A stretch of 64,000 nt of DNA from Gemmatimonadota bacterium (lineage in GTDB: Bacteria > Gemmatimonadota > Gemmatimonadetes > Gemmatimonadales > GWC2-71-9). The notes under the pieces were generated by a model. That model was not told the DNA's origin. It did not search any database and saw nothing but the letters and a program-made list of their open reading frames with translations. Made by a program: the position numbers and the translations under genes. The DNA is taken from the NCBI GenBank assembly GCA_039588295.1, contig JBDHAB010000004.1, positions 32,001 to 96,000 of the forward strand. The letters are read 5' to 3'. This document shows, piece after piece, positions 1-64,000 of the stretch. The number at the start of each line of letters is the position of its first letter. Position 1 is the stretch's first letter.

Positions 1-411
1 ATCGCCATTGCCTTCTTTGATATCATGGCGCTGGCTTTCGCCGTGCAAAACATCGGAGGAAACTGGCGCGACGATTCCGGACTGACGCTACCGCGACGCA
101 CGCGACTGGGATTTACCACGAACTACGTCGATCCCCAAGAGACGTTCCGTCTCTTGTCGACGGTCGAAATCGAGTGGCACGAAGGAGCGGGTGCCCGGCT
201 GCTCCTCGGTGGCGAAGCCGGGATCGTGGTGAGCGGAGTGGGGATCATTGGACGGTTGGGTTACGGGGGGCGGCCCGTGTCGGTCGCGGGTTCTCGGCTG
301 ACACTCGGCGGCACCGTCACGTTCGCCGCGCTCAGCTTGGATTACGCGTTCCGTGCGGATGAGTTGCTCGGCCAGTCGGCACACTACTTCGGCGCGCGGT
401 TGACGCTCTAG
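1..411 (+). CDS. Outer-membrane beta-barrel protein, PorV/PorQ-like, 5'-truncated by the window edge
   Basis: Frame open from base 1; contains AVQNIG and an amphipathic beta-strand C-terminus (LSLDYAF...HYFGARLTL). Confidence 0.55.
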   Translation: MAIAFFDIMALAFAVQNIGGNWRDDSGLTLPRRTRLGFTTNYVDPQETFRLLSTVEIEWHEGAGARLLLGGEAGIVVSGVGIIGRLGYGGRPVSVAGSRLTLGGTVTFAALSLDYAFRADELLGQSAHYFGARLTL

Positions 412-417
412 CGAGCC

Positions 418-1506
418 ATGGCCAGGCGGTGGCGGCGATGGATTCTCCGTGGAACGGCCGGCGCCGTCGGCGCGGTCGTCCTCCTCCTGCTGGCCGCCGC
501 CGCCTTCAGTACAGACGCACGCTTCCTCATGCGTGCGACCTACGAGGAGGCGAAGATCCTCCTGCGGCGCCAATCCCTTGCCCGACTCGCTGCCGATCCC
601 GAGACTTCCGCCGAACGTCGCGAGCAGTTTCGCCTGGTGCTGGCGGCGAGAGCGTTCGCCGCCGACGCCCTCGAGCTTGCTGCGGGAGACACGTACACGA
701 CGTTCTCGGAGGTGTCGCGCGACACGCTGCTCCTTGTTCTTACGGCCAGCAGGCAGGACACACTGGCTCCGTATACCTGGCGCTACCCCGTGGTGGGAAC
801 CGTGCCCTACAAGGGGTTCTTCGATTTCGGGCAAGGATTCGAAGCCGCGGCGCGCCTCGAGCGCGACAGCTACGACACCTATCTCCGGCCGTCGGGCGCG
901 TTCTCGACGCTGGGCTGGTTCAACGATCCGCTGCTCTCGACCGCCTTGAGCTCCGATCCCGTGCTCCTCGTGGCGCTGGTCGTCCACGAGATTGCCCACA
1001 ATACGCTGTACGTCGCCGACGAGACGCCGTTCAACGAGAGTTTCGCGATGTTCGTGGGTTACCGGGGTGCGGAGGCGTTCTTCAGGGGCGGCCACGACAG
1101 CGTGGGCGCGGGACGCGCGGCGGCCATATGGCGCGACCAGCTGCGACTCGCGCAGTTCTACCGTGAGCTCGCCGACGAACTGGAGCAGATCTACGCATCT
1201 GGGGCCAGTCGCGAGTTGGTCATGCAACGGCGCGGCACCGCGTTCCAGCGCGCACGCGAACAGCTGCGTGGGCCCTTGAAGGAGGAGCTGGAAGTCTATA
1301 GTGGGGCGCGGCTCGCCGAGCGACCGCTCAACAATGCCAGCGTGCTGGCCGCCCAAATTTACCGGACGGATCTCGCGGCGTTCGATCGCGTGCTCGAGCG
1401 ATTCAACGGAGATCTCCGAGGTGCCGTCATCGCCATCGCGCGGGCCGTGGCCGAGCGGGGAGACGCGACTCCGCTCCAGGCTGTGCAGCGGCTGGCGGGT
1501 CCCTGA
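418..1506 (+). CDS. Putative secreted/membrane-anchored zinc aminopeptidase (DUF2265-type)
   Basis: N-terminal hydrophobic segment; [29 protein letters not shown] (HExxH) and FNESFA motifs. Confidence 0.8.
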
Positions 1507-1510
1507 GCGC

Positions 1511-2776
1511 TCAGTACCCTCGGAGGCGTTCGGCCTCGGCCACCCGCGCCAGCGCAATCATATAGGCGGCCGTTCGCCACGTGACCTGCCGCTCCTTCAC
1601 CAAGTCCCGCACACCGCGGTAGGCATGGGTCATTCGCGCGAACAGCTCTCGATTGACCTGCTCGAGCGACCACGGGTGCTGTTGGAGATTCTGCACCCAT
1701 TCGAAGTAACTGACGACCACCCCGCCGGCGTTCGCGAGAAAATCCGGAAGGACCGGGATGCCGCGTTCCTCGAGAATTCGGTCGCCAATGGTTGTGACGG
1801 GTGTGTTGGCCGCCTCGACTACGACCTTGCACTGAACGGTGGAGGCGCTGGTCTCTTTGCTGATCACCCCCCCCAAGGCAGCGGGTACCATCCAATCGCA
1901 GGGGATTTCAAAGAGCTGGATGTTGGTGATTGCCTCACCACCTGGGAACGCAGGCACGGGCTTCCGATCGACGTACGCGTGTCGGAACAGGGCGGGGATG
2001 TCGAGTCCCTTCGGGTTGTGGAGACCACCGTCCACGTCGCTGACGGCGAGGATCTTCGCGCCCTCCTTGTGGAGGAGCAGCGCGAGGTTGGCGCCCACGT
2101 TTCCAAAGCCTTGAATGATGACCGTCCCACCCTCGATTGGAACGTCGAAGTCCTTCGCGTAGTGCTGCATCACATACAGCACTCCTTGCCCTGTCGCCTC
2201 CTCCCGGCCCAGGGACCCTCCAAGCGACACGGGCTTGCCGGTGACCACGGCTGGGGTATACCCGGTCCGCTTGGAGTACTCATCCATGAGCCATGCCATG
2301 ACTTGGGCGTTCGTTCCCATGTCTGGCGCGGGGATGTCTCGGTACGGTCCCAGCACGATGGCGATGCGGCTGGTGAAAGAGCGCGTCACCGCCTCGTATT
2401 CGCGGATGGACAGCTGACGCTGGTCGATCTGCACTCCCCCCTTGGCACCGCCGAAGGGAACGTCCAGTAAAGCCGTCTTCCACGTCATGGTCGTGGCTAG
2501 CCCCAACACTTCCTGTTCGTCTGCCTCCGGGTGGTATCGAATCCCGCCTTTGCACGGGCCACGAGCCCCGCTGTGTTGAACGCGGTAGCCGCGCACGACC
2601 TCAATGCTTCCATCATCCCTCCGGAAGGGCACCTCGACGCTCACGGAGCGGAACGGCATGATGAGCGCGCGTCGCATATAGTCTTCGAGCCCAATCAGAT
2701 CGGCAGCCTGATCGAACTGGTTCTTGACGATGGCGCGGAGGCGCATGGAGGAACGTTCGACGGAGGACGTGGTCAC
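1511..2776 (-). CDS. gdhA: Glutamate dehydrogenase (Glu/Leu/Phe/Val dehydrogenase family)
   Basis: KGGIRYHP, PFGGAKGG, DIPAPDMGT, QGFGNVG and PDFLANAGGV motifs; start is GTG 2776 or ATG 2746. Confidence 0.9.
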   Translation of the reverse strand: MTTSSVERSSMRLRAIVKNQFDQAADLIGLEDYMRRALIMPFRSVSVEVPFRRDDGSIEVVRGYRVQHSGARGPCKGGIRYHPEADEQEVLGLATTMTWKTALLDVPFGGAKGGVQIDQRQLSIREYEAVTRSFTSRIAIVLGPYRDIPAPDMGTNAQVMAWLMDEYSKRTGYTPAVVTGKPVSLGGSLGREEATGQGVLYVMQHYAKDFDVPIEGGTVIIQGFGNVGANLALLLHKEGAKILAVSDVDGGLHNPKGLDIPALFRHAYVDRKPVPAFPGGEAITNIQLFEIPCDWMVPAALGGVISKETSASTVQCKVVVEAANTPVTTIGDRILEERGIPVLPDFLANAGGVVVSYFEWVQNLQQHPWSLEQVNRELFARMTHAYRGVRDLVKERQVTWRTAAYMIALARVAEAERLRGY

Positions 2777-2968
2777 GACGTGATCCCGGTGCGAGACAGG
2801 GTGAATTTGCCGCAATGTGCCCTGGCGGCAAGGGGTCGTATATTTCGACGGTCGCAGCTTGGGTGGGGAAGGGACTGCCCGCCACGTTGTTCCACGCAGC
2901 CTCGAGCCGCGCACGATTCCGAGCGAGGCCGACGAGATCATCAACACTCCGCGTTGAGAGACCACACC

Positions 2969-4336
2969 ATGCCGAACCTAGCGTCATACGTCGCGACCCA
3001 TCGCGATCGCATGCTCGGGGAGCTGAACGAACTGCTCCGCATCCCCAGCGTGTCGACCGCCTCGGAACATGCCGGGGACTGTCGCCGAGCCGCCGACTGG
3101 GTTGCAGACCACTTGCGAGCGCTCGGGTGCCCGAAGGTCGAGCTGCTCGCGAGCGATACCCACCCTGTCGTGCTGGCTGAGGGACCCACGGTCCCCGGGA
3201 AACCGACGATTCTCGTCTACGGACACTACGACGTCCAACCCGCGGAGCCGCTCGATCTATGGGACTCACCGCCCTACGAGCCGACGGTTCGTGACGGCAA
3301 CCTGTACGCCCGTGGTGCGACCGACGACAAGGGGCAGTTCTTCTCGATCGTCAAGGCGTTCGAGGCGGTCAGCCGGGGCGGAGCCCCGCCGGTCAATGTG
3401 CGGTTTCTCATCGAGGGCCAGGAGGAGACAGGCAGCGGAATCCTCTTCGATCTCCTGGAGCGCCGGCCTGAGCTCGTTCGCGCCGATGCCGCGCTCGTTG
3501 CGGACACGCAGTACTACGCACCCGGCTGGCCGGCGATTGAAGTCGGGCTCCGGGGCATCTGCTACGGGGAAATCACCGTTCGCACCTTGAAGGGCGATCT
3601 CCACTCCGGACTGTACGGCGGCGCGGCCCCAAACGCGCACGAGGCCCTCGTTCAGATCCTGGCAAAGCTCAAGTCACCGAGCGGCCGGATCCGCATCCCC
3701 GGCCTGTACGAGAAGGTCGCCCGGCCGAGCAAAGAGGAGCGGGACGCGTGGGCGAGACTCCCGTTCAGCGAGCGGACATTCATGAGGGAGGAAGTCGGCT
3801 CCAAGGCGCTGACCGGTCTCACTCGGTACACGGTGTTCGAACGACTGTGGGGACTTCCGACGTTCGAGATCCACGGCATTGCCGGGGGCTTCACCGCTCC
3901 GGGTGCCAAGACGGTGATCCCTGCGGTGGCGACGGCCAAGGTGAGCCTCCGTCTCGTTCCCAATCAGCGGGTGAAGCAGGTCGAGCGTCAGCTGGTGCGG
4001 GCGGTCAAGCAGGTGGCGCCGAAGTATGCCGACGTTTCCGTGTCGTTCATCCACGGCGCGGATCCCGTTCTCGTCGACATCGATCATCCGTCATTCGAGC
4101 TGATCGACAAGGCATTCCGAGAGGTCGAGGGTCGCGGCGTTGTTCTCACCCGTTCGGGCGGCTCCATTCCGGTGGTCCAGGCGTTGGCCAAGGAGCGAGC
4201 CGCAGTCATGCTGGTGGGCATCGGCCTGCCCGACGACCGACTGCACGCGCCCAACGAGAAGCTTGGTGTCGAGCAGTTTTTCAAGGGTGCGCATGTGTTT
4301 GGCCGGTTCTTCCAGTTGATGGGTGAGCAGGGATAA
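2969..4336 (+). CDS. M20 family dipeptidase/deacylase
   Basis: YGHYDVQP, RGATDDKG, EGQEE, DLHSG and HAPNE motifs; ATG at 2969 chosen as start. Confidence 0.9.
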   Translation: MPNLASYVATHRDRMLGELNELLRIPSVSTASEHAGDCRRAADWVADHLRALGCPKVELLASDTHPVVLAEGPTVPGKPTILVYGHYDVQPAEPLDLWDSPPYEPTVRDGNLYARGATDDKGQFFSIVKAFEAVSRGGAPPVNVRFLIEGQEETGSGILFDLLERRPELVRADAALVADTQYYAPGWPAIEVGLRGICYGEITVRTLKGDLHSGLYGGAAPNAHEALVQILAKLKSPSGRIRIPGLYEKVARPSKEERDAWARLPFSERTFMREEVGSKALTGLTRYTVFERLWGLPTFEIHGIAGGFTAPGAKTVIPAVATAKVSLRLVPNQRVKQVERQLVRAVKQVAPKYADVSVSFIHGADPVLVDIDHPSFELIDKAFREVEGRGVVLTRSGGSIPVVQALAKERAAVMLVGIGLPDDRLHAPNEKLGVEQFFKGAHVFGRFFQLMGEQG

Positions 4337-4398
4337 GGAAGGGAGGAGGGGCAAGGGGAGGAGGGCAGTCGTCCCGTTCCCTTCCTCCGGCTTGCTTG

Positions 4399-5097
4399 TC
4401 ATTGCGCGCCGCTGGCCATCAGTTCCTCGTGCGTCATCATCTGAGGCTGTTGGGCGAACGTATCTGCAAACCCCAGCACGACGGCGTCCAGCGTTCGCGC
4501 CCATAGGTCGCGCGGGGTACGCCCACCCAGTTCGCGCGCGACGCTCGTCATCTCCACTTGCGCAATGCCACACGGCACGATGAGGTCGAAGAAGCTGAGA
4601 TCCGTGGTGACATTGAGGGCAAAGCCGTGCCAGGTGACCCACTGCTTCACATGGATACCGATACTCGCGATCTTGCGGCCACCGGTCCACACGCCCGTGT
4701 AGTCCTCGTTCCGCTCTCCTGGAACGCCGAGTTGCTCCAGCGCGGCGATCAGCGAGCCCTCGATTTGTCGGAGGAACCAATGGAGGTCCTTGCGATGCTC
4801 GGACAAGTCGAAGACCGGGTATCCCACGAGCTGGCCCGGTCCATGGAACGTGACATCGCCGCCCCGTTCGACCTCATGAATCTCAATCCCCCGGGCGCGG
4901 AGTCCGTCTGGAGGCGTGGAGAGATGTTCTGCCTGGAAGGACCGTCCGAGGGTCACGACGGGTGGGTGCTCGACCAGCAACAACACGTCGTGTGTCACGC
5001 CGCGGTCGATGCGGGCCTGGGCCGCGGCGCGCTGCAGCTGCAGTGCTTCCTCGTACCCCATGCGGTCGAGTCCCACGACGGCGAGCTGCTCACTCAT
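4399..5097 (-). CDS. lipB: Lipoyl(octanoyl) transferase LipB
   Basis: LLVEHPPVVTLG, RGGDVTFHGPGQLVGYP, KIASIG, HGFALN and IVPCG (catalytic Cys); ATG 5097 overlaps the upstream stop. Confidence 0.93.
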   Translation of the reverse strand: MSEQLAVVGLDRMGYEEALQLQRAAAQARIDRGVTHDVLLLVEHPPVVTLGRSFQAEHLSTPPDGLRARGIEIHEVERGGDVTFHGPGQLVGYPVFDLSEHRKDLHWFLRQIEGSLIAALEQLGVPGERNEDYTGVWTGGRKIASIGIHVKQWVTWHGFALNVTTDLSFFDLIVPCGIAQVEMTSVARELGGRTPRDLWARTLDAVVLGFADTFAQQPQMMTHEELMASGAQ

Positions 5098-5498
5098 CGG
5101 GCGGCGGCACGCATGGCGGCGAGATGCGTGAGGACGGCGGCAGCGAGGAGCACCGTGAGGTAGAGCCCGAGCCCGAGCCGCCCGGCGACGAGATCGGCCG
5201 GCGTGGCGATGAGGGCGAGCAATGCGGCACCGAACACGGACACGGCGGCGGCGACCCCCCGCCGCCAGCGGTCGTCGATGACTCGTGTCCGCCACCAAGC
5301 GGAGGCGACTGCCGCCACGATACCGAGGAAGAGGCTCACGCCAATGACCGTGGCGCCCGCGCTGGCCGCCACGGCCGCCGGATCGCCAGCTTGGGCGATC
5401 CGCAGCACGAAGACTCCCGCCGTCATCACTGCCGCGCCGCTCGTCGCGCCTGCGCCGATGCTCGCGACGGCGGTCCCTACCGGATCGGAAGTGGTCAC
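5094..5498 (-). CDS. Hypothetical membrane protein (about 4 TM segments)
   Basis: Very hydrophobic 134-aa ORF that fills the lpdA-lipB gap exactly, with a 4-nt overlap to lipB. Confidence 0.7.
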   Translation of the reverse strand: MTTSDPVGTAVASIGAGATSGAAVMTAGVFVLRIAQAGDPAAVAASAGATVIGVSLFLGIVAAVASAWWRTRVIDDRWRRGVAAAVSVFGAALLALIATPADLVAGRLGLGLYLTVLLAAAVLTHLAAMRAAAR

Positions 5499-5502
5499 AT
5501 CA

Positions 5503-6897
5503 CTACATGTGCAGTGCGCGACCCAGCGAATCGAGGGCCGCCTCTGCGACCGCCTCCGAGAGGGTAGGGTGTGCGTGAACCGCCAGATCCACCTCCTCGA
5601 CGGTGTATTCGTTCTCCCGCGCGACGGTGAGCTCGTGAATCATCTCGCTGGCGTGGGACGCTACGACATGGGCACCGAGGATCTCTCCGTACCGCGCGTC
5701 CCGGATGATCTTGACGAAGCCGTCTGTCTCCATGCTCGCTCGGGCGCGGCCGTTTGCCGAGAGAGGAAAGCGGCCGACGATATAGTCGAGCTTCTGCTCT
5801 TTGCACTGTGTCTCGTTGAGACCGATGCTTGCCACCTCTGGATGGCAATAGGTCACGGAGGGGATGTTGTCATACCGAATCGGGTGCGGCTTCTTGCCCG
5901 CGACCAGTTCGGCCACAAAGGTGCCTTCGCGGCTCCCCTTGTGTGCCAGCATGGGTGGTCCCGCAATGTCCCCAATGGCGTAGATGTCTTTGGCACTCGT
6001 CTGGAGATCTTCGTCGACGGTGATGAAGCCTTGGTCATTGAGCGTGACGCCGACGTCCTCGAATCCGTTTCCCTCCGTGTTGAGTGCCCGCCCCGCCGCC
6101 ATCAACACCTTGTCGACGACGATCTGCGTGCCCGAGCCGCCGACCTCCACCTCGAGCGTCACGTTCGAGGCCATGATCTTTGCTCCGGTCACCTTTGCGC
6201 CGGCGAGGACGTCGATCTTGCGTTTCTTGAAGCTCCTCCCGAGCACCTCGGCCGACTCGTGGTCTTCCAGCGGGAGAATCTGGGGTAACATCTCGATCAA
6301 CGTCACATTCGATCCGAAGGCATTGAAGATATCGGCGAACTCACAACCGACGGCCCCCGCTCCAACGATGGCGATGCCCTGCGGTGCCTCCTCGAGGAAC
6401 AGCGCCTCGTCGGTGGAGATGACCGACCGTTTGTCGAGTTCGAGCCCGATCTGCGGTAAGCCCTTGACCCGGGTACCGGTGGCGATGACGATTGCCTTCG
6501 TTGCGGTGTAGGTGTCGTCACCGACAGCCACCGTCTTTCCGGGCCGCAGCGTGCCGCTGCCCCTGATGACGGTCACGTTGTTCTTCTTCATCAGGAACTC
6601 GACACCCTTCGAGTTCTGGTCGCTGACCCTACGGGAGTGCTTTACCGCGGCACCCAGATCGAAGGAGGCCTCGAAGACGTTGACGCCGAGGTTCTTGGCG
6701 TCGTGTCGGACGAGGTTGGCGACGTAGGCGCTATGCAGCAACGCCTTGCTCGGGATGCAGCCCACGTTGACGCAGACCCCTCCCATCTTCTCGCGCTCCA
6801 CGACCGCGGCCTTGAGGCCCATTTGTGCGGCTCGGATCGCACACACGTATCCTGCGGGACCGCCGCCGAGGATGATGAGGTCGAATGTCTTGGACAT
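5503..6897 (-). CDS. lpdA: Dihydrolipoyl dehydrogenase (E3)
   Basis: GGGPAG FAD motif, GGVCVNVGCIPSK redox disulfide, HAHPTLSE. Confidence 0.96.
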   Translation of the reverse strand: MSKTFDLIILGGGPAGYVCAIRAAQMGLKAAVVEREKMGGVCVNVGCIPSKALLHSAYVANLVRHDAKNLGVNVFEASFDLGAAVKHSRRVSDQNSKGVEFLMKKNNVTVIRGSGTLRPGKTVAVGDDTYTATKAIVIATGTRVKGLPQIGLELDKRSVISTDEALFLEEAPQGIAIVGAGAVGCEFADIFNAFGSNVTLIEMLPQILPLEDHESAEVLGRSFKKRKIDVLAGAKVTGAKIMASNVTLEVEVGGSGTQIVVDKVLMAAGRALNTEGNGFEDVGVTLNDQGFITVDEDLQTSAKDIYAIGDIAGPPMLAHKGSREGTFVAELVAGKKPHPIRYDNIPSVTYCHPEVASIGLNETQCKEQKLDYIVGRFPLSANGRARASMETDGFVKIIRDARYGEILGAHVVASHASEMIHELTVARENEYTVEEVDLAVHAHPTLSEAVAEAALDSLGRALHM

Positions 6898-6971
6898 GGC
6901 TGTTGGGTTCCCCGTCTTTCGTCCGCAATGCCGTCACCCTGCCTGCCGGCAGGAGACCAAATGAGACTACG

Positions 6972-8168
6972 TCACCACACCATCGCCAACGGATTCTCGA
7001 GCATCCGTCGGACGGTCTGGAGAAAACGCGCGCCCGTCGCACCATCGATGACACGGTGGTCGCAACTCATCGTCAGGCGCATGCGCCTGCGCACCTGTAC
7101 GTTGCCGTCAACGACGGCGGGCTTCTCGGTGATACTCCCGACCGCAATGATGCCGGCCTCCGGCGGGTTGATCACGGCCGTGAACTCGTCGATGTCGAAC
7201 ATCCCGAGGTTGGATACCGAAAACGTCCCCCCGGTGTATTCGTCGGGCTGGAGCTTGCGCTCGCGTGCGCGCTCCGCGAGTTGGCGCGATTCGGCGGCGA
7301 TCTCCCGCAGCGACTTGAGATGTGCATGGCGGATGACCGGCGTGATGAGGCCGTCCTCCACGGCGACCGCCATGGAGAGATGCACGTCGTCGAAGTACCG
7401 AATGTGTCCTTCCTGCCACCACGCGTTGCACGCACGATGCTGTCGCAACGCCGTGGCAATTGCCTTGAGGATGATGTCGTTGTACGAGATCTTGGAGCGG
7501 CTCTCGAGGGCATTGAGCGCGGCGCGCGCATCGGCGGCGCGCTCCATATCTACCTCAATGGTGAGGAAGAAGTGTGGCACTGGCCCCAGAGACTGGGCCA
7601 ACCGTCGGGCGATGGTCTTGCGGATCTGCGACAGCTCGACGTCCTCGTACCCGTCGTCCGGTGCCGCGGGCGCCGCCGGTACACGATCGCCGGCCAGCTC
7701 CACGTCGCGCTTGGTGATCCTGCCCCCAGGACCCGACCCCGCGATATGCGCGAGATCCAGTCCCCGGTCGCCGGCGAGACGGCGGGCCAGGGGCGAGGCC
7801 TTGATACGGCCCGACGCGGTTGCCGGTGTGCTCGTCGGTGTCGGCACCGGGGTCGGCGTCGGGGCGTCGGGAGACGGAGGCTCGGCCGGCTTGGCCTCCG
7901 TGTCAGCCACGAGTACCGAGATGTCCTCATCCGGATCGGCGATCACGGCAACGAGACTTCCGACGGGAACCGTTGCGCCGTCCGGCGCGAGGATCTTCCG
8001 CAGCACTCCCGCGCCACGCGCCTGAAGCTCCATCACGGCTTTGTCGGTCTCGACCTCGGCGAGGATGTCGCCATCGGTGACGGCGTCCCCTTCGGCCTTG
8101 TGCCATGTGAGTACCTTGCCCTCCTCCATCGTGGGGGAGAGGGCTTCCATGAAGACTCTCGTCGCCAT
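6972..8168 (-). CDS. pdhC: Pyruvate dehydrogenase E2, dihydrolipoamide acetyltransferase (single lipoyl domain)
   Basis: EVETDKA lipoyl-Lys, ASPLARRLA E3-binding domain, DHRVIDG catalytic motif. Confidence 0.95.
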   Translation of the reverse strand: MATRVFMEALSPTMEEGKVLTWHKAEGDAVTDGDILAEVETDKAVMELQARGAGVLRKILAPDGATVPVGSLVAVIADPDEDISVLVADTEAKPAEPPSPDAPTPTPVPTPTSTPATASGRIKASPLARRLAGDRGLDLAHIAGSGPGGRITKRDVELAGDRVPAAPAAPDDGYEDVELSQIRKTIARRLAQSLGPVPHFFLTIEVDMERAADARAALNALESRSKISYNDIILKAIATALRQHRACNAWWQEGHIRYFDDVHLSMAVAVEDGLITPVIRHAHLKSLREIAAESRQLAERARERKLQPDEYTGGTFSVSNLGMFDIDEFTAVINPPEAGIIAVGSITEKPAVVDGNVQVRRRMRLTMSCDHRVIDGATGARFLQTVRRMLENPLAMVW

Positions 8169-8186
8169 CTGCGGTCCCGGGTTCGG

Positions 8187-9170
8187 TCAGTCGAGGTAGG
8201 TGACGCGCTTCACTGCCGCGATCACCTTGTCAGGATCGGGCTTTGCGGCTCGCTCGAGCTGCTTGTTGTACGGCATCGGGACATCGGCCCCGGTCACTCG
8301 GATCACTGGCGCGTCGAGATCGTCGAAGGCCTCCCGTTGGACCTCGTCCACGACCTGGGCGCCAACGCCACAGAACGGCCAACCTTCCTCGACCACCACG
8401 CAGCGATTCGTCTTGCGAACGCTGCTCGCGATCGCCGCCGTGTCGAGTGGGCGTATGGTGCGAAGGTCAACGACCTCGGCCGAGACACCCAACTCCTCGG
8501 CGAGGCGCGTGGCGGCCTTCAACGCGACGGCCACCGTCTTTGAGTGACAGATGATGGTGACGTCCCCGCCTTCACGCTTCACGTCCGCTGCCCCAAGGGG
8601 GATGGTGTACTCCTCGTCGGGAACATCTCCCTTTGCGTTGTAAAGCATCTCTCCTTCGAGGAAGACGACGGGGTTGTCGTCCCGAATCGCCGTCTTGAGG
8701 AGCCCTTTGGCGTCGTGCGGCGTGGCGGGGGCAACGACCTTGAGGCCGGGGATGTGTGCATACCAGGACTCGAACGCCTGCGAGTGCTGGGCAGCCAGCT
8801 GGAGAGCCGCGCCGCCGGGTCCGCGGAACACGACGGGAATCGGGATCTGCCCGCCGGACATGTAGAGCATCTTCGCCGCGGAGTTGACGAGCTGATCGAT
8901 CGCGAGCAGCGCGAAGTTCCACGTCATGAACTCGATGACCGGACGGAGCCCCACCATTGCCGCCCCAACGCCGACCCCTGCGAACCCGAGTTCCGCGATC
9001 GGCGTGTCGACCACGCGCAGCGGCCCGAACGCCTCGAGCAAGCCGCGGCTAACCTTGTAGGCGCCCTGGTACACCCCCACTTCCTCTCCCATGAGGAACA
9101 CACTGGGGTCGCGCTCCATCTCTTCACGGAGTGCCTGATTCAGCGCGTCACGATAGGTGAGCGTAGGCAT
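8187..9170 (-). CDS. pdhB: Pyruvate dehydrogenase E1 beta subunit
   Basis: GEEVG..QGAYKV, DTPIAELGF, EFMTWNF and AAQHSQ motifs. Confidence 0.95.
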   Translation of the reverse strand: MPTLTYRDALNQALREEMERDPSVFLMGEEVGVYQGAYKVSRGLLEAFGPLRVVDTPIAELGFAGVGVGAAMVGLRPVIEFMTWNFALLAIDQLVNSAAKMLYMSGGQIPIPVVFRGPGGAALQLAAQHSQAFESWYAHIPGLKVVAPATPHDAKGLLKTAIRDDNPVVFLEGEMLYNAKGDVPDEEYTIPLGAADVKREGGDVTIICHSKTVAVALKAATRLAEELGVSAEVVDLRTIRPLDTAAIASSVRKTNRCVVVEEGWPFCGVGAQVVDEVQREAFDDLDAPVIRVTGADVPMPYNKQLERAAKPDPDKVIAAVKRVTYLD

Positions 9171-9171
9171 C

Positions 9172-10170
9172 CTACTCGCGATACACGTCGGTGAATAGCG
9201 CTTCGGGCGCCGGTTCCGGGCTTTGCTCAGCGAATGCCATCGCCGCGTCGATCTCCTCCTCCACCGCCTGCTTCATGACCCGCAGCGCACCGTCATCGAG
9301 CAGGTTCCCCTCCGCCATGCGCACCTGCAGGTCCAGGATCGGGTCCTTCTGCTTTTGCTCCTCGAGCTCTTCCTTGGTGCGGTAATGACCGTGGATGGGG
9401 TCGGCCATCGAATGCCCCATGTAGCGATACGTCCGCGCCTCGATGAGCGTCGGCAGCCGCTCGACACGTGCGCGCTCCACGGCGCGTGTCGTCGCTTCGT
9501 GCACCGCGAGCACGTCCATGCCGTCCACCGTCTCTTCCGCCATGTCGTACGAGCACGCGCGACGGTAGACGTCGTAGACCGCAGCAGCGCGCTCCAGCGC
9601 GGTTCCCATACCGTACCGGTTGTTCTCGCACAGGAACACCACGGGAAGTCCCCACAGGGCTGCCATATTGAGCGTTTCGTGAAACGCCCCAATGTTGACG
9701 GCGGCCTCACCGAAGAAGCAGATGACCACCTGATCGGTGTCGCGGTACTTGATGGCGAATCCCGCACCGGCCGCCAGCGGCAAGTGCGATCCCACGATGC
9801 CATGTCCGCCCAGGAAGTTGTGCCCGACGTCGAACAGATGCATCGAGCCGCCCTTTCCGCCGGAGCACCCGCCCGCGCGGCCGAACAATTCGGCCATGAC
9901 CGTGGAGACGCTCGTGCCCTGCACGATCGCGTGGGCGTGTTCGCGATAGCTCGCGAAGACATAGTCGTCCTTGCGGAGCGCCGTGAGGGCGCCGACCGCA
10001 ACAGCCTCCTGACCGATGTAGAGATGACAGAAGCCGCCGATTCTCCCTTGAGCGTAGGCCTCACCCGCCCGCTCTTCGAAGCGGCGGACCAGCAGCATCT
10101 GCCTCAGGAGGTGGCGGTAGAACTCCGCGCGATCCGGGTCGAGCTGCGACACGAATGCCGGTTGGGCCAC
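9172..10170 (-). CDS. pdhA: Pyruvate dehydrogenase E1 alpha subunit
   Basis: IGGFCHLYIGQEA, GKGGSMH, TPP-binding GE...ENN and TYRYMGHSMAD; GTG 10170 chosen as start. Confidence 0.95.
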   Translation of the reverse strand: MAQPAFVSQLDPDRAEFYRHLLRQMLLVRRFEERAGEAYAQGRIGGFCHLYIGQEAVAVGALTALRKDDYVFASYREHAHAIVQGTSVSTVMAELFGRAGGCSGGKGGSMHLFDVGHNFLGGHGIVGSHLPLAAGAGFAIKYRDTDQVVICFFGEAAVNIGAFHETLNMAALWGLPVVFLCENNRYGMGTALERAAAVYDVYRRACSYDMAEETVDGMDVLAVHEATTRAVERARVERLPTLIEARTYRYMGHSMADPIHGHYRTKEELEEQKQKDPILDLQVRMAEGNLLDDGALRVMKQAVEEEIDAAMAFAEQSPEPAPEALFTDVYRE

Positions 10171-10186
10171 GCTGGCGTCTCCGTTG

Positions 10187-11086
10187 TTAGGTGTTGGCTG
10201 CAGCGCGCTGGACCTGTTCCCAGGCGTGGTACGACGAACGCACGAGCGGGCCCGCCTCGACATGGCGGTAGCCCATCTCGAGGCCGAGTTCCCTGAGCTG
10301 GGTAAACTCGTCGGGAGTGTAAAACCGAGCGACCGGGAGATGGCCGTCCGACGGCCGGAGATACTGCCCGAGCGTGAGGATGTCGACTCCCTGGTCTCGC
10401 ACGTCGTGCATCGCGACGATCAACTCGTCCCACTCTTCGCCCAGCCCGCACATGATGCCGGACTTCGTGACGGCTGAGGGATCCATCTCCTTCGCGCGCC
10501 GCAACAGCCGCAATGCGCGATCGTATCGTCCCCCCGGCCGAGCGATGCGATACAGCCGGGCGATCGTCTCCAAATTATGGTTCAGAATGTCCGGCTGCGC
10601 ATCGACCACTATCTGCAGCGCTCGATCGGAACCCTTGAAGTCCGGGATCAGTACCTCGACCGACGCGTCGGCCATGCGCTGCCTGATCTGCGTCACACAC
10701 CCCGCAAACGCTTCCGCCCCACCGTTCGGCAGGTCATCCCGGTCCACACTCGTAATGACGATGTGCTTGAGCCCCATCCGGGTGACCGCCTCCGCCAACC
10801 GGCGAGGTTCGTCCTCGTCATGCGGATCGGGCGTCCCGTGTGCGACCGCGCAGTACGCGCAGTTCCGCGTGCAGACCTCGCCCAGGATCATAAACGTCGC
10901 CGCGCGATGCTCCCAGCACTCGCCGATATTCGGGCAATGCGCCTCTTCGCACACGGTATGGAGCTTCAGCTCGCGCATCATGTGCTTGACGCTGGCGTAG
11001 TTCGCACCACCAGGCGCCTTGACCTTGAGCCAGGCTGGCTTCCGCGGAGCGACCGGCCCGACCGGATTCAGCTGAACGAGTTCCAT
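10187..11086 (-). CDS. lipA: Lipoyl synthase
   Basis: CEEAHCPNIGEC and CTRNCAYC Fe-S motifs; RSSY C-terminal motif. Confidence 0.96.
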   Translation of the reverse strand: MELVQLNPVGPVAPRKPAWLKVKAPGGANYASVKHMMRELKLHTVCEEAHCPNIGECWEHRAATFMILGEVCTRNCAYCAVAHGTPDPHDEDEPRRLAEAVTRMGLKHIVITSVDRDDLPNGGAEAFAGCVTQIRQRMADASVEVLIPDFKGSDRALQIVVDAQPDILNHNLETIARLYRIARPGGRYDRALRLLRRAKEMDPSAVTKSGIMCGLGEEWDELIVAMHDVRDQGVDILTLGQYLRPSDGHLPVARFYTPDEFTQLRELGLEMGYRHVEAGPLVRSSYHAWEQVQRAAANT

Positions 11087-11166
11087 GGGACGCGAAACAT
11101 AGCGAGCGCCGCGAGACGGGACCAGTTGTTTCTCAACCGGACGGTTGAGAAAGAGCGCACTGGCGC

Positions 11167-12270
11167 TCAGGACACCCAGCTACGGTCGGGGGCGAGCAGC
11201 GAGAGGTCGTAGTCGACTTCCTCTCCGGTGATGAGTTGGGCGACGACCTCTCCGGTGATGCCGGCAAGGAGAATCCCGTTGCGGCCGTGACCGGTCGCGT
11301 ACCACAGATTCGGGATGCTGGTGTCTTGGCCGACCATGGGCCGGCCATCCGGAGTAACCGGCCGGAACCCGGCCCATGTGCGGGTGACCGGCGTGTTGCC
11401 CAGGGCGGGGTAGAGGCGCTGCGCGGCGGTCAACACCCGTGCCAACCCTTCGTCGGTCGTCGACGGATCGAACCCGACGCGCTCCATTGTCGATCCCGCG
11501 ATGGCTTCACCGTTTCGCTCGACGACGTAACCGCCCCCGCCGTACACGACGGCTCGGGGCTCCCCTGCGGGCCACAACAGCGCTGCCATCTGTCCCCGGA
11601 CCGGCTCGACTGGGAGTGGTCGCGGCAGCCCTTTCAGCTGGCCGGACCACGCGCCGGCCGAGATGATCACGGACCCCGCGTGACGCTCCCCGGTGGCGGT
11701 GCGTACGCCGGTCACGCGCCCGGCTTCGAACAGCAGCTGATCGGCGTGCTCACGCTCGACGTCCAGGGTGGCATGCCGTTGGCCGCTCTCGAGCAGCGCC
11801 CGGTGGAGGGCGGTCGGATCCAGACCGCCGTCTTCGGGTGCGAGCGCGGCACCAAGCGCCTCGGGGCCGATGCCGGGGGCGTACTCGCGGAGGTCCTCGA
11901 CGCTGAGCCACTCCACCGTGTAGCCGCTCTGCCGCTGCCACGCCATGGCACTCCGCAGCTCGTTCACGTCTTCCTCGGAGAAGGCCACCTGCAGAATGCC
12001 CTCGGTCCAGAGACCGATGTCGATCCCTGTCTCCGCCTCGAGCGTGCTCCTCAGCTCATGGTAGTAGTCACGGGCGCGGACGCAGAACCCGAGGAACGGG
12101 TCTTCCGCGCGAGCTTCGGCAAACGGAGCCAGCATCCCGGCGGCCGCCTGGGTCGCGGCGCCCGGATGCGGTTGGTCGAGAAGGGTGACCCGCATGCCCC
12201 GTCGTGCCAGTCCGTGAGCGCACGCCGCGCCGATGATGCCGCCGCCGACTACCAGTGCGTCAGGCTGCAT
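11167..12270 (-). CDS. thiO: Glycine oxidase ThiO / DAO-family FAD oxidoreductase
   Basis: GGGIIG, ATQAAAGML, PVRGQ, WAGFRP and GHGRNGILL motifs. Confidence 0.8.
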   Translation of the reverse strand: MQPDALVVGGGIIGAACAHGLARRGMRVTLLDQPHPGAATQAAAGMLAPFAEARAEDPFLGFCVRARDYYHELRSTLEAETGIDIGLWTEGILQVAFSEEDVNELRSAMAWQRQSGYTVEWLSVEDLREYAPGIGPEALGAALAPEDGGLDPTALHRALLESGQRHATLDVEREHADQLLFEAGRVTGVRTATGERHAGSVIISAGAWSGQLKGLPRPLPVEPVRGQMAALLWPAGEPRAVVYGGGGYVVERNGEAIAGSTMERVGFDPSTTDEGLARVLTAAQRLYPALGNTPVTRTWAGFRPVTPDGRPMVGQDTSIPNLWYATGHGRNGILLAGITGEVVAQLITGEEVDYDLSLLAPDRSWVS

Positions 12271-12346
12271 CCCGTCCTTGAGCTGAAACTCGGTGTCTCA
12301 TAGCTTCGTACAGTACCCTGAAAGCGCTCTTTCCGGGAGGCAAGTA

Positions 12347-12559
12347 ATGGTTCGCGCGATTGTAGGCTACGCCGTCCTCGCCATCGTCGGCATTGTAGCG
12401 CTTAAGCTGCTGTTCGGGCTCCTGAGCATCGCATTCAGCCTCGTCTGGGCTTTGCTGTGGTTGGCGCTCCTCGGGTTCGTGTTCTACCTGATCCTCAAAG
12501 TGGTGAGTCCCAAGACGGCACAGCGGGTGAAGGACAAGATCAAAGGGGAGCCTGAGTAG
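12347..12559 (+). CDS. Small two-TM membrane protein
   Basis: GGGAGG RBS before ATG 12347; hydrophobic body with a basic tail; followed by a hairpin. Confidence 0.75.
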   Translation: MVRAIVGYAVLAIVGIVALKLLFGLLSIAFSLVWALLWLALLGFVFYLILKVVSPKTAQRVKDKIKGEPE

Positions 12560-12591
12560 TTGGGGCAGGCGCGATCGAAGGGTTGAAGAGC

Positions 12592-12617
12592 ACCGGGGCC
12601 CCAGTTGGGGCCCCGGT
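12592..12617. terminator. GC-rich hairpin between convergent genes (probable terminator)
   Basis: ACCGGGGCCCC-AGTT-GGGGCCCCGGT, a perfect 11-bp inverted repeat. Confidence 0.65.
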
Positions 12618-12640
12618 CGTGTTGTGGTGGCAAGCCGATC

Positions 12641-13414
12641 TTACCGCGAGCCCTCGTCGGGCGGCAGCTCATCCCGGATCTCACGGAGACGCAGTGTGAT
12701 CGTGGCGATCGAGGCGAATTTGAGCTTGAGCTGGACCATGATCCGGCGCTCGTCGTCGCTCAGCCACATTCGCGGTTCCTTGGCTTCCTCGAGAATCCCC
12801 CGGCCCTGAATGATGGGGCGCACCACCACCGTGGGGAAACGGCCCGCCGGGAGGTCGAGCGTGTCCCGTCCCAGCACTTCGAGCACGACGGGGTTGCGGT
12901 CGGGACGGAAGTACCGGTCGAACTCATAGCGCTCCCCCTCCTCGAGCTCGACGGTCCGCACGAAGTAGAAGAACGCCGCATCGTCCAGGGGGCGCTCCGA
13001 CGTGGGGAAGATCGAATCGACGCCGTCTTGCCGGTAGTAGCCCGAGTCGGGGAAGATCTCATAGGCCGTGTAGCGGTCTGATTTCCCTTCATGGAAGTCC
13101 TGCACGAAGCGGCGCGAGGCGAAATCGCGGAGTCCGAGCCAGGAATCCATACGATCGTCCAGACGGTAGAAGAACGAGCCTCCGCGGAGCCGAAAGACTA
13201 CGTGCAGGGACGGCTCGCCGCGGATCGTGTCGACGCCGGCGATGTGCATCAGCCCTTGGCCGAGCGTGAGAATCCCGAAGCGGGCATCGTACAGGAGCGT
13301 CTCGCCCACGGGGAATTGTGCGGCGAACGCTCGCGTCGAGTCCGCAGGCGTTTGGGCCGTGGCAACGGACCCCGTGCCGAGGAGCCCGACCACGAATACC
13401 GCGAGGACACGCAT
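12641..13414 (-). CDS. DUF3108-like secreted protein
   Basis: Signal peptide (ATA-Q); FPVGETLLY, LDLPAGRF and WLSDDERRIMVQ resemble DUF3108 proteins. Confidence 0.75.
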   Translation of the reverse strand: MRVLAVFVVGLLGTGSVATAQTPADSTRAFAAQFPVGETLLYDARFGILTLGQGLMHIAGVDTIRGEPSLHVVFRLRGGSFFYRLDDRMDSWLGLRDFASRRFVQDFHEGKSDRYTAYEIFPDSGYYRQDGVDSIFPTSERPLDDAAFFYFVRTVELEEGERYEFDRYFRPDRNPVVLEVLGRDTLDLPAGRFPTVVVRPIIQGRGILEEAKEPRMWLSDDERRIMVQLKLKFASIATITLRLREIRDELPPDEGSR

Positions 13415-13416
13415 CG

Positions 13417-14166
13417 TCACGGGCGTTGCGCCGAGATCGAGGGAGCGGGAATATCGAGTCGTCGTCCTGCGCGATACATCCGCAGGGCAGCGGCGAACGG
13501 GCCATCGGCGTCGGCACTGGTGTGACCGTTTCCTGATCGTGTGATCTCCACGGTCGCGATCTGACGGGCGTTGGTGGCCGCCCGAGCTACCAACTCGGCG
13601 TTGGCGCAGACGCCGTCGGTCTCCAGCAGACGATCGGGACGGTCCCGATAGCAGGTCTTGAGCGTCACCAGCCGGATGACCGATACCCCTGACAGCAGAT
13701 CCCGCACGCCAGGTACGGCGATCCCGGGTCGGAGCAACCACGGTGCCGAGCGGCGGACGAGCCGCATGCCCCACGTGGTGTCACGTTCTCGCAACTCGCC
13801 GACGACCACGTCGGCCCCGGATTCGAACCTGCGGATGAGGTCTGGGAGGACGGCCGGTGATACGGTGAAATCGGCTGGGAGCGTGGCCACACAGTCGCGT
13901 TTGGGACGGTCGGTTCGCGCCAGGGCGTCCAGGAGCAGCGCGTTGAGGCACGCCGCCTTTCCCTGTGGGGTTCCGAGACGCACCAGGGTCATGGGTAACG
14001 CCCGCTGGTAGGTCTCGAGCGTCTCACGCGTTCCATCGGTCGACGCATCGTCTGCCACCAGGATGTGGTATTCGCGCGAGGACTCCTGGAACACCTTGCG
14101 CAGCTTCCAGAGGAGCAGCCCGATCGTCGGGCTGTTGTTCCGCGTCGCGACACACACGTAGATCAC
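13417..14166 (-). CDS. Glycosyltransferase family 2 (divergent)
   Basis: VADDASTDGT, QGKAA, PAD in place of DxD, GADVVVG; GTG 14166 chosen as start. Confidence 0.75.
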   Translation of the reverse strand: MIYVCVATRNNSPTIGLLLWKLRKVFQESSREYHILVADDASTDGTRETLETYQRALPMTLVRLGTPQGKAACLNALLLDALARTDRPKRDCVATLPADFTVSPAVLPDLIRRFESGADVVVGELRERDTTWGMRLVRRSAPWLLRPGIAVPGVRDLLSGVSVIRLVTLKTCYRDRPDRLLETDGVCANAELVARAATNARQIATVEITRSGNGHTSADADGPFAAALRMYRAGRRLDIPAPSISAQRP

Positions 14167-14412
14167 GGCCGGCCGTCCCGGTTCTCGCGTTTTATGAGGC
14201 AGCTCACAGCAACGGAGACGCAACCTACCGACAATACCGTCGGAGCCGCCAAAAGGTTCAGGCGGAGCAATCTAGCTACGGGGCCAAGAGAAGAGGATAG
14301 CCGCTGCTAGCACTCGGATCTTCTCGCTGCCAAATCGGCCGACACCACCGAGCAGATTGCTCGGGAACCGGTGTTTTGGTGAGAGAGTAGTAACGGTTGG
14401 AGGGTGTTGCGC

Positions 14413-15135
14413 ATGGTCCTCGCGAATCTGAGACAACGGATGACCGCCGGTGACGTCGCGCTGATCATCCGCGTGCTTGCACGAGATGATGCTGCGCGTC
14501 GTGCCGCCTTGGAGCAGCGGGCCGCGACTTGCGGGGTCGATGACCTGCTCGACGTCGACCATTTGCCGCAGCTGCTCCAGGATGTGCAGGAGCTCGGTAC
14601 CCCATCGGCTGCACTGTTCCTCTACGTCACCGTGCGCCACACGCTGCGCAGTGTGGGCATCGACGACCGCCACCTGAGTGACTACCTGGGTGCGCTGATC
14701 TTCGAGTTCGGGCTCCGCGATCGGGCATTTCGTGTGAGCCGGAGCGACGACGAGGTCTACCGCTATCTCACGGACCTCCTCGCTGACGTCGGTCGCGTGT
14801 CGGGGCGGCGCGGGTTCCTGCTGCGCGCGCACCTGGGCAACTTCAGTCTTTGGCTCGCGGGGTTGTTTCCGGACTTCATTGCGGCGAGGAGGGTGCGTCG
14901 AGGCGCGCCGGGTCTCCGGTTCTACGAGGAACTTGGCGCCCGGGGATTCAGCCTCGCCTCCGATCACCACTTGGCACACCAGCTCGATCTCGTCGACATC
15001 TACCGGGCCGCCGCCCAGCGGTTCTCGACGCTTCGCGTGGCGCTCAACCGACTCTCAGACCGACTGCTGTTCCCCAACGCCCACTCGCCCGCACGCCTGC
15101 TCCGGCAGGTCGAGGATGAATTCGCGCACCCGTAG
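14413..15135 (+). CDS. Hypothetical helical protein
   Basis: GGAGG RBS then ATG; long coherent ORF (HLGNFSLWLAGLFPD); function not recognised. Confidence 0.75.
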   Translation: MVLANLRQRMTAGDVALIIRVLARDDAARRAALEQRAATCGVDDLLDVDHLPQLLQDVQELGTPSAALFLYVTVRHTLRSVGIDDRHLSDYLGALIFEFGLRDRAFRVSRSDDEVYRYLTDLLADVGRVSGRRGFLLRAHLGNFSLWLAGLFPDFIAARRVRRGAPGLRFYEELGARGFSLASDHHLAHQLDLVDIYRAAAQRFSTLRVALNRLSDRLLFPNAHSPARLLRQVEDEFAHP

Positions 15136-15188
15136 CCGGCTGTGGTCCCGCGGCGAAACGTCGAGCGGATTCGCGCGACCGTGCGTCG

Positions 15189-15677
15189 CTACGTCTCGGT
15201 GGTGTCGATCCGAGCGAACAACGGACAACGTGGGTTGCTGACCGCCCCCCAACTCACACGCAGGCCGTAGAGCGGCACCATGTAGCTGCCGTTCGTGACG
15301 CCGCCCAAGAGCGGGTATCCCGTGGGCGGCTCGACGTCGTAGATCAGCACACCCATGAAGGCGTCGGTCGAGTCCTCGACGAGGGCCAAGCCGAAGCCGG
15401 GACGCGTCGGGAATCCTTCGCCGTCATACGCGACGATCGGCCCGTCCGGGCTCTCCCCCACGAGCGCTGGCATCGTGCCGTAACCGGGGACCCGGGCGGC
15501 CACCGTGCCCCGGAGGTCCATGGGGACGTCGGTGATCACCTTTGACCCACCGCGAAGCTGTTCGAGCACCAGGGCGGCGCCCGCCATAATGGAAATCCCG
15601 CAACTGGCGGTGTTCTCGGGATTGGTCTGGCCGCAGGCGAGCGCAACGATCGGGGTAAGCAACAGTAGCCGCCGCAT
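15189..15677 (-). CDS. Hypothetical lipoprotein
   Basis: MRRLLLLTPIVALAC lipobox-type signal peptide. Confidence 0.7.
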   Translation of the reverse strand: MRRLLLLTPIVALACGQTNPENTASCGISIMAGAALVLEQLRGGSKVITDVPMDLRGTVAARVPGYGTMPALVGESPDGPIVAYDGEGFPTRPGFGLALVEDSTDAFMGVLIYDVEPPTGYPLLGGVTNGSYMVPLYGLRVSWGAVSNPRCPLFARIDTTET

Positions 15678-15827
15678 GACCAATTGTACCGCGGCGGCGG
15701 ACGGTGGGCCAGCGGGTATTCGGCCGCCGGAGCGTGCCGGGTCGTTCGCACCATCGCTCGCTTGACCGGGTCTGAGGTGGCGGATATCGTTTTGCCAGGG
15801 AACCCGTGTCGCGAGGGGTGAGGGGAC

Positions 15828-15992
15828 ATGCCTACATATGATTATCGCTGTGATCAGTGTCGCAAGCGCTTCTCCGTGGTCGAATCGATCTCCCGCCATG
15901 GTGCGAGACGCCCCAAGTGCCCAAAGTGTAAGTCCACGAAGGTCACGCGAGAGCTCGCACCCTTCTATGCCAAGACCGCGAAGAAGAGCTAG
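15828..15992 (+). CDS. FmdB-family zinc-ribbon protein (54 aa; not in the ORF track)
   Basis: Manual translation MPTYDYRCDQCRKRFSVVESISRHGARRPKCPKCKSTKVTRELAPFYAKTAKKS*; GAGGGG RBS; stop overlaps the next GTG. Confidence 0.9.
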   Translation: MPTYDYRCDQCRKRFSVVESISRHGARRPKCPKCKSTKVTRELAPFYAKTAKKS

Positions 15993-16558
15993 TGTTTGAG
16001 CGCCTGCGCGACGCGATCAATGCAGCGCTCGATGCCGCCGGGTCGGACGACCTGAATGCCGCTGCCTCGAAGATGCGTGAGGCGGTCATCGAAGCACGGA
16101 CGTCCATCGAAGCGATGCGGCAAGGGGTCAAGGAGACCGATCTCCAACTCGGCCTGGAGCGCAAACGGCTTGCCGACGCGGAGCGGCGAGGCCGGCTGGC
16201 TCGGGGAATCCAGGACGATGAGACGGTCGAGGTAGCGGACCGCTTTGCTGCGAAGCACCGGGAACGGGTTGAAGTACTCGAGCAGAAGCTCGACGCGCAG
16301 CGTCAGGAACTCGGGCTCGCCGAGCGGGAATTCGAGGAGATGAAGACCCAGCTTGTCGAGTTCGAACGCAGTCGTCCAGCGAGTGACGCGGCGCGCCGGG
16401 TGGAGTCTGCCTGGCAGGGAATCGAAGCGGCCGGTGGCCACCGTCCCGGGACGGACGTCAAGGACGAACTGCTGCAGTCGCGGCTCGACCGTTCGGCGCG
16501 CGAGGCGCGGGCCGAGCAGCAACTCGAAGAGCTCAAGAAGAAGATGGGCAAAGGATAG
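15992..16558 (+). CDS. PspA/IM30-like coiled-coil protein
   Basis: MFERLRDAINAAL start, long coiled coil, C-terminal LEELKKKM typical of PspA. Confidence 0.65.
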   Translation: MFERLRDAINAALDAAGSDDLNAAASKMREAVIEARTSIEAMRQGVKETDLQLGLERKRLADAERRGRLARGIQDDETVEVADRFAAKHRERVEVLEQKLDAQRQELGLAEREFEEMKTQLVEFERSRPASDAARRVESAWQGIEAAGGHRPGTDVKDELLQSRLDRSAREARAEQQLEELKKKMGKG

Positions 16559-16567
16559 GGGGGGACC

Positions 16568-16963
16568 GTGGAGATCAAAGCTGGCCAGATGGTCTACTTG
16601 GGGTATGGCAAGTACTGGCGGTCGGACGCCATCGTCGGACTGAGGCCGATCGAACAGGAACGTGGTCCTGGTCGGCGGACCGAAGTCTACACGGCCTCGC
16701 TGGAAGATCCCATCGTTGCGTCGCGCAGCGAACGGGCCATTCTCCGGGACATGGCCGTGGCCAGCGACGAGCAGTTCCGTATGCAGGAAGCTCGGGAGAT
16801 CATGGCGGACCTCCAGGACAACCTGGACGATGTTCCCGATGTGCTGCGCCGCATGCTTGCCACGGAAGCCCACTTCGATGTTGCCGCTTGGGTTCGCCGG
16901 TTGAAGGCCCTCATGAAGTCGGAGGGCGAGGCGTCCGACGACCAGAGCGAGCTCTTCGACTGA
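16568..16963 (+). CDS. Hypothetical protein (N-terminus reminiscent of RemA/DUF370 or FlbD)
   Basis: G-rich RBS then GTG; MVYLGYGKYWRSDAIVGL pattern. Confidence 0.65.
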   Translation: MEIKAGQMVYLGYGKYWRSDAIVGLRPIEQERGPGRRTEVYTASLEDPIVASRSERAILRDMAVASDEQFRMQEAREIMADLQDNLDDVPDVLRRMLATEAHFDVAAWVRRLKALMKSEGEASDDQSELFD

Positions 16964-17024
16964 TGTTGACAGGCCGGCCGCGGGCCGGTCACGTCCCTCC
17001 GTTGTGAACGTTCCCCGGTCGCGA

Positions 17025-18518
17025 CTACTCGGTTGCGGCGTCAGTCGAGAAGAATGGCCTCCACTTGTGTTCCGGTGACGGCGGCGTGAGCAAGCTCACG
17101 ATCACGAGCAGGCTCATCGAGATCAGCACGCCCGGAATCACGATGTACTGGCTGTCGGCGAAGTCGAACTGGCCCCCCGCGATCGTCATGGTGAAACTCA
17201 CCCCAAGCCGGTTGAGGACTCCGATCGCGAGAATACTCCCCATGCCGCCCGCAATGCATGCCACACCTCCTTGTGGCGTGACCCGTTTCCACAAGAATGC
17301 CGCGAGCAGGACCGGCGTAAGACTCGCGCCGACCAGGGAGTAGGCGTACAGCGCCATCTGGAGCACGGTCTGGAACTGCGTGAGGAGCAACGTTCCCAGC
17401 GCGCCGAACAGCACGATGACCACTCGCTGGAGTGTGACCATCTGCTTCTCCGTCGCGTGCGGGTTGACGAAGCGTTGGTAGATGTCGCGACTCACGTTGG
17501 TGGATGGAACGAGGAGGAACGTGTTGCCGGTGGACAGCACGATCGCCACGGCCGCGGCGAGGAGCACGGCACCCCCTACCACCGGCAGCCCGTTGCGCGC
17601 CACGTGCATGATCACGGTCTCCGACGCGGCACGCCCGACAATCGACGTCTGCTCGTCGAGATCGGGAAACGCGGCGCGCCCTACGATCGCCACGAGTGCC
17701 AGTGCGGTCTCGATGACCACGACGCCGACTACCATGCCGATCACCGCTCTGCGGGCCGCGCGTTCGTTCTTGGCCGAGAAGAACTTCTGATACATCCCAC
17801 TCTCGCCGAGGAGCAAGAGGAACGTCGGCAACGACACGCCGATGACCCACAGGAAGTTGTGGCCGCCGGTGACGGTGAGGTGCTCCTGCGGCAGCTGGTC
17901 GATCACCGCTCCCACCCCGCCCATCTGAACGACCATGTAGGGCAGCGTGAGCAGAACCGCGACCGTGATGATGATGCCATTGAAGACGTCGACGGTCACG
18001 ATCGAGACCATGCCGGCCAAGGCGGTGAACAGGACGATCGCACCGGCGGTGATCAGCATGCCGACGGTGGGATCGATCCGTCCGTCCGTCACAATGCTGA
18101 GGATCCAACCACCGCCCCGGAACTGGTACGCCGCGATGGTCACATACGCCAGAATGATGGCGAGCGTGCCGAGGACACGGGCTGCGGCGTTGTACCGCTG
18201 TTCCAACAGGTCCGGCACCGTGTACTGCGCGATGCGGCGCACTCGGCCCGCCAGGAAGTAGGCGACGATCAGGCCCATCCACGCTCCAAAGGAGAACCAC
18301 AGTTCCGAAATGCCCGACCGGTACGCCAGGCCCGCGCCGCCGAACAGCGACCCAGATCCGATCCATGTGCAGACGAGCGTGCCAACGAGGAGCGTAACGG
18401 GCACCGCCCGCCCGGCCACCATGAAGTCGTCGTGGCCCTTCACAGTTCGGGATCGCCAGACACTCACGCCGATGAGAATGAGGGGATAGAGCAAGACAAC
18501 GGCGACGAGAAGGCTCAT
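17025..18518 (-). CDS. Sodium:solute symporter family protein
   Basis: DFMVAGR, TVPDLLEQRY and YQKFFSAK motifs; many TM helices; AGGAGG RBS. Confidence 0.92.
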   Translation of the reverse strand: MSLLVAVVLLYPLILIGVSVWRSRTVKGHDDFMVAGRAVPVTLLVGTLVCTWIGSGSLFGGAGLAYRSGISELWFSFGAWMGLIVAYFLAGRVRRIAQYTVPDLLEQRYNAAARVLGTLAIILAYVTIAAYQFRGGGWILSIVTDGRIDPTVGMLITAGAIVLFTALAGMVSIVTVDVFNGIIITVAVLLTLPYMVVQMGGVGAVIDQLPQEHLTVTGGHNFLWVIGVSLPTFLLLLGESGMYQKFFSAKNERAARRAVIGMVVGVVVIETALALVAIVGRAAFPDLDEQTSIVGRAASETVIMHVARNGLPVVGGAVLLAAAVAIVLSTGNTFLLVPSTNVSRDIYQRFVNPHATEKQMVTLQRVVIVLFGALGTLLLTQFQTVLQMALYAYSLVGASLTPVLLAAFLWKRVTPQGGVACIAGGMGSILAIGVLNRLGVSFTMTIAGGQFDFADSQYIVIPGVLISMSLLVIVSLLTPPSPEHKWRPFFSTDAATE

Positions 18519-18648
18519 GCGGTTCCTCCTGCTGCGGCGACCAGGCGGTCACGGCTCGATGGGAGCGGGCGATGGTGCTCGGCGGAAGCGCGCCAAAGAT
18601 GGGCCGCGCCAAACGAGGACGCAACTGGCATTACGGTGCCGGGTTCGG

Positions 18649-19689
18649 TCACGCAGGGTCGTCGGGTGCGTGGCCGGTGGGTCGGGCGGCGACGGACGGT
18701 ACGGGAATCGGCTCGTCGCTGTAGTGACACGCGACATGGCGTTCCGGCTCAACGTTGCGGAGCGCGGGAGCCTCCGCGCGACAGCGCTCGTCCTTGCGCG
18801 GATGCGGACAGCGTTCGTGAAACGCACAGCCACGTGGCCGTTCAGTCGCGCGCTTCGTCTCGTCCGCCAACACGATACGGGTGGCTTGTCTCGCGGGGTC
18901 CGGCGTTGGGATCGCGGAGAGCAAGGAAGTCGTGTACGGATGGAGTGGGCGAGTAAACAGGGTGGCGGTCGGCGCGCTCTCGGCCAACCGCCCGGCGTAC
19001 ATCACTGCCACGCGCTCGGCAAGGTGCCGCACCACGGCCAGGTCGTGTGCAATGAACAAGTAGGTCAGGTGCCGACGCGCGCGAAGGTCGGCGAGCAGAT
19101 TGAGCACCTGGGCTTGCACCGAGACGTCGAGCGCGGAAACGGGCTCGTCCAACACTAATAATTCCGCCTCCACCGAGAGCGCCCGTGCGATTCCCACCCG
19201 CTGACGTTGACCGCCTGACAGCTCGTGGGGGTATTGCCCGACGTGCGACGCGTCCAGCCCGACCTCCCCGAAGAGCTCGACCACGCGGGCATCGGCAGCG
19301 CGACCGCGGTAGAGTCGGTGTACCACCATGGGCTCGCGAACGGCGGCCCCGACCATCATTCGCGGATTGAGGGATCCCGCGGAATCTTGAAACACGACCT
19401 GCATGCGGCGTCGCAGCGTCCGTAACGAGCGGCGGTCCAGCGCGAGTAAATCGTGCCCGTCGAACCGCACGGTTCCCTCACTCGGCTCGAGCAGCCGCAG
19501 GATCAGCCGGCCGAGGGTCGTCTTGCCACTGCCGCTCTCGCCTACGAGCCCGACGGCTTCGCCGCGCGCGATGCTGAGCGTGACATCGTCCACCGCACGG
19601 ATGACTCTACTGCCGGTCCCCAAGAACCCACCGAAGCGGAATTCCTTGATCAGGGACTGTGCCTCGACGAGTGGATGCGGTTCGGTCAT
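18649..19689 (-). CDS. Oligopeptide/dipeptide ABC transporter ATP-binding subunit (OppF/DppF-like)
   Basis: GESGSGKTT, LSGGQRQR, DEPVSALD, HPYT and C-terminal Cys cluster. Confidence 0.93.
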   Translation of the reverse strand: MTEPHPLVEAQSLIKEFRFGGFLGTGSRVIRAVDDVTLSIARGEAVGLVGESGSGKTTLGRLILRLLEPSEGTVRFDGHDLLALDRRSLRTLRRRMQVVFQDSAGSLNPRMMVGAAVREPMVVHRLYRGRAADARVVELFGEVGLDASHVGQYPHELSGGQRQRVGIARALSVEAELLVLDEPVSALDVSVQAQVLNLLADLRARRHLTYLFIAHDLAVVRHLAERVAVMYAGRLAESAPTATLFTRPLHPYTTSLLSAIPTPDPARQATRIVLADETKRATERPRGCAFHERCPHPRKDERCRAEAPALRNVEPERHVACHYSDEPIPVPSVAARPTGHAPDDPA

Positions 19690-20672
19690 GGCGATCGCCG
19701 TTGCGGCTCCTCGAGCAGCCAGCAGCGGACACGTCGCGCTGCGGATTCTTCCGCGAGTGTCGGCAGTTCCGATCCACACCGCTCCCATGCGAGAGCGCAT
19801 CGCGGGTGGAATCGACAGCCGGCTGGCCAGTCGGATGCACGCGGCACGACTCCAGGGATTGCGGTCAGCCGGTGTGCCGGCCGGTCGAGTCGTGGCACGG
19901 CCTGCAACAGGGCGTCGGTATAGGGATGTGATGGTTGGGAGAAGAGGAGCGAGGTTGGAGCTTCCTCGACGATCTGGCCCCCGTACATGACGGCAATACG
20001 ATCCGCGAGGCCGGCAACCACACCGAGATCGTGGGAGATCAGAATCATGGCCATGCCGAGCCGGTGCTTGAGCTCCGCCAGCAACTCGAGGATCTGCGCC
20101 TGTACGGTGACGTCCAATGCGGTGGTCGGCTCGTCGGCGATGAGGATCTTGGGATCACATGCCAGGGCGATTGCGATCATGACGCGTTGCTGGAGTCCGC
20201 CACTCAGTTCGTGCGGATACGCGCGGATCCGGTGCTCGGCGTCGACAATACCGACCAAGTTCAGGAGTTCGACGGCGCGCTGGCGTGCTGCCCGACGACC
20301 GATGGATCGATGCGCCCGGAGCGTCTCGGTCACCTGGGTCCCGACCGACAGCACCGGATTGAGACTCGTAGTCGGCTCCTGGAAAATCATGGCGATCTCG
20401 GCCCCACGGATCCTGCGGAGTTCGCGCGACGACAGTGCCAACAGGTTCACACCGTCGTACTCGACAGTCGCCTCGTCCGCGATGTGGGCCGAGTCGTCGA
20501 GCAATCGCAGGATGGAAAGGGCCGTGACGGTCTTCCCGCAACCGGACTCACCAACGATCGCGAGTGTCTCACCTGGAGCTAGATCGAACGAGACGTCGTC
20601 GACGGCGCGAACCGTTCCCGCGTCTGAGGCGAACGTCGTCCGGAGCCGGCGAACCCTGAGCAGTGCAGTCAT
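19686..20672 (-). CDS. Oligopeptide/dipeptide ABC transporter ATP-binding subunit (OppD/DppD-like)
   Basis: GESGCGKT, YPHELSGG, DEPTTALD and GCRFHPRC motifs. Confidence 0.93.
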   Translation of the reverse strand: MTALLRVRRLRTTFASDAGTVRAVDDVSFDLAPGETLAIVGESGCGKTVTALSILRLLDDSAHIADEATVEYDGVNLLALSSRELRRIRGAEIAMIFQEPTTSLNPVLSVGTQVTETLRAHRSIGRRAARQRAVELLNLVGIVDAEHRIRAYPHELSGGLQQRVMIAIALACDPKILIADEPTTALDVTVQAQILELLAELKHRLGMAMILISHDLGVVAGLADRIAVMYGGQIVEEAPTSLLFSQPSHPYTDALLQAVPRLDRPAHRLTAIPGVVPRASDWPAGCRFHPRCALAWERCGSELPTLAEESAARRVRCWLLEEPQRRSP

Positions 20673-21505
20673 CGGGTCTGGGGATCGATGGCGTCCCGCA
20701 GCCCGTCACCTACGAGGCTGAACCCGATGACGGTCAGCACGATTGCGATGCCCGGGAACGTGGCTATCCACCAGGCCCTCGTGAGCAGAGCCTGGCCATC
20801 GGCGATCATCGTACCCCAAGAGGGCGTCGGCGGCTGCACGCCGATGCCCAGGTAGGAGAGGCCTGCCTCCAGCAACACGATCTGACCGATCCCGAGCGTG
20901 GCGGTGACGATGATGGGCGCCGCCACGTTGGGTAGCAGGTGACGGAACGCGACACGCGGCATGCCAAAGCCCAAGGCACGCGTGGCGACAATAAACTCGC
21001 GTGCCTTGAGGCTCATCACCTCGGCGCGCACGATGCGCGCCACGTCGAACCAACTCGTGAGCCCGATGACCATAATCAACCCAACGAGACCGACGTCATG
21101 CCACAGCGCAAGGACCAGCAGCAGCAGGAACACCCGCGGCACGGCCAGCGCCGCATCCACCAGGCGCATCAAGATCGTATCCAGTACACCGCCGAGCGCG
21201 CCGGAAATCAACCCGAGCGCCGCGCCGACCGTCACGGACAGTGCGACCGACAGCAACGCAACGGACAGCGAGATGCGTGCGCCGTGGAGCACCCGGGCCA
21301 CCATGTCGCGGCTGAAGAAGTCTGTGCCGAAGGGGTGTGCGATCGAAGGCGGCAAGAGCTGGCGATTCGCGAGGTCCAGCTGCACGGACGGGTCGTAGGA
21401 CGCCAGGACAGGGGCGAGGATCGCGAGCCCACCCAGCAGGGCCACCAGCACGAGCCCGACGCGGGCGCGATGTAACGCGAAGAACCGGTGCCACAACTCG
21501 GTCAT
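20669..21505 (-). CDS. Peptide ABC transporter permease (OppC/DppC-like)
   Basis: HPFGTD..RD, RHLLPN and EAGLSYLGIG..PPTPSWG motifs. Confidence 0.93.
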   Translation of the reverse strand: MTELWHRFFALHRARVGLVLVALLGGLAILAPVLASYDPSVQLDLANRQLLPPSIAHPFGTDFFSRDMVARVLHGARISLSVALLSVALSVTVGAALGLISGALGGVLDTILMRLVDAALAVPRVFLLLLVLALWHDVGLVGLIMVIGLTSWFDVARIVRAEVMSLKAREFIVATRALGFGMPRVAFRHLLPNVAAPIIVTATLGIGQIVLLEAGLSYLGIGVQPPTPSWGTMIADGQALLTRAWWIATFPGIAIVLTVIGFSLVGDGLRDAIDPQTR

Positions 21506-22485
21506 GCGGGACGCGTCCGGGGGTCGACCAGCCGGTACAGCACGTCGGCGAGGAGGTTGCCCAGCACCACCATGGTCGCGGTCACGATCGCCGCCCCCGT
21601 CACGACGGCGTAGTCACGACTATGGATCGCATTGACGGCGAGTCGTCCGAGGCCCGGCCACGCAAAGACCGACTCGACGAGCACGGCGCCGGAAAGGAGC
21701 AGGGGGAACGCGAGGCCGAAGAGCGTGATTGTCGGGAGCAAGGCGTTGCGCAGGGCATGCCGCACGATCACGGCTCGCTCTTCGAGGCCCTTCGCACGGG
21801 CGGTGCGCACGAATTCGCGGCGAATCACGTCCAACATTGCGGCCCGCTGATACCGCGCCGTGACAGCGGCGCCGACGAGCCCGAGGGTCACGGCGGGGAG
21901 CACGAGATGTCGCAGCCGATCCACCACCCGGCCGAGCCAGGTGAGTTGCTGATACACCACCGGATCCCTCGGCCCGGCGATTGGGAACCAGTGCAGGGTT
22001 TGGCCGAACACCAGGAGCAGCATGAGTCCCAGCCAGAACACCGGTGTGGAGTAGACGACCAGCGTCGCCACGGACAGGGTGTCGTCCGACCGTGACCCTG
22101 GGCGCGAGCCTTGGAACACCCCGATGAGCACCCCGAGCGGGAACATGATGACGAGCCCCGCGGCCGCGAGGAGCAACGTGTTGGGCACCCGCTCGACAAA
22201 TGCCTCACGAACGGGGCGATGTTGGGTGAAGGAGTAGCCGAAGTCCCCACGGATCAGATTCGCGAGATAGCGGAGGTACTGCTCGTGGATTGGCCGGTCG
22301 AGACCGAAGTTCCTTCGCTGTTGCTCGATGACCTCGGGAGCCACCCGGCCCGATTCGGCAGCGACGGTGAACGGGTTGCCAGGGGCCACCTGGACCAGCA
22401 CGAAGGTGAGGGTGGCGACCACGAACACGATCACGACCCCCTGCGCGGCGCGGGCCGCCAGGAGGCGGGTCAGGCTAGTTCCCAA
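21502..22485 (-). CDS. Peptide ABC transporter permease (OppB/DppB-like)
   Basis: GLDRP..EQY, TARAKGL, RHALRNAL and ESVFAWPGLG; start is TTG 22485 or CTG 22473. Confidence 0.93.
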   Translation of the reverse strand: MGTSLTRLLAARAAQGVVIVFVVATLTFVLVQVAPGNPFTVAAESGRVAPEVIEQQRRNFGLDRPIHEQYLRYLANLIRGDFGYSFTQHRPVREAFVERVPNTLLLAAAGLVIMFPLGVLIGVFQGSRPGSRSDDTLSVATLVVYSTPVFWLGLMLLLVFGQTLHWFPIAGPRDPVVYQQLTWLGRVVDRLRHLVLPAVTLGLVGAAVTARYQRAAMLDVIRREFVRTARAKGLEERAVIVRHALRNALLPTITLFGLAFPLLLSGAVLVESVFAWPGLGRLAVNAIHSRDYAVVTGAAIVTATMVVLGNLLADVLYRLVDPRTRPA

Positions 22486-24136
22486 ACCGGTCGCGACTCA
22501 GCACGCGGGTAGTTGGGACGCTCCACTTCCAGAGGTTCGTGGCCCATTGATCCGGCCGGAGCGACACGTTGTCGAACCGGGTGTGCACGCCGGCCGTCAT
22601 GAGCGGGGAGTAGATCCAGATCGCCGGTGCGTCGTCGATGATTGCCTGGACTGCCTCTCGCCAGCGCCCACGTGCCGTGGTCGCATCGGTCGCCGCGTTC
22701 GCCTCGTTGACGAGCCGATCGACTGTGCCGTTGCGGTAGCCTCCGTAGTTGAATCCCCCGATCGCCGCGGAACTCCAGACCTCCCCCACCGATGCCGGGC
22801 TGATCTCGCCGCCATAGGAACCAAAGAAGGCGTCAAACGCGCCAGAGCGAGCTCGGCTCAGGGCGGCGTTGAACTCCAGCTCGGTGATGGTCACGCCCAC
22901 ACCGATCCGCCGCAACTGATCCTGGATGATCTGCGCCGCGCGACGCCTGACGGTACTCGAGGTTGGGACGAGCAGGTCAAACGCGAGCGATCGACCGGCC
23001 CGATCGAGGATGCCGTCGCCATCGGAGTCCCGCCAGCCGGCTGACGCGAGCGTTGCTCCCGCTTCCGCTGAATCGAACGGCAGCGCCTCGAAGCCCTCGT
23101 TCCAGATCCATAGCGCAGGGCTCACGGGGCCGGGCGGCACCAGACCATGATCTCCGAAGATCGCACGCACGATGGCCTGACGGTCGATGGCGCCTGAGAG
23201 TGCCCGACGAATGACCCGCTCCGAAAACAGCGGGTGTGGTTGGGCCGGTTGGTCGGGGTCCCGGAAGTTGAACTGCACGTACCCGTAAACCGACGATGGG
23301 TAATCGACGACGCGCAGGTGCTCGGCCTCCTCGACCCGCTGCACGTTGTCGGGCCCACCGAGGAAGTTCAACACGTCTGCCTCGCCGGCCACGAGCTGCG
23401 TGAGCGCGGTGGGCATGTCTCCGGTGACACGCCAGATTATGCGCCTCAGGCCGGGACGCCCGAGGAAGAACCCCGAGTCCGCCTCCAGCTCGATGGTCTC
23501 GCCGGCATCCCACCGTACGAAGCGCAGGGGTCCGTTGCCGACCGGGTTTCGGCCGAACGGGTGAGAGGCGAGTTCGCCCCGGGGCACCGTGTCCAGCAGG
23601 TGCTTGGGGACCATGCGCATGTGGTACACCGCGTCGAAGAACTGTTCCGCGTAGGCTTGGCGAAACCGGAACACCGCTGTGTGTGTGTCGCGAGCGGACA
23701 CGGAGCTGATGCGATCGAGTCGTGAGCTCGCAGTCGACGCGACCAGGGTGTCACGATACACATCGAATGTGAAGGCGACGTCCTCGGCAGTGACGGGAGC
23801 GCCGTCGTGCCAGCGCGCATCGGCTCGCAGGGTGATCTCGAGCGTTAAAGGGTCCACGAATTGCCAGGAGTCCGCGAGCACCGGCACAAAATCCGCATCA
23901 CCGATGGTACCGAGCGACGGGCCGACGTCCGCCAGCTTGAGAAACAGCAGGTCGCTGACGGCGATTCCGACATCCTGCTGCGTGACTGGTGGGAGCAGGA
24001 CGTCTGCATCCGCCCCGACCACGACCACGGCCGTACCGCACCAGTCACCTTCACAGGTGAGTTCCGCGCCGCACGACCAGCTCGTTGTGAGGACCGTGAG
24101 CGCCGTCAGGAGTTGGCGAAACTGAGGGTAGCGCAT
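22475..24136 (-). CDS. Peptide ABC transporter substrate-binding lipoprotein (SBP family 5)
   Basis: Lipobox SWSC; WHDGAPVTAEDVAFTF, PVGNGP and RRAL..AIDR motifs. Confidence 0.92.
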   Translation of the reverse strand: MRYPQFRQLLTALTVLTTSWSCGAELTCEGDWCGTAVVVVGADADVLLPPVTQQDVGIAVSDLLFLKLADVGPSLGTIGDADFVPVLADSWQFVDPLTLEITLRADARWHDGAPVTAEDVAFTFDVYRDTLVASTASSRLDRISSVSARDTHTAVFRFRQAYAEQFFDAVYHMRMVPKHLLDTVPRGELASHPFGRNPVGNGPLRFVRWDAGETIELEADSGFFLGRPGLRRIIWRVTGDMPTALTQLVAGEADVLNFLGGPDNVQRVEEAEHLRVVDYPSSVYGYVQFNFRDPDQPAQPHPLFSERVIRRALSGAIDRQAIVRAIFGDHGLVPPGPVSPALWIWNEGFEALPFDSAEAGATLASAGWRDSDGDGILDRAGRSLAFDLLVPTSSTVRRRAAQIIQDQLRRIGVGVTITELEFNAALSRARSGAFDAFFGSYGGEISPASVGEVWSSAAIGGFNYGGYRNGTVDRLVNEANAATDATTARGRWREAVQAIIDDAPAIWIYSPLMTAGVHTRFDNVSLRPDQWATNLWKWSVPTTRVLSRDRFGN

Positions 24137-24162
24137 GTGTGGCTCACCCCTTCGGGATGGGA

Positions 24163-25016
24163 TCAGCGGCGCCACGTCCACGTGGGGTCACGAAAACGTG
24201 TAGTCGCGTCCTCGAGCGGCTCCGGCTGCGCGCGGGTCCACACCGTGCCCCATGCATCGTATGCGGTCTCCGCAATCACCCGGGCCACCTCCGTGAAGGC
24301 CACCCTGCGACCGAGCAACGCCGAGAGGCCTGTGGCCGTCGGCGGCTCCGCCACGCCTCGGATGACCTGTGATACGACGTCCTGACCGTCCTCGAGGAGG
24401 ATGGACCCGTGCTGCAACAACGCTTCCCCCTCACGGACTTGGGCGCTGCCCACCAGCTTGCGCCCCCCGACGACAATCTCGCCACCCACGGGTTGTGCGA
24501 AACATGCACCGCCCCCTGGCCCCACCGACCGGTGATGAGAGCGCGGCGCCAGCTTGGCGGGGACGCCGAGTCGTTGCAGCGCCGTCGCCAGCATTCCGTG
24601 AATGCTAATGTATGCCTCGTGGAGCGATCCGAACAATGCGCTCGGAGCCGACACGGCATAGGTGACCTCGTGCTCGTGCCACACCGCACGACCGCCGGTC
24701 GGCCGTCGGACGGTGTCGAGCCCGAGGGCAGCGATGCGGTCTCGGTCGTACCGGCTCGTTGCGGGCTCGTTTCGGCCGAAGGACAAGCACGGCGGGGACC
24801 AGCGATAGAGTCGCAGCGACGCTATGCCGTCCTGCGCCGCGCGGAGCAGCGTCCAGTCGAGCGCCATGTTGTCGGCGCCGGCACGGGCGTCGGTGTCCAC
24901 CACCAGCTGCCAACGCCCGCGGGCGCTCCAGCGCTGCTGCCGGCTCGTGCTTGCGTGCTGCGGCGTGGTCACCCCCGAGGCGGTGATGCCGGAGGACTGC
25001 CGTGTCGCGCCGCTCG

Positions 25017-25020
<4 letters not shown>
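24163..25020 (-). CDS. Lipoate-protein ligase family octanoyltransferase, LipM-like
   Basis: [26 protein letters not shown] (LipM-type Cys), KLVGSAQ and QHGSI; no LplA C-terminal domain; the true start may be downstream. Confidence 0.85.
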
Positions 25021-27923
<2,903 letters not shown>

Positions 27924-28015
27924 GGATGTCTACCCCATTATGCAAGCGCCCCGGGGGGTCCCAGGGCGCCGTTCGATCAAATCGCTTGTCCGTCCCCCCC
28001 AGCCTCGCCGCGCCG

Positions 28016-28408
28016 CTACTCCCCGATGTGTGATGCGTAGTCGGCGGCGGTCAGGAGCGGGCTCAGATCCTCGGGATTGCGGATCTGCAGCTTGATCATC
28101 CAGCCCTCGCCGTACGGGTCGCGGTTGACCAACGCCGGATCACTCTCGAGGGCGCCGTTGACTTCGACGACCTCGCCTGCTATCGGGCAGAACAACTGCG
28201 AAACCGCCTTCACCGCTTCGATGGTGCCGAACACATCCATTTGACTGAGGCTCGTCGCGACCTCGGGTAGTTCGACATAGACGATGTCCCCGAGTTCTCC
28301 CTGTGCGTAGTCAGTGATCCCGACCACGACGACCCCGCTGTCTTCGGGTTTCACGTACTCGTGTTCTTCGGTGTAATGCAGGTTCTCAGGAATCTCGGAC
28401 ATTGGCAT
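28016..28408 (-). CDS. gcvH: Glycine cleavage system H protein
   Basis: YTEEHEY, GITDYAQGELGD, EAVKA (lipoyl-Lys) and DPYGEGW. Confidence 0.96.
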   Translation of the reverse strand: MPMSEIPENLHYTEEHEYVKPEDSGVVVVGITDYAQGELGDIVYVELPEVATSLSQMDVFGTIEAVKAVSQLFCPIAGEVVEVNGALESDPALVNRDPYGEGWMIKLQIRNPEDLSPLLTAADYASHIGE

Positions 28409-28463
28409 TCCGCCGTTGAGGACTCAGTTGGCGAGGGTAGGTTATCTGGCGTCCCATACCCTG

Positions 28464-29711
28464 TCAACTGCCGTTGATTACCGCGAACAGGTCCCACAGG
28501 GGAGCCCCGAACTGCTCGCGTGCTCGATACCACTCACGGTTGATCTGCAGGGCGGTCGCGAGGGTCTGGGTGCCAACCAGCCCGCACGCGGGTGGCAGAT
28601 CCCGGACCGCGGACCGCTTGGTCTCGCTCCAGGGTCGGATGTCCACGCCCGCGGCGATGCCGTCAGCTGCAAGCGCTGACACCATTTCCTGAGCGGGTGG
28701 TTCGGGTACCGACGGCGACGCGATGTAGTAGAGCGCGGCGGATGAGCCGGTTGCGCTCCATGCCTCATCAACCCACGCATGTACCGCTTGATGGTCGGGA
28801 TGGCCGTTCATGCCGTCCGGGCCGAACGTTACCAGCACCGCAGGGTCTTCGGCGCGGATCCGGTCCGTGAGTCGCTGGGTGACCGTCGTGTCGCTCCGGT
28901 CGAACGCACCCGAAAACGTGGCGAGCGAGCTCCAGATGACGGTGGGGTGCAAGGAGCCGGCTGGGGGCCGGGGCGCGGCTGCCATCGAGATCACGTGCAC
29001 GGCACACCCCGCGTCGGCATAGCGAGCCAGGGTGCCACCCACCGCGAACGGTGCATCGGCAGGGTGTGCGACGACCACGAGCAAGCTTCCCCCCTTACCA
29101 GCCGCCTGGCGCGCGGCGCCGGTCCGCACGGTGTGCCATGCCTCGCGAGCGGCCTGCTCGAGATCTCCCAGGGTACCATGGTTCTGGATGATCACGTGAC
29201 TGCGTGCCCGTTTCGCTTCGGTCGGCTGTTGCGAGCGGAGCAAACGGTCCGCCTCGGAGGTCGAGAGATCCCGTGTGGCGATCAGTCGGTCTCGACGTAC
29301 TGATTCCGGCGTGTCTACCAGCACGATGAGATCGAACGCACGGGGATCGAGTGCCTCGAAGAGCAAAGGGATGTCATTCACCACGACGAGGTCGCCGCGA
29401 CGGGCGGCCACCGCGGCGAGCTCGTCTCGCTTTCGCCGAACGGCGGGGTGCACGATCGCATTGAGGTCGGCGAGGGCCGCCGGGTCGCCCATGACGAGGC
29501 GCCGGAGCGCGCCCCGGTCGAGGGAGCCATCGCGCGTGATGATCTCGGAGCCGAATCGGTCTCCGATGTCGCGCACGACCGCCGAGCCCGGCTGCTGCAC
29601 CGCCCGCACGAGCTTGTCCGCGTCGATGGTGGTCGCGCCCCAGTCCCGGAAGTGTCGCAGCACCGTCGACTTGCCGCTGGCGACGTTGCCCGTCAGTCCG
29701 ACGTTGAACAC
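28464..29711 (-). CDS. coaE: Dephospho-CoA kinase fused to a C-terminal PIG-L/LmbE-like domain
   Basis: GLTGNVASGKST, IDAD, LNAIVHP and DIPLLFE (CoaE), continuing in frame into VAHPADA..GGTLARY and TFGPDGMNGHPDH (PIG-L). Confidence 0.88.
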   Translation of the reverse strand: MFNVGLTGNVASGKSTVLRHFRDWGATTIDADKLVRAVQQPGSAVVRDIGDRFGSEIITRDGSLDRGALRRLVMGDPAALADLNAIVHPAVRRKRDELAAVAARRGDLVVVNDIPLLFEALDPRAFDLIVLVDTPESVRRDRLIATRDLSTSEADRLLRSQQPTEAKRARSHVIIQNHGTLGDLEQAAREAWHTVRTGAARQAAGKGGSLLVVVAHPADAPFAVGGTLARYADAGCAVHVISMAAAPRPPAGSLHPTVIWSSLATFSGAFDRSDTTVTQRLTDRIRAEDPAVLVTFGPDGMNGHPDHQAVHAWVDEAWSATGSSAALYYIASPSVPEPPAQEMVSALAADGIAAGVDIRPWSETKRSAVRDLPPACGLVGTQTLATALQINREWYRAREQFGAPLWDLFAVINGS

Positions 29712-29778
29712 GGCGATGCGTTGTTCGAGGAGGACACGGTCAGCTGCCTGCTCGTGGTCCGCGTGTGGCCGACATCCT

Positions 29779-30381
29779 TCACAGAAACGTCGTCTGATCC
29801 TCGTCCTTGCGGGGAACCTCGTGGCAATGGCGGCAGCGTGCTTCGTAGGCCTCGCTCCCGCCGACCATGATCGTCGGTGAGTCGTACCGAGCCGGTCGAC
29901 CATCGATGAGCCGCTGGTTTCGGCAGGCGGGATCGCCGCACCGGACGCAGATCGCGTGGAGCTTATCGACCACCTCGGCGACGGCCATGAGTTCGGGTAT
30001 GGCGCCGAACGGCTCGCCGCGGAAGTCTGTATCCGTCCCGGCCACGATCACCCGCACGCCGCGTCGCGCGAGCGCCGTGCAGACGTCGATGATGCCCTGG
30101 TCGAGGAATTGCGCCTCATCGACGGCCACGACTTCGGCCTCCGGCCGGATCTCACGCATGATCTCGGACGAGGAATCCGCGGGCTGGGCCTCGACCGAGA
30201 GACCGTCGTGCGTTGTCACTCGGTAGAGGCCGTAGCGATCATCCACATGCGACTTGAACACCTGCACCCGTTTCTTGGCGATGATGGCGCGGCGCACGCG
30301 GCGGATCAGCTCCTCGCTTTTCCCGGCAAACATCACGCCGGTGATGATCTCGATCCATCCGGGTTGTGTGCTGTGAACCAT
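29779..30381 (-). CDS. tdk: Thymidine kinase
   Basis: [24 protein letters not shown] and the CVRC...CRHC zinc site. Confidence 0.95.
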
Positions 30382-30559
30382 TGATCCGCCGTTCCGGTCC
30401 CCACGTGGAGAGGCTATCGCTTTGGTCCCAATGCGGCAAGCGGGTTGCCAAGAACCGCCGCCTCTCCTTACTTAGTCTCCTGCGTTGCCGGTCCGTGGAC
30501 CGGCGGACCAAGCGGTCTTGGCCGCTCGTCTCAATCCTATCGCCAAAAGGGGGTTCTGG

Positions 30560-30841
30560 GTGAACAAGACGGAACTGATCGAGACGCTCGCGTCGCAGGC
30601 GGGCCTCTCGAAGGCGGATGCCGGTCGCGCTGTCGAGGCTCTGTTTGCGGACGACGGACTCATCGCCAACACGCTGAAACGCGGCGGTCGGGTTCAGATC
30701 ACGGGATTTGGAACGTTCGTGGCACGAAAGCGTGCGGCCCGCACCGGCCGGGATCCCCGGACCGGCCAGAGCATTCAGATTGGTGCGGCCACACTGCCGG
30801 CGTTCAAGGCCGGGCAAGCCCTGAAGGACGCGCTGAACTAA
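30560..30841 (+). CDS. hup: DNA-binding protein HU
   Basis: MNKTELI, GFGTF, RAARTGRDPRTG and PAFKAGQALKD; GTG start after AGGGGG. Confidence 0.95.
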   Translation: MNKTELIETLASQAGLSKADAGRAVEALFADDGLIANTLKRGGRVQITGFGTFVARKRAARTGRDPRTGQSIQIGAATLPAFKAGQALKDALN

Positions 30842-30854
30842 AGACTTGCGGACT

Positions 30855-30888
30855 CGGTCGGCGGGCGGGTCATGCCGCCCGCCGACCG
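30855..30888. terminator. Hairpin after hup, between convergent genes
   Basis: CGGTCGGCGGGCGG-GTCATG-CCGCCCGCCGACCG, a perfect 14-bp stem. Confidence 0.7.
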
Positions 30889-30933
30889 TCGTTCATGCGG
30901 GCCGGTGTCCGATCCCTCTCCGCCGGTCGGCCG

Positions 30934-32262
30934 CTACTTGCGATCGAACCGTGCGGACACCGTTCGCCCGCGTAACGTGAGCCCGTCTAACCCCTGCCGC
31001 GCCCGCTCGCCGGCTTCGGCGCGCACCTCCACCACCGTGAAGCTCTCGCGAACGTCGACTTTCCCGACGGCGTTCTTGGTGAGCCCGGCGGCATTGAGCA
31101 ACGCTCCGACCACGTCGGACGTCCGCACCTGATCGCGGCGCCCGAGGCTGAGGCGTACGTGCGTCCAGAGGGGGAGATCGCCGAGGCCGGTGGGCCCGGT
31201 GGGCGTGCCCGTTGGCGGTATCTCGACCATCGCGGCCGCCACGAGCACCGGATCGTACTCCTCGAGCAGTGGGGACAGCGCCAGCACGGTGGGCTCGATG
31301 GTTCCTTGGTCAATGCGCTCGCGCACGCGTTGCCGCAGCGCCGCTTGCCACTCGCGGGCGCGATCCGATTCCCCGGGCAGGCGCAGCGCCGTCAAGCGGT
31401 CCACCATAGAACGGAGGTAGGAGAGTTGCCCCGGTCGGACGAGGAGGATGACTTCGCTCGCCGACTCGCGGAGTCCGGCAAGCATCGCCGCCGTCGGCAG
31501 CTCGGCGGCCACGGCGAGGTCGACCGTCGCGGCGCCAGGATCCTCGGTCACGGTGACCGATTCGTCTTCCTCGTATTCGGCCCACCGGGCCTGACGCGCC
31601 GAGGATGGATCCCACAGAAGCACCGAGTCCGGGTTGGTGATGTCCAGGACGGTGCGGACACCCGCGACCACGCGCGCGGCGGGTACGATGGCGTACCGCG
31701 CCGAGCCGCGTGGCAGGTCCGGTGGCCGTGCCGCGGAAAGTACTGCGGCCCGCCGTGCATGGCGCTCGACAAAATCCGCAGCCGCCCGCTCGTCCGCAGT
31801 GACGATAATGCGCTGAGCGCTCCGGCACTCGCTGAGCAGCGAGTCGAGCGCGGGGCCGGAGTCGAGGGGGAGCTGTGCCTCTGGCCAGCAGACGAGGATT
31901 CGGGCGAGTGATTCCACTTGGAGCTGCGATCGTGCGAGCAGCTGAAGCGCCTGCTGGGGTGTGGTGATAAGGGTGCCGACCGCAGACCGGCCGAGGAGTC
32001 GCGCGCTGCGGTCGAGGCCGGAGACCGCATGCGTCCTCCCGAGGGATGCCGTAGACGCGACGTCGTCGCGCAGCTCAACGGCCGTTTGGGAATCCGCCAC
32101 CACGATCAGGGTGTGCATTCCGCTGCCGGAGGACACCGGCAGCTGCTCGAGCAACGGCCGCAGGATCCAACCCGCCGGTGGCGCCACATAGATGAAAGGC
32201 CTTCCACGATCCAACGCCGCTTGGTGCGCGGCATCGAACTCGAGCGCAAACGTCCAGGACAC
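30934..32262 (-). CDS. Degenerate DEAD-box-like protein with C-terminal DbpA RNA-binding domain
   Basis: C-terminal LSLGRRDQVRTSDVVGALLN..GKVDVRESFTVVEV matches the DbpA RBD; N-terminal helicase motifs are eroded; GAGGGG RBS then GTG 32262. Confidence 0.75.
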   Translation of the reverse strand: MSWTFALEFDAAHQAALDRGRPFIYVAPPAGWILRPLLEQLPVSSGSGMHTLIVVADSQTAVELRDDVASTASLGRTHAVSGLDRSARLLGRSAVGTLITTPQQALQLLARSQLQVESLARILVCWPEAQLPLDSGPALDSLLSECRSAQRIIVTADERAAADFVERHARRAAVLSAARPPDLPRGSARYAIVPAARVVAGVRTVLDITNPDSVLLWDPSSARQARWAEYEEDESVTVTEDPGAATVDLAVAAELPTAAMLAGLRESASEVILLVRPGQLSYLRSMVDRLTALRLPGESDRAREWQAALRQRVRERIDQGTIEPTVLALSPLLEEYDPVLVAAAMVEIPPTGTPTGPTGLGDLPLWTHVRLSLGRRDQVRTSDVVGALLNAAGLTKNAVGKVDVRESFTVVEVRAEAGERARQGLDGLTLRGRTVSARFDRK

Positions 32263-32373
32263 GGTCCCCTCGGTTGTCAAAGAAGCGGTGGTGGTACGCG
32301 CTACCGAAGGATGGTAGTTTGCACGGGGGCTGAGTGCAACGTCGCATCGGTTTCGTCCCACGAAAGGGCGCGG

Positions 32374-33222
32374 ATGGCTCGCTGGTGGAACCAGCTTCAG
32401 TCCACGGTCTACTCCCGTCTCCGCTGGTTGCCGGAGCTCTATGCCCGAGCGCTGGCCGGGGACGACGAGGAACTGCCGCTGCCCCCGCTCGCCTCGCTCC
32501 GGCGGCCGCTGGCCGAGGCGACGGTCGGCATTATCACCGCCGGCGGGGTGCATCTCTCAGCCCAGCAACCCTTCAACATGGAAGATCCCGACGGCGACGC
32601 CTCCGTTCGGATCATTCCGAGTCACGCTGACCTCAGCGACCTCCGGATCACGCACGACTACTATGACCACAGCGCGGCCGATAGAGACGTGAACACCGTC
32701 TTTCCGCTCGAGCGGCTGCGAGAACTGGCGCGAGCGGGCGAAATCGGTGGAGTGGCGGCGCGGCAGGTGAGCATGATGGGTCACCTTCTTGGTGCCCAAC
32801 GTCGGCGTCTCGTAGAACGAAGCGCCGGGGACATCGCCGACGTGTTCAAGGAGGACGCGACCGATCTCGTCCTTGCGACCCCGGGGTGAACAACATGCCA
32901 CCGGTCGGTCGGGCTGGTTGCACGCAGGATCGAGGCTGAGGGGATTCCCACGGTGACCGTGAGCGTCGTGCGTAGCATGACGGAGACCTGGCCTGCGCCA
33001 CGGAACGTGTTCGTACGGTTTCGTCTTGGGCTCGTGTTCGGGGAACCGGGCAACGTCGCCCAGCAGCAGACGATCGTGCGGGATTCGCTGCGAGCCGCGG
33101 AGCGAGTCACGAACTCCGGGCAAATGATCGAGCTTCCCTATCGGTGGCGGCGCGAAACGTACCCGCCACCGGTGGGTATCGTGGAGCGCGTACCCAACAC
33201 CTCACGACGGGGGCCGGACTGA
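32374..33222 (+). CDS. Selenoprotein of the PrdB/GrdB (proline/glycine reductase B) family; TGA 32887-32889 read as Sec (U172)
   Basis: ORF-track pieces ending at 32889 and starting at 32953 are in one frame; readthrough gives TPG-U-TTCHRSVGLVARRIEAEGIPT; upstream TAGGVH, HDYYDH and DVNTVFPLERLREL are family motifs. Confidence 0.9.
32896..32922 (+). promoter_or_regulatory. Putative bacterial SECIS element
   Basis: ACCGGUC/GGCUGGU stem with G-first loop GGUCG starting 18 nt after the UGA, closed by UGC/GCA. Confidence 0.7.
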
Positions 33223-34409
33223 TGCGGCTGCGCAGTACGGTAACGCTGGGGTTGACCATGGCGACGGCGAGTGTGCCGTGTGGCCCGCTCGTCGCGCAGG
33301 AACGGGAAAGCGCACGGGCGCTTGGGGTGATCACCGGCATCCTCACCCCCGGGCCGCTCAACGCCATCACGGACGTGGCGGGCGTCCGGGTGGGACATGC
33401 GACGGTGGTGCAAGGAGACTCCGTCAACACGGGGGTCACCGCCGTGCTGCCGCACGGGGGCAACGTCTATCGCGACAAGGTTCCCGCTGCCATCGTGGTG
33501 GGCAACGGGTTCGGCAAACTCATGGGGTTCACCCAGGTCCAGGAGTTGGGTGAGATCGAGTCGCCGATCGTGCTGACGTGTACGCTGTGCGTCCCCCGTG
33601 CCGCCGACGCCGTGCTCACGTATCTGCTCTCGCTCCCCGGCAACGAAACGGTCCGCTCGGCCAACGCCGTCGTGGGCGAGACGAACGACGGGGCACTGAA
33701 CCATATTCGCCTTCGGGCTATCACGGCGGACGACGTACTGCGAGCGATCCATGATGCTTCCACCGGTCCGGTGGCACAGGGAAGCGTCGGAGCGGGGCGG
33801 GGCACGCTGGCGTTCGGCTGGAAGGGCGGGATCGGCTCGTCCAGCCGCAGCCTTCCCGAACAGTTGGGTGGCTGGACGGTGGGCGTGCTGGTCCAAAGCA
33901 ACTTCGGTGGCGTGTTGACCATCGACGGCGCGCCCGTGGGCCGTGAACTGGGCCGATACTACTTGCAGGATCGCATCGGAAGCGGGTTATCCCTTCGGCA
34001 GAGAACGCTCGCAACGGGGGCGGGGTCGCGTCGGATCACCGTCGATGCAGCTGACGGGTCGGTGATGATCGTCGTGGCAACAGATGCCCCGGTGGACCAT
34101 CGAAACCTCGAGCGCCTCGCGCGACGCGCCCTCGCGGGTCTCGCGCGCACCGGCAGCGCGATGACCAACGGGTCGGGCGACTACGTCATCGCGTTCAGCA
34201 CGGTATCAGTGCGCGCGCTGGGTACGACTGCAACCGTTCCCAACGGAGCAATGAGTCCGTTGTTCCAGGCCGTGATCGAGGCGACGGAGGAGGCAATCTA
34301 CAACTCGCTCTTCCTCGCAACTACCGTACACGGCTATCGTGGGGTCGGCGAAGCCCTCCCGCTCGATGCCACACGGCAGATCCTGCAACGGTACGGTGTC
34401 GTGCGATGA
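33222..34409 (+). CDS. DmpA-like P1/S58 family aminopeptidase (self-processing)
   Basis: NAITDVAGVRVGH, TGVTAVLP, VVGETND, GSVGAG.G, KGGIGSSSR and NGSGD (Gly/Ser cleavage); TGATG overlap with the selenoprotein stop. Confidence 0.92.
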   Translation: MRLRSTVTLGLTMATASVPCGPLVAQERESARALGVITGILTPGPLNAITDVAGVRVGHATVVQGDSVNTGVTAVLPHGGNVYRDKVPAAIVVGNGFGKLMGFTQVQELGEIESPIVLTCTLCVPRAADAVLTYLLSLPGNETVRSANAVVGETNDGALNHIRLRAITADDVLRAIHDASTGPVAQGSVGAGRGTLAFGWKGGIGSSSRSLPEQLGGWTVGVLVQSNFGGVLTIDGAPVGRELGRYYLQDRIGSGLSLRQRTLATGAGSRRITVDAADGSVMIVVATDAPVDHRNLERLARRALAGLARTGSAMTNGSGDYVIAFSTVSVRALGTTATVPNGAMSPLFQAVIEATEEAIYNSLFLATTVHGYRGVGEALPLDATRQILQRYGVVR

Positions 34410-35638
34410 GCGTATCTCCGAGCCCCGCGCCATTCTCGCGGTCGAAGAACCTCGTTCACGTCGAGTCCGCGATGCTGCTCGAGGTGAGGCGTGATATCGA
34501 GCGACGCCGCTCCGCGAACGAAGAGGTCATCGATCTCTCGACCGAAGAGCCGGGCTTTGAGCTCCCGCGGCTCGCGGCCGATGCAGCCGTGCGGTCCATC
34601 CAGCAGGGCAAGACGCGGCTCACCGATGCGGCGGGTATCATGGAGCTTCGCGCGGCGGCGGCCCGGCACTGGTCGTTGCTGTCGGCCGGCCGTCCGGTCA
34701 ACGCGGATCACATCGTGGTGTCGACCGGCGCACGGCACGGCGTGTTCAACGCCAGTTTCGTATTGTTCGAGTCCGGTGACCGGGTCCTCGTACCGACGCC
34801 GGCGTGGCCACCCTATCAGGCGCTCGTGCGACTGGCTCGCGCCACTCCCGTGTCGGTCGCCGGAGATCCCGAGTGGAGTCTCAAGGTCAGTGTCGACGAT
34901 CTGGAGCGCGCCACCGACGCTCGAACGGCAGGATTGCTCCTCAGCTCGCCGACGAATCCGACCGGGGCGGTGTACACCCGGCCCGAGCTGAAGGCGATTT
35001 GCCAGTGGGCTCGCGAACGCGGTGTGTGGGTCGTGATCGATGAGACGTATCGGCGATTGCACTTCGGGTCGGGACCGGCACCGTCGGCGCTCGATCTCCC
35101 CGACGAGTTGGTGGAGCAGGTCGTAGTCGTGTCTGGCTTGGGAAAGACGTATGCTATGACGGGCTGGCGAATCGGCATCACGATCGCCCCGTCGGAAGTC
35201 TCGCGCGCCATGGCCATGCTCCAGGAGTACGTCACGGGCGGGGCATCACAGCCTGCGCAATGGGCCGCAGCGGTCGCGCTCTCCGATGACCGGATCGAGG
35301 CTGAGATCGGGCGGACGTCGGATACGCTTCGCCGCCGCCGAGACGTTGTCGTACAGCTCCTGCGGGACCACCTGCCAGGAGTGGAGTTCGTTGAGCCGCT
35401 CGGGGCCTTCTTCATCTTCTTCCGGGTCGATGGGTTCTTTGGCGAGAAATGCACCAGCGCTCGATTGTTCTGCGAGGGCCTGTTGACCGACTACGGGGTG
35501 GCGTTGGCGCCCGGCGAAGCGTTTGGCGACGGGCGCTGGGTCAGGCTCAGCTATGCCGCGGCGCCGCGGGAGCTCGAGCGCGGATTGGAACGAATCGCCT
35601 CGTTCGGGCGGACGCTCACCAAGGGAGGCGTGTCGTGA
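34406..35638 (+). CDS. PLP-dependent aminotransferase class I/II (AspC-like)
   Basis: SPTNPTG, DETY, SGLGKTYAMTGWRIG (PLP Lys) and VRLSYA. Confidence 0.9.
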   Translation: MSVSPSPAPFSRSKNLVHVESAMLLEVRRDIERRRSANEEVIDLSTEEPGFELPRLAADAAVRSIQQGKTRLTDAAGIMELRAAAARHWSLLSAGRPVNADHIVVSTGARHGVFNASFVLFESGDRVLVPTPAWPPYQALVRLARATPVSVAGDPEWSLKVSVDDLERATDARTAGLLLSSPTNPTGAVYTRPELKAICQWARERGVWVVIDETYRRLHFGSGPAPSALDLPDELVEQVVVVSGLGKTYAMTGWRIGITIAPSEVSRAMAMLQEYVTGGASQPAQWAAAVALSDDRIEAEIGRTSDTLRRRRDVVVQLLRDHLPGVEFVEPLGAFFIFFRVDGFFGEKCTSARLFCEGLLTDYGVALAPGEAFGDGRWVRLSYAAAPRELERGLERIASFGRTLTKGGVS

Positions 35639-36159
35639 TGGGTGCCAACCGATTCGGCGCGAGAACGGAGTCGCTCGAGGGTCCCCTGCCGCATCTGGAG
35701 TACCGCTGGGACGCTGAGACGGAGATCCTGTCGGGGATGGCCAACGCGGTCGTCGGTCCCCGGGGCCTCACGGGGTCCGTCGAGCTCGAGGATGCGAAGG
35801 GCGCCGTGGTGACACTCGATTTTGCCGGGGGCGTGCTCCGCGGGCTCGAGGTGGTGGTCTGGCCAACGGTGGAATCGGTCGTGGGGCTCGCACCTCCGGC
35901 GGCGGATGAGCAGTGCCGGTTCGTGGTGCCGGCACGGCCGTCCCAGCCCGGCATCGCGGTGCTCGAGGTGGACGTACTCCTCTCGGTGGCCGCAAGCGAG
36001 GACGAATCCGTGATCCACCTAAAGGTTGGACCACGGCGAGGCCGTCGAGCCGTGGCCGTCGCCGATAACCTCCTGATCGAGCTCGACGCCGAGAGTGAGA
36101 TCGCAGGATTCTGGCTGTTGAACGTCCCACCATTTCCGACGACCAGGGAAGCACAATGA
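35638..36159 (+). CDS. Hypothetical protein with two DUF2283-like repeats
   Basis: Overlaps both neighbours at start/stop; [25 protein letters not shown] and [24 protein letters not shown]. Confidence 0.7.
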
Positions 36160-37808
36160 CACGGCTCGCGTGGGCAGCTGCAGCTGTGCTCGCGCTGACC
36201 GCGGCCGGGTCGAGCGTGCGAGCGCAGGACGAAGCCGGTGTGCAACTCCTTGTCAACGCGAGATTCTGGACGGGAGATAGTGCACAGCCGTGGGTGGAGG
36301 CGGTGGCCGTTCACAACGGACGGATCGTTGCGGCCGGCAGCCGCGGGGACGTTCGAAGCGTCACAGGCCCGGGCGCCCGGGTGGAGGATCTTGGAGGTCG
36401 ATTCGTCACCCCCGGCCTCATCGATACACATACGCATTTCCAGTACGCCGGTACCCTGCTACTGGGTGTGAACCTCCTCGACGTATCCGATGATGCAACA
36501 TTCAGACGCCGGATCGCCGAGGCGCATGCGCGGCTCCCGGCGGGTTCGTGGATGGTGGGTGGTGACTGGGGTGCGTACGATCTCGAGACGACGTGGATTC
36601 CGGCTCGCGCGCTGCTCGATTCGCTGGTCGGGGCACGTCCCGCGCTGCTGAACAAATGGGATCGCTCGCAGTATCTCGCGAACAGTGCGGCGCTGATGGC
36701 GGCGGGGATGGACTCGCGGATGCATGACGGCGTGCTCTCCCAGGAGGACGCGCAGGTGGTGCGCCGGGTGATGCCTACTCCCTCCTTCGAGCAGCGGCTC
36801 GCCGAAGCTCGTCTTGCGTTGGCCGACCTCGCGCGGCACGGCGTGACCACGATTCACGACATCACCGGCGCCGAGCAGCTGCGCCTGTTTGAGTATCTGC
36901 GCGCGCGAGATTCGCTGACCGTGCGGGTCTGCGCCCGCCCCACCCTCGATCACTGGGAGGACCTCGCGGCCGTTGGCATTCAGACCGGCTACGGCAACGA
37001 ATGGATCTCGATCTGTGGGCTCAAAGGGTTCGTGGACGGCATCATGGGGAATTCATCGGCCATGTTTCGTGAGCCCTATCGTCACCGCCCCGAGACGCGA
37101 GGCCGGTGGCGGACCATGATGTCGCCGGCCGGAACCATGGAGCACATGATCCGAGCCGCGGACTCGGTGGGACTGACACCCCAGATCCATGCGATCGGTG
37201 ACCTCGCAGTCGACACGTTGCTCGACATGTACGCCGAAGCAATCCGTGCCAACGGTCCCAAGGATCGGCGGTTCCGGATGATCCATGCCCAGGTGGTCGA
37301 GACCGATGACTTCGGGCGGTTCGGTGAGCTCGGGATCATTGCCGAGGTCCAGCCGTACCACGCGATCGATGACTTGCGTTGGATGGAGGATCGCATTGGC
37401 GGCCGAGCGAGTGGCGCCTACGCCTTCCGCTCGCTCGTGGATGGGGGAGCGCTCCTTGTATTTGGCTCGGACTGGCCCGGGACCAATGCGTCGTGGTATC
37501 CGGCCGATCCGGTGCTCGGCATGTATGCGGCGGTGGCCCGGCAGACCTTGGACGGGCAACCGAACGGCGGATGGTATCCGGCACAGCAGCTCACGGTGCG
37601 AGAGGCGCTCGACGCCTACACCGTCAATGCGGCGTATGCGGCGTTCGAGGAACGGTGGAAAGGTCGACTGCTTCCTGGCTTTGTCGCCGATCTCGTCGTG
37701 CTCTCCGACGACCTCTTCACCATCCCGCACGCCTCGATCAAGGATGTCCAGGTCGAGGGTACGATGGTCAACGGGCAGTGGGTCTTCCGCCGGGTGCTGG
37801 TGCCGTGA
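36156..37808 (+). CDS. Secreted amidohydrolase (Amidohydro_3/YtcJ-like)
   Basis: Signal peptide; [29 protein letters not shown] and ADLVVL motifs. Confidence 0.92.
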
Positions 37809-37872
37809 GCCGCGAGGAAGCGCTGGCCACGTGTGCCGGTGACGGACGCTCGATCGGCGAGAAGGTGGGCGA

Positions 37873-38826
37873 CTGACTTCGTCGACTCGACTCCGGCTCG
37901 GCGAGGTGCTGCGGCGCGCGGGCGGCACGGTCGGAGCGGGAGCGCCCCTCACGCATGCGGCCCCGCCCATCAGTGCTCCATTCGCCTCCGCCGACTACGT
38001 GGAAGGCCAGCGAATTGAGCCGATCGCCGTCGGCGGTCCAGTGGAACCCCCGGATGGGGTGGCGTTCCTCGACGGTATTCAGCGGTATGCAGTGGAGGGC
38101 CGCTTCGATGTCCTGCCGGTCGTACGCGGACATGTGGCAGCGGCCGTGCTGCGACGGGAGGGCGGGACGCTCCGCGTCGCCGTCGAAGAAGCCGAGGAAT
38201 TCCTGGTGGTGCCGCTCCAGCGGCTCAGCGCAGAGCAGCGAGGCGCACTCGACGCGGTCGGTCTTCCGATCCACGACAGTCCCGAGTCGCAACGCTCGCA
38301 CCCCATCCTGGATGTGCAGCTATCGGCCAAGGTCGTGGAGCGGCGTCGGGAATCGCTCGAAACGACTGTGGCGAAACGGTATTTGGCGGCTGACGCGGGT
38401 GGGTGGTTGGTCGTGGATGGCACCATCACGACGCTCGGTGAGGTCTTCGAAGACCACCCTCGGGTCTTGGGTCTGATCAAGAGTCACGAGACGCAATTCC
38501 TCGACGGCAACGACCTGGTTGTCGCCCTCACGCTCCCGGCCGAGCACCGAACGAGTGTGTTTGCGCGTTCGGCCGGTACCCGCGCGACGGTGTACACGTG
38601 GTATCTTCGGTTATGGCCGTGGGATGAGCAGGAGCTGCTCCACGGACTGGTTCGCATCGAGCGACCCCCGGCGCGCGACGTCGTGACCGAGGCGACGCGG
38701 CTGAGCGGTTGGCTCCTCGCCGAGCGAGCGCCGCTGTCGGCGCCCGACGGGCGTTGGGACCGTCTGCTCTATCCCATCCACCAAGTGGAGACGTATTTGC
38801 GCGCCAAGGCAGGAGGTTGGTGGTGA
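37873..38826 (+). CDS. nurA: NurA-like nuclease (RNase H fold)
   Basis: AFLDG, LVVDG, GLIKSH, WYLRL and PI..VE..L motifs; coupled to herA; start is CTG 37873 or GTG 37906. Confidence 0.75.
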   Translation: MTSSTRLRLGEVLRRAGGTVGAGAPLTHAAPPISAPFASADYVEGQRIEPIAVGGPVEPPDGVAFLDGIQRYAVEGRFDVLPVVRGHVAAAVLRREGGTLRVAVEEAEEFLVVPLQRLSAEQRGALDAVGLPIHDSPESQRSHPILDVQLSAKVVERRRESLETTVAKRYLAADAGGWLVVDGTITTLGEVFEDHPRVLGLIKSHETQFLDGNDLVVALTLPAEHRTSVFARSAGTRATVYTWYLRLWPWDEQELLHGLVRIERPPARDVVTEATRLSGWLLAERAPLSAPDGRWDRLLYPIHQVETYLRAKAGGWW

Positions 38827-40766
38827 CCGCAACCGAGCAGGGGCCCATGATCGGTCGCGTGGTGGCGACCGAGGCGCTACCCGCCGGTCCGCACCAGTTC
38901 CATTTCTGGACGGCGATCGATTCGCCGATCGGAATCGGTGCGATCGTCCGGGTCGATGCGTCGAGCCCGCGCTCCGTGTATGCGGTTGTGATCGATGGCC
39001 GTGCCTACTCGGACCTGGCGACCCCGTTGCACGAGGTCGTCGCCGCACAGGGCGACCCGCGCGGTCAGACCGTGCCGACCCGGCGCACGGAGATCCGTCT
39101 CTGGACCGCCGCTGTCCTGCGACATGAGCCGGAAGAGCCGGTCCAGCCGGTCCCGTTGGCCGAGGTCCGGTTAGCCACCGAGCAGGATGTCGCAATGGCG
39201 TTGCGCATGGACGCGTACATGCGAGCGGAGACGCCGACAGGGGTCCCGATTGGCGTGTACCGCGGCGGCGGGCTCACCGCCCCCGTGCTCGTGGACGCCG
39301 ATTTCCTGCTCGGGCCCGAGTCGGCGCATCTCAACATCAGCGGGGTGTCCGGTCTGGCGACCAAGACAAGTGCGGTCGAGTTCTTCTTGTCGAGCATCTT
39401 CCAACGGTTGCCTGATCACAAGGGGAGCGTCGCGGCGGTCTGTTTCAACGTCAAGGGGCCCGATCTGTGTTTTCTCGACCAGGCCGGTGATCTCGCAGAC
39501 GCCGACCGCGAATTGTATGCGTCCCTCGGTCTCGAGGCTCGGCCGTTTGACCGTGTCCGCTATTTCGCACCGTTCAAGGCCGACGGGGTCAATCTGAACA
39601 CCTTGCGCTCCCATCCCGACGTGGTCGGATCGGTGCAGCCCCTGGTCTGGGGCCTGAGGGAAGTGCTCGGTTACCACGAGGTGCTCCTGAATCGGGACGA
39701 TATCGATGCCAAGGCGGACGCGTTCCTGGATTTCCTCGCGGATCGTGTGCTCGAGAAAGAGTTCCATGACGATTGGGGCGGCACCCATCGCGTGCGGAGC
39801 TTCGCGGACCTCGACAGGCTCTTTCGCAGCATCTTTGACGGTCTCGAGCACGCGGGACGCGGCGACGTCTGGCGGACGCACCACATCGCAACCATACGCA
39901 AGGTGCGAAACCGGTTGCTCAATATCTCGACGCGATGCAGGGGGCTGGTCACCGACGACGGGACGGTGAGCGATCTCCCCTTTGGCGCGTTCGAGGATCG
40001 GGGCATCTACGTCATCGACGTGGCCGGGATGGACCAGGTAGCGCAGGATCTAGTGTTCACGCGCGTCGTATCGATGCTGCGAGACCACTTGGAACGACGG
40101 GATCTCGGCGTCGACAACGTGATCGTGTTCGTCGACGAGCTGAACAAGTACGCCCCAACGGAAGGACCGGAAACCTACGTGCGGAAGATGTTGCTGGACA
40201 TCTCCGAGCGCGGTCGCTACCTCGGATTGGTGCTGTTTGCCACGCAACAGTTTCGCTCCCAGGTGCACCGGCGGGTCGTGGGAAACGCGGGAACGCTCGT
40301 GTTCGGCCGCATGGATATGGACGAGCTGGCGACGCCGGGGTACCAGGTATTGTCGCCGGCGACCAAGATCAAGTTGGCAACGCTTCCGAAGGGTGAGCTG
40401 ATGGTGCGGCATCCGCACTTTACCCAGCCCGTGTTCGTCCGGTTTCCGCGACCGGCGGTTCTCACGGGTCCGGCCGGCATCAAGCGCTTCCCGCCGGTTG
40501 CCGATGTGGGGTTCGAGGACGCGGTGGTGCGGCAGTTGGCCGCGCTCGACAAGCGGGTGCCGGTCGCGCGTGTCAGAGATGCGATCGCCGACCGTCGAGA
40601 GGATGATGTGCGCCGGGCCTTACTGACCACGAGACGGGTTCGCCCGGACGATGTGTTCAGCTACTTCCTTGCGGCCTTGGGTCCAGCGGTGCCCCGCGAG
40701 CACGTGCCGCAGACAGCGCACGCCGCCGCACCGCTGCGTACCGTGGACGATCCCTATGGCACGTAG
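38823..40766 (+). CDS. herA: HerA-like ATPase/DNA translocase
   Basis: N-terminal HAS-barrel-like region (IGRVV), HLNISGVSGLATKTS Walker A variant, FNVKG.D, VFVDELNKY Walker B, ERGRYLG..LFATQ. Confidence 0.85.
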   Translation: MTATEQGPMIGRVVATEALPAGPHQFHFWTAIDSPIGIGAIVRVDASSPRSVYAVVIDGRAYSDLATPLHEVVAAQGDPRGQTVPTRRTEIRLWTAAVLRHEPEEPVQPVPLAEVRLATEQDVAMALRMDAYMRAETPTGVPIGVYRGGGLTAPVLVDADFLLGPESAHLNISGVSGLATKTSAVEFFLSSIFQRLPDHKGSVAAVCFNVKGPDLCFLDQAGDLADADRELYASLGLEARPFDRVRYFAPFKADGVNLNTLRSHPDVVGSVQPLVWGLREVLGYHEVLLNRDDIDAKADAFLDFLADRVLEKEFHDDWGGTHRVRSFADLDRLFRSIFDGLEHAGRGDVWRTHHIATIRKVRNRLLNISTRCRGLVTDDGTVSDLPFGAFEDRGIYVIDVAGMDQVAQDLVFTRVVSMLRDHLERRDLGVDNVIVFVDELNKYAPTEGPETYVRKMLLDISERGRYLGLVLFATQQFRSQVHRRVVGNAGTLVFGRMDMDELATPGYQVLSPATKIKLATLPKGELMVRHPHFTQPVFVRFPRPAVLTGPAGIKRFPPVADVGFEDAVVRQLAALDKRVPVARVRDAIADRREDDVRRALLTTRRVRPDDVFSYFLAALGPAVPREHVPQTAHAAAPLRTVDDPYGT

Positions 40767-41670
40767 GCCGTCGTCGCCGCTGGTGCTGTGCGGCGTCGTC
40801 TGTACGATGCTCGGCGGGGTTCCGCGTGCCGCGGCGGCGCAGGAGAGTATTCTCCTCCGGTACAACCCGCAGCCGGGCGCATGGGTGCGGCAAATCTGGT
40901 GGTCCGAGGTTACCAGCACGATTCTCGACGAGGGAGGCGGAAAGGGGGACCTGAGTGTGGAGGCGGTGGGCGTCCAGAGCATTACGTCTCGGGTTCTCGA
41001 GATCGACGACAATCGCCGGGTGCTCGAGGTGACGCGCGACTCGCTGCGTGCGCGGGTTCGACAGTTCGGTGGCATCTGGAGGACCTCGGCGGATACGAGC
41101 GGCCCGAAACCGAGTGCGCAGCTCGTTGTGGATGATCGACTGCGGGTAACGGATCTTCGGGCGCCGGCTGGCGTCAGCCTGTCCCGCCGGCACCGGGAGA
41201 CCCTCCGCGCATTCGCGGCTGGATTCGAGTTGGCCCTCCCGGAGCAGCCGATCACCGTTGGACAGACCTGGTCCGCCGACGTCATCTACCCGATCGACGA
41301 ACCCCTGGGTGTGGAGGACGAACCGGATATCGCGACGTGGTTCTCACGGTGGGATGACATCGTCGCGCGCTCGACCTTTCAGCTCGACAGCCTCGTACCG
41401 CGCGGGACCGATACCCTGGCCTATCTCCGAGTCCAGGGGCGGTTTGTGCCCGCGACCATCGCCCCCCCCGCGGAGCTTTCGGCGGGACGAGCGCGATTGG
41501 ACGGTACCTTTGGTGGAACGCTGATCTGGTCGACCAGTTGGAACGCGTTCGTGTCGGGAGCCGTTCGCAGCCTGGTGGGCATGACGGCGTTCCAGGGGCC
41601 GCCGGAGCAAGAGCGTCCGGCCTTCACGCTCCGCCTGGACATCATCAGCCGGCTGCAGGTGCGTCTATGA
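40756..41670 (+). CDS. Hypothetical secreted beta-rich protein (paralog A; DUF6263-like)
   Basis: Signal peptide ending AAA-QE; LPEQPITVGQTW motif; overlaps the herA stop. Confidence 0.75.
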   Translation: MARRPSSPLVLCGVVCTMLGGVPRAAAAQESILLRYNPQPGAWVRQIWWSEVTSTILDEGGGKGDLSVEAVGVQSITSRVLEIDDNRRVLEVTRDSLRARVRQFGGIWRTSADTSGPKPSAQLVVDDRLRVTDLRAPAGVSLSRRHRETLRAFAAGFELALPEQPITVGQTWSADVIYPIDEPLGVEDEPDIATWFSRWDDIVARSTFQLDSLVPRGTDTLAYLRVQGRFVPATIAPPAELSAGRARLDGTFGGTLIWSTSWNAFVSGAVRSLVGMTAFQGPPEQERPAFTLRLDIISRLQVRL

Positions 41671-42512
41671 GCGGACGCGTCCTCGTGGCGACCGCGGCGC
41701 TCCTGGCCACCGGATTGCCGGCCGTCGCGCAAACGAGTGTCCGGCTCCGGTTCGCTCCGCAGAGGGGCGTGGCGATGCAGCGGGTGTTCCAGACGCACAC
41801 CCGCTTGTCGCTGCCCGCCCAGGACGCGGGGGTGATGCAGGTCCGGGAAGTCGGGTACGTGGGTGGCGCGACCCAGTCGATGCTCGGTAGGCGGCGCCAG
41901 GAGTCGGTCGTCCACGTCAACCTCGATTCGTTGCGGAGTCGCATGCGTGAGGCCGGCGGACCGTGGCGCGAGGTTCGCATGGCGGGGCTCGACTCCGTGT
42001 GGATGCAGGTGACATTGGACGAACAGATGCACGTGCTGCGCCAGGCTGCGGCGACCGCGGGACTCGGGCGCGACTTGCTCTTGCAGCTCCTCACCGGGGC
42101 ACCGGGGCTCGTCGTCCCGGCACGACCGGTGCGCCGTGGTGAGCAATGGCGTGCGGAACTCGACGTGGGACTTGGCGACGTTGCGCTCGGAGCGCCCGCG
42201 TCGGGGCCGGAGCGGTTGAGCGTTCGCGCGACCGTCGTGGTCGACAGTATCGTGGCGCGGTCACACGACACGTTGGCCTACCTGTCACTCCGCGGGCCCG
42301 TGGAGCCGAGGGGCGTTTCCGCACCGGGAGGACGAACGCTGCGTTACGCGGGAGGGATGACCGGCGGAGTCGTCTGGTCGACGGGTTGGGGTGGCGTCGT
42401 CTCAACGGCTATCAGGTTCGAGCTGCGGATCGACGCCCCCGCCGCCCCCGGCGACCGGACTACGCGTCCCGTGACCATCGAAACCACGATCCGACACGCT
42501 GTGGTCCCGTGA
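41667..42512 (+). CDS. Hypothetical secreted beta-rich protein (paralog B)
   Basis: Signal peptide ending AVA-QT; shares colinear blocks with paralog A; ATGA overlap. Confidence 0.75.
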   Translation: MSGRVLVATAALLATGLPAVAQTSVRLRFAPQRGVAMQRVFQTHTRLSLPAQDAGVMQVREVGYVGGATQSMLGRRRQESVVHVNLDSLRSRMREAGGPWREVRMAGLDSVWMQVTLDEQMHVLRQAAATAGLGRDLLLQLLTGAPGLVVPARPVRRGEQWRAELDVGLGDVALGAPASGPERLSVRATVVVDSIVARSHDTLAYLSLRGPVEPRGVSAPGGRTLRYAGGMTGGVVWSTGWGGVVSTAIRFELRIDAPAAPGDRTTRPVTIETTIRHAVVP

Positions 42513-42515
42513 ACC

Positions 42516-43706
42516 ATGAAGCTCGCTCATCTCGCGGACGTCCACTTGGGCTTCCGCCAGTACCATCGGCTCACACCTCACGGGATCAATCAGCGCGAGG
42601 CGGATGTCGCGGCTGCCTTTCGCCAGACGATCGAGGACATCATTCGGGCGGCTCCCGACGTCGTCATCATTGCAGGAGATCTGTTTAACTCCGTACGGCC
42701 GACGAACCCAGCCATCCTCCACTCGTTTGGCCTGCTGAGCAATCTCCGCTCATCGCTGCCCGCCACTCCGGTCGTGCTTGTTGCGGGCAATCACGACACG
42801 CCACGCTCCACAGAGACCGGCACGATTCTCAAGCTGTTCGAGGCGGTCGACGGTGTGCATGTCGTGGCTGATCGGACACGCGACCTCGCGTTCCACGCAG
42901 GGGATCTCACGATACGATGTGTGCCGCACGTTGCGTGGCTGACGGCCCCACGACCGACCCTCACCCCTCCGCGCGGATCCGGCCGCAACATCGTCGTGAC
43001 ACATGGAGAGATTGCGGGAGTCATACGTCCGGATGCCTGGGCGCTCGAATACGGTGGTGCGCTCGTGGACCGTGCCGAGCTACATGCAGAGCGCTGGGAC
43101 TACGTGGCGCTGGGACACTATCACGTCGCCCACCAAGTGGCCGACAACGCCTGGTACAGCGGCGCGTTGGAATACGTGAGCACCAATCCTTGGGGTGAGT
43201 TGCAGGATGAGGCTCGAGAAGGACGGGCGGGTCAGAAGGGCTGGCTACTCGTCGAGCTTGGCGATGGTGCACCCAACGTACAGTTCCGGCCGATTTCGTT
43301 GGCGCGCAGCCCCATCGACCTGCCGGCGATTCATGCCGCCGGTCTCAACGCGGGGGAGATCGATCAGCAGGTATACGAGCATGTAGACGCTGTCGACGGC
43401 GGCATCGACAACCACATTGTTCGCCAGCTCGTCTTCGACGTACCAAGGCCCGTCGCTCGCGACCTGAACCACGCGCGACTGCGTGAGCTCAAGGCGCGGG
43501 CGCTCCACTTCAACCTCGACGTGCGCAGGCCGCCATCCCGCCGCGAGGTCGGTGTGGGAGCCCCCGGGGAACGTCGTACGCTGGCGGACGTTGTCACCGA
43601 ATACCTCAGCGAACGCCTTCTGGATGCCGAGGTGCCTCGCGATCGACTGGTGGCGCTCGGGAAGCAGTACCTCGAAGAGGTCGAGAGAGGGTTGCTCGAG
43701 GAATAG
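42516..43706 (+). CDS. sbcD: Mre11/SbcD nuclease
   Basis: HLADVHLG, IAGDLF, AGNHD, VTHG and YVALGHYH phosphoesterase motifs. Confidence 0.93.
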   Translation: MKLAHLADVHLGFRQYHRLTPHGINQREADVAAAFRQTIEDIIRAAPDVVIIAGDLFNSVRPTNPAILHSFGLLSNLRSSLPATPVVLVAGNHDTPRSTETGTILKLFEAVDGVHVVADRTRDLAFHAGDLTIRCVPHVAWLTAPRPTLTPPRGSGRNIVVTHGEIAGVIRPDAWALEYGGALVDRAELHAERWDYVALGHYHVAHQVADNAWYSGALEYVSTNPWGELQDEAREGRAGQKGWLLVELGDGAPNVQFRPISLARSPIDLPAIHAAGLNAGEIDQQVYEHVDAVDGGIDNHIVRQLVFDVPRPVARDLNHARLRELKARALHFNLDVRRPPSRREVGVGAPGERRTLADVVTEYLSERLLDAEVPRDRLVALGKQYLEEVERGLLEE

Positions 43707-46136
43707 ATGCGACTCCACCGCCTCAAGCTGCTCAATTTCCGGCAACACGCGTCGACGGAGATCGTCTTCGGATCCGGAATCACGGCGATCATCGGGCCTA
43801 ATGGATCCGGCAAGACGACGCTGCTCGAGGCGATTGCGTGGGCGTTCTACGGTAACCCGGCGGCGCGCGGGTCCCGCGATTCCATTCGCTGGAACCGTGC
43901 GGCGGCACGGGCGTCCGTGCGCGTCGAGGTGGAGTTTGGGCTTGGTGCGCATGAGTTCCGCGTCGCGCGGGGACTGTACGCGGCCGAGTTCTACCAGGAT
44001 CGATTCGACGCGCCCACCGCTGTCGGGCATCAAGAGGTAACGAGTAGGGTGGCACGACTCCTCGGTATGTCGCGGACGGAGTTCTTCAGTACCTACTTCA
44101 CGGGACAAAAGGAACTCGCGGTGATGGCGTCGCTCGGGCCCGCCGACCGCGCCAGGTTTCTCTCGCGCGTACTCGGATATGAGAAACTCAAGCTGGCGCA
44201 GGATCGGCTGCGCGAGACCCGCTCCTCGTTGCGCGGCGAGTTGGCCGGCCTCGAACGCGGGCTCGCTGACCCGGACGAGCTGAAACGCGACTATGACGCC
44301 GCGGCTGAGCGGCTGGCGGAGGTCAAACGTGAGGCGGCGGCCGCGGAGACCGCTACAACCGCTGCTCGGCAACGACTCGACCGCGAGGGGCCGGTCTGGA
44401 CGAAGATGGTGGCATTGCGTGAACGCTCGCTTGCGCTCGATGGCGAGCGGCGGATCGCCGAACGGGACGTGGGGGAGGCACGCCGCGAGTTTGAGCGGCT
44501 CGATCGCGAACTCGCCGACGCGCTCGCCGCTAAATCGAGCCTCGAGGAGTTGGCATCGGACCTCGAGGCCGTGGACCCGTTGAAGGAGGAACTCGACCGG
44601 CTTGAGCGTGAGGCGCAGAACGCTGGTCGACGCCGCTCGGTCACCGGACAGCTGAGCGAACTCAGTGGGCAAACGGAACGCACGATCCAGCGCCTGGACC
44701 GCCTCTCGAGTATCGGCGACGCGCTACAACAGGCTCGCGCGGAGCTGGAAACGGCGCGCCGCGGGCTGCAGGAGGCCGAGCGAAGTGAAGCGGACGCGCG
44801 CACCGTGTGGGTGCGAGCCAAACAGGATGCCGAGACGAAGCGGCAGAACCTGCGCGACCAGTACCTCGACCACCAGAAGCACCGACAGAGTGTCCTCAGC
44901 GCTGGGGCGGATGGTGAGTGTCCGATCTGCCGCCGTCCGCTTGGCGCCGTCTATCAGACCGTGCTGGAGACGCTGGGCCGACAGATGGAGGAGATCGAGG
45001 TAAAGGGCAAGTTCTTCAAGCAGCGCATCGAGCAGCTCCAGAAGCAACCCCCAGAGGTTGGGGACGCGGAGCGAGCTGCCCAAGAGGCCCGGACGCACGT
45101 CGAACACACCGTTCAAGAAGTTGCGCGGTGCGAAGATCGCGTGCGTGAGGAAAAGGAGATGCGGTCCGAGCTGGAACGTCTCCAAGCAAGGCGGCAAGAG
45201 CTGGAGAACGAGATTGCGCAGCTTTCCGATGCATATGATGCAAGCCGCCACGAAGAAGTACGCCAGCAGCTACGCGCGCTCGAACCCACCATTCGGACGG
45301 CTGCGGAGCTGGGTATCAAGGCATCGCGTGCGGAGGCGCTCGTGCAGGAGGCGGAAGCTGCCGAGCGCAACGCCTCGGAGCGGGAGACCCGTGCGCGTGA
45401 TTTCGCCGAGGCCCTGCAATCGCTGGGATTCAGCGAACAGGCCTTCGCAGAAGCGCGGGCGCGGTACGAGGAAGCGGAAGCCGAACGCCAGGAAACCGAG
45501 TTGCGTGTGGCTTCGGTGCAGGGGGACCTGCGCGCGGCTGAAGCTGCGGCCACGCATGCGAAACGCCGCATCGAAGAGCGCCGGGAACGCGCGGATCGGA
45601 TCCAGGAGACCAAGACGGAGCTTGCGTTGCACGACGAGCTTGATCGTGCGTTGCAGGACCTCCGCGCCGAGCTCAACGCGGCGATGCGGCCGGAACTGGC
45701 GGAGCGGGCGTCCGACTTCTTGGGTAGTCTCACGGATGGTCGGTATGCGGAGCTGGAGCTCGACGAGCACTACGAGGTCCTGATCGTCGAAGACGGTCAG
45801 GCCAAACCCGTGATCTCGGGAGGTGAGGAGGACATGCTCCACCTCTCCTTGCGACTCGCCATCAGCCAGATGGTTGCCGAGCGGGCTGGGCAACCACTGT
45901 CGCTGCTCGTGCTTGACGAGATCTTTGGCAGTCTGGACGAGGCACGACGTCACAATGTCGTGGCATTGCTGCGTGGACTGGCGGATCGGTTCCCCCAGGT
46001 CATCCTGATTACCCATATCGAATCGGTGCGGGACGGAGTCGATCGAGTGCTGCGAGTCGAATTGGACGAAGAAACGGGCGCTGCTCGACTGACCGATGAC
46101 GAGATACCGGTTGGAGGTGCGGATGTGGCGGCCTGA
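43707..46136 (+). CDS. sbcC: Rad50/SbcC SMC-family ATPase
   Basis: GPNGSGKTT Walker A, central CPIC zinc hook (about residue 405 of 809), ISGGE signature, LVLDE Walker B, ILITH. Confidence 0.93.
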   Translation: MRLHRLKLLNFRQHASTEIVFGSGITAIIGPNGSGKTTLLEAIAWAFYGNPAARGSRDSIRWNRAAARASVRVEVEFGLGAHEFRVARGLYAAEFYQDRFDAPTAVGHQEVTSRVARLLGMSRTEFFSTYFTGQKELAVMASLGPADRARFLSRVLGYEKLKLAQDRLRETRSSLRGELAGLERGLADPDELKRDYDAAAERLAEVKREAAAAETATTAARQRLDREGPVWTKMVALRERSLALDGERRIAERDVGEARREFERLDRELADALAAKSSLEELASDLEAVDPLKEELDRLEREAQNAGRRRSVTGQLSELSGQTERTIQRLDRLSSIGDALQQARAELETARRGLQEAERSEADARTVWVRAKQDAETKRQNLRDQYLDHQKHRQSVLSAGADGECPICRRPLGAVYQTVLETLGRQMEEIEVKGKFFKQRIEQLQKQPPEVGDAERAAQEARTHVEHTVQEVARCEDRVREEKEMRSELERLQARRQELENEIAQLSDAYDASRHEEVRQQLRALEPTIRTAAELGIKASRAEALVQEAEAAERNASERETRARDFAEALQSLGFSEQAFAEARARYEEAEAERQETELRVASVQGDLRAAEAAATHAKRRIEERRERADRIQETKTELALHDELDRALQDLRAELNAAMRPELAERASDFLGSLTDGRYAELELDEHYEVLIVEDGQAKPVISGGEEDMLHLSLRLAISQMVAERAGQPLSLLVLDEIFGSLDEARRHNVVALLRGLADRFPQVILITHIESVRDGVDRVLRVELDEETGAARLTDDEIPVGGADVAA

Positions 46137-47091
46137 GAGGCTGCTGCTGGGTCCGCGGATGGCGTCGCCGGCAGACATCGAATCGCTGAATCGCGTGTTC
46201 GCGGACGCGTTCACGGAACGCTATCACCGCGACGGATTGGTCGGCGTGCGGGTTCCGCAGCTCAACCCGGACATTTGGCGGTACGCGCTTCGGGACGCAG
46301 GGGCGGGTGCGATGCTGTGGTACGATGAACACGATGGGCTGGTGGCCTTCAACATGGTCCACCGCTCCGGGGCTGAAGGGTGGATGGGCCCGCTTGCCGT
46401 GCGCACCGATCGCCAGGAGATGGGGGTAGGGAGGACCATCGTCTCGGCTGCGATCGACTGGTTGTCCACGCAGGGGGTCTCGACCATCGGCTTGGAAACG
46501 ATGCCGCGAACCGTCGAGAATATTGGCTTCTACAGTCGCATGGGCTTCGCCCCGAATCATCTGACCGTGACGATGACGGGTCATGCCGCCCGACGACGCG
46601 TGGCCGGCAAGGTGGTCCGGCTGAGCGAGCTCAGGCCTGACGAACGGTCGGCGCTTGCCGAACGGTGTCGTAGGCGTCTCGAACAGTCAGCCCGAGGCTA
46701 CGATTACCGTCGTGAAATGGATTTGACGGCAGAGCTTGCGTTGGGCGACACGATTGTCGTGGAGGGTGACCGGGACGTCGCCGGATTTGCGATTTGGCAC
46801 TCGGCCGCGCTGGTCGGTGGGCGGCCGTCCGAGGAACTCCGTGTGCTCAAGTTGTTTGCGGACTCTATCGAGACCTTCGTGCGCTTGCTGGTGGCCTTGG
46901 AAGGGTGCGCGGCAGCGGTGGGCGTGCGTCTCGTGGCGATTCGGTGTCAGACCGGTCTCACGCACGCGTACGGGGCGTTGGTGGAACGCGGCTACCACGT
47001 CCGCTGGACCGATCTCCGCATGACATTGGAGGGCTACGCGGAGCCGACCCTTCCCGAGAGCGAGGTCCTCTTCTCGAACTGGGAAATCTGA
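46123..47091 (+). CDS. GNAT family N-acetyltransferase (probably tandem domain)
   Basis: GPLAV..RQEMGVGR (QxxGxG) and NIGFYSRMGF; GGAGG RBS lies inside the sbcC 3' end. Confidence 0.85.
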   Translation: MWRPERLLLGPRMASPADIESLNRVFADAFTERYHRDGLVGVRVPQLNPDIWRYALRDAGAGAMLWYDEHDGLVAFNMVHRSGAEGWMGPLAVRTDRQEMGVGRTIVSAAIDWLSTQGVSTIGLETMPRTVENIGFYSRMGFAPNHLTVTMTGHAARRRVAGKVVRLSELRPDERSALAERCRRRLEQSARGYDYRREMDLTAELALGDTIVVEGDRDVAGFAIWHSAALVGGRPSEELRVLKLFADSIETFVRLLVALEGCAAAVGVRLVAIRCQTGLTHAYGALVERGYHVRWTDLRMTLEGYAEPTLPESEVLFSNWEI

Positions 47092-47244
47092 TTAGCGTCG
47101 CGGTGTGGAGACCAATCCCCGAGCGACCAGCACGCATCCTGCTGCGAGGAGTGTGTGGACCCAGCCGCTGGGTATGGCTGCGACAAAGGCGAGTGCCAAC
47201 CAGCCCACCAGACAGATGACACCCGCCAAGAGATAGACGTTCAT
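47092..47244 (-). CDS. 50-aa two-helix membrane protein (lmo0937/DUF5670-like; not in the ORF track)
   Basis: Manual translation MNVYLLAGVICLVGWLALAFVAAIPSGWVHTLLAAGCVLVARGLVSTPRR*; GGAG RBS. Confidence 0.7.
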   Translation of the reverse strand: MNVYLLAGVICLVGWLALAFVAAIPSGWVHTLLAAGCVLVARGLVSTPRR

Positions 47245-47272
47245 TCCGACTCCAGGTTTGGGATTGGATTTC

Positions 47273-47301
47273 TTGACGCCATCTGGACCCCGGCCTATTA
47301 T
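47273..47301 (+). promoter_or_regulatory. Sigma70-type promoter for the downstream ncRNA
   Basis: TTGACG (47273-47278), 17-nt spacer, TATTAT (47296-47301). Confidence 0.75.
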
Positions 47302-47308
47302 AGCGCTA

Positions 47309-47464
47309 GCGGGAGCGAAGAGCTGGATTATTGAGCCAACAAGCTCGACGACGTGCCCGGTTTTCGGTTGCCGATGGCAGGCCCTCTCGGGACGCCAGAC
47401 GCAGCGGTTGGGGCACGGTTCCTTTGGTTTCGGGCTTCAATAATGCTCTTCGTTCCCGTTTTTT
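47309..47464 (+). ncRNA. ssrS: 6S RNA
   Basis: Rod-like fold: CGGGAGCGAAGAGC/GCTCTTCGTTCCCG, ATTATTGA/TCAATAAT, central bubble, GTGCCC/GGGCAC; TGAGCCAAC and CCTTTGGTT resemble conserved 6S boxes; T-run at the 3' end. Confidence 0.8.
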
Positions 47465-47635
47465 GCATCTCTAGGCCGCTCATGTGATCGATGACGGCTG
47501 CGCCACACCTCCAGCACACATCGTGGTACATTTACCGTCCCAATGAGTACCTGGACGCTGGGTCCGTGCCGTTCCATCGCCACGATGGCGACGACCGCCG
47601 AACACGGCGCTTGACGCAGCAGGAGGAGTGACGAC

Positions 47636-48277
47636 GTGACGAGTCGACAGCGTGGCCAGACCGCACCATCAAGCCGCACACCGGATGTGCTCGAGATGAC
47701 GCGGGGCGCTGCGGAAGCCGAACTTCAGACGCTCGTCCACCGCATGCTCCAATTGCTCGGGGAGGATCCGGAGCGCGAGGGACTGGAACGTACACCGGCG
47801 CGTGTCGAGTCGTCACTCCGTTGGCTCACGCGGGGTTATGGCCAGTCGGTGACCGAGGTCGTGTGCGACGCCGTGTTCGAGGAGCCGCACGAGAGCATGA
47901 TTCTGGTGCGCGACATTGAGCTATACTCGCTGTGCGAGCATCATATGCTGCCGTTCTTCGGTAAGGCACACGTCGCGTACCTGCCCAAAGGAAAGATCAT
48001 CGGTCTCTCGAAGGTCCCTCGTGTCGTCGATGTCTTTGCCCGGAGGCTACAGGTCCAGGAGCGGCTCACCGACCAGGTCGCGGATGCGCTGATGGAAGTG
48101 CTCCAACCGCATGGAGTTGGCGTGGTGATCGAGGCGTACCACCTCTGCATGATGATGCGAGGGGTGGAGAAACAGCACTCCAAGACCGTGACGAGCGCCC
48201 TGCGCGGCAGTTTCCTCGACGGCACCACGCGAGACGAGTTCTTGCGACTTGCGCACGGTGGGAGTTGGCTGGAGTAA
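47636..48277 (+). CDS. folE: GTP cyclohydrolase I
   Basis: [35 protein letters not shown] and [20 protein letters not shown]. Confidence 0.96.
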
Positions 48278-48972
48278 TGTCGTTGGCAGGCAAGATCGCG
48301 ATCGTGACCGGCGCCAGTCGAGGCATCGGGCGGGAGATCGCCGATCGTCTCGTGAACGAAGAAGTGCAGGTGGCGTGCTTGGCACGAACCCTCACCGCTC
48401 GGCACGAGGCGCGACGCTTGGAGATACCGTGTGACGTCACGGACGAGCACCAGATCCAGCGGAGCGTCGAACAGGTGCTGGCGACGCTGGGCGTACCGGA
48501 TATCGTGGTGAACAATGCGGGTACCTTTCTGATCAAGCCACTGCACGATACGAGTAGTCGGGAGTTCATGGACCAGCTCACCGTGAACACGGTCGGACCG
48601 TTCTTGCTGCTTCGTGCGCTCGTGCCCCACTTGGTCAAGAAAGGCGGAGGCCACGTCGTCACCATCGGCAGCGTGGTGGATCACCGACCGTATGCGGGGA
48701 ACGCCGCCTACGGCGCCAGCAAGTATGGAGCACGGGGTCTCCACGAAGTGTTGGTCGAGGAAATTCGGAACACGGGAGTCCGTACCACCCTGATCTCACC
48801 TGGTGCCACCGACACGAAGCTCTGGGACTCACTCGATCCGGATGGTCGAGACGATCTTCCGGACCGGCGTGACATGCTGCTCCCATCGGATGTAGCAGAT
48901 GCCGTCATCTACGCGGTGACGCGGCCACCACGCGTCAATGTCGAGTGGATTCGGCTTATGCCGGCGGAGTAG
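48277..48972 (+). CDS. SDR family oxidoreductase
   Basis: TGASRGIG, NNAG and YGASK motifs; TAATG overlap with folE. Confidence 0.9.
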   Translation: MSLAGKIAIVTGASRGIGREIADRLVNEEVQVACLARTLTARHEARRLEIPCDVTDEHQIQRSVEQVLATLGVPDIVVNNAGTFLIKPLHDTSSREFMDQLTVNTVGPFLLLRALVPHLVKKGGGHVVTIGSVVDHRPYAGNAAYGASKYGARGLHEVLVEEIRNTGVRTTLISPGATDTKLWDSLDPDGRDDLPDRRDMLLPSDVADAVIYAVTRPPRVNVEWIRLMPAE

Positions 48973-48997
48973 CAGCGAACAGCGAAGTTCCAATCCC

Positions 48998-49594
48998 ATG
49001 TTCATTGCGCTCGCCGAATTCCTGCGCTGTCCGGCTGGTCATGCAGAGGACACGCAGTGTGTGGTTCTTCCGGAGCAGATGGTCGACCGGGATGTCCGAT
49101 CGGGGGTGGTCGGCTGTCCGATCTGCCGCCGTGAGTATCCCATCGTGAACGGCGCGGCCGTGTTCGGCGCGAGTCCGGCCCGCCCAACCGGCCTCGTCGC
49201 GGCGCTCCCAGACCCTGCCGTGGTGCAGGCGTTGCTGGGGATCGCTGGCCCGGGCGGTTACGTGGTGCTGGCCGGCTCGGCCGTGGGACTGACGGCTGGG
49301 CTTCGCGCGCTGCAGTCCGGCGTACACATCGTTGCCGTGAACCCGCCGGACGATCGGGAGACCCCGGGCGGTGCGGTGAGCGTGGTGTGCCACGACCGGA
49401 CGTTCCCGCTCAAGAGCGCTATGGCCCGCGGTGTGGTCATTGGGTCGGAGTATGCGTGCCAGCCGTGGCTCGATGAGGGCGCGCGCCTGTTGCTCAAGGG
49501 CCTGCGGCTCGTCGTGCTCCACGAGGGGATTACGATCGAGACGGTCGAGGGGCTCGCAGAGGGCGACGGGCACTGGGTCGGGCGCAAACGCTGA
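48998..49594 (+). CDS. Hypothetical protein: Trm112-like N-terminus plus degenerate methyltransferase-like domain
   Basis: LRCPAGH...GCPICRREYPIVNG followed by a Rossmann-like pattern (IVAVN, FPL, EGARLL). Confidence 0.65.
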   Translation: MFIALAEFLRCPAGHAEDTQCVVLPEQMVDRDVRSGVVGCPICRREYPIVNGAAVFGASPARPTGLVAALPDPAVVQALLGIAGPGGYVVLAGSAVGLTAGLRALQSGVHIVAVNPPDDRETPGGAVSVVCHDRTFPLKSAMARGVVIGSEYACQPWLDEGARLLLKGLRLVVLHEGITIETVEGLAEGDGHWVGRKR

Positions 49595-49663
49595 TTCGCG
49601 CCACAGCTGCCGCTCAACCGTGACGTTCGAACGCTCGAGCGGGAACTCGCCGCTCTGGCAGGC

Positions 49664-51463
49664 CTACGAGGCGTAGAGCGCGTCGATCTTGTCCTGGTAC
49701 TTCTCCTCGATGACGCGCCGTTTGACCTTAAGCGTCGGCGTGAGCTCGCCGCGCTCAATGGTGAAGTCCTCCTCGATGAGCGCGATCTTCTTTGGCATCT
49801 CGAAGCTTGCCAAGTCGCGCAGGCTCCCCATGACCTCGCGCTCGATCTTCGCCGCAACGTCCGGCGTCGCCAGAAGGGTGCTGTTGTCGGTGTAGCTGAT
49901 ACCGCGCTGGCTCGCCCAGGCCTTCATGGCCTCGAGATTGGGGACGACGAGGAGAGACGGGAACTTTCGCTTGTTGCCGATCATGACCACGTTCAAGACG
50001 AATTTGTTCGTCTTGATCATGTTCTCTATGGGCTGCGGCGCGACCTTCTTCCCTCCGGCCGTGACAATGAGATCCTTCTTGCGGTCGGTGATCTTGACGT
50101 AGCCCCGCTGGTCGAGTTCGCCGATGTCGCCGGTATGGAACCAGCCGTCCGGATCGATCGCATCAGCCGTGGCTTCAGGCTTGTTGTGATATCCCTCCAT
50201 GATGTTCGGTCCTCGAGCGAGGATCTCCCCGTCCGGTGCAATCTTGACCTCGACGCCCGGGATCGGCGGACCCACCGTTCCAATCCCCAGTGCGTCCAAT
50301 GGGTTGGCGGCGATGACCGGTGACGTTTCCGTCAGACCGTATCCCTCGACGATTGGGAGTCCGGCGGCGAAGAAGAATTTGGCGATCTCGGGATTGAGGG
50401 GGGCACCGCCCGAGACGAAGAATCGAATGCGGCCACCGGTTCGCGCGCGGAGCTTCGAGAAGACGAGCTTGTCCGCAATCGCCTTCTTCATGGCGAGGGT
50501 GGCCGGAATGGTTTCACCGGCAAGCGTCAAGTCGGCCCAATGCTCTGCGTTGCGCCGAGCCCAGAAGAAGATCCGCCGCTTCAGCGCGCCACCGGCCATC
50601 GCGTTTTCGAGGACCCGTGCGTAGATCTTCTCGAACAGCCGAGGCACCGAGATCACAACCGTCGGCTTGAGTTCACCGAGGTTAGCCGGGACCTTCTCGA
50701 TACTCTCTGCGTAACTGATCGTCGTACCACTGTGGAGCATGGTGTAGTGCCCCGCCATGCGCTCGAAGCTGTGGGACAGCGGTAGTAGCGACAGGCAGGA
50801 GTCGTCGGGCGTGATCGACAGAACCTTGAGCGCGGAGACGACGTTCGAGCAGAAATTGCCGTGTGTGAGCCTGACCCCCTTTGGCACACCGGTGGTGCCC
50901 GACGTGTAGATCAGCGTGGCGAGGGTACCAGGACCGATCTTTAGCGCGTCCTCGCGGTAGGTCGGGTAGTGCGATTCCGCTGCGTTTCCGCGCGCCATGA
51001 GTTCCTGGAAACTCAGCACCCCCTCCCCGGCCATGCCTTCGACCGGCTCAAACACGATCACCCGTTCGAGATGCGGCACGGTGTCCCGAATGGCAGCCAC
51101 CTTCTCGAATTGTGCTTGGTTCTCCACAAAGACCGCGCGTGAACCGGAGTCGGCGAGGATGTAGGCCACCTGCTGCGCGGGGAGCGTCGGATAGACCGGT
51201 ACGTCGGCGGTGCCGATCGACAGGCAGGCATAGTCTGCCACCGCCCATTCTGGTCGGTTCTCCGAGAGGATCGCGATGTGGTCGCCCGCCTGGACGCCTA
51301 GCTCTCGGAGGCCGAGGGCGGTGTGATGGACGCGGCGTGCAAGCTCCTGATGGGTGACGTCCTTCCACGTGTCACCGTCCTTGAAGCGGAGTGCCGCCCG
51401 CTTGGTGCCAAACCGCTCGATCGCGGTGAAGAACAGTTCGTTTAGTGTCTGCGGCGCGTTCAC
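49664..51463 (-). CDS. Long-chain fatty acid--CoA ligase
   Basis: IYTSGTTGVPKG, EGYGLTE, WFHTGDIG, DRKKDLI and LTPTLKVKR; GGAGGG RBS then GTG. Confidence 0.93.
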   Translation of the reverse strand: MNAPQTLNELFFTAIERFGTKRAALRFKDGDTWKDVTHQELARRVHHTALGLRELGVQAGDHIAILSENRPEWAVADYACLSIGTADVPVYPTLPAQQVAYILADSGSRAVFVENQAQFEKVAAIRDTVPHLERVIVFEPVEGMAGEGVLSFQELMARGNAAESHYPTYREDALKIGPGTLATLIYTSGTTGVPKGVRLTHGNFCSNVVSALKVLSITPDDSCLSLLPLSHSFERMAGHYTMLHSGTTISYAESIEKVPANLGELKPTVVISVPRLFEKIYARVLENAMAGGALKRRIFFWARRNAEHWADLTLAGETIPATLAMKKAIADKLVFSKLRARTGGRIRFFVSGGAPLNPEIAKFFFAAGLPIVEGYGLTETSPVIAANPLDALGIGTVGPPIPGVEVKIAPDGEILARGPNIMEGYHNKPEATADAIDPDGWFHTGDIGELDQRGYVKITDRKKDLIVTAGGKKVAPQPIENMIKTNKFVLNVVMIGNKRKFPSLLVVPNLEAMKAWASQRGISYTDNSTLLATPDVAAKIEREVMGSLRDLASFEMPKKIALIEEDFTIERGELTPTLKVKRRVIEEKYQDKIDALYAS

Positions 51464-51519
51464 GGCGTTCCCTCCGGCGCTACGGGTGGCGACCGGGTAC
51501 ACAGAGGCTTGGTCTGCCC

Positions 51520-52263
51520 TCAGTTGTTCTCAAACAAGACCACGAATCGTACAGGCGAGCCCATCACCGTGTCCGCACGAGCGGTGAGGGCGACCGATTC
51601 AATGATCGCACTGTCCGGCTGCGTGACCCCGCTCGTGCGTCGCGCCACGACGGCGGCCTGACCGTTCACGTCCGTCGTGAGCATGACGGCGTGCGGATCG
51701 GGCCCGGGGACCGTATCGGACTGCGTCAGGAAGAACCCGTCTGCTGCCGCGGAGCCCGGTGCGGGATCGACAGTGGCAAAGTGCACCGTAATTCCTGCGA
51801 GCGCGAGCTGCGTGCCCGGTGAGGTCGTGAGATCATACACGACGACGGTGAGCGGCGGTGAGTTCACGACCGCGGTATCGACGGTCACGCGCACCTCTCC
51901 CGTCGCAGCCACGGAATCGGGTGCCGCGAGCACGGTGATCTGGATCGAGCCCGACGCGAGGTTCTCCACCCGAGCCTGTACGCGCCCTGTGCCCGGCGCA
52001 TTCGCCGTCACGAGGCCGGTTACGCTATCGATCGTGAATCCGACCTGACCCGAATCTACGTCGAGCCCGACCCAACGAATGACTGCCTCGGGCACCGTGT
52101 CACCAGCGGCGCTCACCGCACGAGCGCGGAGCTGCAGCGTGTCGCGCTCCTCGACGGTCCGGCTGGTCGGCCCGACAACCTCGATGGCCACAACACGATC
52201 GAAGTCTCCGGTGATCTCACTGCACGCGAACGTGCAGACCACCATCAGAATCCAGCGCCTCAG
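51520..52263 (-). CDS. Ig-like domain lipoprotein
   Basis: TFAC lipobox; TIDSVTGLVTA..PGT Big-type motif; start is CTG 52263 (gives MRRWILMVV...) or ATG 52245. Confidence 0.7.
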   Translation of the reverse strand: MRRWILMVVCTFACSEITGDFDRVVAIEVVGPTSRTVEERDTLQLRARAVSAAGDTVPEAVIRWVGLDVDSGQVGFTIDSVTGLVTANAPGTGRVQARVENLASGSIQITVLAAPDSVAATGEVRVTVDTAVVNSPPLTVVVYDLTTSPGTQLALAGITVHFATVDPAPGSAAADGFFLTQSDTVPGPDPHAVMLTTDVNGQAAVVARRTSGVTQPDSAIIESVALTARADTVMGSPVRFVVLFENN

Positions 52264-52694
52264 GAGCCCCCCGTCTCGTCCAGCTCCGACAACGCCCGCT
52301 GTGCGTGCTCAATCCACTTCTCGGCTTCCGGACCGCGGGGCGGCCGGCGAAGGAAGGTGTGGAGGTGGTTGGTGGCCGCATCGATTTCGCCACGGCGAAT
52401 CAAGAGGAAGGCGAGTCCATAGTGCGCGCCGGCCAGATCGGGGTCGATCTCGAGGGCGCGACGGTAGTGCCGGATAGCGTCCTCGTAGCGGTTGGTCTTG
52501 GTGAAGGCGATGGCGATGTTCTGGAGGACTCGTGGGTCGGCGGGGTGATCCCGGAGCGCCAACCGGTAGGAGGTCAGCGCTGCGTCGAAATCACCCTGCC
52601 GCTCGAGGGCGAGCGCCTCGTTCAGGTAGTCCAACCGCTGCGGCCTGACGGCAGCGTTCGGTCGGCGGCCAAAGAGACGGTTCCAGAACCCCAT
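52260..52694 (-). CDS. Tetratricopeptide repeat protein
   Basis: MGFWNRLFG start; TPR patterns (AIRHYRRALEIDP, AHYGLA). Confidence 0.85.
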   Translation of the reverse strand: MGFWNRLFGRRPNAAVRPQRLDYLNEALALERQGDFDAALTSYRLALRDHPADPRVLQNIAIAFTKTNRYEDAIRHYRRALEIDPDLAGAHYGLAFLLIRRGEIDAATNHLHTFLRRPPRGPEAEKWIEHAQRALSELDETGGS

Positions 52695-52832
52695 TCGAGC
52701 GTGAAGATAACCTGGCGAGCGCGTGACGCCTAGACGGGGGATGATGGCGCGGTGGTGAGGCAATCGAAGCCACATGCGATGCATCCCGAGTGGCGCCATT
52801 GTCACCGCCGTGACCCTGCGGTAGTATGCCAG

Positions 52833-53369
52833 ATGATGCGTGATCCGCTACTGAACCGCGACTCCCGAGAAGTCCTCGAGGTCGACTGGACACTGTTCGG
52901 CGAACTCTGCCGAGGGCTGGCGCTGCGCATCGCGCAGGATTATGAGCCCGACCTGGTCATCGGCATCGCGAAAGCGGGTGTCCTGCCTGGCGCCGTGGTC
53001 GCCTCGATCTTGGGGTGCGATTTCGCCGCAATGACAATCACCCGCCGCCAGATGGCCCGCCGTCCAACCCTCGTATCGGGTCCGCCGTCATCGGTGACGG
53101 GTCAACGAGTGCTGCTTGTCGACGAGACCTGTGATTCCGGCGACACCCTCAAGGTCGCCCTAGCGGCCGTGCGGCGGCTTGCACCGGCGGAAGTGCAGAC
53201 TGCGGTGTCGATCAAGACGGGCGCGTACGTGCCGCACTATCACGCGCTCGCGACCGAGAACTACATCATCCTTCCGTGGGATCGTGAGATCATTCTGGAT
53301 GGAGAACTCACCCTGCGCCCGGAGTATGCGGAAAAGCTCGACGCCCTCGACCCGGAGCGCGGGCTCTAG
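52833..53369 (+). CDS. Type I phosphoribosyltransferase (purine-salvage-like)
   Basis: IGIAKAGVLPG, VLLVDETCDSGDTL PRPP loop, ILPW. Confidence 0.85.
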   Translation: MMRDPLLNRDSREVLEVDWTLFGELCRGLALRIAQDYEPDLVIGIAKAGVLPGAVVASILGCDFAAMTITRRQMARRPTLVSGPPSSVTGQRVLLVDETCDSGDTLKVALAAVRRLAPAEVQTAVSIKTGAYVPHYHALATENYIILPWDREIILDGELTLRPEYAEKLDALDPERGL

Positions 53370-53387
53370 GGTCCTGGCGCTCTTCGG

Positions 53388-53942
53388 CTACGCGCCGACC
53401 ACGACCGCGTAGTCCTGCCCTTCGCTGATCGCGTCGTACACCGCCGAGAGTGTCTCGGGTGAGCCGGCGAGAAACCGGCACCGGTCATCTCCTTGACCAC
53501 GACACTCCATTTCCATCACCGCGAGTGGGCTCCCCTCGGCCAGCGTGGTGAGGAAGCTGGCCAGAAAGCCCGTGGAGAAGAAGCACGATGGACCGTCGGA
53601 TGGTGCATCGGTGTCGGCTTCAGCCCAGTTCTCCGAGGAAAGGGCGAATGCCCGGTCGCCAACGCGCTCGGTAACCACCGTGCCCCAGCCCAACTCCTGG
53701 AGAAACGTGGACAGGACCTCAGTCAACGCATCTGCGTCGAGGTCGCCAGGATGGGGAACGGCCGCAAACGTCGGAAGCCACTCAGCGAAGGCACGGAACA
53801 CTTCCTCTCCCGCGGCATAGCCCATCTCCTGCAGACGCGTCGCTCCCGCATCCTCGCCGAGGTCTTCGAGCAGTGCAGTGCGCATGGCGCGAAGCGCTGC
53901 GGCGCCGATGCCGATCACACCTTGTCGGTATGCGTGGGTCAT
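53388..53942 (-). CDS. Stand-alone V4R domain protein
   Basis: GYAAG, LGWG, SCFF..GFL and EMECRGQGDDRCRF motifs. Confidence 0.8.
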   Translation of the reverse strand: MTHAYRQGVIGIGAAALRAMRTALLEDLGEDAGATRLQEMGYAAGEEVFRAFAEWLPTFAAVPHPGDLDADALTEVLSTFLQELGWGTVVTERVGDRAFALSSENWAEADTDAPSDGPSCFFSTGFLASFLTTLAEGSPLAVMEMECRGQGDDRCRFLAGSPETLSAVYDAISEGQDYAVVVGA

Positions 53943-54136
53943 GGTCGGAAGCGGTTTGGGATGAGGCAACTTAGGATACCTGCACGATCGTACGCAAGAG
54001 CCGCATGACGCTCGATCGGTCGTGCCGGCGCATGGAACATCGACTTCGCCCGGTGCGGCCCCCTCGACGGCCCTGGGAGCGCGGGGTAAAATGCAGCGTA
54101 CCCTCGTATTGGAGGACGTTCGTGCGTCGACTCGCC

Positions 54137-55492
54137 ATGCTGGGTCTGCTGCTTGCCACGCCGCTGATGGCGCAGACCGTTCCGAAAGACGCTCCACCAG
54201 TCGCCGCGCTTCCCGGCGCGGGTCGTGCGATCGAGTTGGAGGTGTACCGCGCGCGCCGAACGCGGCTCATCGAGCGGGTTGGCCACGGGGTGATCGTCGT
54301 TGCAGCGGCGAGCCGCCGCAATCTCGAAGCACTCGTCCTTCAGGACAACGATTTCAGACAGGACGACTACTTCATGTATCTGACGGGGCTCGAGTCCCCG
54401 GATGCCTGGCTGCTATTGACTGCAGGCCCCGGCGGGGTGACCGAGATGTTGTTCCTGCCTCCCACCAGCCCAGTGCGTGCGCGCTGGACCGGGGTGCAGC
54501 TCGGTCCGGGGGAGACGGCGGTCCGATTGACCGGTATCGCGCGCGTCGCGGTCATGACGCCCGAAGCCCTCGAAGACGCGGTAGCTGAGGCCGTGTCGAG
54601 TGGAGGCGGACCGCTCTACACTGTGGTCACCCGTGGGGGCGAGGTGCATCCGCTCCTCGAGCGGTGGCGCTCCGAGTCCGACCGGCTGCAGAACGTCCGG
54701 CCGACCCTGGATAGCATGCGGGTCATCAAGGATGAGCACGGTCTCGCGGCGCTGCGCCGCGCCATCGCGATCACCGGTGAGGGCATCCGAGCGGGCATGC
54801 GGGTGGTGCGGCCCGGAATGTTCGAGTACCAGCTCGAGGCCGTCATCGAATACAGGTTCCGCAGCTTCGGAGCCGACCGCATGGGCTTCCCATCCATTGT
54901 CGGCAGCGGTCCCAACAACACGGTACTGCACTACGACGTCAATCGTCGAGAGATGCGCGATGGCGACCTCGTGGTGGTGGATGTCGGTGCAGAGTACGCG
55001 CACTACACCGCAGACATCACCCGCACCTTCCCCGTCGGCGGAACGTTCACCGACAGGCAGAAAGCCGTGTACGATCTGGTGCTGGGAGCGCAGGGCGCCG
55101 TCATTCAGGCCATCAGGCCAGGTATCACCCTTGGCGACTTGAACCGCGTCGCGAGGAACTACCTCGCTGAGCATGGGGACGAACTCTGCGGTGCCGATGA
55201 CTGCAGCCGCTATCTCATGCACGGAGTGAGCCACTGGCTCGGCATGCGGGTACACGACGTTGGCGCCGGACGCATGCCCCTGCAGCCGGGCATGGTGTTG
55301 ACGGTGGAGCCGGGTGTGTACCTTGAGAAGGAGTCTCTTGGCATCCGCATCGAGGATGATGTCCTGGTGACGGAGCACGGTGCCGAGGTCCTCTCGGCTG
55401 CGGTGCCGAAGACGACAGAGGCAATTGAGGCGTTGATGCAGGCGCGCAGCGCAGAACCCGGGAACGTGGGGGTGCCCGATGGCGCGAGATAA
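54137..55492 (+). CDS. pepP: Xaa-Pro aminopeptidase (M24B) with apparent signal peptide
   Basis: FRQDDYFMYLTG, LHY, DVGAE..YTADITRT, HGVSHWLG..VHD, TVEPG and RIEDD; start uncertain. Confidence 0.9.
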   Translation: MLGLLLATPLMAQTVPKDAPPVAALPGAGRAIELEVYRARRTRLIERVGHGVIVVAAASRRNLEALVLQDNDFRQDDYFMYLTGLESPDAWLLLTAGPGGVTEMLFLPPTSPVRARWTGVQLGPGETAVRLTGIARVAVMTPEALEDAVAEAVSSGGGPLYTVVTRGGEVHPLLERWRSESDRLQNVRPTLDSMRVIKDEHGLAALRRAIAITGEGIRAGMRVVRPGMFEYQLEAVIEYRFRSFGADRMGFPSIVGSGPNNTVLHYDVNRREMRDGDLVVVDVGAEYAHYTADITRTFPVGGTFTDRQKAVYDLVLGAQGAVIQAIRPGITLGDLNRVARNYLAEHGDELCGADDCSRYLMHGVSHWLGMRVHDVGAGRMPLQPGMVLTVEPGVYLEKESLGIRIEDDVLVTEHGAEVLSAAVPKTTEAIEALMQARSAEPGNVGVPDGAR

Positions 55493-55808
55493 AGAGCTCG
55501 ATCTGGTCGAGGATGACGAGGACTTCTCCGACGAAGAGGAACTCGAGGCATTGGTCGAAGCGGAGGGTGCAAGTGGGCTTATCGGCTTCATCGGTGGGTT
55601 GCTGCTCGGCACGCTGATCGGCGCTGGCGTCGCACTGCTGGTGGCGCCGGAACGTGGGGACGTGACGCGCCGGCGGATCCGCACGAAGGTCCGCGATGTG
55701 ACGGGCGACGCCCGTGAGCAGTTCGAGGACCTCCGCGATGGTGCGGAGCGAGAGCTCCGCCGCCGCCGCCGCAAGATCCGGCGACGCCTGAATCGCGGCG
55801 CTTCCTAG
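55479..55808 (+). CDS. YtxH-domain protein
   Basis: GFIGGLLLGTLIGAGVALLVAP..G..TRRRI motif. Confidence 0.85.
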   Translation: MARDKELDLVEDDEDFSDEEELEALVEAEGASGLIGFIGGLLLGTLIGAGVALLVAPERGDVTRRRIRTKVRDVTGDAREQFEDLRDGAERELRRRRRKIRRRLNRGAS

Positions 55809-55821
55809 GACTAGACGGCGA

Positions 55822-56613
55822 TCAGGTTTGCTCGCGGATCTCCGCGACGAGCCGGCGGGCTTCGGCCTGATGCTCGGGATCGGAGACGTCGCTCGTCGGG
55901 GGGAGTTCGAGCACTGCCTCGAGCTCCCGGCGTGCTTCGGCGTAGCGCGCGAGATCGAGGTAGACCTGCGCGAGTTCGAGATGATGATAGAGATAGTCCG
56001 GTTTGAGCTGGACTGCGCGCTCCAGGTGCACGACTGACGAATCCCAACTTGCGATGCCCAGGAACCCGCCGCCGAGGAACGTCTTAGCGAAGAACTTCGC
56101 CAGACCGGATAGCCGCATCACCTCGGCGTGCCACGCCCCCAGCACGTGAGCGGCCCCGTCGTGCTCGGGGTCGAGTTCGATTGCCCGCGCGGCTCCCTCG
56201 TAGATCTGCTTGGCGAAGCGGACGCGTTCTTTGCCGCCCTTGGTGCGCGAGAGCCGACCAAGGGCCTGGGCGAACATGAAGTGGCCGTCGACGCCCAGCG
56301 AGTCGGCCCGGACGGCCGCCGCGGCGTAGAGGTGTGCGACCCCGTAGAGGCTGTCACGTAGCTTCCGCTGGTCGTCGCCAAGCTGCTTGGCAACGTCGAT
56401 CTGCGCTCGGGCGAACTGCCACATTGCGTCGTAGCTCTGGTTCGCGAGGTAGGCGGCGCGGAACGCTTCGAGTGCCTCGGCGGGCCGGAGGGCGTCCGTG
56501 AGACTGTCTCCCCGCGCCATGTGCTGCTCGTATGTCAATGACGATTGGGCCAGCAGCATCGGTGCCGAGACGACGCTCAGCGCTAACAACCCGAGGGCAC
56601 GAAGACCGCGCAT
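55822..56613 (-). CDS. Secreted TPR/helical-repeat protein
   Basis: Signal peptide; RAIELDP and HLERAVQLKP repeats. Confidence 0.75.
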   Translation of the reverse strand: MRGLRALGLLALSVVSAPMLLAQSSLTYEQHMARGDSLTDALRPAEALEAFRAAYLANQSYDAMWQFARAQIDVAKQLGDDQRKLRDSLYGVAHLYAAAAVRADSLGVDGHFMFAQALGRLSRTKGGKERVRFAKQIYEGAARAIELDPEHDGAAHVLGAWHAEVMRLSGLAKFFAKTFLGGGFLGIASWDSSVVHLERAVQLKPDYLYHHLELAQVYLDLARYAEARRELEAVLELPPTSDVSDPEHQAEARRLVAEIREQT

Positions 56614-56664
56614 GAAACAACTCCGGAATCGGGGGCGCAACGGGAAACGCAAAGTGGGCTGCTA

Positions 56665-57996
56665 ATGATTGTAATACCCTTGATCGAGCGCAAGCGCGAC
56701 GGCAAGCGCCTTACCGAAACCGAGTGGCACGAACTCGTTGCGGCGTACGCGCGTGGAGCAGTGCCGGACTACCAGATGGCGGCGCTCATGATGGCCGTGC
56801 GCCTGAACGGTCTCGAGCCGGCAGAGCTCACGGCGCTCACGGACGCGATGTGCGAGTCCGGCACCCAGCTCCGGTTCGGACCGGACGTGCCACCACGGGT
56901 GGATAAGCACTCGACGGGAGGTGTGGGAGACAAGGTCTCCATCGTGCTGGCCCCACTCATGGCGGCGGCAGGCGTGGCGGTGCCGATGGTGTCCGGCCGC
57001 GGACTCGCTCACACCGGCGGGACCCTGGACAAGCTGCAGTCGATCCGTGGCTTCCGGGTGGATCTCTCCCTCGAGGAAGCCGTCGCACAGGTCGGACGCA
57101 TCGGAGCCGCGTTGATCGGTCAGACCGCCGAGATCGCCCCGGCCGATCGGAAGCTGTACGCGTTGCGGGACGCGACGGCGACGGTCGATGCGATTGCGCT
57201 CATGGCGGCGAGCATCATGTCCAAGAAGTTGGCCGAAGGGTTGAACGGCCTCGTGCTCGACATCAAGCGCGGCAGTGGAGCGTTCCTCCCCGACCTCGAT
57301 GATGGATTGGAGCTGGCCCGGATCATGGTCCGACTCGGGGCGGATCGCGGATGCCTGACCGTGGCGCTGCTGACCGCCATGGACCGGCCGCTGGGACACG
57401 CATGTGGCAATGCGATCGAAGTTGCAGAGTCGATTGCGGCGCTCCGAAACGAGGGCCCCGCCGATCTCTTAGAGGTCGTCTACCGGCTGGGCGTGGAAAT
57501 GCTCCACGTGGTCGGAATCGAGCCCGACCGTCAACGCGCTCGGGCGACGCTCGAGGCAACGATGGCGACCGGCCGGGCGCTGAACAAGTTCCGCGAGATT
57601 GTCGCCGCCCAGGGCGGTGATCCGCGCGTCGTAGACGATGTGAGTCTCCTCCCGAGGGCCCCGGTGGTGAAGGACTATGCGGCGACAAGATCCGGCTATG
57701 TCGCGGGCGTCGAGCCGCGCAGGCTGGGCCAAGCGATCGTCACCATGGGTGGCGGACGTCAACGCATGGAGGACGCGGTGGATCCGGCAGTCGGGTTGGT
57801 CGTGCACCGCAAACCGGGCGACCGCGTCGAGCGGGGTGAGCCCGTCGTCACGATCCACGCGCGCGATGCCGACGGACTCGCCGAGGGTCAGCGGGCGCTC
57901 GGCGAGGCGGTACAGATCGTCCCGGAAATGCCCGACTCGGCGCTGCCGCTGATCTCACACCGCGTGACGGTGGACGGCGTTGAAGAGCTCGCGTAG
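56665..57996 (+). CDS. pdp: Pyrimidine-nucleoside/thymidine phosphorylase
   Basis: IERKRDG, DKHSTGGVGDK, SGRGLAHTGGTLDKL, YALRD and SIMSKK. Confidence 0.93.
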   Translation: MIVIPLIERKRDGKRLTETEWHELVAAYARGAVPDYQMAALMMAVRLNGLEPAELTALTDAMCESGTQLRFGPDVPPRVDKHSTGGVGDKVSIVLAPLMAAAGVAVPMVSGRGLAHTGGTLDKLQSIRGFRVDLSLEEAVAQVGRIGAALIGQTAEIAPADRKLYALRDATATVDAIALMAASIMSKKLAEGLNGLVLDIKRGSGAFLPDLDDGLELARIMVRLGADRGCLTVALLTAMDRPLGHACGNAIEVAESIAALRNEGPADLLEVVYRLGVEMLHVVGIEPDRQRARATLEATMATGRALNKFREIVAAQGGDPRVVDDVSLLPRAPVVKDYAATRSGYVAGVEPRRLGQAIVTMGGGRQRMEDAVDPAVGLVVHRKPGDRVERGEPVVTIHARDADGLAEGQRALGEAVQIVPEMPDSALPLISHRVTVDGVEELA

Positions 57997-58067
57997 CCCG
58001 AGTCTCGATTTCGGCCGATGCTGACCGCTGGTGCCCGCGAGACGGTCGACCGGTGCCGGACTTGGCG

Positions 58068-58301
58068 TTACGGCCTTGGCGCGCCGGGGCCCCAGTCCGG
58101 CAGCTCGTCTTCCGCTTCTTCCGGTGTGGTGAAGGCGTCGAGGTCACGGACCTCGTTTTCGGCTTGCTCGAGCGTGTCCCGGTCGATCTCGTCGTCCGCT
58201 CCGAGGGCGTCCTCAGGACCGCTGGCGGCGGGCCGTGCGAGCAGCCAAGCCAAGGCGGCGAGCAGAACGAGAATGACGACACCGAGCGCAACGGATGACA
58301 T
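58068..58301 (-). CDS. Small protein with N-terminal TM helix and acidic tail
   Basis: GGAG RBS; co-oriented 3 nt after the arsC stop. Confidence 0.65.
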   Translation of the reverse strand: MSSVALGVVILVLLAALAWLLARPAASGPEDALGADDEIDRDTLEQAENEVRDLDAFTTPEEAEDELPDWGPGAPRP

Positions 58302-58304
58302 CGG

Positions 58305-58715
58305 TCAACTCTCCTGCTCCTGCCAGAACGCGTCGATGCGTTGCTTGATCAAGTCCCGGACCATACGGAAGGATGCGCGTTGTGCCTCGTCGGTGGGTGC
58401 TGGGGCAGCCGGATCCGGCATTGGCCAGGCGAGGCGACGACCCTGGGTGCGGGCCACAGGACACTCCTCCTCCGCGCACAGCGTGACGACCACGTCGGCA
58501 TCGGCGAGGGGCACTGCGCTCAGTCCCTTGGATCGGTGCGCGCCGATGTCGATTCCGATCTCGCCCATCACCTCTCGTGCCAGGGGGTGTACGACACTGG
58601 GTTGGGAGCCGGCGCTGTGCACTTGCCAGTGTGGCGGTGCGCTCGATCGGGCGAGTCCCTCCGCCATCTGACTCCGAGCGGAGTTCGCGACACACAAGAA
58701 GACGATCTGGGGCAA
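58305..58715 (-). CDS. arsC: Arsenate reductase ArsC / LMW-PTP family
   Basis: CVANSARSQMAEG P-loop, SAGS, TLC..EECP and W..PDP; TTG start. Confidence 0.85.
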   Translation of the reverse strand: MPQIVFLCVANSARSQMAEGLARSSAPPHWQVHSAGSQPSVVHPLAREVMGEIGIDIGAHRSKGLSAVPLADADVVVTLCAEEECPVARTQGRRLAWPMPDPAAPAPTDEAQRASFRMVRDLIKQRIDAFWQEQES

Positions 58716-58721
58716 ACGGAA

Positions 58722-59111
58722 CTAGGCGGAGGATCCCAGTTCGTCGAGAATGTCCGGGGCCCGAACCAGAACGAGAATCGCTGCCTGCGGCACGACGAGG
58801 TAGCGTTGTCCCTCGAAGGTGATCTCGACGGCCGCCTTGCGGAAGAACAGCGCGAAGTCGCCGACCCGGGCCTGTGTGGGTACGAACCGGGGCTCGGCGC
58901 CTTCCACCTTCCACGGCTCGTCGCTGAGCTCGGTCGGTGCCGAGAGGGGTGTTCCCGGACCCGTGGCAACGATGCGGCCGCTCTGCACTGCTTGATGGTC
59001 GACGGCCGTCGGTGGCAGGTACAGCCCCACGTTGGTGCGCTCCTCCCCCTCCTGCGGCACCACGAGGACCCGGTCGCCCACCACGACGAGCTTCTTCACA
59101 GGATCGGCCAT
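58722..59111 (-). CDS. Co-chaperonin GroES family protein
   Basis: GDRVLV, GLYLP, GRIVATGPG and VGD motifs, with an insertion relative to canonical GroES. Confidence 0.85.
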   Translation of the reverse strand: MADPVKKLVVVGDRVLVVPQEGEERTNVGLYLPPTAVDHQAVQSGRIVATGPGTPLSAPTELSDEPWKVEGAEPRFVPTQARVGDFALFFRKAAVEITFEGQRYLVVPQAAILVLVRAPDILDELGSSA

Positions 59112-59170
59112 GCTTCAAATGAAACGGTGGCAGACGGCAGGCGCCAGGGGAGAGGGCCGGCGACCCCCGC

Positions 59171-61723
59171 TCATTCGGCGATTTCCCGGAGCATCGCGAG
59201 CGGCGGGCGGTTTGCGAGGTCTCGACCACCCCAGAATCCGATGATGGTCGTGAGCGCACAGGCACCGACTCCGAGCACTGCCAGCGGGAGCAGTGGGAGA
59301 CTGAAACGCAGGTCAAACAGGAATCGCGTCGCGGCCCATCCGGCGATTCCCGCCAGCACGATGCCACTTACCGCCGCCAACGACCCAAGTGCCAAGTACT
59401 CGACTCCCAGGATGCGGACGACCTGGCGTGTCTCTGCGCCGAGCGTCTTGAGGAGCACGTTTTCCCGGAGCCGTTCGTACCGGGAGGTCGCCACAGCAGC
59501 GATCAGGACGGCGATGCCGCACACGATACTGAAGAGCGCCATGACACGAACCGCAAGCGTGACGCTTTGAACCACGGTGTCGATGGTTTCCTGCACGAGC
59601 CGGAGGTCGACCACCGATACGTTCGGGTGGTTGACGACCAGTTCCCGTTGCAGCGTCATGTTGGCCTCGAGGTCGCCGACATGGGTCAACATCACGAAGG
59701 TCTGCGGCGCCTGCTCGAGGGCCCCGGGCTCGAAGACAACGAAGAAGTTCGGTTCGAATCTCGCCCAATCGACCGTGCGGACGCTCGCGATCTCGCTCTC
59801 CACGGTGACCCCCTGGACGTCCCAGGTGATGTGATCTCCGAGGTCGACCCGGAGTTCCTCCGCGAGGCTCTCTTCGATCGAAATCCGCACGACGTCCGGT
59901 TGGACGGTCGGCGTCGGGCGATGCCACCATTCGCCGGCGACGACGGTTTCGGAGTTGACAACGGTGTCGCGATAGGTGTTGCGATACTCTCGGCGCAGCG
60001 CCCACCGCGAGGGCCGCTGGCCGGTGGTATCCCGCAGCAGGGAGTCGACCGACCGCTCGTTGATCGCGGCAATGCGTGACGGAACCATGGGGACCGGTGC
60101 GAGACTCGTGTCGGCATGGATACGCAGGAGTCGTTCCACCCCGGCCACCTGATCCGGTTGAACGTCGAACACCACGAGATTCGGCCGGTCGGTTCGCATA
60201 TCGAAGGCAAGCTGATCCAGGATGTTGCGCTGTACGACGTCCAGGGATCCCAGCAAGAAGACGCCGAATCCCACCGTGAGCGTGACCGAGACGGTTTGGT
60301 TGTGCGGCCGGAAGAGGTTGGCGACCCCCTGGCGCACGACGTACGGGGCGCGACGAGGGAAGAAACGGTGGGTGGCCCGCATCAAGGCCCATGCGGTTAC
60401 CCAGAGGGCGCACATGGTGACCGTAATGGCGATGGCAAACGCGAGCCCCGCGGCGGGTACTGGTGCCTGAGATAGACACAGCCCCAGGACCGTCAGACCC
60501 AGAACCGCATACGTAGCGACCCGCCAGACGTCGATTCGTCGTGCAGGGGCGTCGAACCCTCGCCGAAGTGCGCGCAGCGGTGCGACGCCCCGGATGGTGA
60601 GAAGCGGCAGGACGCCGAACGCCAAGGCCACCCACAACCCGAGTCCGAGCCCGGCGAGGACCGGTCCGGGCCGGATGGATGTGCCCACCTCCAGCGGGAG
60701 AAAATCGGCGAGGAGCCCCGGAAGGCTCCGCTCGACGAGCAGTCCGATCGCGATCCCGATGGCCGACCCCGCCAGTCCAATGAGCACCGCCTGGAGGAGG
60801 TAGACGGCGAACACCGTCCGTTGGGAGGCACCGAGGCAGCGAAGCACAGCGACCGTGTTGAGCTTGCGCTTCACGTAGACGTTCACGGCGCTCGCCGTTG
60901 CCACCCCGCCCAGCAGCAGCGCCATGAGTCCCACGAGCCCGAGAAAGCGACCGAGCGCGTCGGAGTACTCCGCCAGACTCTCCTCGCGGTCCGCCGCAGT
61001 CGCGGCGCGGACCCGAGCCTCCTCGAGGAGGTCTTCGTATTCCTCGATGAAGGCGCTGGCGGCCGCACCGTCGCCGAGGTTCAGGTACGCGGCGTATCGA
61101 GCGCGGCTTCCAAAGCGGAGGAGGTTCGTCTCTTGAAGGTGCGCGGCGGGGATGTAGACGCGTGGCCCGATCGCGGCCTGAATCCCTACCTCGCCGGGGA
61201 TCCGTTCAAGCGCCGCCGCGACCACGAAGTCGGCGTCGCCGATACGGAGCGTGTCTCCGACACCGGCATCCAAGTACACGAGTCCGGAAGGATCGGCGAG
61301 CACCAAACGCCCAGCTGCCCGCAGCACGCCCCATCGACCAGCGGGATGCGTCTCGATCGTTCCGTAGTAGGGATACTCACCTGCTACCGCACGCACGTCG
61401 ACGAGTCGGGTACGACCGGTGCGCGGCGCCAACACCATCGAGGTGAAACTGGTGATGTAGGAGACGGCCGTGCCGGATCCTTCGAGGGAGTCGAGAACGG
61501 CTTGTACCGGTTCCGGGAACGGACGGGAGCTGCGCAGTTCCATGTCTGCGCCAAGGAGCCCACGCGCTTGTTGGTGAATCGCGGCCGCCACGTCGGCCCG
61601 GAACGAGATGATCGCGACGAGTGCCGCAACGCCCAGCGCGATGGCTCCCGAGTAGAGACCGATCTGCTTTCGACCCGAGCGCGCCTCGCGGACGGCCATC
61701 GCGAGGACAAACCCGTGGGTCAC
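59171..61723 (-). CDS. YbbP-like ABC transporter permease (FtsX family)
   Basis: IALGVAALVAI, LLGAD, AVLRCLGAS, VDWARFEPNFFVVF and LLKTLGA. Confidence 0.9.
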   Translation of the reverse strand: MTHGFVLAMAVREARSGRKQIGLYSGAIALGVAALVAIISFRADVAAAIHQQARGLLGADMELRSSRPFPEPVQAVLDSLEGSGTAVSYITSFTSMVLAPRTGRTRLVDVRAVAGEYPYYGTIETHPAGRWGVLRAAGRLVLADPSGLVYLDAGVGDTLRIGDADFVVAAALERIPGEVGIQAAIGPRVYIPAAHLQETNLLRFGSRARYAAYLNLGDGAAASAFIEEYEDLLEEARVRAATAADREESLAEYSDALGRFLGLVGLMALLLGGVATASAVNVYVKRKLNTVAVLRCLGASQRTVFAVYLLQAVLIGLAGSAIGIAIGLLVERSLPGLLADFLPLEVGTSIRPGPVLAGLGLGLWVALAFGVLPLLTIRGVAPLRALRRGFDAPARRIDVWRVATYAVLGLTVLGLCLSQAPVPAAGLAFAIAITVTMCALWVTAWALMRATHRFFPRRAPYVVRQGVANLFRPHNQTVSVTLTVGFGVFLLGSLDVVQRNILDQLAFDMRTDRPNLVVFDVQPDQVAGVERLLRIHADTSLAPVPMVPSRIAAINERSVDSLLRDTTGQRPSRWALRREYRNTYRDTVVNSETVVAGEWWHRPTPTVQPDVVRISIEESLAEELRVDLGDHITWDVQGVTVESEIASVRTVDWARFEPNFFVVFEPGALEQAPQTFVMLTHVGDLEANMTLQRELVVNHPNVSVVDLRLVQETIDTVVQSVTLAVRVMALFSIVCGIAVLIAAVATSRYERLRENVLLKTLGAETRQVVRILGVEYLALGSLAAVSGIVLAGIAGWAATRFLFDLRFSLPLLPLAVLGVGACALTTIIGFWGGRDLANRPPLAMLREIAE

Positions 61724-62415
61724 GAGCGGGCTGTCTCCGAGTTGGGGACGATTCGGCCGCCTGAGAGCCGCACGATCCGGTGCGCGTTGCGAGCGAGTTG
61801 CTGGTCGTGGGTGACCAGCACCAACGTCGTCGCCGCCTCCTGATTGAGCGCAATGAGGAGATCGATGACGGCGCCACCGGTTTCTGCGTCGAGGTTTCCG
61901 GTTGGCTCGTCGGCGAACAGGATCTTCGGTTGATTCGCGAATGCGCGGGCGAGCGCCACACGCTGCTGCTCACCTCCGGACAACTGTGCCGGATAGTGAT
62001 GGACGCGTTCGGCCAGCCCTACGCGGCCGAGGAGCTCCCGCGCGCGCCGGTCCGCTGCGGCGCCGTGACCGGCTGCAGGGTGAAGCTCCACAGGCACCAA
62101 CACGTTTTCGAGCGCCGTGAGTGTGGGAATCAGCTGGAAGGTCTGAAACACGAAGCCGACTTTCTCGGCCCGGATCCGCGCGCGCTCGTCCTCGCTGAGT
62201 CCTCCCAGCTCCTGACCGTCGAGCCGGACGCTGCCACGCGTCGGTCGATCGAGACCGGCCAGCAACCCCAGCAGCGTGGTCTTGCCACTCCCGGAAGGCC
62301 CGACGATGGCGACGAACCCCTGAGGCTCGACCGCCAGGCTGATGTCCCGCAACACCGTGAGCGGACGGCCCCCGCTCATGTATGTTTGTTCCAGGTTCTC
62401 GGCGACAATCATCAT
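61720..62415 (-). CDS. YbbA/LolD-like ABC ATP-binding protein
   Basis: GPSGSGKTT, LSGGEQQRV, DEPTGNLD and VTHD. Confidence 0.92.
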   Translation of the reverse strand: MMIVAENLEQTYMSGGRPLTVLRDISLAVEPQGFVAIVGPSGSGKTTLLGLLAGLDRPTRGSVRLDGQELGGLSEDERARIRAEKVGFVFQTFQLIPTLTALENVLVPVELHPAAGHGAAADRRARELLGRVGLAERVHHYPAQLSGGEQQRVALARAFANQPKILFADEPTGNLDAETGGAVIDLLIALNQEAATTLVLVTHDQQLARNAHRIVRLSGGRIVPNSETARS

Positions 62416-63118
62416 GACACGCAAGATACTCGCACTCACGGTTGCAACGCTGGTCGCAGCGTGCGGAGGTGAATCGCCCGGAGGCGGGGGGGGGGGCCGT
62501 CAGGCCGCTGCGGAGGAAGGCGCTTCAGCGATTCGGGAACGCGCGGTGGTGCTGGTCGTCGGCACGAGCCTCACCGCCGGCCTCGGTGTGGAGTTGGAGC
62601 AGGCGTATCCGGCGTTGCTGCAGGCGAAGGTCGACAGCGCGATGCTCCCGTTTCGAGTGATCAACGCGGGAGTGAGCGGGGAAACCTCGGCTGGCGGCGT
62701 GCGGCGAATCGATTGGCTGGTGCGCGAACCGGTGGCCGTCCTGGTGCTCGAGCTCGGCGCCAATGATGGGTTGCGCGGGCTCGACCCAAGCGCGATGCGC
62801 GATAATCTGCAGACCATTATCGATCGTACACGGGCCGCGCACCCGAACGTACGGGTCGTGCTCGCCGGCATGGAGGCGCCCCCCAACATGGGTGGCGGAT
62901 ACACCGATGCGTTCCGCGAAGTGTACCCTCGCCTCGCGCGGCACAACAACGCCACGCTCATCCCGTTTCTGCTGGATGGAGTGGCCGGTGTGCCCGAGCT
63001 CAATCAGGGGGACGGGATCCATCCCACGGCCGAAGGTCAAGCGCGCATTGCCGAGACGGTGTGGGCCTGGGTGCAACCCGTCCTCCACGAACTGGCAGCG
63101 GAGCGTGTGATCCGGTGA
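62414..63118 (+). CDS. tesA: TesA-like arylesterase (SGNH hydrolase), lipoprotein
   Basis: LVAAC lipobox; GTSLTAG, NAGVSGET, ELGANDGLRG and DGIHP. Confidence 0.88.
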   Translation: MTRKILALTVATLVAACGGESPGGGGGGRQAAAEEGASAIRERAVVLVVGTSLTAGLGVELEQAYPALLQAKVDSAMLPFRVINAGVSGETSAGGVRRIDWLVREPVAVLVLELGANDGLRGLDPSAMRDNLQTIIDRTRAAHPNVRVVLAGMEAPPNMGGGYTDAFREVYPRLARHNNATLIPFLLDGVAGVPELNQGDGIHPTAEGQARIAETVWAWVQPVLHELAAERVIR

Positions 63119-63155
63119 GGTGCCGCACGCGCGAGAAAGGGGTGAGAGGCAGCTG

Positions 63156-63794
63156 ATGACGGTACCCGTGCAGCAACCGGGTAAGATCGTGTGCGTCGGT
63201 CGCAATTACGTCGATCACGCGAACGAACTCGGCAACGTCGTACCCGAGCGCCCGCTGTTGTTCTTCAAACCGCCGTCCGCCGTCATTGGGGACGGGGACC
63301 CGATCGTCGTCCCCGCCGCATCGCAGCGGGTCGAGCACGAAGCGGAGATCGGTGTGATCGTCGGCCGCACCCTGCGACGGATTTCCGAGTCGGACGCGCT
63401 CGGCGGTGTTGCTGGCGTCGTGTGTGTCAACGACGTCACGGCAAGAGATCTCCAGCGTACTGACAACCAGTGGGCTCGGGCCAAGGGGTTCGATACGTTT
63501 TGTCCCATCGGACCCAGGATGGTGCCGTTGGAGTACCTGCCCGCATGGTCGGAGCTGGAGGTCTTCGGTCGTGTGAACGGGGACCTGCGGCAACACGGTG
63601 CAGCACGCGACATGATGTTCGGGATCCCCCGCATCCTATCGTACATATCGCACATCATGACGCTCGAGCCTGGTGATCTAGTTGCGACGGGAACGCCAGC
63701 CGGGGTCGGCCGGCTGGCACCGGGCGACATCGTGGAGGTTGAGGTGTCGGGGGTCGGAACTCTGCAGAACCCCGTGGTGGCGGAGTCCAACTGA
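63156..63794 (+). CDS. Fumarylacetoacetate hydrolase family protein
   Basis: KIVCVGRNYVDHA, FFKP, HEAE, NDVTARDLQ, KGFDTFCP and TGTPAG. Confidence 0.92.
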   Translation: MTVPVQQPGKIVCVGRNYVDHANELGNVVPERPLLFFKPPSAVIGDGDPIVVPAASQRVEHEAEIGVIVGRTLRRISESDALGGVAGVVCVNDVTARDLQRTDNQWARAKGFDTFCPIGPRMVPLEYLPAWSELEVFGRVNGDLRQHGAARDMMFGIPRILSYISHIMTLEPGDLVATGTPAGVGRLAPGDIVEVEVSGVGTLQNPVVAESN

Positions 63795-63796
63795 TT

Positions 63797-63824
63797 CCGG
63801 GCGCCCGCCGAGTCGGGCGCCCGG
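63797..63824. terminator. Hairpin between convergent genes
   Basis: CCGGGCGCCCG-CCGAGT-CGGGCGCCCGG, a perfect 11-bp stem. Confidence 0.65.
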
Positions 63825-63829
63825 GCAGA

Positions 63830-64000
63830 TCATGCCACGGCGCGTGTGTCTTCGCGCTTCGCCGCCTCCCACCCGATGATGGCCTTCTTGCGCGCGGCGC
63901 CCCATCGGTACTCACCGAACGCCCCCGTGCTCTGAATCACGCGGTGACAGGGAATCAGATACGCAATCGGATTTCGCGCGATGGCACCACCGACGGCGCG
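63830..64000 (-). CDS. Methylated-DNA--protein-cysteine methyltransferase (Ada/Ogt), 3' part only
   Basis: Manual translation RAVGGAIARNPIAYLIPCHRVIQSTGAFGEYRWGAARKKAIIGWE...*, containing the PCHR active site. Confidence 0.9.
   Translation of the reverse strand, partial: RAVGGAIARNPIAYLIPCHRVIQSTGAFGEYRWGAARKKAIIGWEAAKREDTRAVA

Follow-up and report, generated by a model that had tools for sequence, protein, structure and literature searches.

A 64,000-nucleotide stretch of a Gemmatimonadales genome (the window) carries a run of genes for a NurA nuclease, a HerA ATPase, Mre11/SbcD and Rad50/SbcC, which together likely form a housekeeping DNA-end-processing pathway beside RecJ and RecFOR, a reading to which we give a probability of about 0.5. 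Across an entire bacterial order this block of four genes is the usual state; it turns up again in another phylum, and its hosts are mostly without RecBCD or AddAB. Since the order mostly has the four genes and lacks the usual bacterial end-trimming enzymes, they are likely to help repair breaks.

Seven open reading frames, all on the + strand, occupy positions 37873..47091 in the order nurA, herA, two DUF6263-like genes, mre11/sbcD, rad50/sbcC and a GNAT acetyltransferase gene. The junctions overlap or abut, with spacings of -4 nt (nurA/herA), -11 nt (herA/first DUF6263-like gene), -4 nt (between the DUF6263-like genes), 3 nt (second DUF6263-like gene/sbcD), 0 nt (sbcD/sbcC) and -14 nt (sbcC/GNAT). 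The ORF calls, together with profiles and fold, bear out the gene identities and the tight packing given in a first-pass annotation of this DNA. Its boundaries stand in part: the genes are as described, the start codon at 37873 is CTG, and the overlapping run begins upstream of nurA, with a dmpA-aspC-hypothetical-amidohydrolase group that overlaps likewise and ends 64 nt before nurA. Each of the four core genes is present in one copy in this genome, within a chromosomal block of fixed position between metabolic genes and with a GC content that resembles that of the genome. A scan of the locus for promoters and terminators returned chance-level results. The putative LexA-type box, TTCG-N7-TTCG, was recognised by eye in front of lexA and recA; of 148 loci, 1 has it upstream of nurA, and the control likewise gave 1; the promoter may lie further upstream.

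The first ORF (37873..38826, +; 317 aa from the CTG) is, by profile and modelled fold, a NurA nuclease of the Deinococcus/Thermotoga type. Single-sequence Pfam, NCBIfam and PDB searches miss it (no Pfam family, PF09376 included, at E <= 0.05 and no NCBIfam match) and profiles are required, which match 7f6d_H at E 1.3e-10 and TM1739 (1zup) at E 1.7e-9. The fold model (pLDDT 88) has 7f6d_G as its best Foldseek match (E 2.6e-12, TM 0.61), with 1zup and 2ygk also among the best, all of the RNase H-like NurA fold, and the concern of the first-pass annotation that this fold might be missing is thereby removed. The first GTG, at 37906, is an alternative start, but relatives retain the extra residues. 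The window protein contains the DG motifs D67-G68 and D182-G183 as well as K203 and R294; K203 aligns to K201 of the D. radiodurans protein (drNurA) and D67 probably corresponds to its D53, judging from motif I. In an even sample of the order (88 genomes; the unpublished G153 excluded) this first catalytic Asp is present in 80 and has been lost three times, six of the eight genomes without it belonging to one genus. A widely dead NurA was considered, as D67 is absent in 26 of 58 close loci, but the 8/88 of the even sample led to its rejection. The model has a helix at residues 5-15, where the window protein has no Trp; judged from the fold model and the alignment, there is no evident counterpart of the N-terminal beta-strand, W8 and pin motif that serve unwinding in the Deinococcus protein.

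HerA (38823..40766, +; 647 aa) is of the Deinococcus type, its best match being D. radiodurans HerA (7f6d_B, E 6.6e-44, aligned over residues 4-314 and 356-548). It has no Pfam or NCBIfam match and matches no archaeal HerA at E <= 1. The protein comprises an N-terminal barrel, a RecA-like ATPase in which Walker A K181/T182, D214, Walker B D438/E439 and R465 are intact, and a C-terminal extension of around 100 aa. The Walker A and B, ASCE acid and arginine finger motifs are invariant in 119 sequences. The pore arginines of D. radiodurans HerA, R495 and R552, of which either substitution with alanine is reported to abolish resection by drNurA-HerA (PMC9960219), are T446 and T504 in the window protein, and Arg or Lys occurs at these positions in 0/119 sequences. 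By alignment, then, this HerA appears to break the published rule on how the ring grips DNA; other residues than in Deinococcus would do so, with the invariant R478 as a candidate, and FRSQ is found in 27/27 parsed metagenome HerAs (34 examined). A tree of HerA groups by host family and places the metagenome-cassette proteins together with Gemmatimonadota HerA on one side of a branch, apart from the HerAs of clusters with canonical SbcCD. Fifteen sampled genomes in which no nurA was found still have herA, its ATPase motifs all intact. Decay of HerA after nurA loss was also entertained and set aside, all ATPase motifs being intact in 23/23 sequences that have no full nurA at the locus (a few have nurA elsewhere).

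Mre11/SbcD (42516..43706, +; 396 aa) matches the calcineurin-like phosphoesterase family PF00149 at E 1.5e-12, and its motif residues D8, H10, D55, H93, D94, H163 and H203 are invariant in 59 aligned relatives; the best 120 matches listed in a homolog search were close relatives only. Rad50/SbcC (43707..46136, +; 809 aa) is a split ABC ATPase with a coiled coil and complete ABC motifs (Walker A at 30, signature at 703, Walker B at 734). Its zinc hook is the CPIC at 405-408, with C405 and C408 invariant in 59 relatives, and the compact protein with a centred hook is thus as first described. The Rad50 scores 206 bits against PRK03918 and 95 against TIGR00618, and the Mre11 80 against Mre11_Sulfo and 72 against TIGR00619, every one below cut-off; the best PDB matches of the pair are P. 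furiosus and M. jannaschii proteins. On this ranking of scores, which is not a tree with archaea, both would lie nearer the archaeal models than those of canonical SbcCD.

The two DUF6263-like genes (40756..41670 and 41667..42512, both +) encode paralogs with 27% identity, as had been proposed. Their secretion, also proposed, is probable for the first protein at least, from signal peptides recognised by eye. The DUF6263 affiliation comes from atlas neighbours (0.95) and from weak PF19777 matches in 3 of 33 alignment members (best E 2e-4), the Pfam search giving no PF19777 match in the window proteins themselves. Between zero and two copies are found at the locus, which is variable in this respect. 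The tandem GNAT acetyltransferase gene (46123..47091, +; 322 aa) occurs in 115/115 order genomes, nearly always immediately 3' of rad50, and is an order-specific neighbour that the machine elsewhere does without. Both kinds of gene are absent from all 23 four-gene cassettes found in metagenomes, and because the same four-gene subtype occurs there without them the extra genes look like passengers; the description of them as lineage-specific accessory parts is not upheld.

The linkage of the four core genes is extensive. All four are present in 79 of 98 related loci, the remainder comprising 14 that end at contig edges and five that are incomplete, which confirms for the order the suspicion that the cluster may be common in the phylum. 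Of 80 metagenome loci seeded with NurA from outside Gemmatimonadota (36 end at contig edges), 23 hold all four genes of the same subtype together, and in two of these 23 the SbcD is named as Armatimonadota. This recurrence indicates that the linkage is not chance, and the nurA-herA and sbcDC pairs, far from being unlinked in relatives, keep together across the order and also in another phylum. Within the order, nurA is found in 89 of 115 genomes (not found in 26) and herA in 103 (not found in 12), and in 10 loci neither gene lies between aspC and sbcD, a clean absence of the two.

No RecBCD, AddAB or AdnAB was found in this 96%-complete genome, nor any AddA, RecC or AddB-like protein, in answer to the check that the first-pass annotation had suggested; RecJ, RecO, LexA and Ku are present. 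Across the order, 77-90 of 115 genomes are without detectable RecBCD/AddAB, PF12705 matches 37/115 as against 46/46 outside the order, and RecC is found in 6/115. A RecB-family machine is commoner where nurA is missing (10/26 versus 15/89 with nurA; Fisher p 0.03), or 13/26 versus 25/89 (p 0.06) with weak matches included, both comparisons being made among kin that are not independent. An obligate replacement of AddAB was rejected given the 10 clean nurA-herA losses and the 13 of 26 nurA-less genomes that have no RecB-family match either. RecJ occurs in 111/115 genomes of a separate draw of the order and, as it is near universal and nurA was not found in 26/115, the operon is no obligatory substitute.

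By analogy with the archaeal and Deinococcus systems, Mre11-Rad50 would bind the break and clear or nick the end, after which the HerA ring would feed double-stranded DNA to a NurA dimer, in an expected 6:2 assembly with ATP-coupled nuclease activity. Trimming of the 5' strand by NurA would leave a 3' overhang for RecFOR/RecA. Mre11-Rad50 would be the stable core and NurA-HerA an add-on, which lineages can lose because RecJ may also resect. Counted against this are the clean losses, the missing pore arginines, the pin/W8 motif that is not evident and the putative LexA-type box that is no commoner upstream of nurA than in the control, together with the reports that loss of both nurA and herA raises, and does not lower, the resistance of D. 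radiodurans to UV and mitomycin C (PMC9960219) and that T. kodakarensis HerA-NurA cuts both strands (PMC12977600).

The losses could also mean that the operon holds two loosely coupled modules with no joint four-protein reaction, Mre11-Rad50 doing SbcCD-type work on hairpins, blocked ends and stalled or merged forks, and NurA-HerA modulating RecJ-based repair as proposed for Deinococcus. This is the foremost alternative, albeit an improbable one. An SbcC ortholog is present in 113/115 genomes, exceeding the figures for nurA and herA; three metagenome loci have nurA-herA but no sbcDC and 17 have nurA alone; an Arcobacter plasmid encodes the same short Rad50 type with herA and nurA absent nearby; and a HerA-RecJ interaction is described for D. 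radiodurans (PMC4663267, as cited in PMC12977600). Such independence sits uneasily with the repeated four-gene linkage, seen in two phyla for this subtype and, independently, in clusters with canonical SbcCD, and with the short distance between herA and sbcD, no more than 300 nt in 27 of 93 loci.

A bolder and rather unlikely proposal is that Gemmatimonadales and Armatimonadota have in common a separate bacterial subtype. In it, an archaeal-like Mre11-Rad50 would have displaced AddAB in the order's ancestor and would be paired with a rewired HerA that is without both pore arginines, would grip DNA by a new loop arginine and would be able to act without NurA; in Gemmatimonadales, acetylation by the tandem GNAT that is locked to rad50 would tune Rad50. 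If true, bacteria would have a fourth primary route for processing DNA ends. More doubtful still is that HerA has been rewired into a partner of Mre11-Rad50 that does not depend on NurA, serving as a motor or remodeller where forks or protein-blocked ends occur, with NurA optional. The intact HerA motifs in the 15 genomes without nurA, the absence of both pore arginines from all 119 sequences alongside the invariant R478 and FRSQ, the three losses of the NurA Asp and the extra C-terminal domain are in keeping with it, but NurA is intact in 80/88 genomes, the window included, herA itself is missing in 12/115, R478 may simply stand in for the lost arginines, and an intact HerA after recent nurA loss may reflect time lag alone. 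The least probable reading is that the system acts chiefly in RecBCD-like surveillance, not repair, by degrading linear foreign DNA of phage or plasmid whose ends are unprotected. In its favour are the reported degradation of both strands by T. kodakarensis HerA-NurA, with an antiviral role proposed (PMC12977600), the patchy loss of nurA and the putative SOS-type box that is no commoner than in the control. Against it, the genes are present in one copy at the same site between metabolic genes order-wide, the HerA tree follows host family, PADLOC has no NurA model match and only a partial weak HerA match (mad8), viral contigs gave one weak 37-residue match, and plasmids carry only a distant type. 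A defence role is not favoured, and the plasmid, viral-contig and PADLOC results lend no support to a mobile or defence cassette.

The proposed housekeeping end-processing pathway has several known counterparts, and the first-pass suggestion of an undescribed system is not supported. A nurA-hepA(herA)-sbcD-sbcC cluster has been described in Oceanithermus profundus, where late recruitment of bacterial SbcCD was proposed (Blesa et al. 2017, PMC5448004); by that description the same four genes lie in the same order in a bacterium, with Deinococcus-Thermus-type NurA and HerA. The description concerns one genome, whereas here the arrangement is order-wide, is shared with Armatimonadota and has Mre11/Rad50 that score best on archaeal models. 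Bacterial four-gene clusters may also be listed already in Iyer et al. 2004, Constantinesco et al. 2004 and Cheng et al. 2015 (J Bacteriol). Further clusters, with canonical SbcCD, occur in Gemmatimonadota family f7, on a plasmid of the cyanobacterium Sphaerospermopsis (AP018315) and in Nonomuraea, in the orders herA-sbcD-sbcC-nurA or nurA-herA-sbcD-sbcC. The linkage and the Deinococcus-type HerA and NurA are alike; there, however, SbcD passes TIGR00619, SbcC is 930-1150 aa and best on TIGR00618, HerA is 26-32% identical with its pore arginines mostly retained, and the f7 hosts retain AddAB-like genes, unlike most of this order.

The NurA-HerA of D. radiodurans (PDB 7F6D, 7WRW and 7WRX; PMC9960219) is the best sequence and fold match for both proteins, with the deviant Walker A spacing, Walker B and the D220 and K201 equivalents in common, and its host is likewise reported to be without RecBCD/AddAB and to have RecJ. 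It differs in that here R495/R552 are absent and R478 present, the HerA C-terminus is longer, the pin motif is not evident and mre11-rad50 are linked. The archaeal herA-mre11-rad50-nurA operon of Sulfolobus, Pyrococcus and Thermococcus (PMC4351679, PMC13748450) provides the same four functions and a short Rad50 with a central CXXC hook; here the gene order is different, HerA and NurA are of non-archaeal type and all scores are far below the NCBIfam cut-offs. The label archaeal-style suits the four functions in one run and the Mre11/Rad50, which are nearer archaeal models, but not the Deinococcus-type NurA and HerA. The four genes are reported as essential in S. islandicus (PMC4351679, PMC13748450), whereas here nurA-herA has been lost repeatedly. 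For the Sir2-HerA and DUF4297-HerA anti-phage systems, neither the effector model nor the mobile defence-island setting applies. With parts and layout known, the locus is therefore an extension and not a new system. Its natural loss variants (of nurA only, of nurA-herA and of the catalytic Asp), in mesophilic bacteria, could be used to test whether NurA-HerA joins Mre11-Rad50 in end resection or instead degrades DNA.

The gene run proposed by the first-pass annotation is complete and lies on the forward strand at 37873–47091, where seven open reading frames encode a NurA-like protein (317 aa, counted from a CTG), HerA (647 aa), two DUF6263-like paralogs between herA and sbcD (304 aa and 281 aa), SbcD/Mre11 (396 aa), SbcC/Rad50 (809 aa, with CPIC at 405–408) and a GNAT protein (322 aa). 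The dense packing ascribed to it was borne out, the junctions from nurA/herA through sbcC/GNAT measuring −4, −11, −4, 3, 0 and −14 nt, and the GC content of the run is in line with that of the genome. The four genes upstream of nurA, labelled dmpA, aspC, a hypothetical gene and an amidohydrolase, overlap likewise, the last stopping 64 nt before nurA; close spacing is therefore usual in this neighbourhood and alone ties no gene to the machine. In most relatives a 173-aa protein without a match in Pfam or NCBIfam (35638–36159 in the window) is encoded ahead of nurA or herA, and it is retained where nurA-herA is lost. A 50-aa hydrophobic frame on the reverse strand (47092–47244) runs toward the GNAT stop codon and marks the end of the run.

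Single-sequence searches of Pfam, PDB and NCBIfam returned no match for NurA. A profile of 115 sequences detects the NurA of D. radiodurans (E 1.3e-10) and, at E 1.7e-9, TM1739 of T. maritima, and the predicted structure (pLDDT 88) has 7f6d_G, 1zup and 2ygk as its top fold matches, which together uphold the NurA fold proposed for the first frame. The sole significant PDB match of HerA is the D. radiodurans protein (E 6.6e-44), past which the window HerA continues into a conserved C-terminal extension of ~100 aa (~40470–40766). For both SbcD and SbcC, Mre11/Rad50 of P. furiosus and M. jannaschii outrank the T. maritima, S. aureus and E. coli proteins. On NCBIfam, SbcC scores 206 bits with PRK03918 Rad50 vs 95 with TIGR00618, and SbcD 80 with the archaeal model vs 72 with the canonical one. 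Every one of these scores is under its cut-off and SbcD separates the two models only narrowly, so ‘archaeal-like’ denotes a ranking by score, not an origin. In that sense the label archaeal-style fits Mre11/Rad50 and does not fit the Deinococcus-type NurA and HerA. The GNAT has a predicted tandem fold (pLDDT 94; best match 3ddd, TM 0.66).

Linkage was followed in 98 HerA loci, comprising the best 80 records, all of them Gemmatimonadota, and 18 chosen genomes of the sister family. All four core genes occur together in 79 of the 98; 14 loci end at contig ends and five are incomplete. The flanking metabolic genes are also conserved, so synteny within the order is weak evidence, and linkage outside Gemmatimonadota is the stronger test. 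Metagenomes scanned with 14 NurA representatives from outside Gemmatimonadota as seeds yielded 80 loci, 23 of which carry nurA-herA-mre11-rad50 of the same subtype, so that the two gene pairs are linked in relatives on both counts; 36 others are cut by contig ends, three hold nurA-herA only, 17 nurA alone and one is widely spaced. No GNAT or DUF6263-like gene was found in any metagenome locus. The cassette SbcC is ~810 aa and likewise scores highest with archaeal Rad50, one of these 23 cassettes, L290, clusters with Gemmatimonadota, and of ten SbcD proteins looked up two are named Armatimonadota and eight carry no organism. An SbcD/SbcC pair on Arcobacter plasmid CP134857 (L148) also belongs to this short archaeal-Rad50-like type (790 aa) and has no herA or nurA nearby.

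The host genome (G000, a Gemmatimonadales assembly 96% complete) was screened for recBCD/addAB as had been advised. Neither AddA nor RecC was found, the best TIGR02785 match being an 827-aa UvrD-like frame, which was also the sole match to 18 AddA/AddB-like proteins of relatives; PD-(D/E)XK gave a single weak match in a 340-aa frame. The genome carries RecJ, RecO, LexA, Ku and a RecQ-like gene. The frame of this last gene (L126, G000:C39:3695-7684) matches its model only from position 61 onward and directly follows a tyrosine-integrase-like ORF, so recQ may have been interrupted here by an integrated element. Gene tallies were made over 161 genomes from the phylum, of which 115, G000 among them, belong to the order; one unpublished genome (G153) enters these tallies alone. 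PF12705 occurs in 37/115 order genomes vs 46/46 outside it, and in 20/115 at E ≤ 1e-20, a threshold fixed after the results were seen; five pairs examined at that level are AddA/AddB-like. RecC gave six matches in the order, all in the sister family, and adds one further genome, so that 77 to 90 of the 115 have no detectable RecB-family machine, as not-found results in 90–100% complete assemblies. This contrast sets one clade against the rest and is in effect one event. AddA/AddB-like pairs within the order (L115–L124) are of at least two types, mutually 27–30% identical, which suggests separate re-acquisitions. Within the order, a RecB-family machine is present in 10/26 nurA-less vs 15/89 nurA-bearing genomes (p 0.03), or 13/26 vs 25/89 when weak matches are counted (p 0.06), the genomes not being independent; in 13 of the 26 it is missing too. 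RecJ is present in 111/115 genomes of a different draw of the order.

The mechanism we consider most likely, at a probability of about one half, is that Mre11-Rad50 would sense and clear DNA ends, HerA would pass the duplex into NurA, and the 3' tail would be handed to RecFOR/RecA, in parallel to RecJ; each catalytic step is drawn from archaeal and Deinococcus work. The published genetics point in both directions: all four genes are reported essential in S. islandicus (PMC4351679) and a Thermus hepA mutant sensitive to UV and heat (PMC5448004), while a Deinococcus nurA herA double mutant is reported more resistant (PMC9960219). Direct repeats TTCG-N7-TTCG, a candidate LexA box of the lineage, precede both lexA (L317, G000:C52) and recA (G000:C58), the latter also preceded by a long GGGAGAA tandem repeat; the box was not found in the scanned region upstream of nurA.

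Among the 115 order genomes, GNAT is found in 115, SbcC in 113, HerA in 103 and NurA in 89. An unlikely reading, though the best placed of the alternatives, is that Mre11-Rad50 and NurA-HerA are two uncoupled modules: ten contiguous loci keep sbcD-sbcC with both nurA and herA gone, which favours it, and the recurrent four-gene linkage speaks against it. It is improbable that HerA is a NurA-independent partner of Mre11-Rad50. In favour of this reading, 15 genomes keep herA, with every ATPase motif, without nurA, and the first catalytic Asp of NurA has been lost in three separate events; against it, that Asp is retained in 80/88 and is intact in the window copy. Several nurA-less loci (L144, L160, L034, L058) have an ORF directly upstream of herA that was judged by eye to be methyltransferase-like. 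Least probable is destruction of foreign linear DNA, a reading favoured by a T. kodakarensis HerA-NurA reported to cleave both strands (PMC12977600). As to the accessory genes, the GNAT starts <200 nt from the rad50 end in 87/89 loci; three genomes with window-type SbcC that lie outside the order gave no GNAT match. Between herA and sbcD, 40/93 loci have one DUF6263-like copy, 21/93 two and 27/93 none with a gap of <300 nt, and in 5/93 the gap has no DUF6263-like match.

Separate four-gene clusters with canonical SbcCD occur in another family of the phylum (f7), on a cyanobacterial plasmid and in Nonomuraea, and differ from the window type in their HerA (26–32% identity). The f7 clusters (L105–L114, L167–L170) show two gene orders, herA-sbcD-sbcC-nurA and nurA-herA-sbcD-sbcC, and contain two HerA subtypes, one of which (L113, L168–L170) also has neither pore arginine. 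Alteration of either arginine, R495A or R552A, is reported to abolish 5' resection in Deinococcus (PMC9960219). By alignment to the Deinococcus protein these are T446 and T504 in the window HerA; Arg/Lys occurs at these positions in 0/119 Gemmatimonadota HerA sequences (some genomes twice) and 11/16 and 10/16, respectively, of the canonical-SbcCD clusters, and the metagenome HerAs likewise lack both. R478, present in 119/119 Gemmatimonadota HerAs vs 0/16 in those clusters, sits just past the strand following Walker B, a region described as the location of the FtsK DNA-binding loop (PMC9960219), and may compensate for the missing arginines.

The idea of an undescribed system was not sustained, as the four-gene layout has already been published for Oceanithermus profundus (PMC5448004). 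A 2026 review states that bacteria have no stable synteny of the four genes (PMC13748450), and in a literature represented mostly by abstracts no description of the cluster in Gemmatimonadota or Armatimonadota was found. The gene cluster is real, and it is a variant characterised by archaeal-like Mre11/Rad50, a HerA without the pore arginines and spread throughout an order that mostly lacks RecBCD/AddAB.
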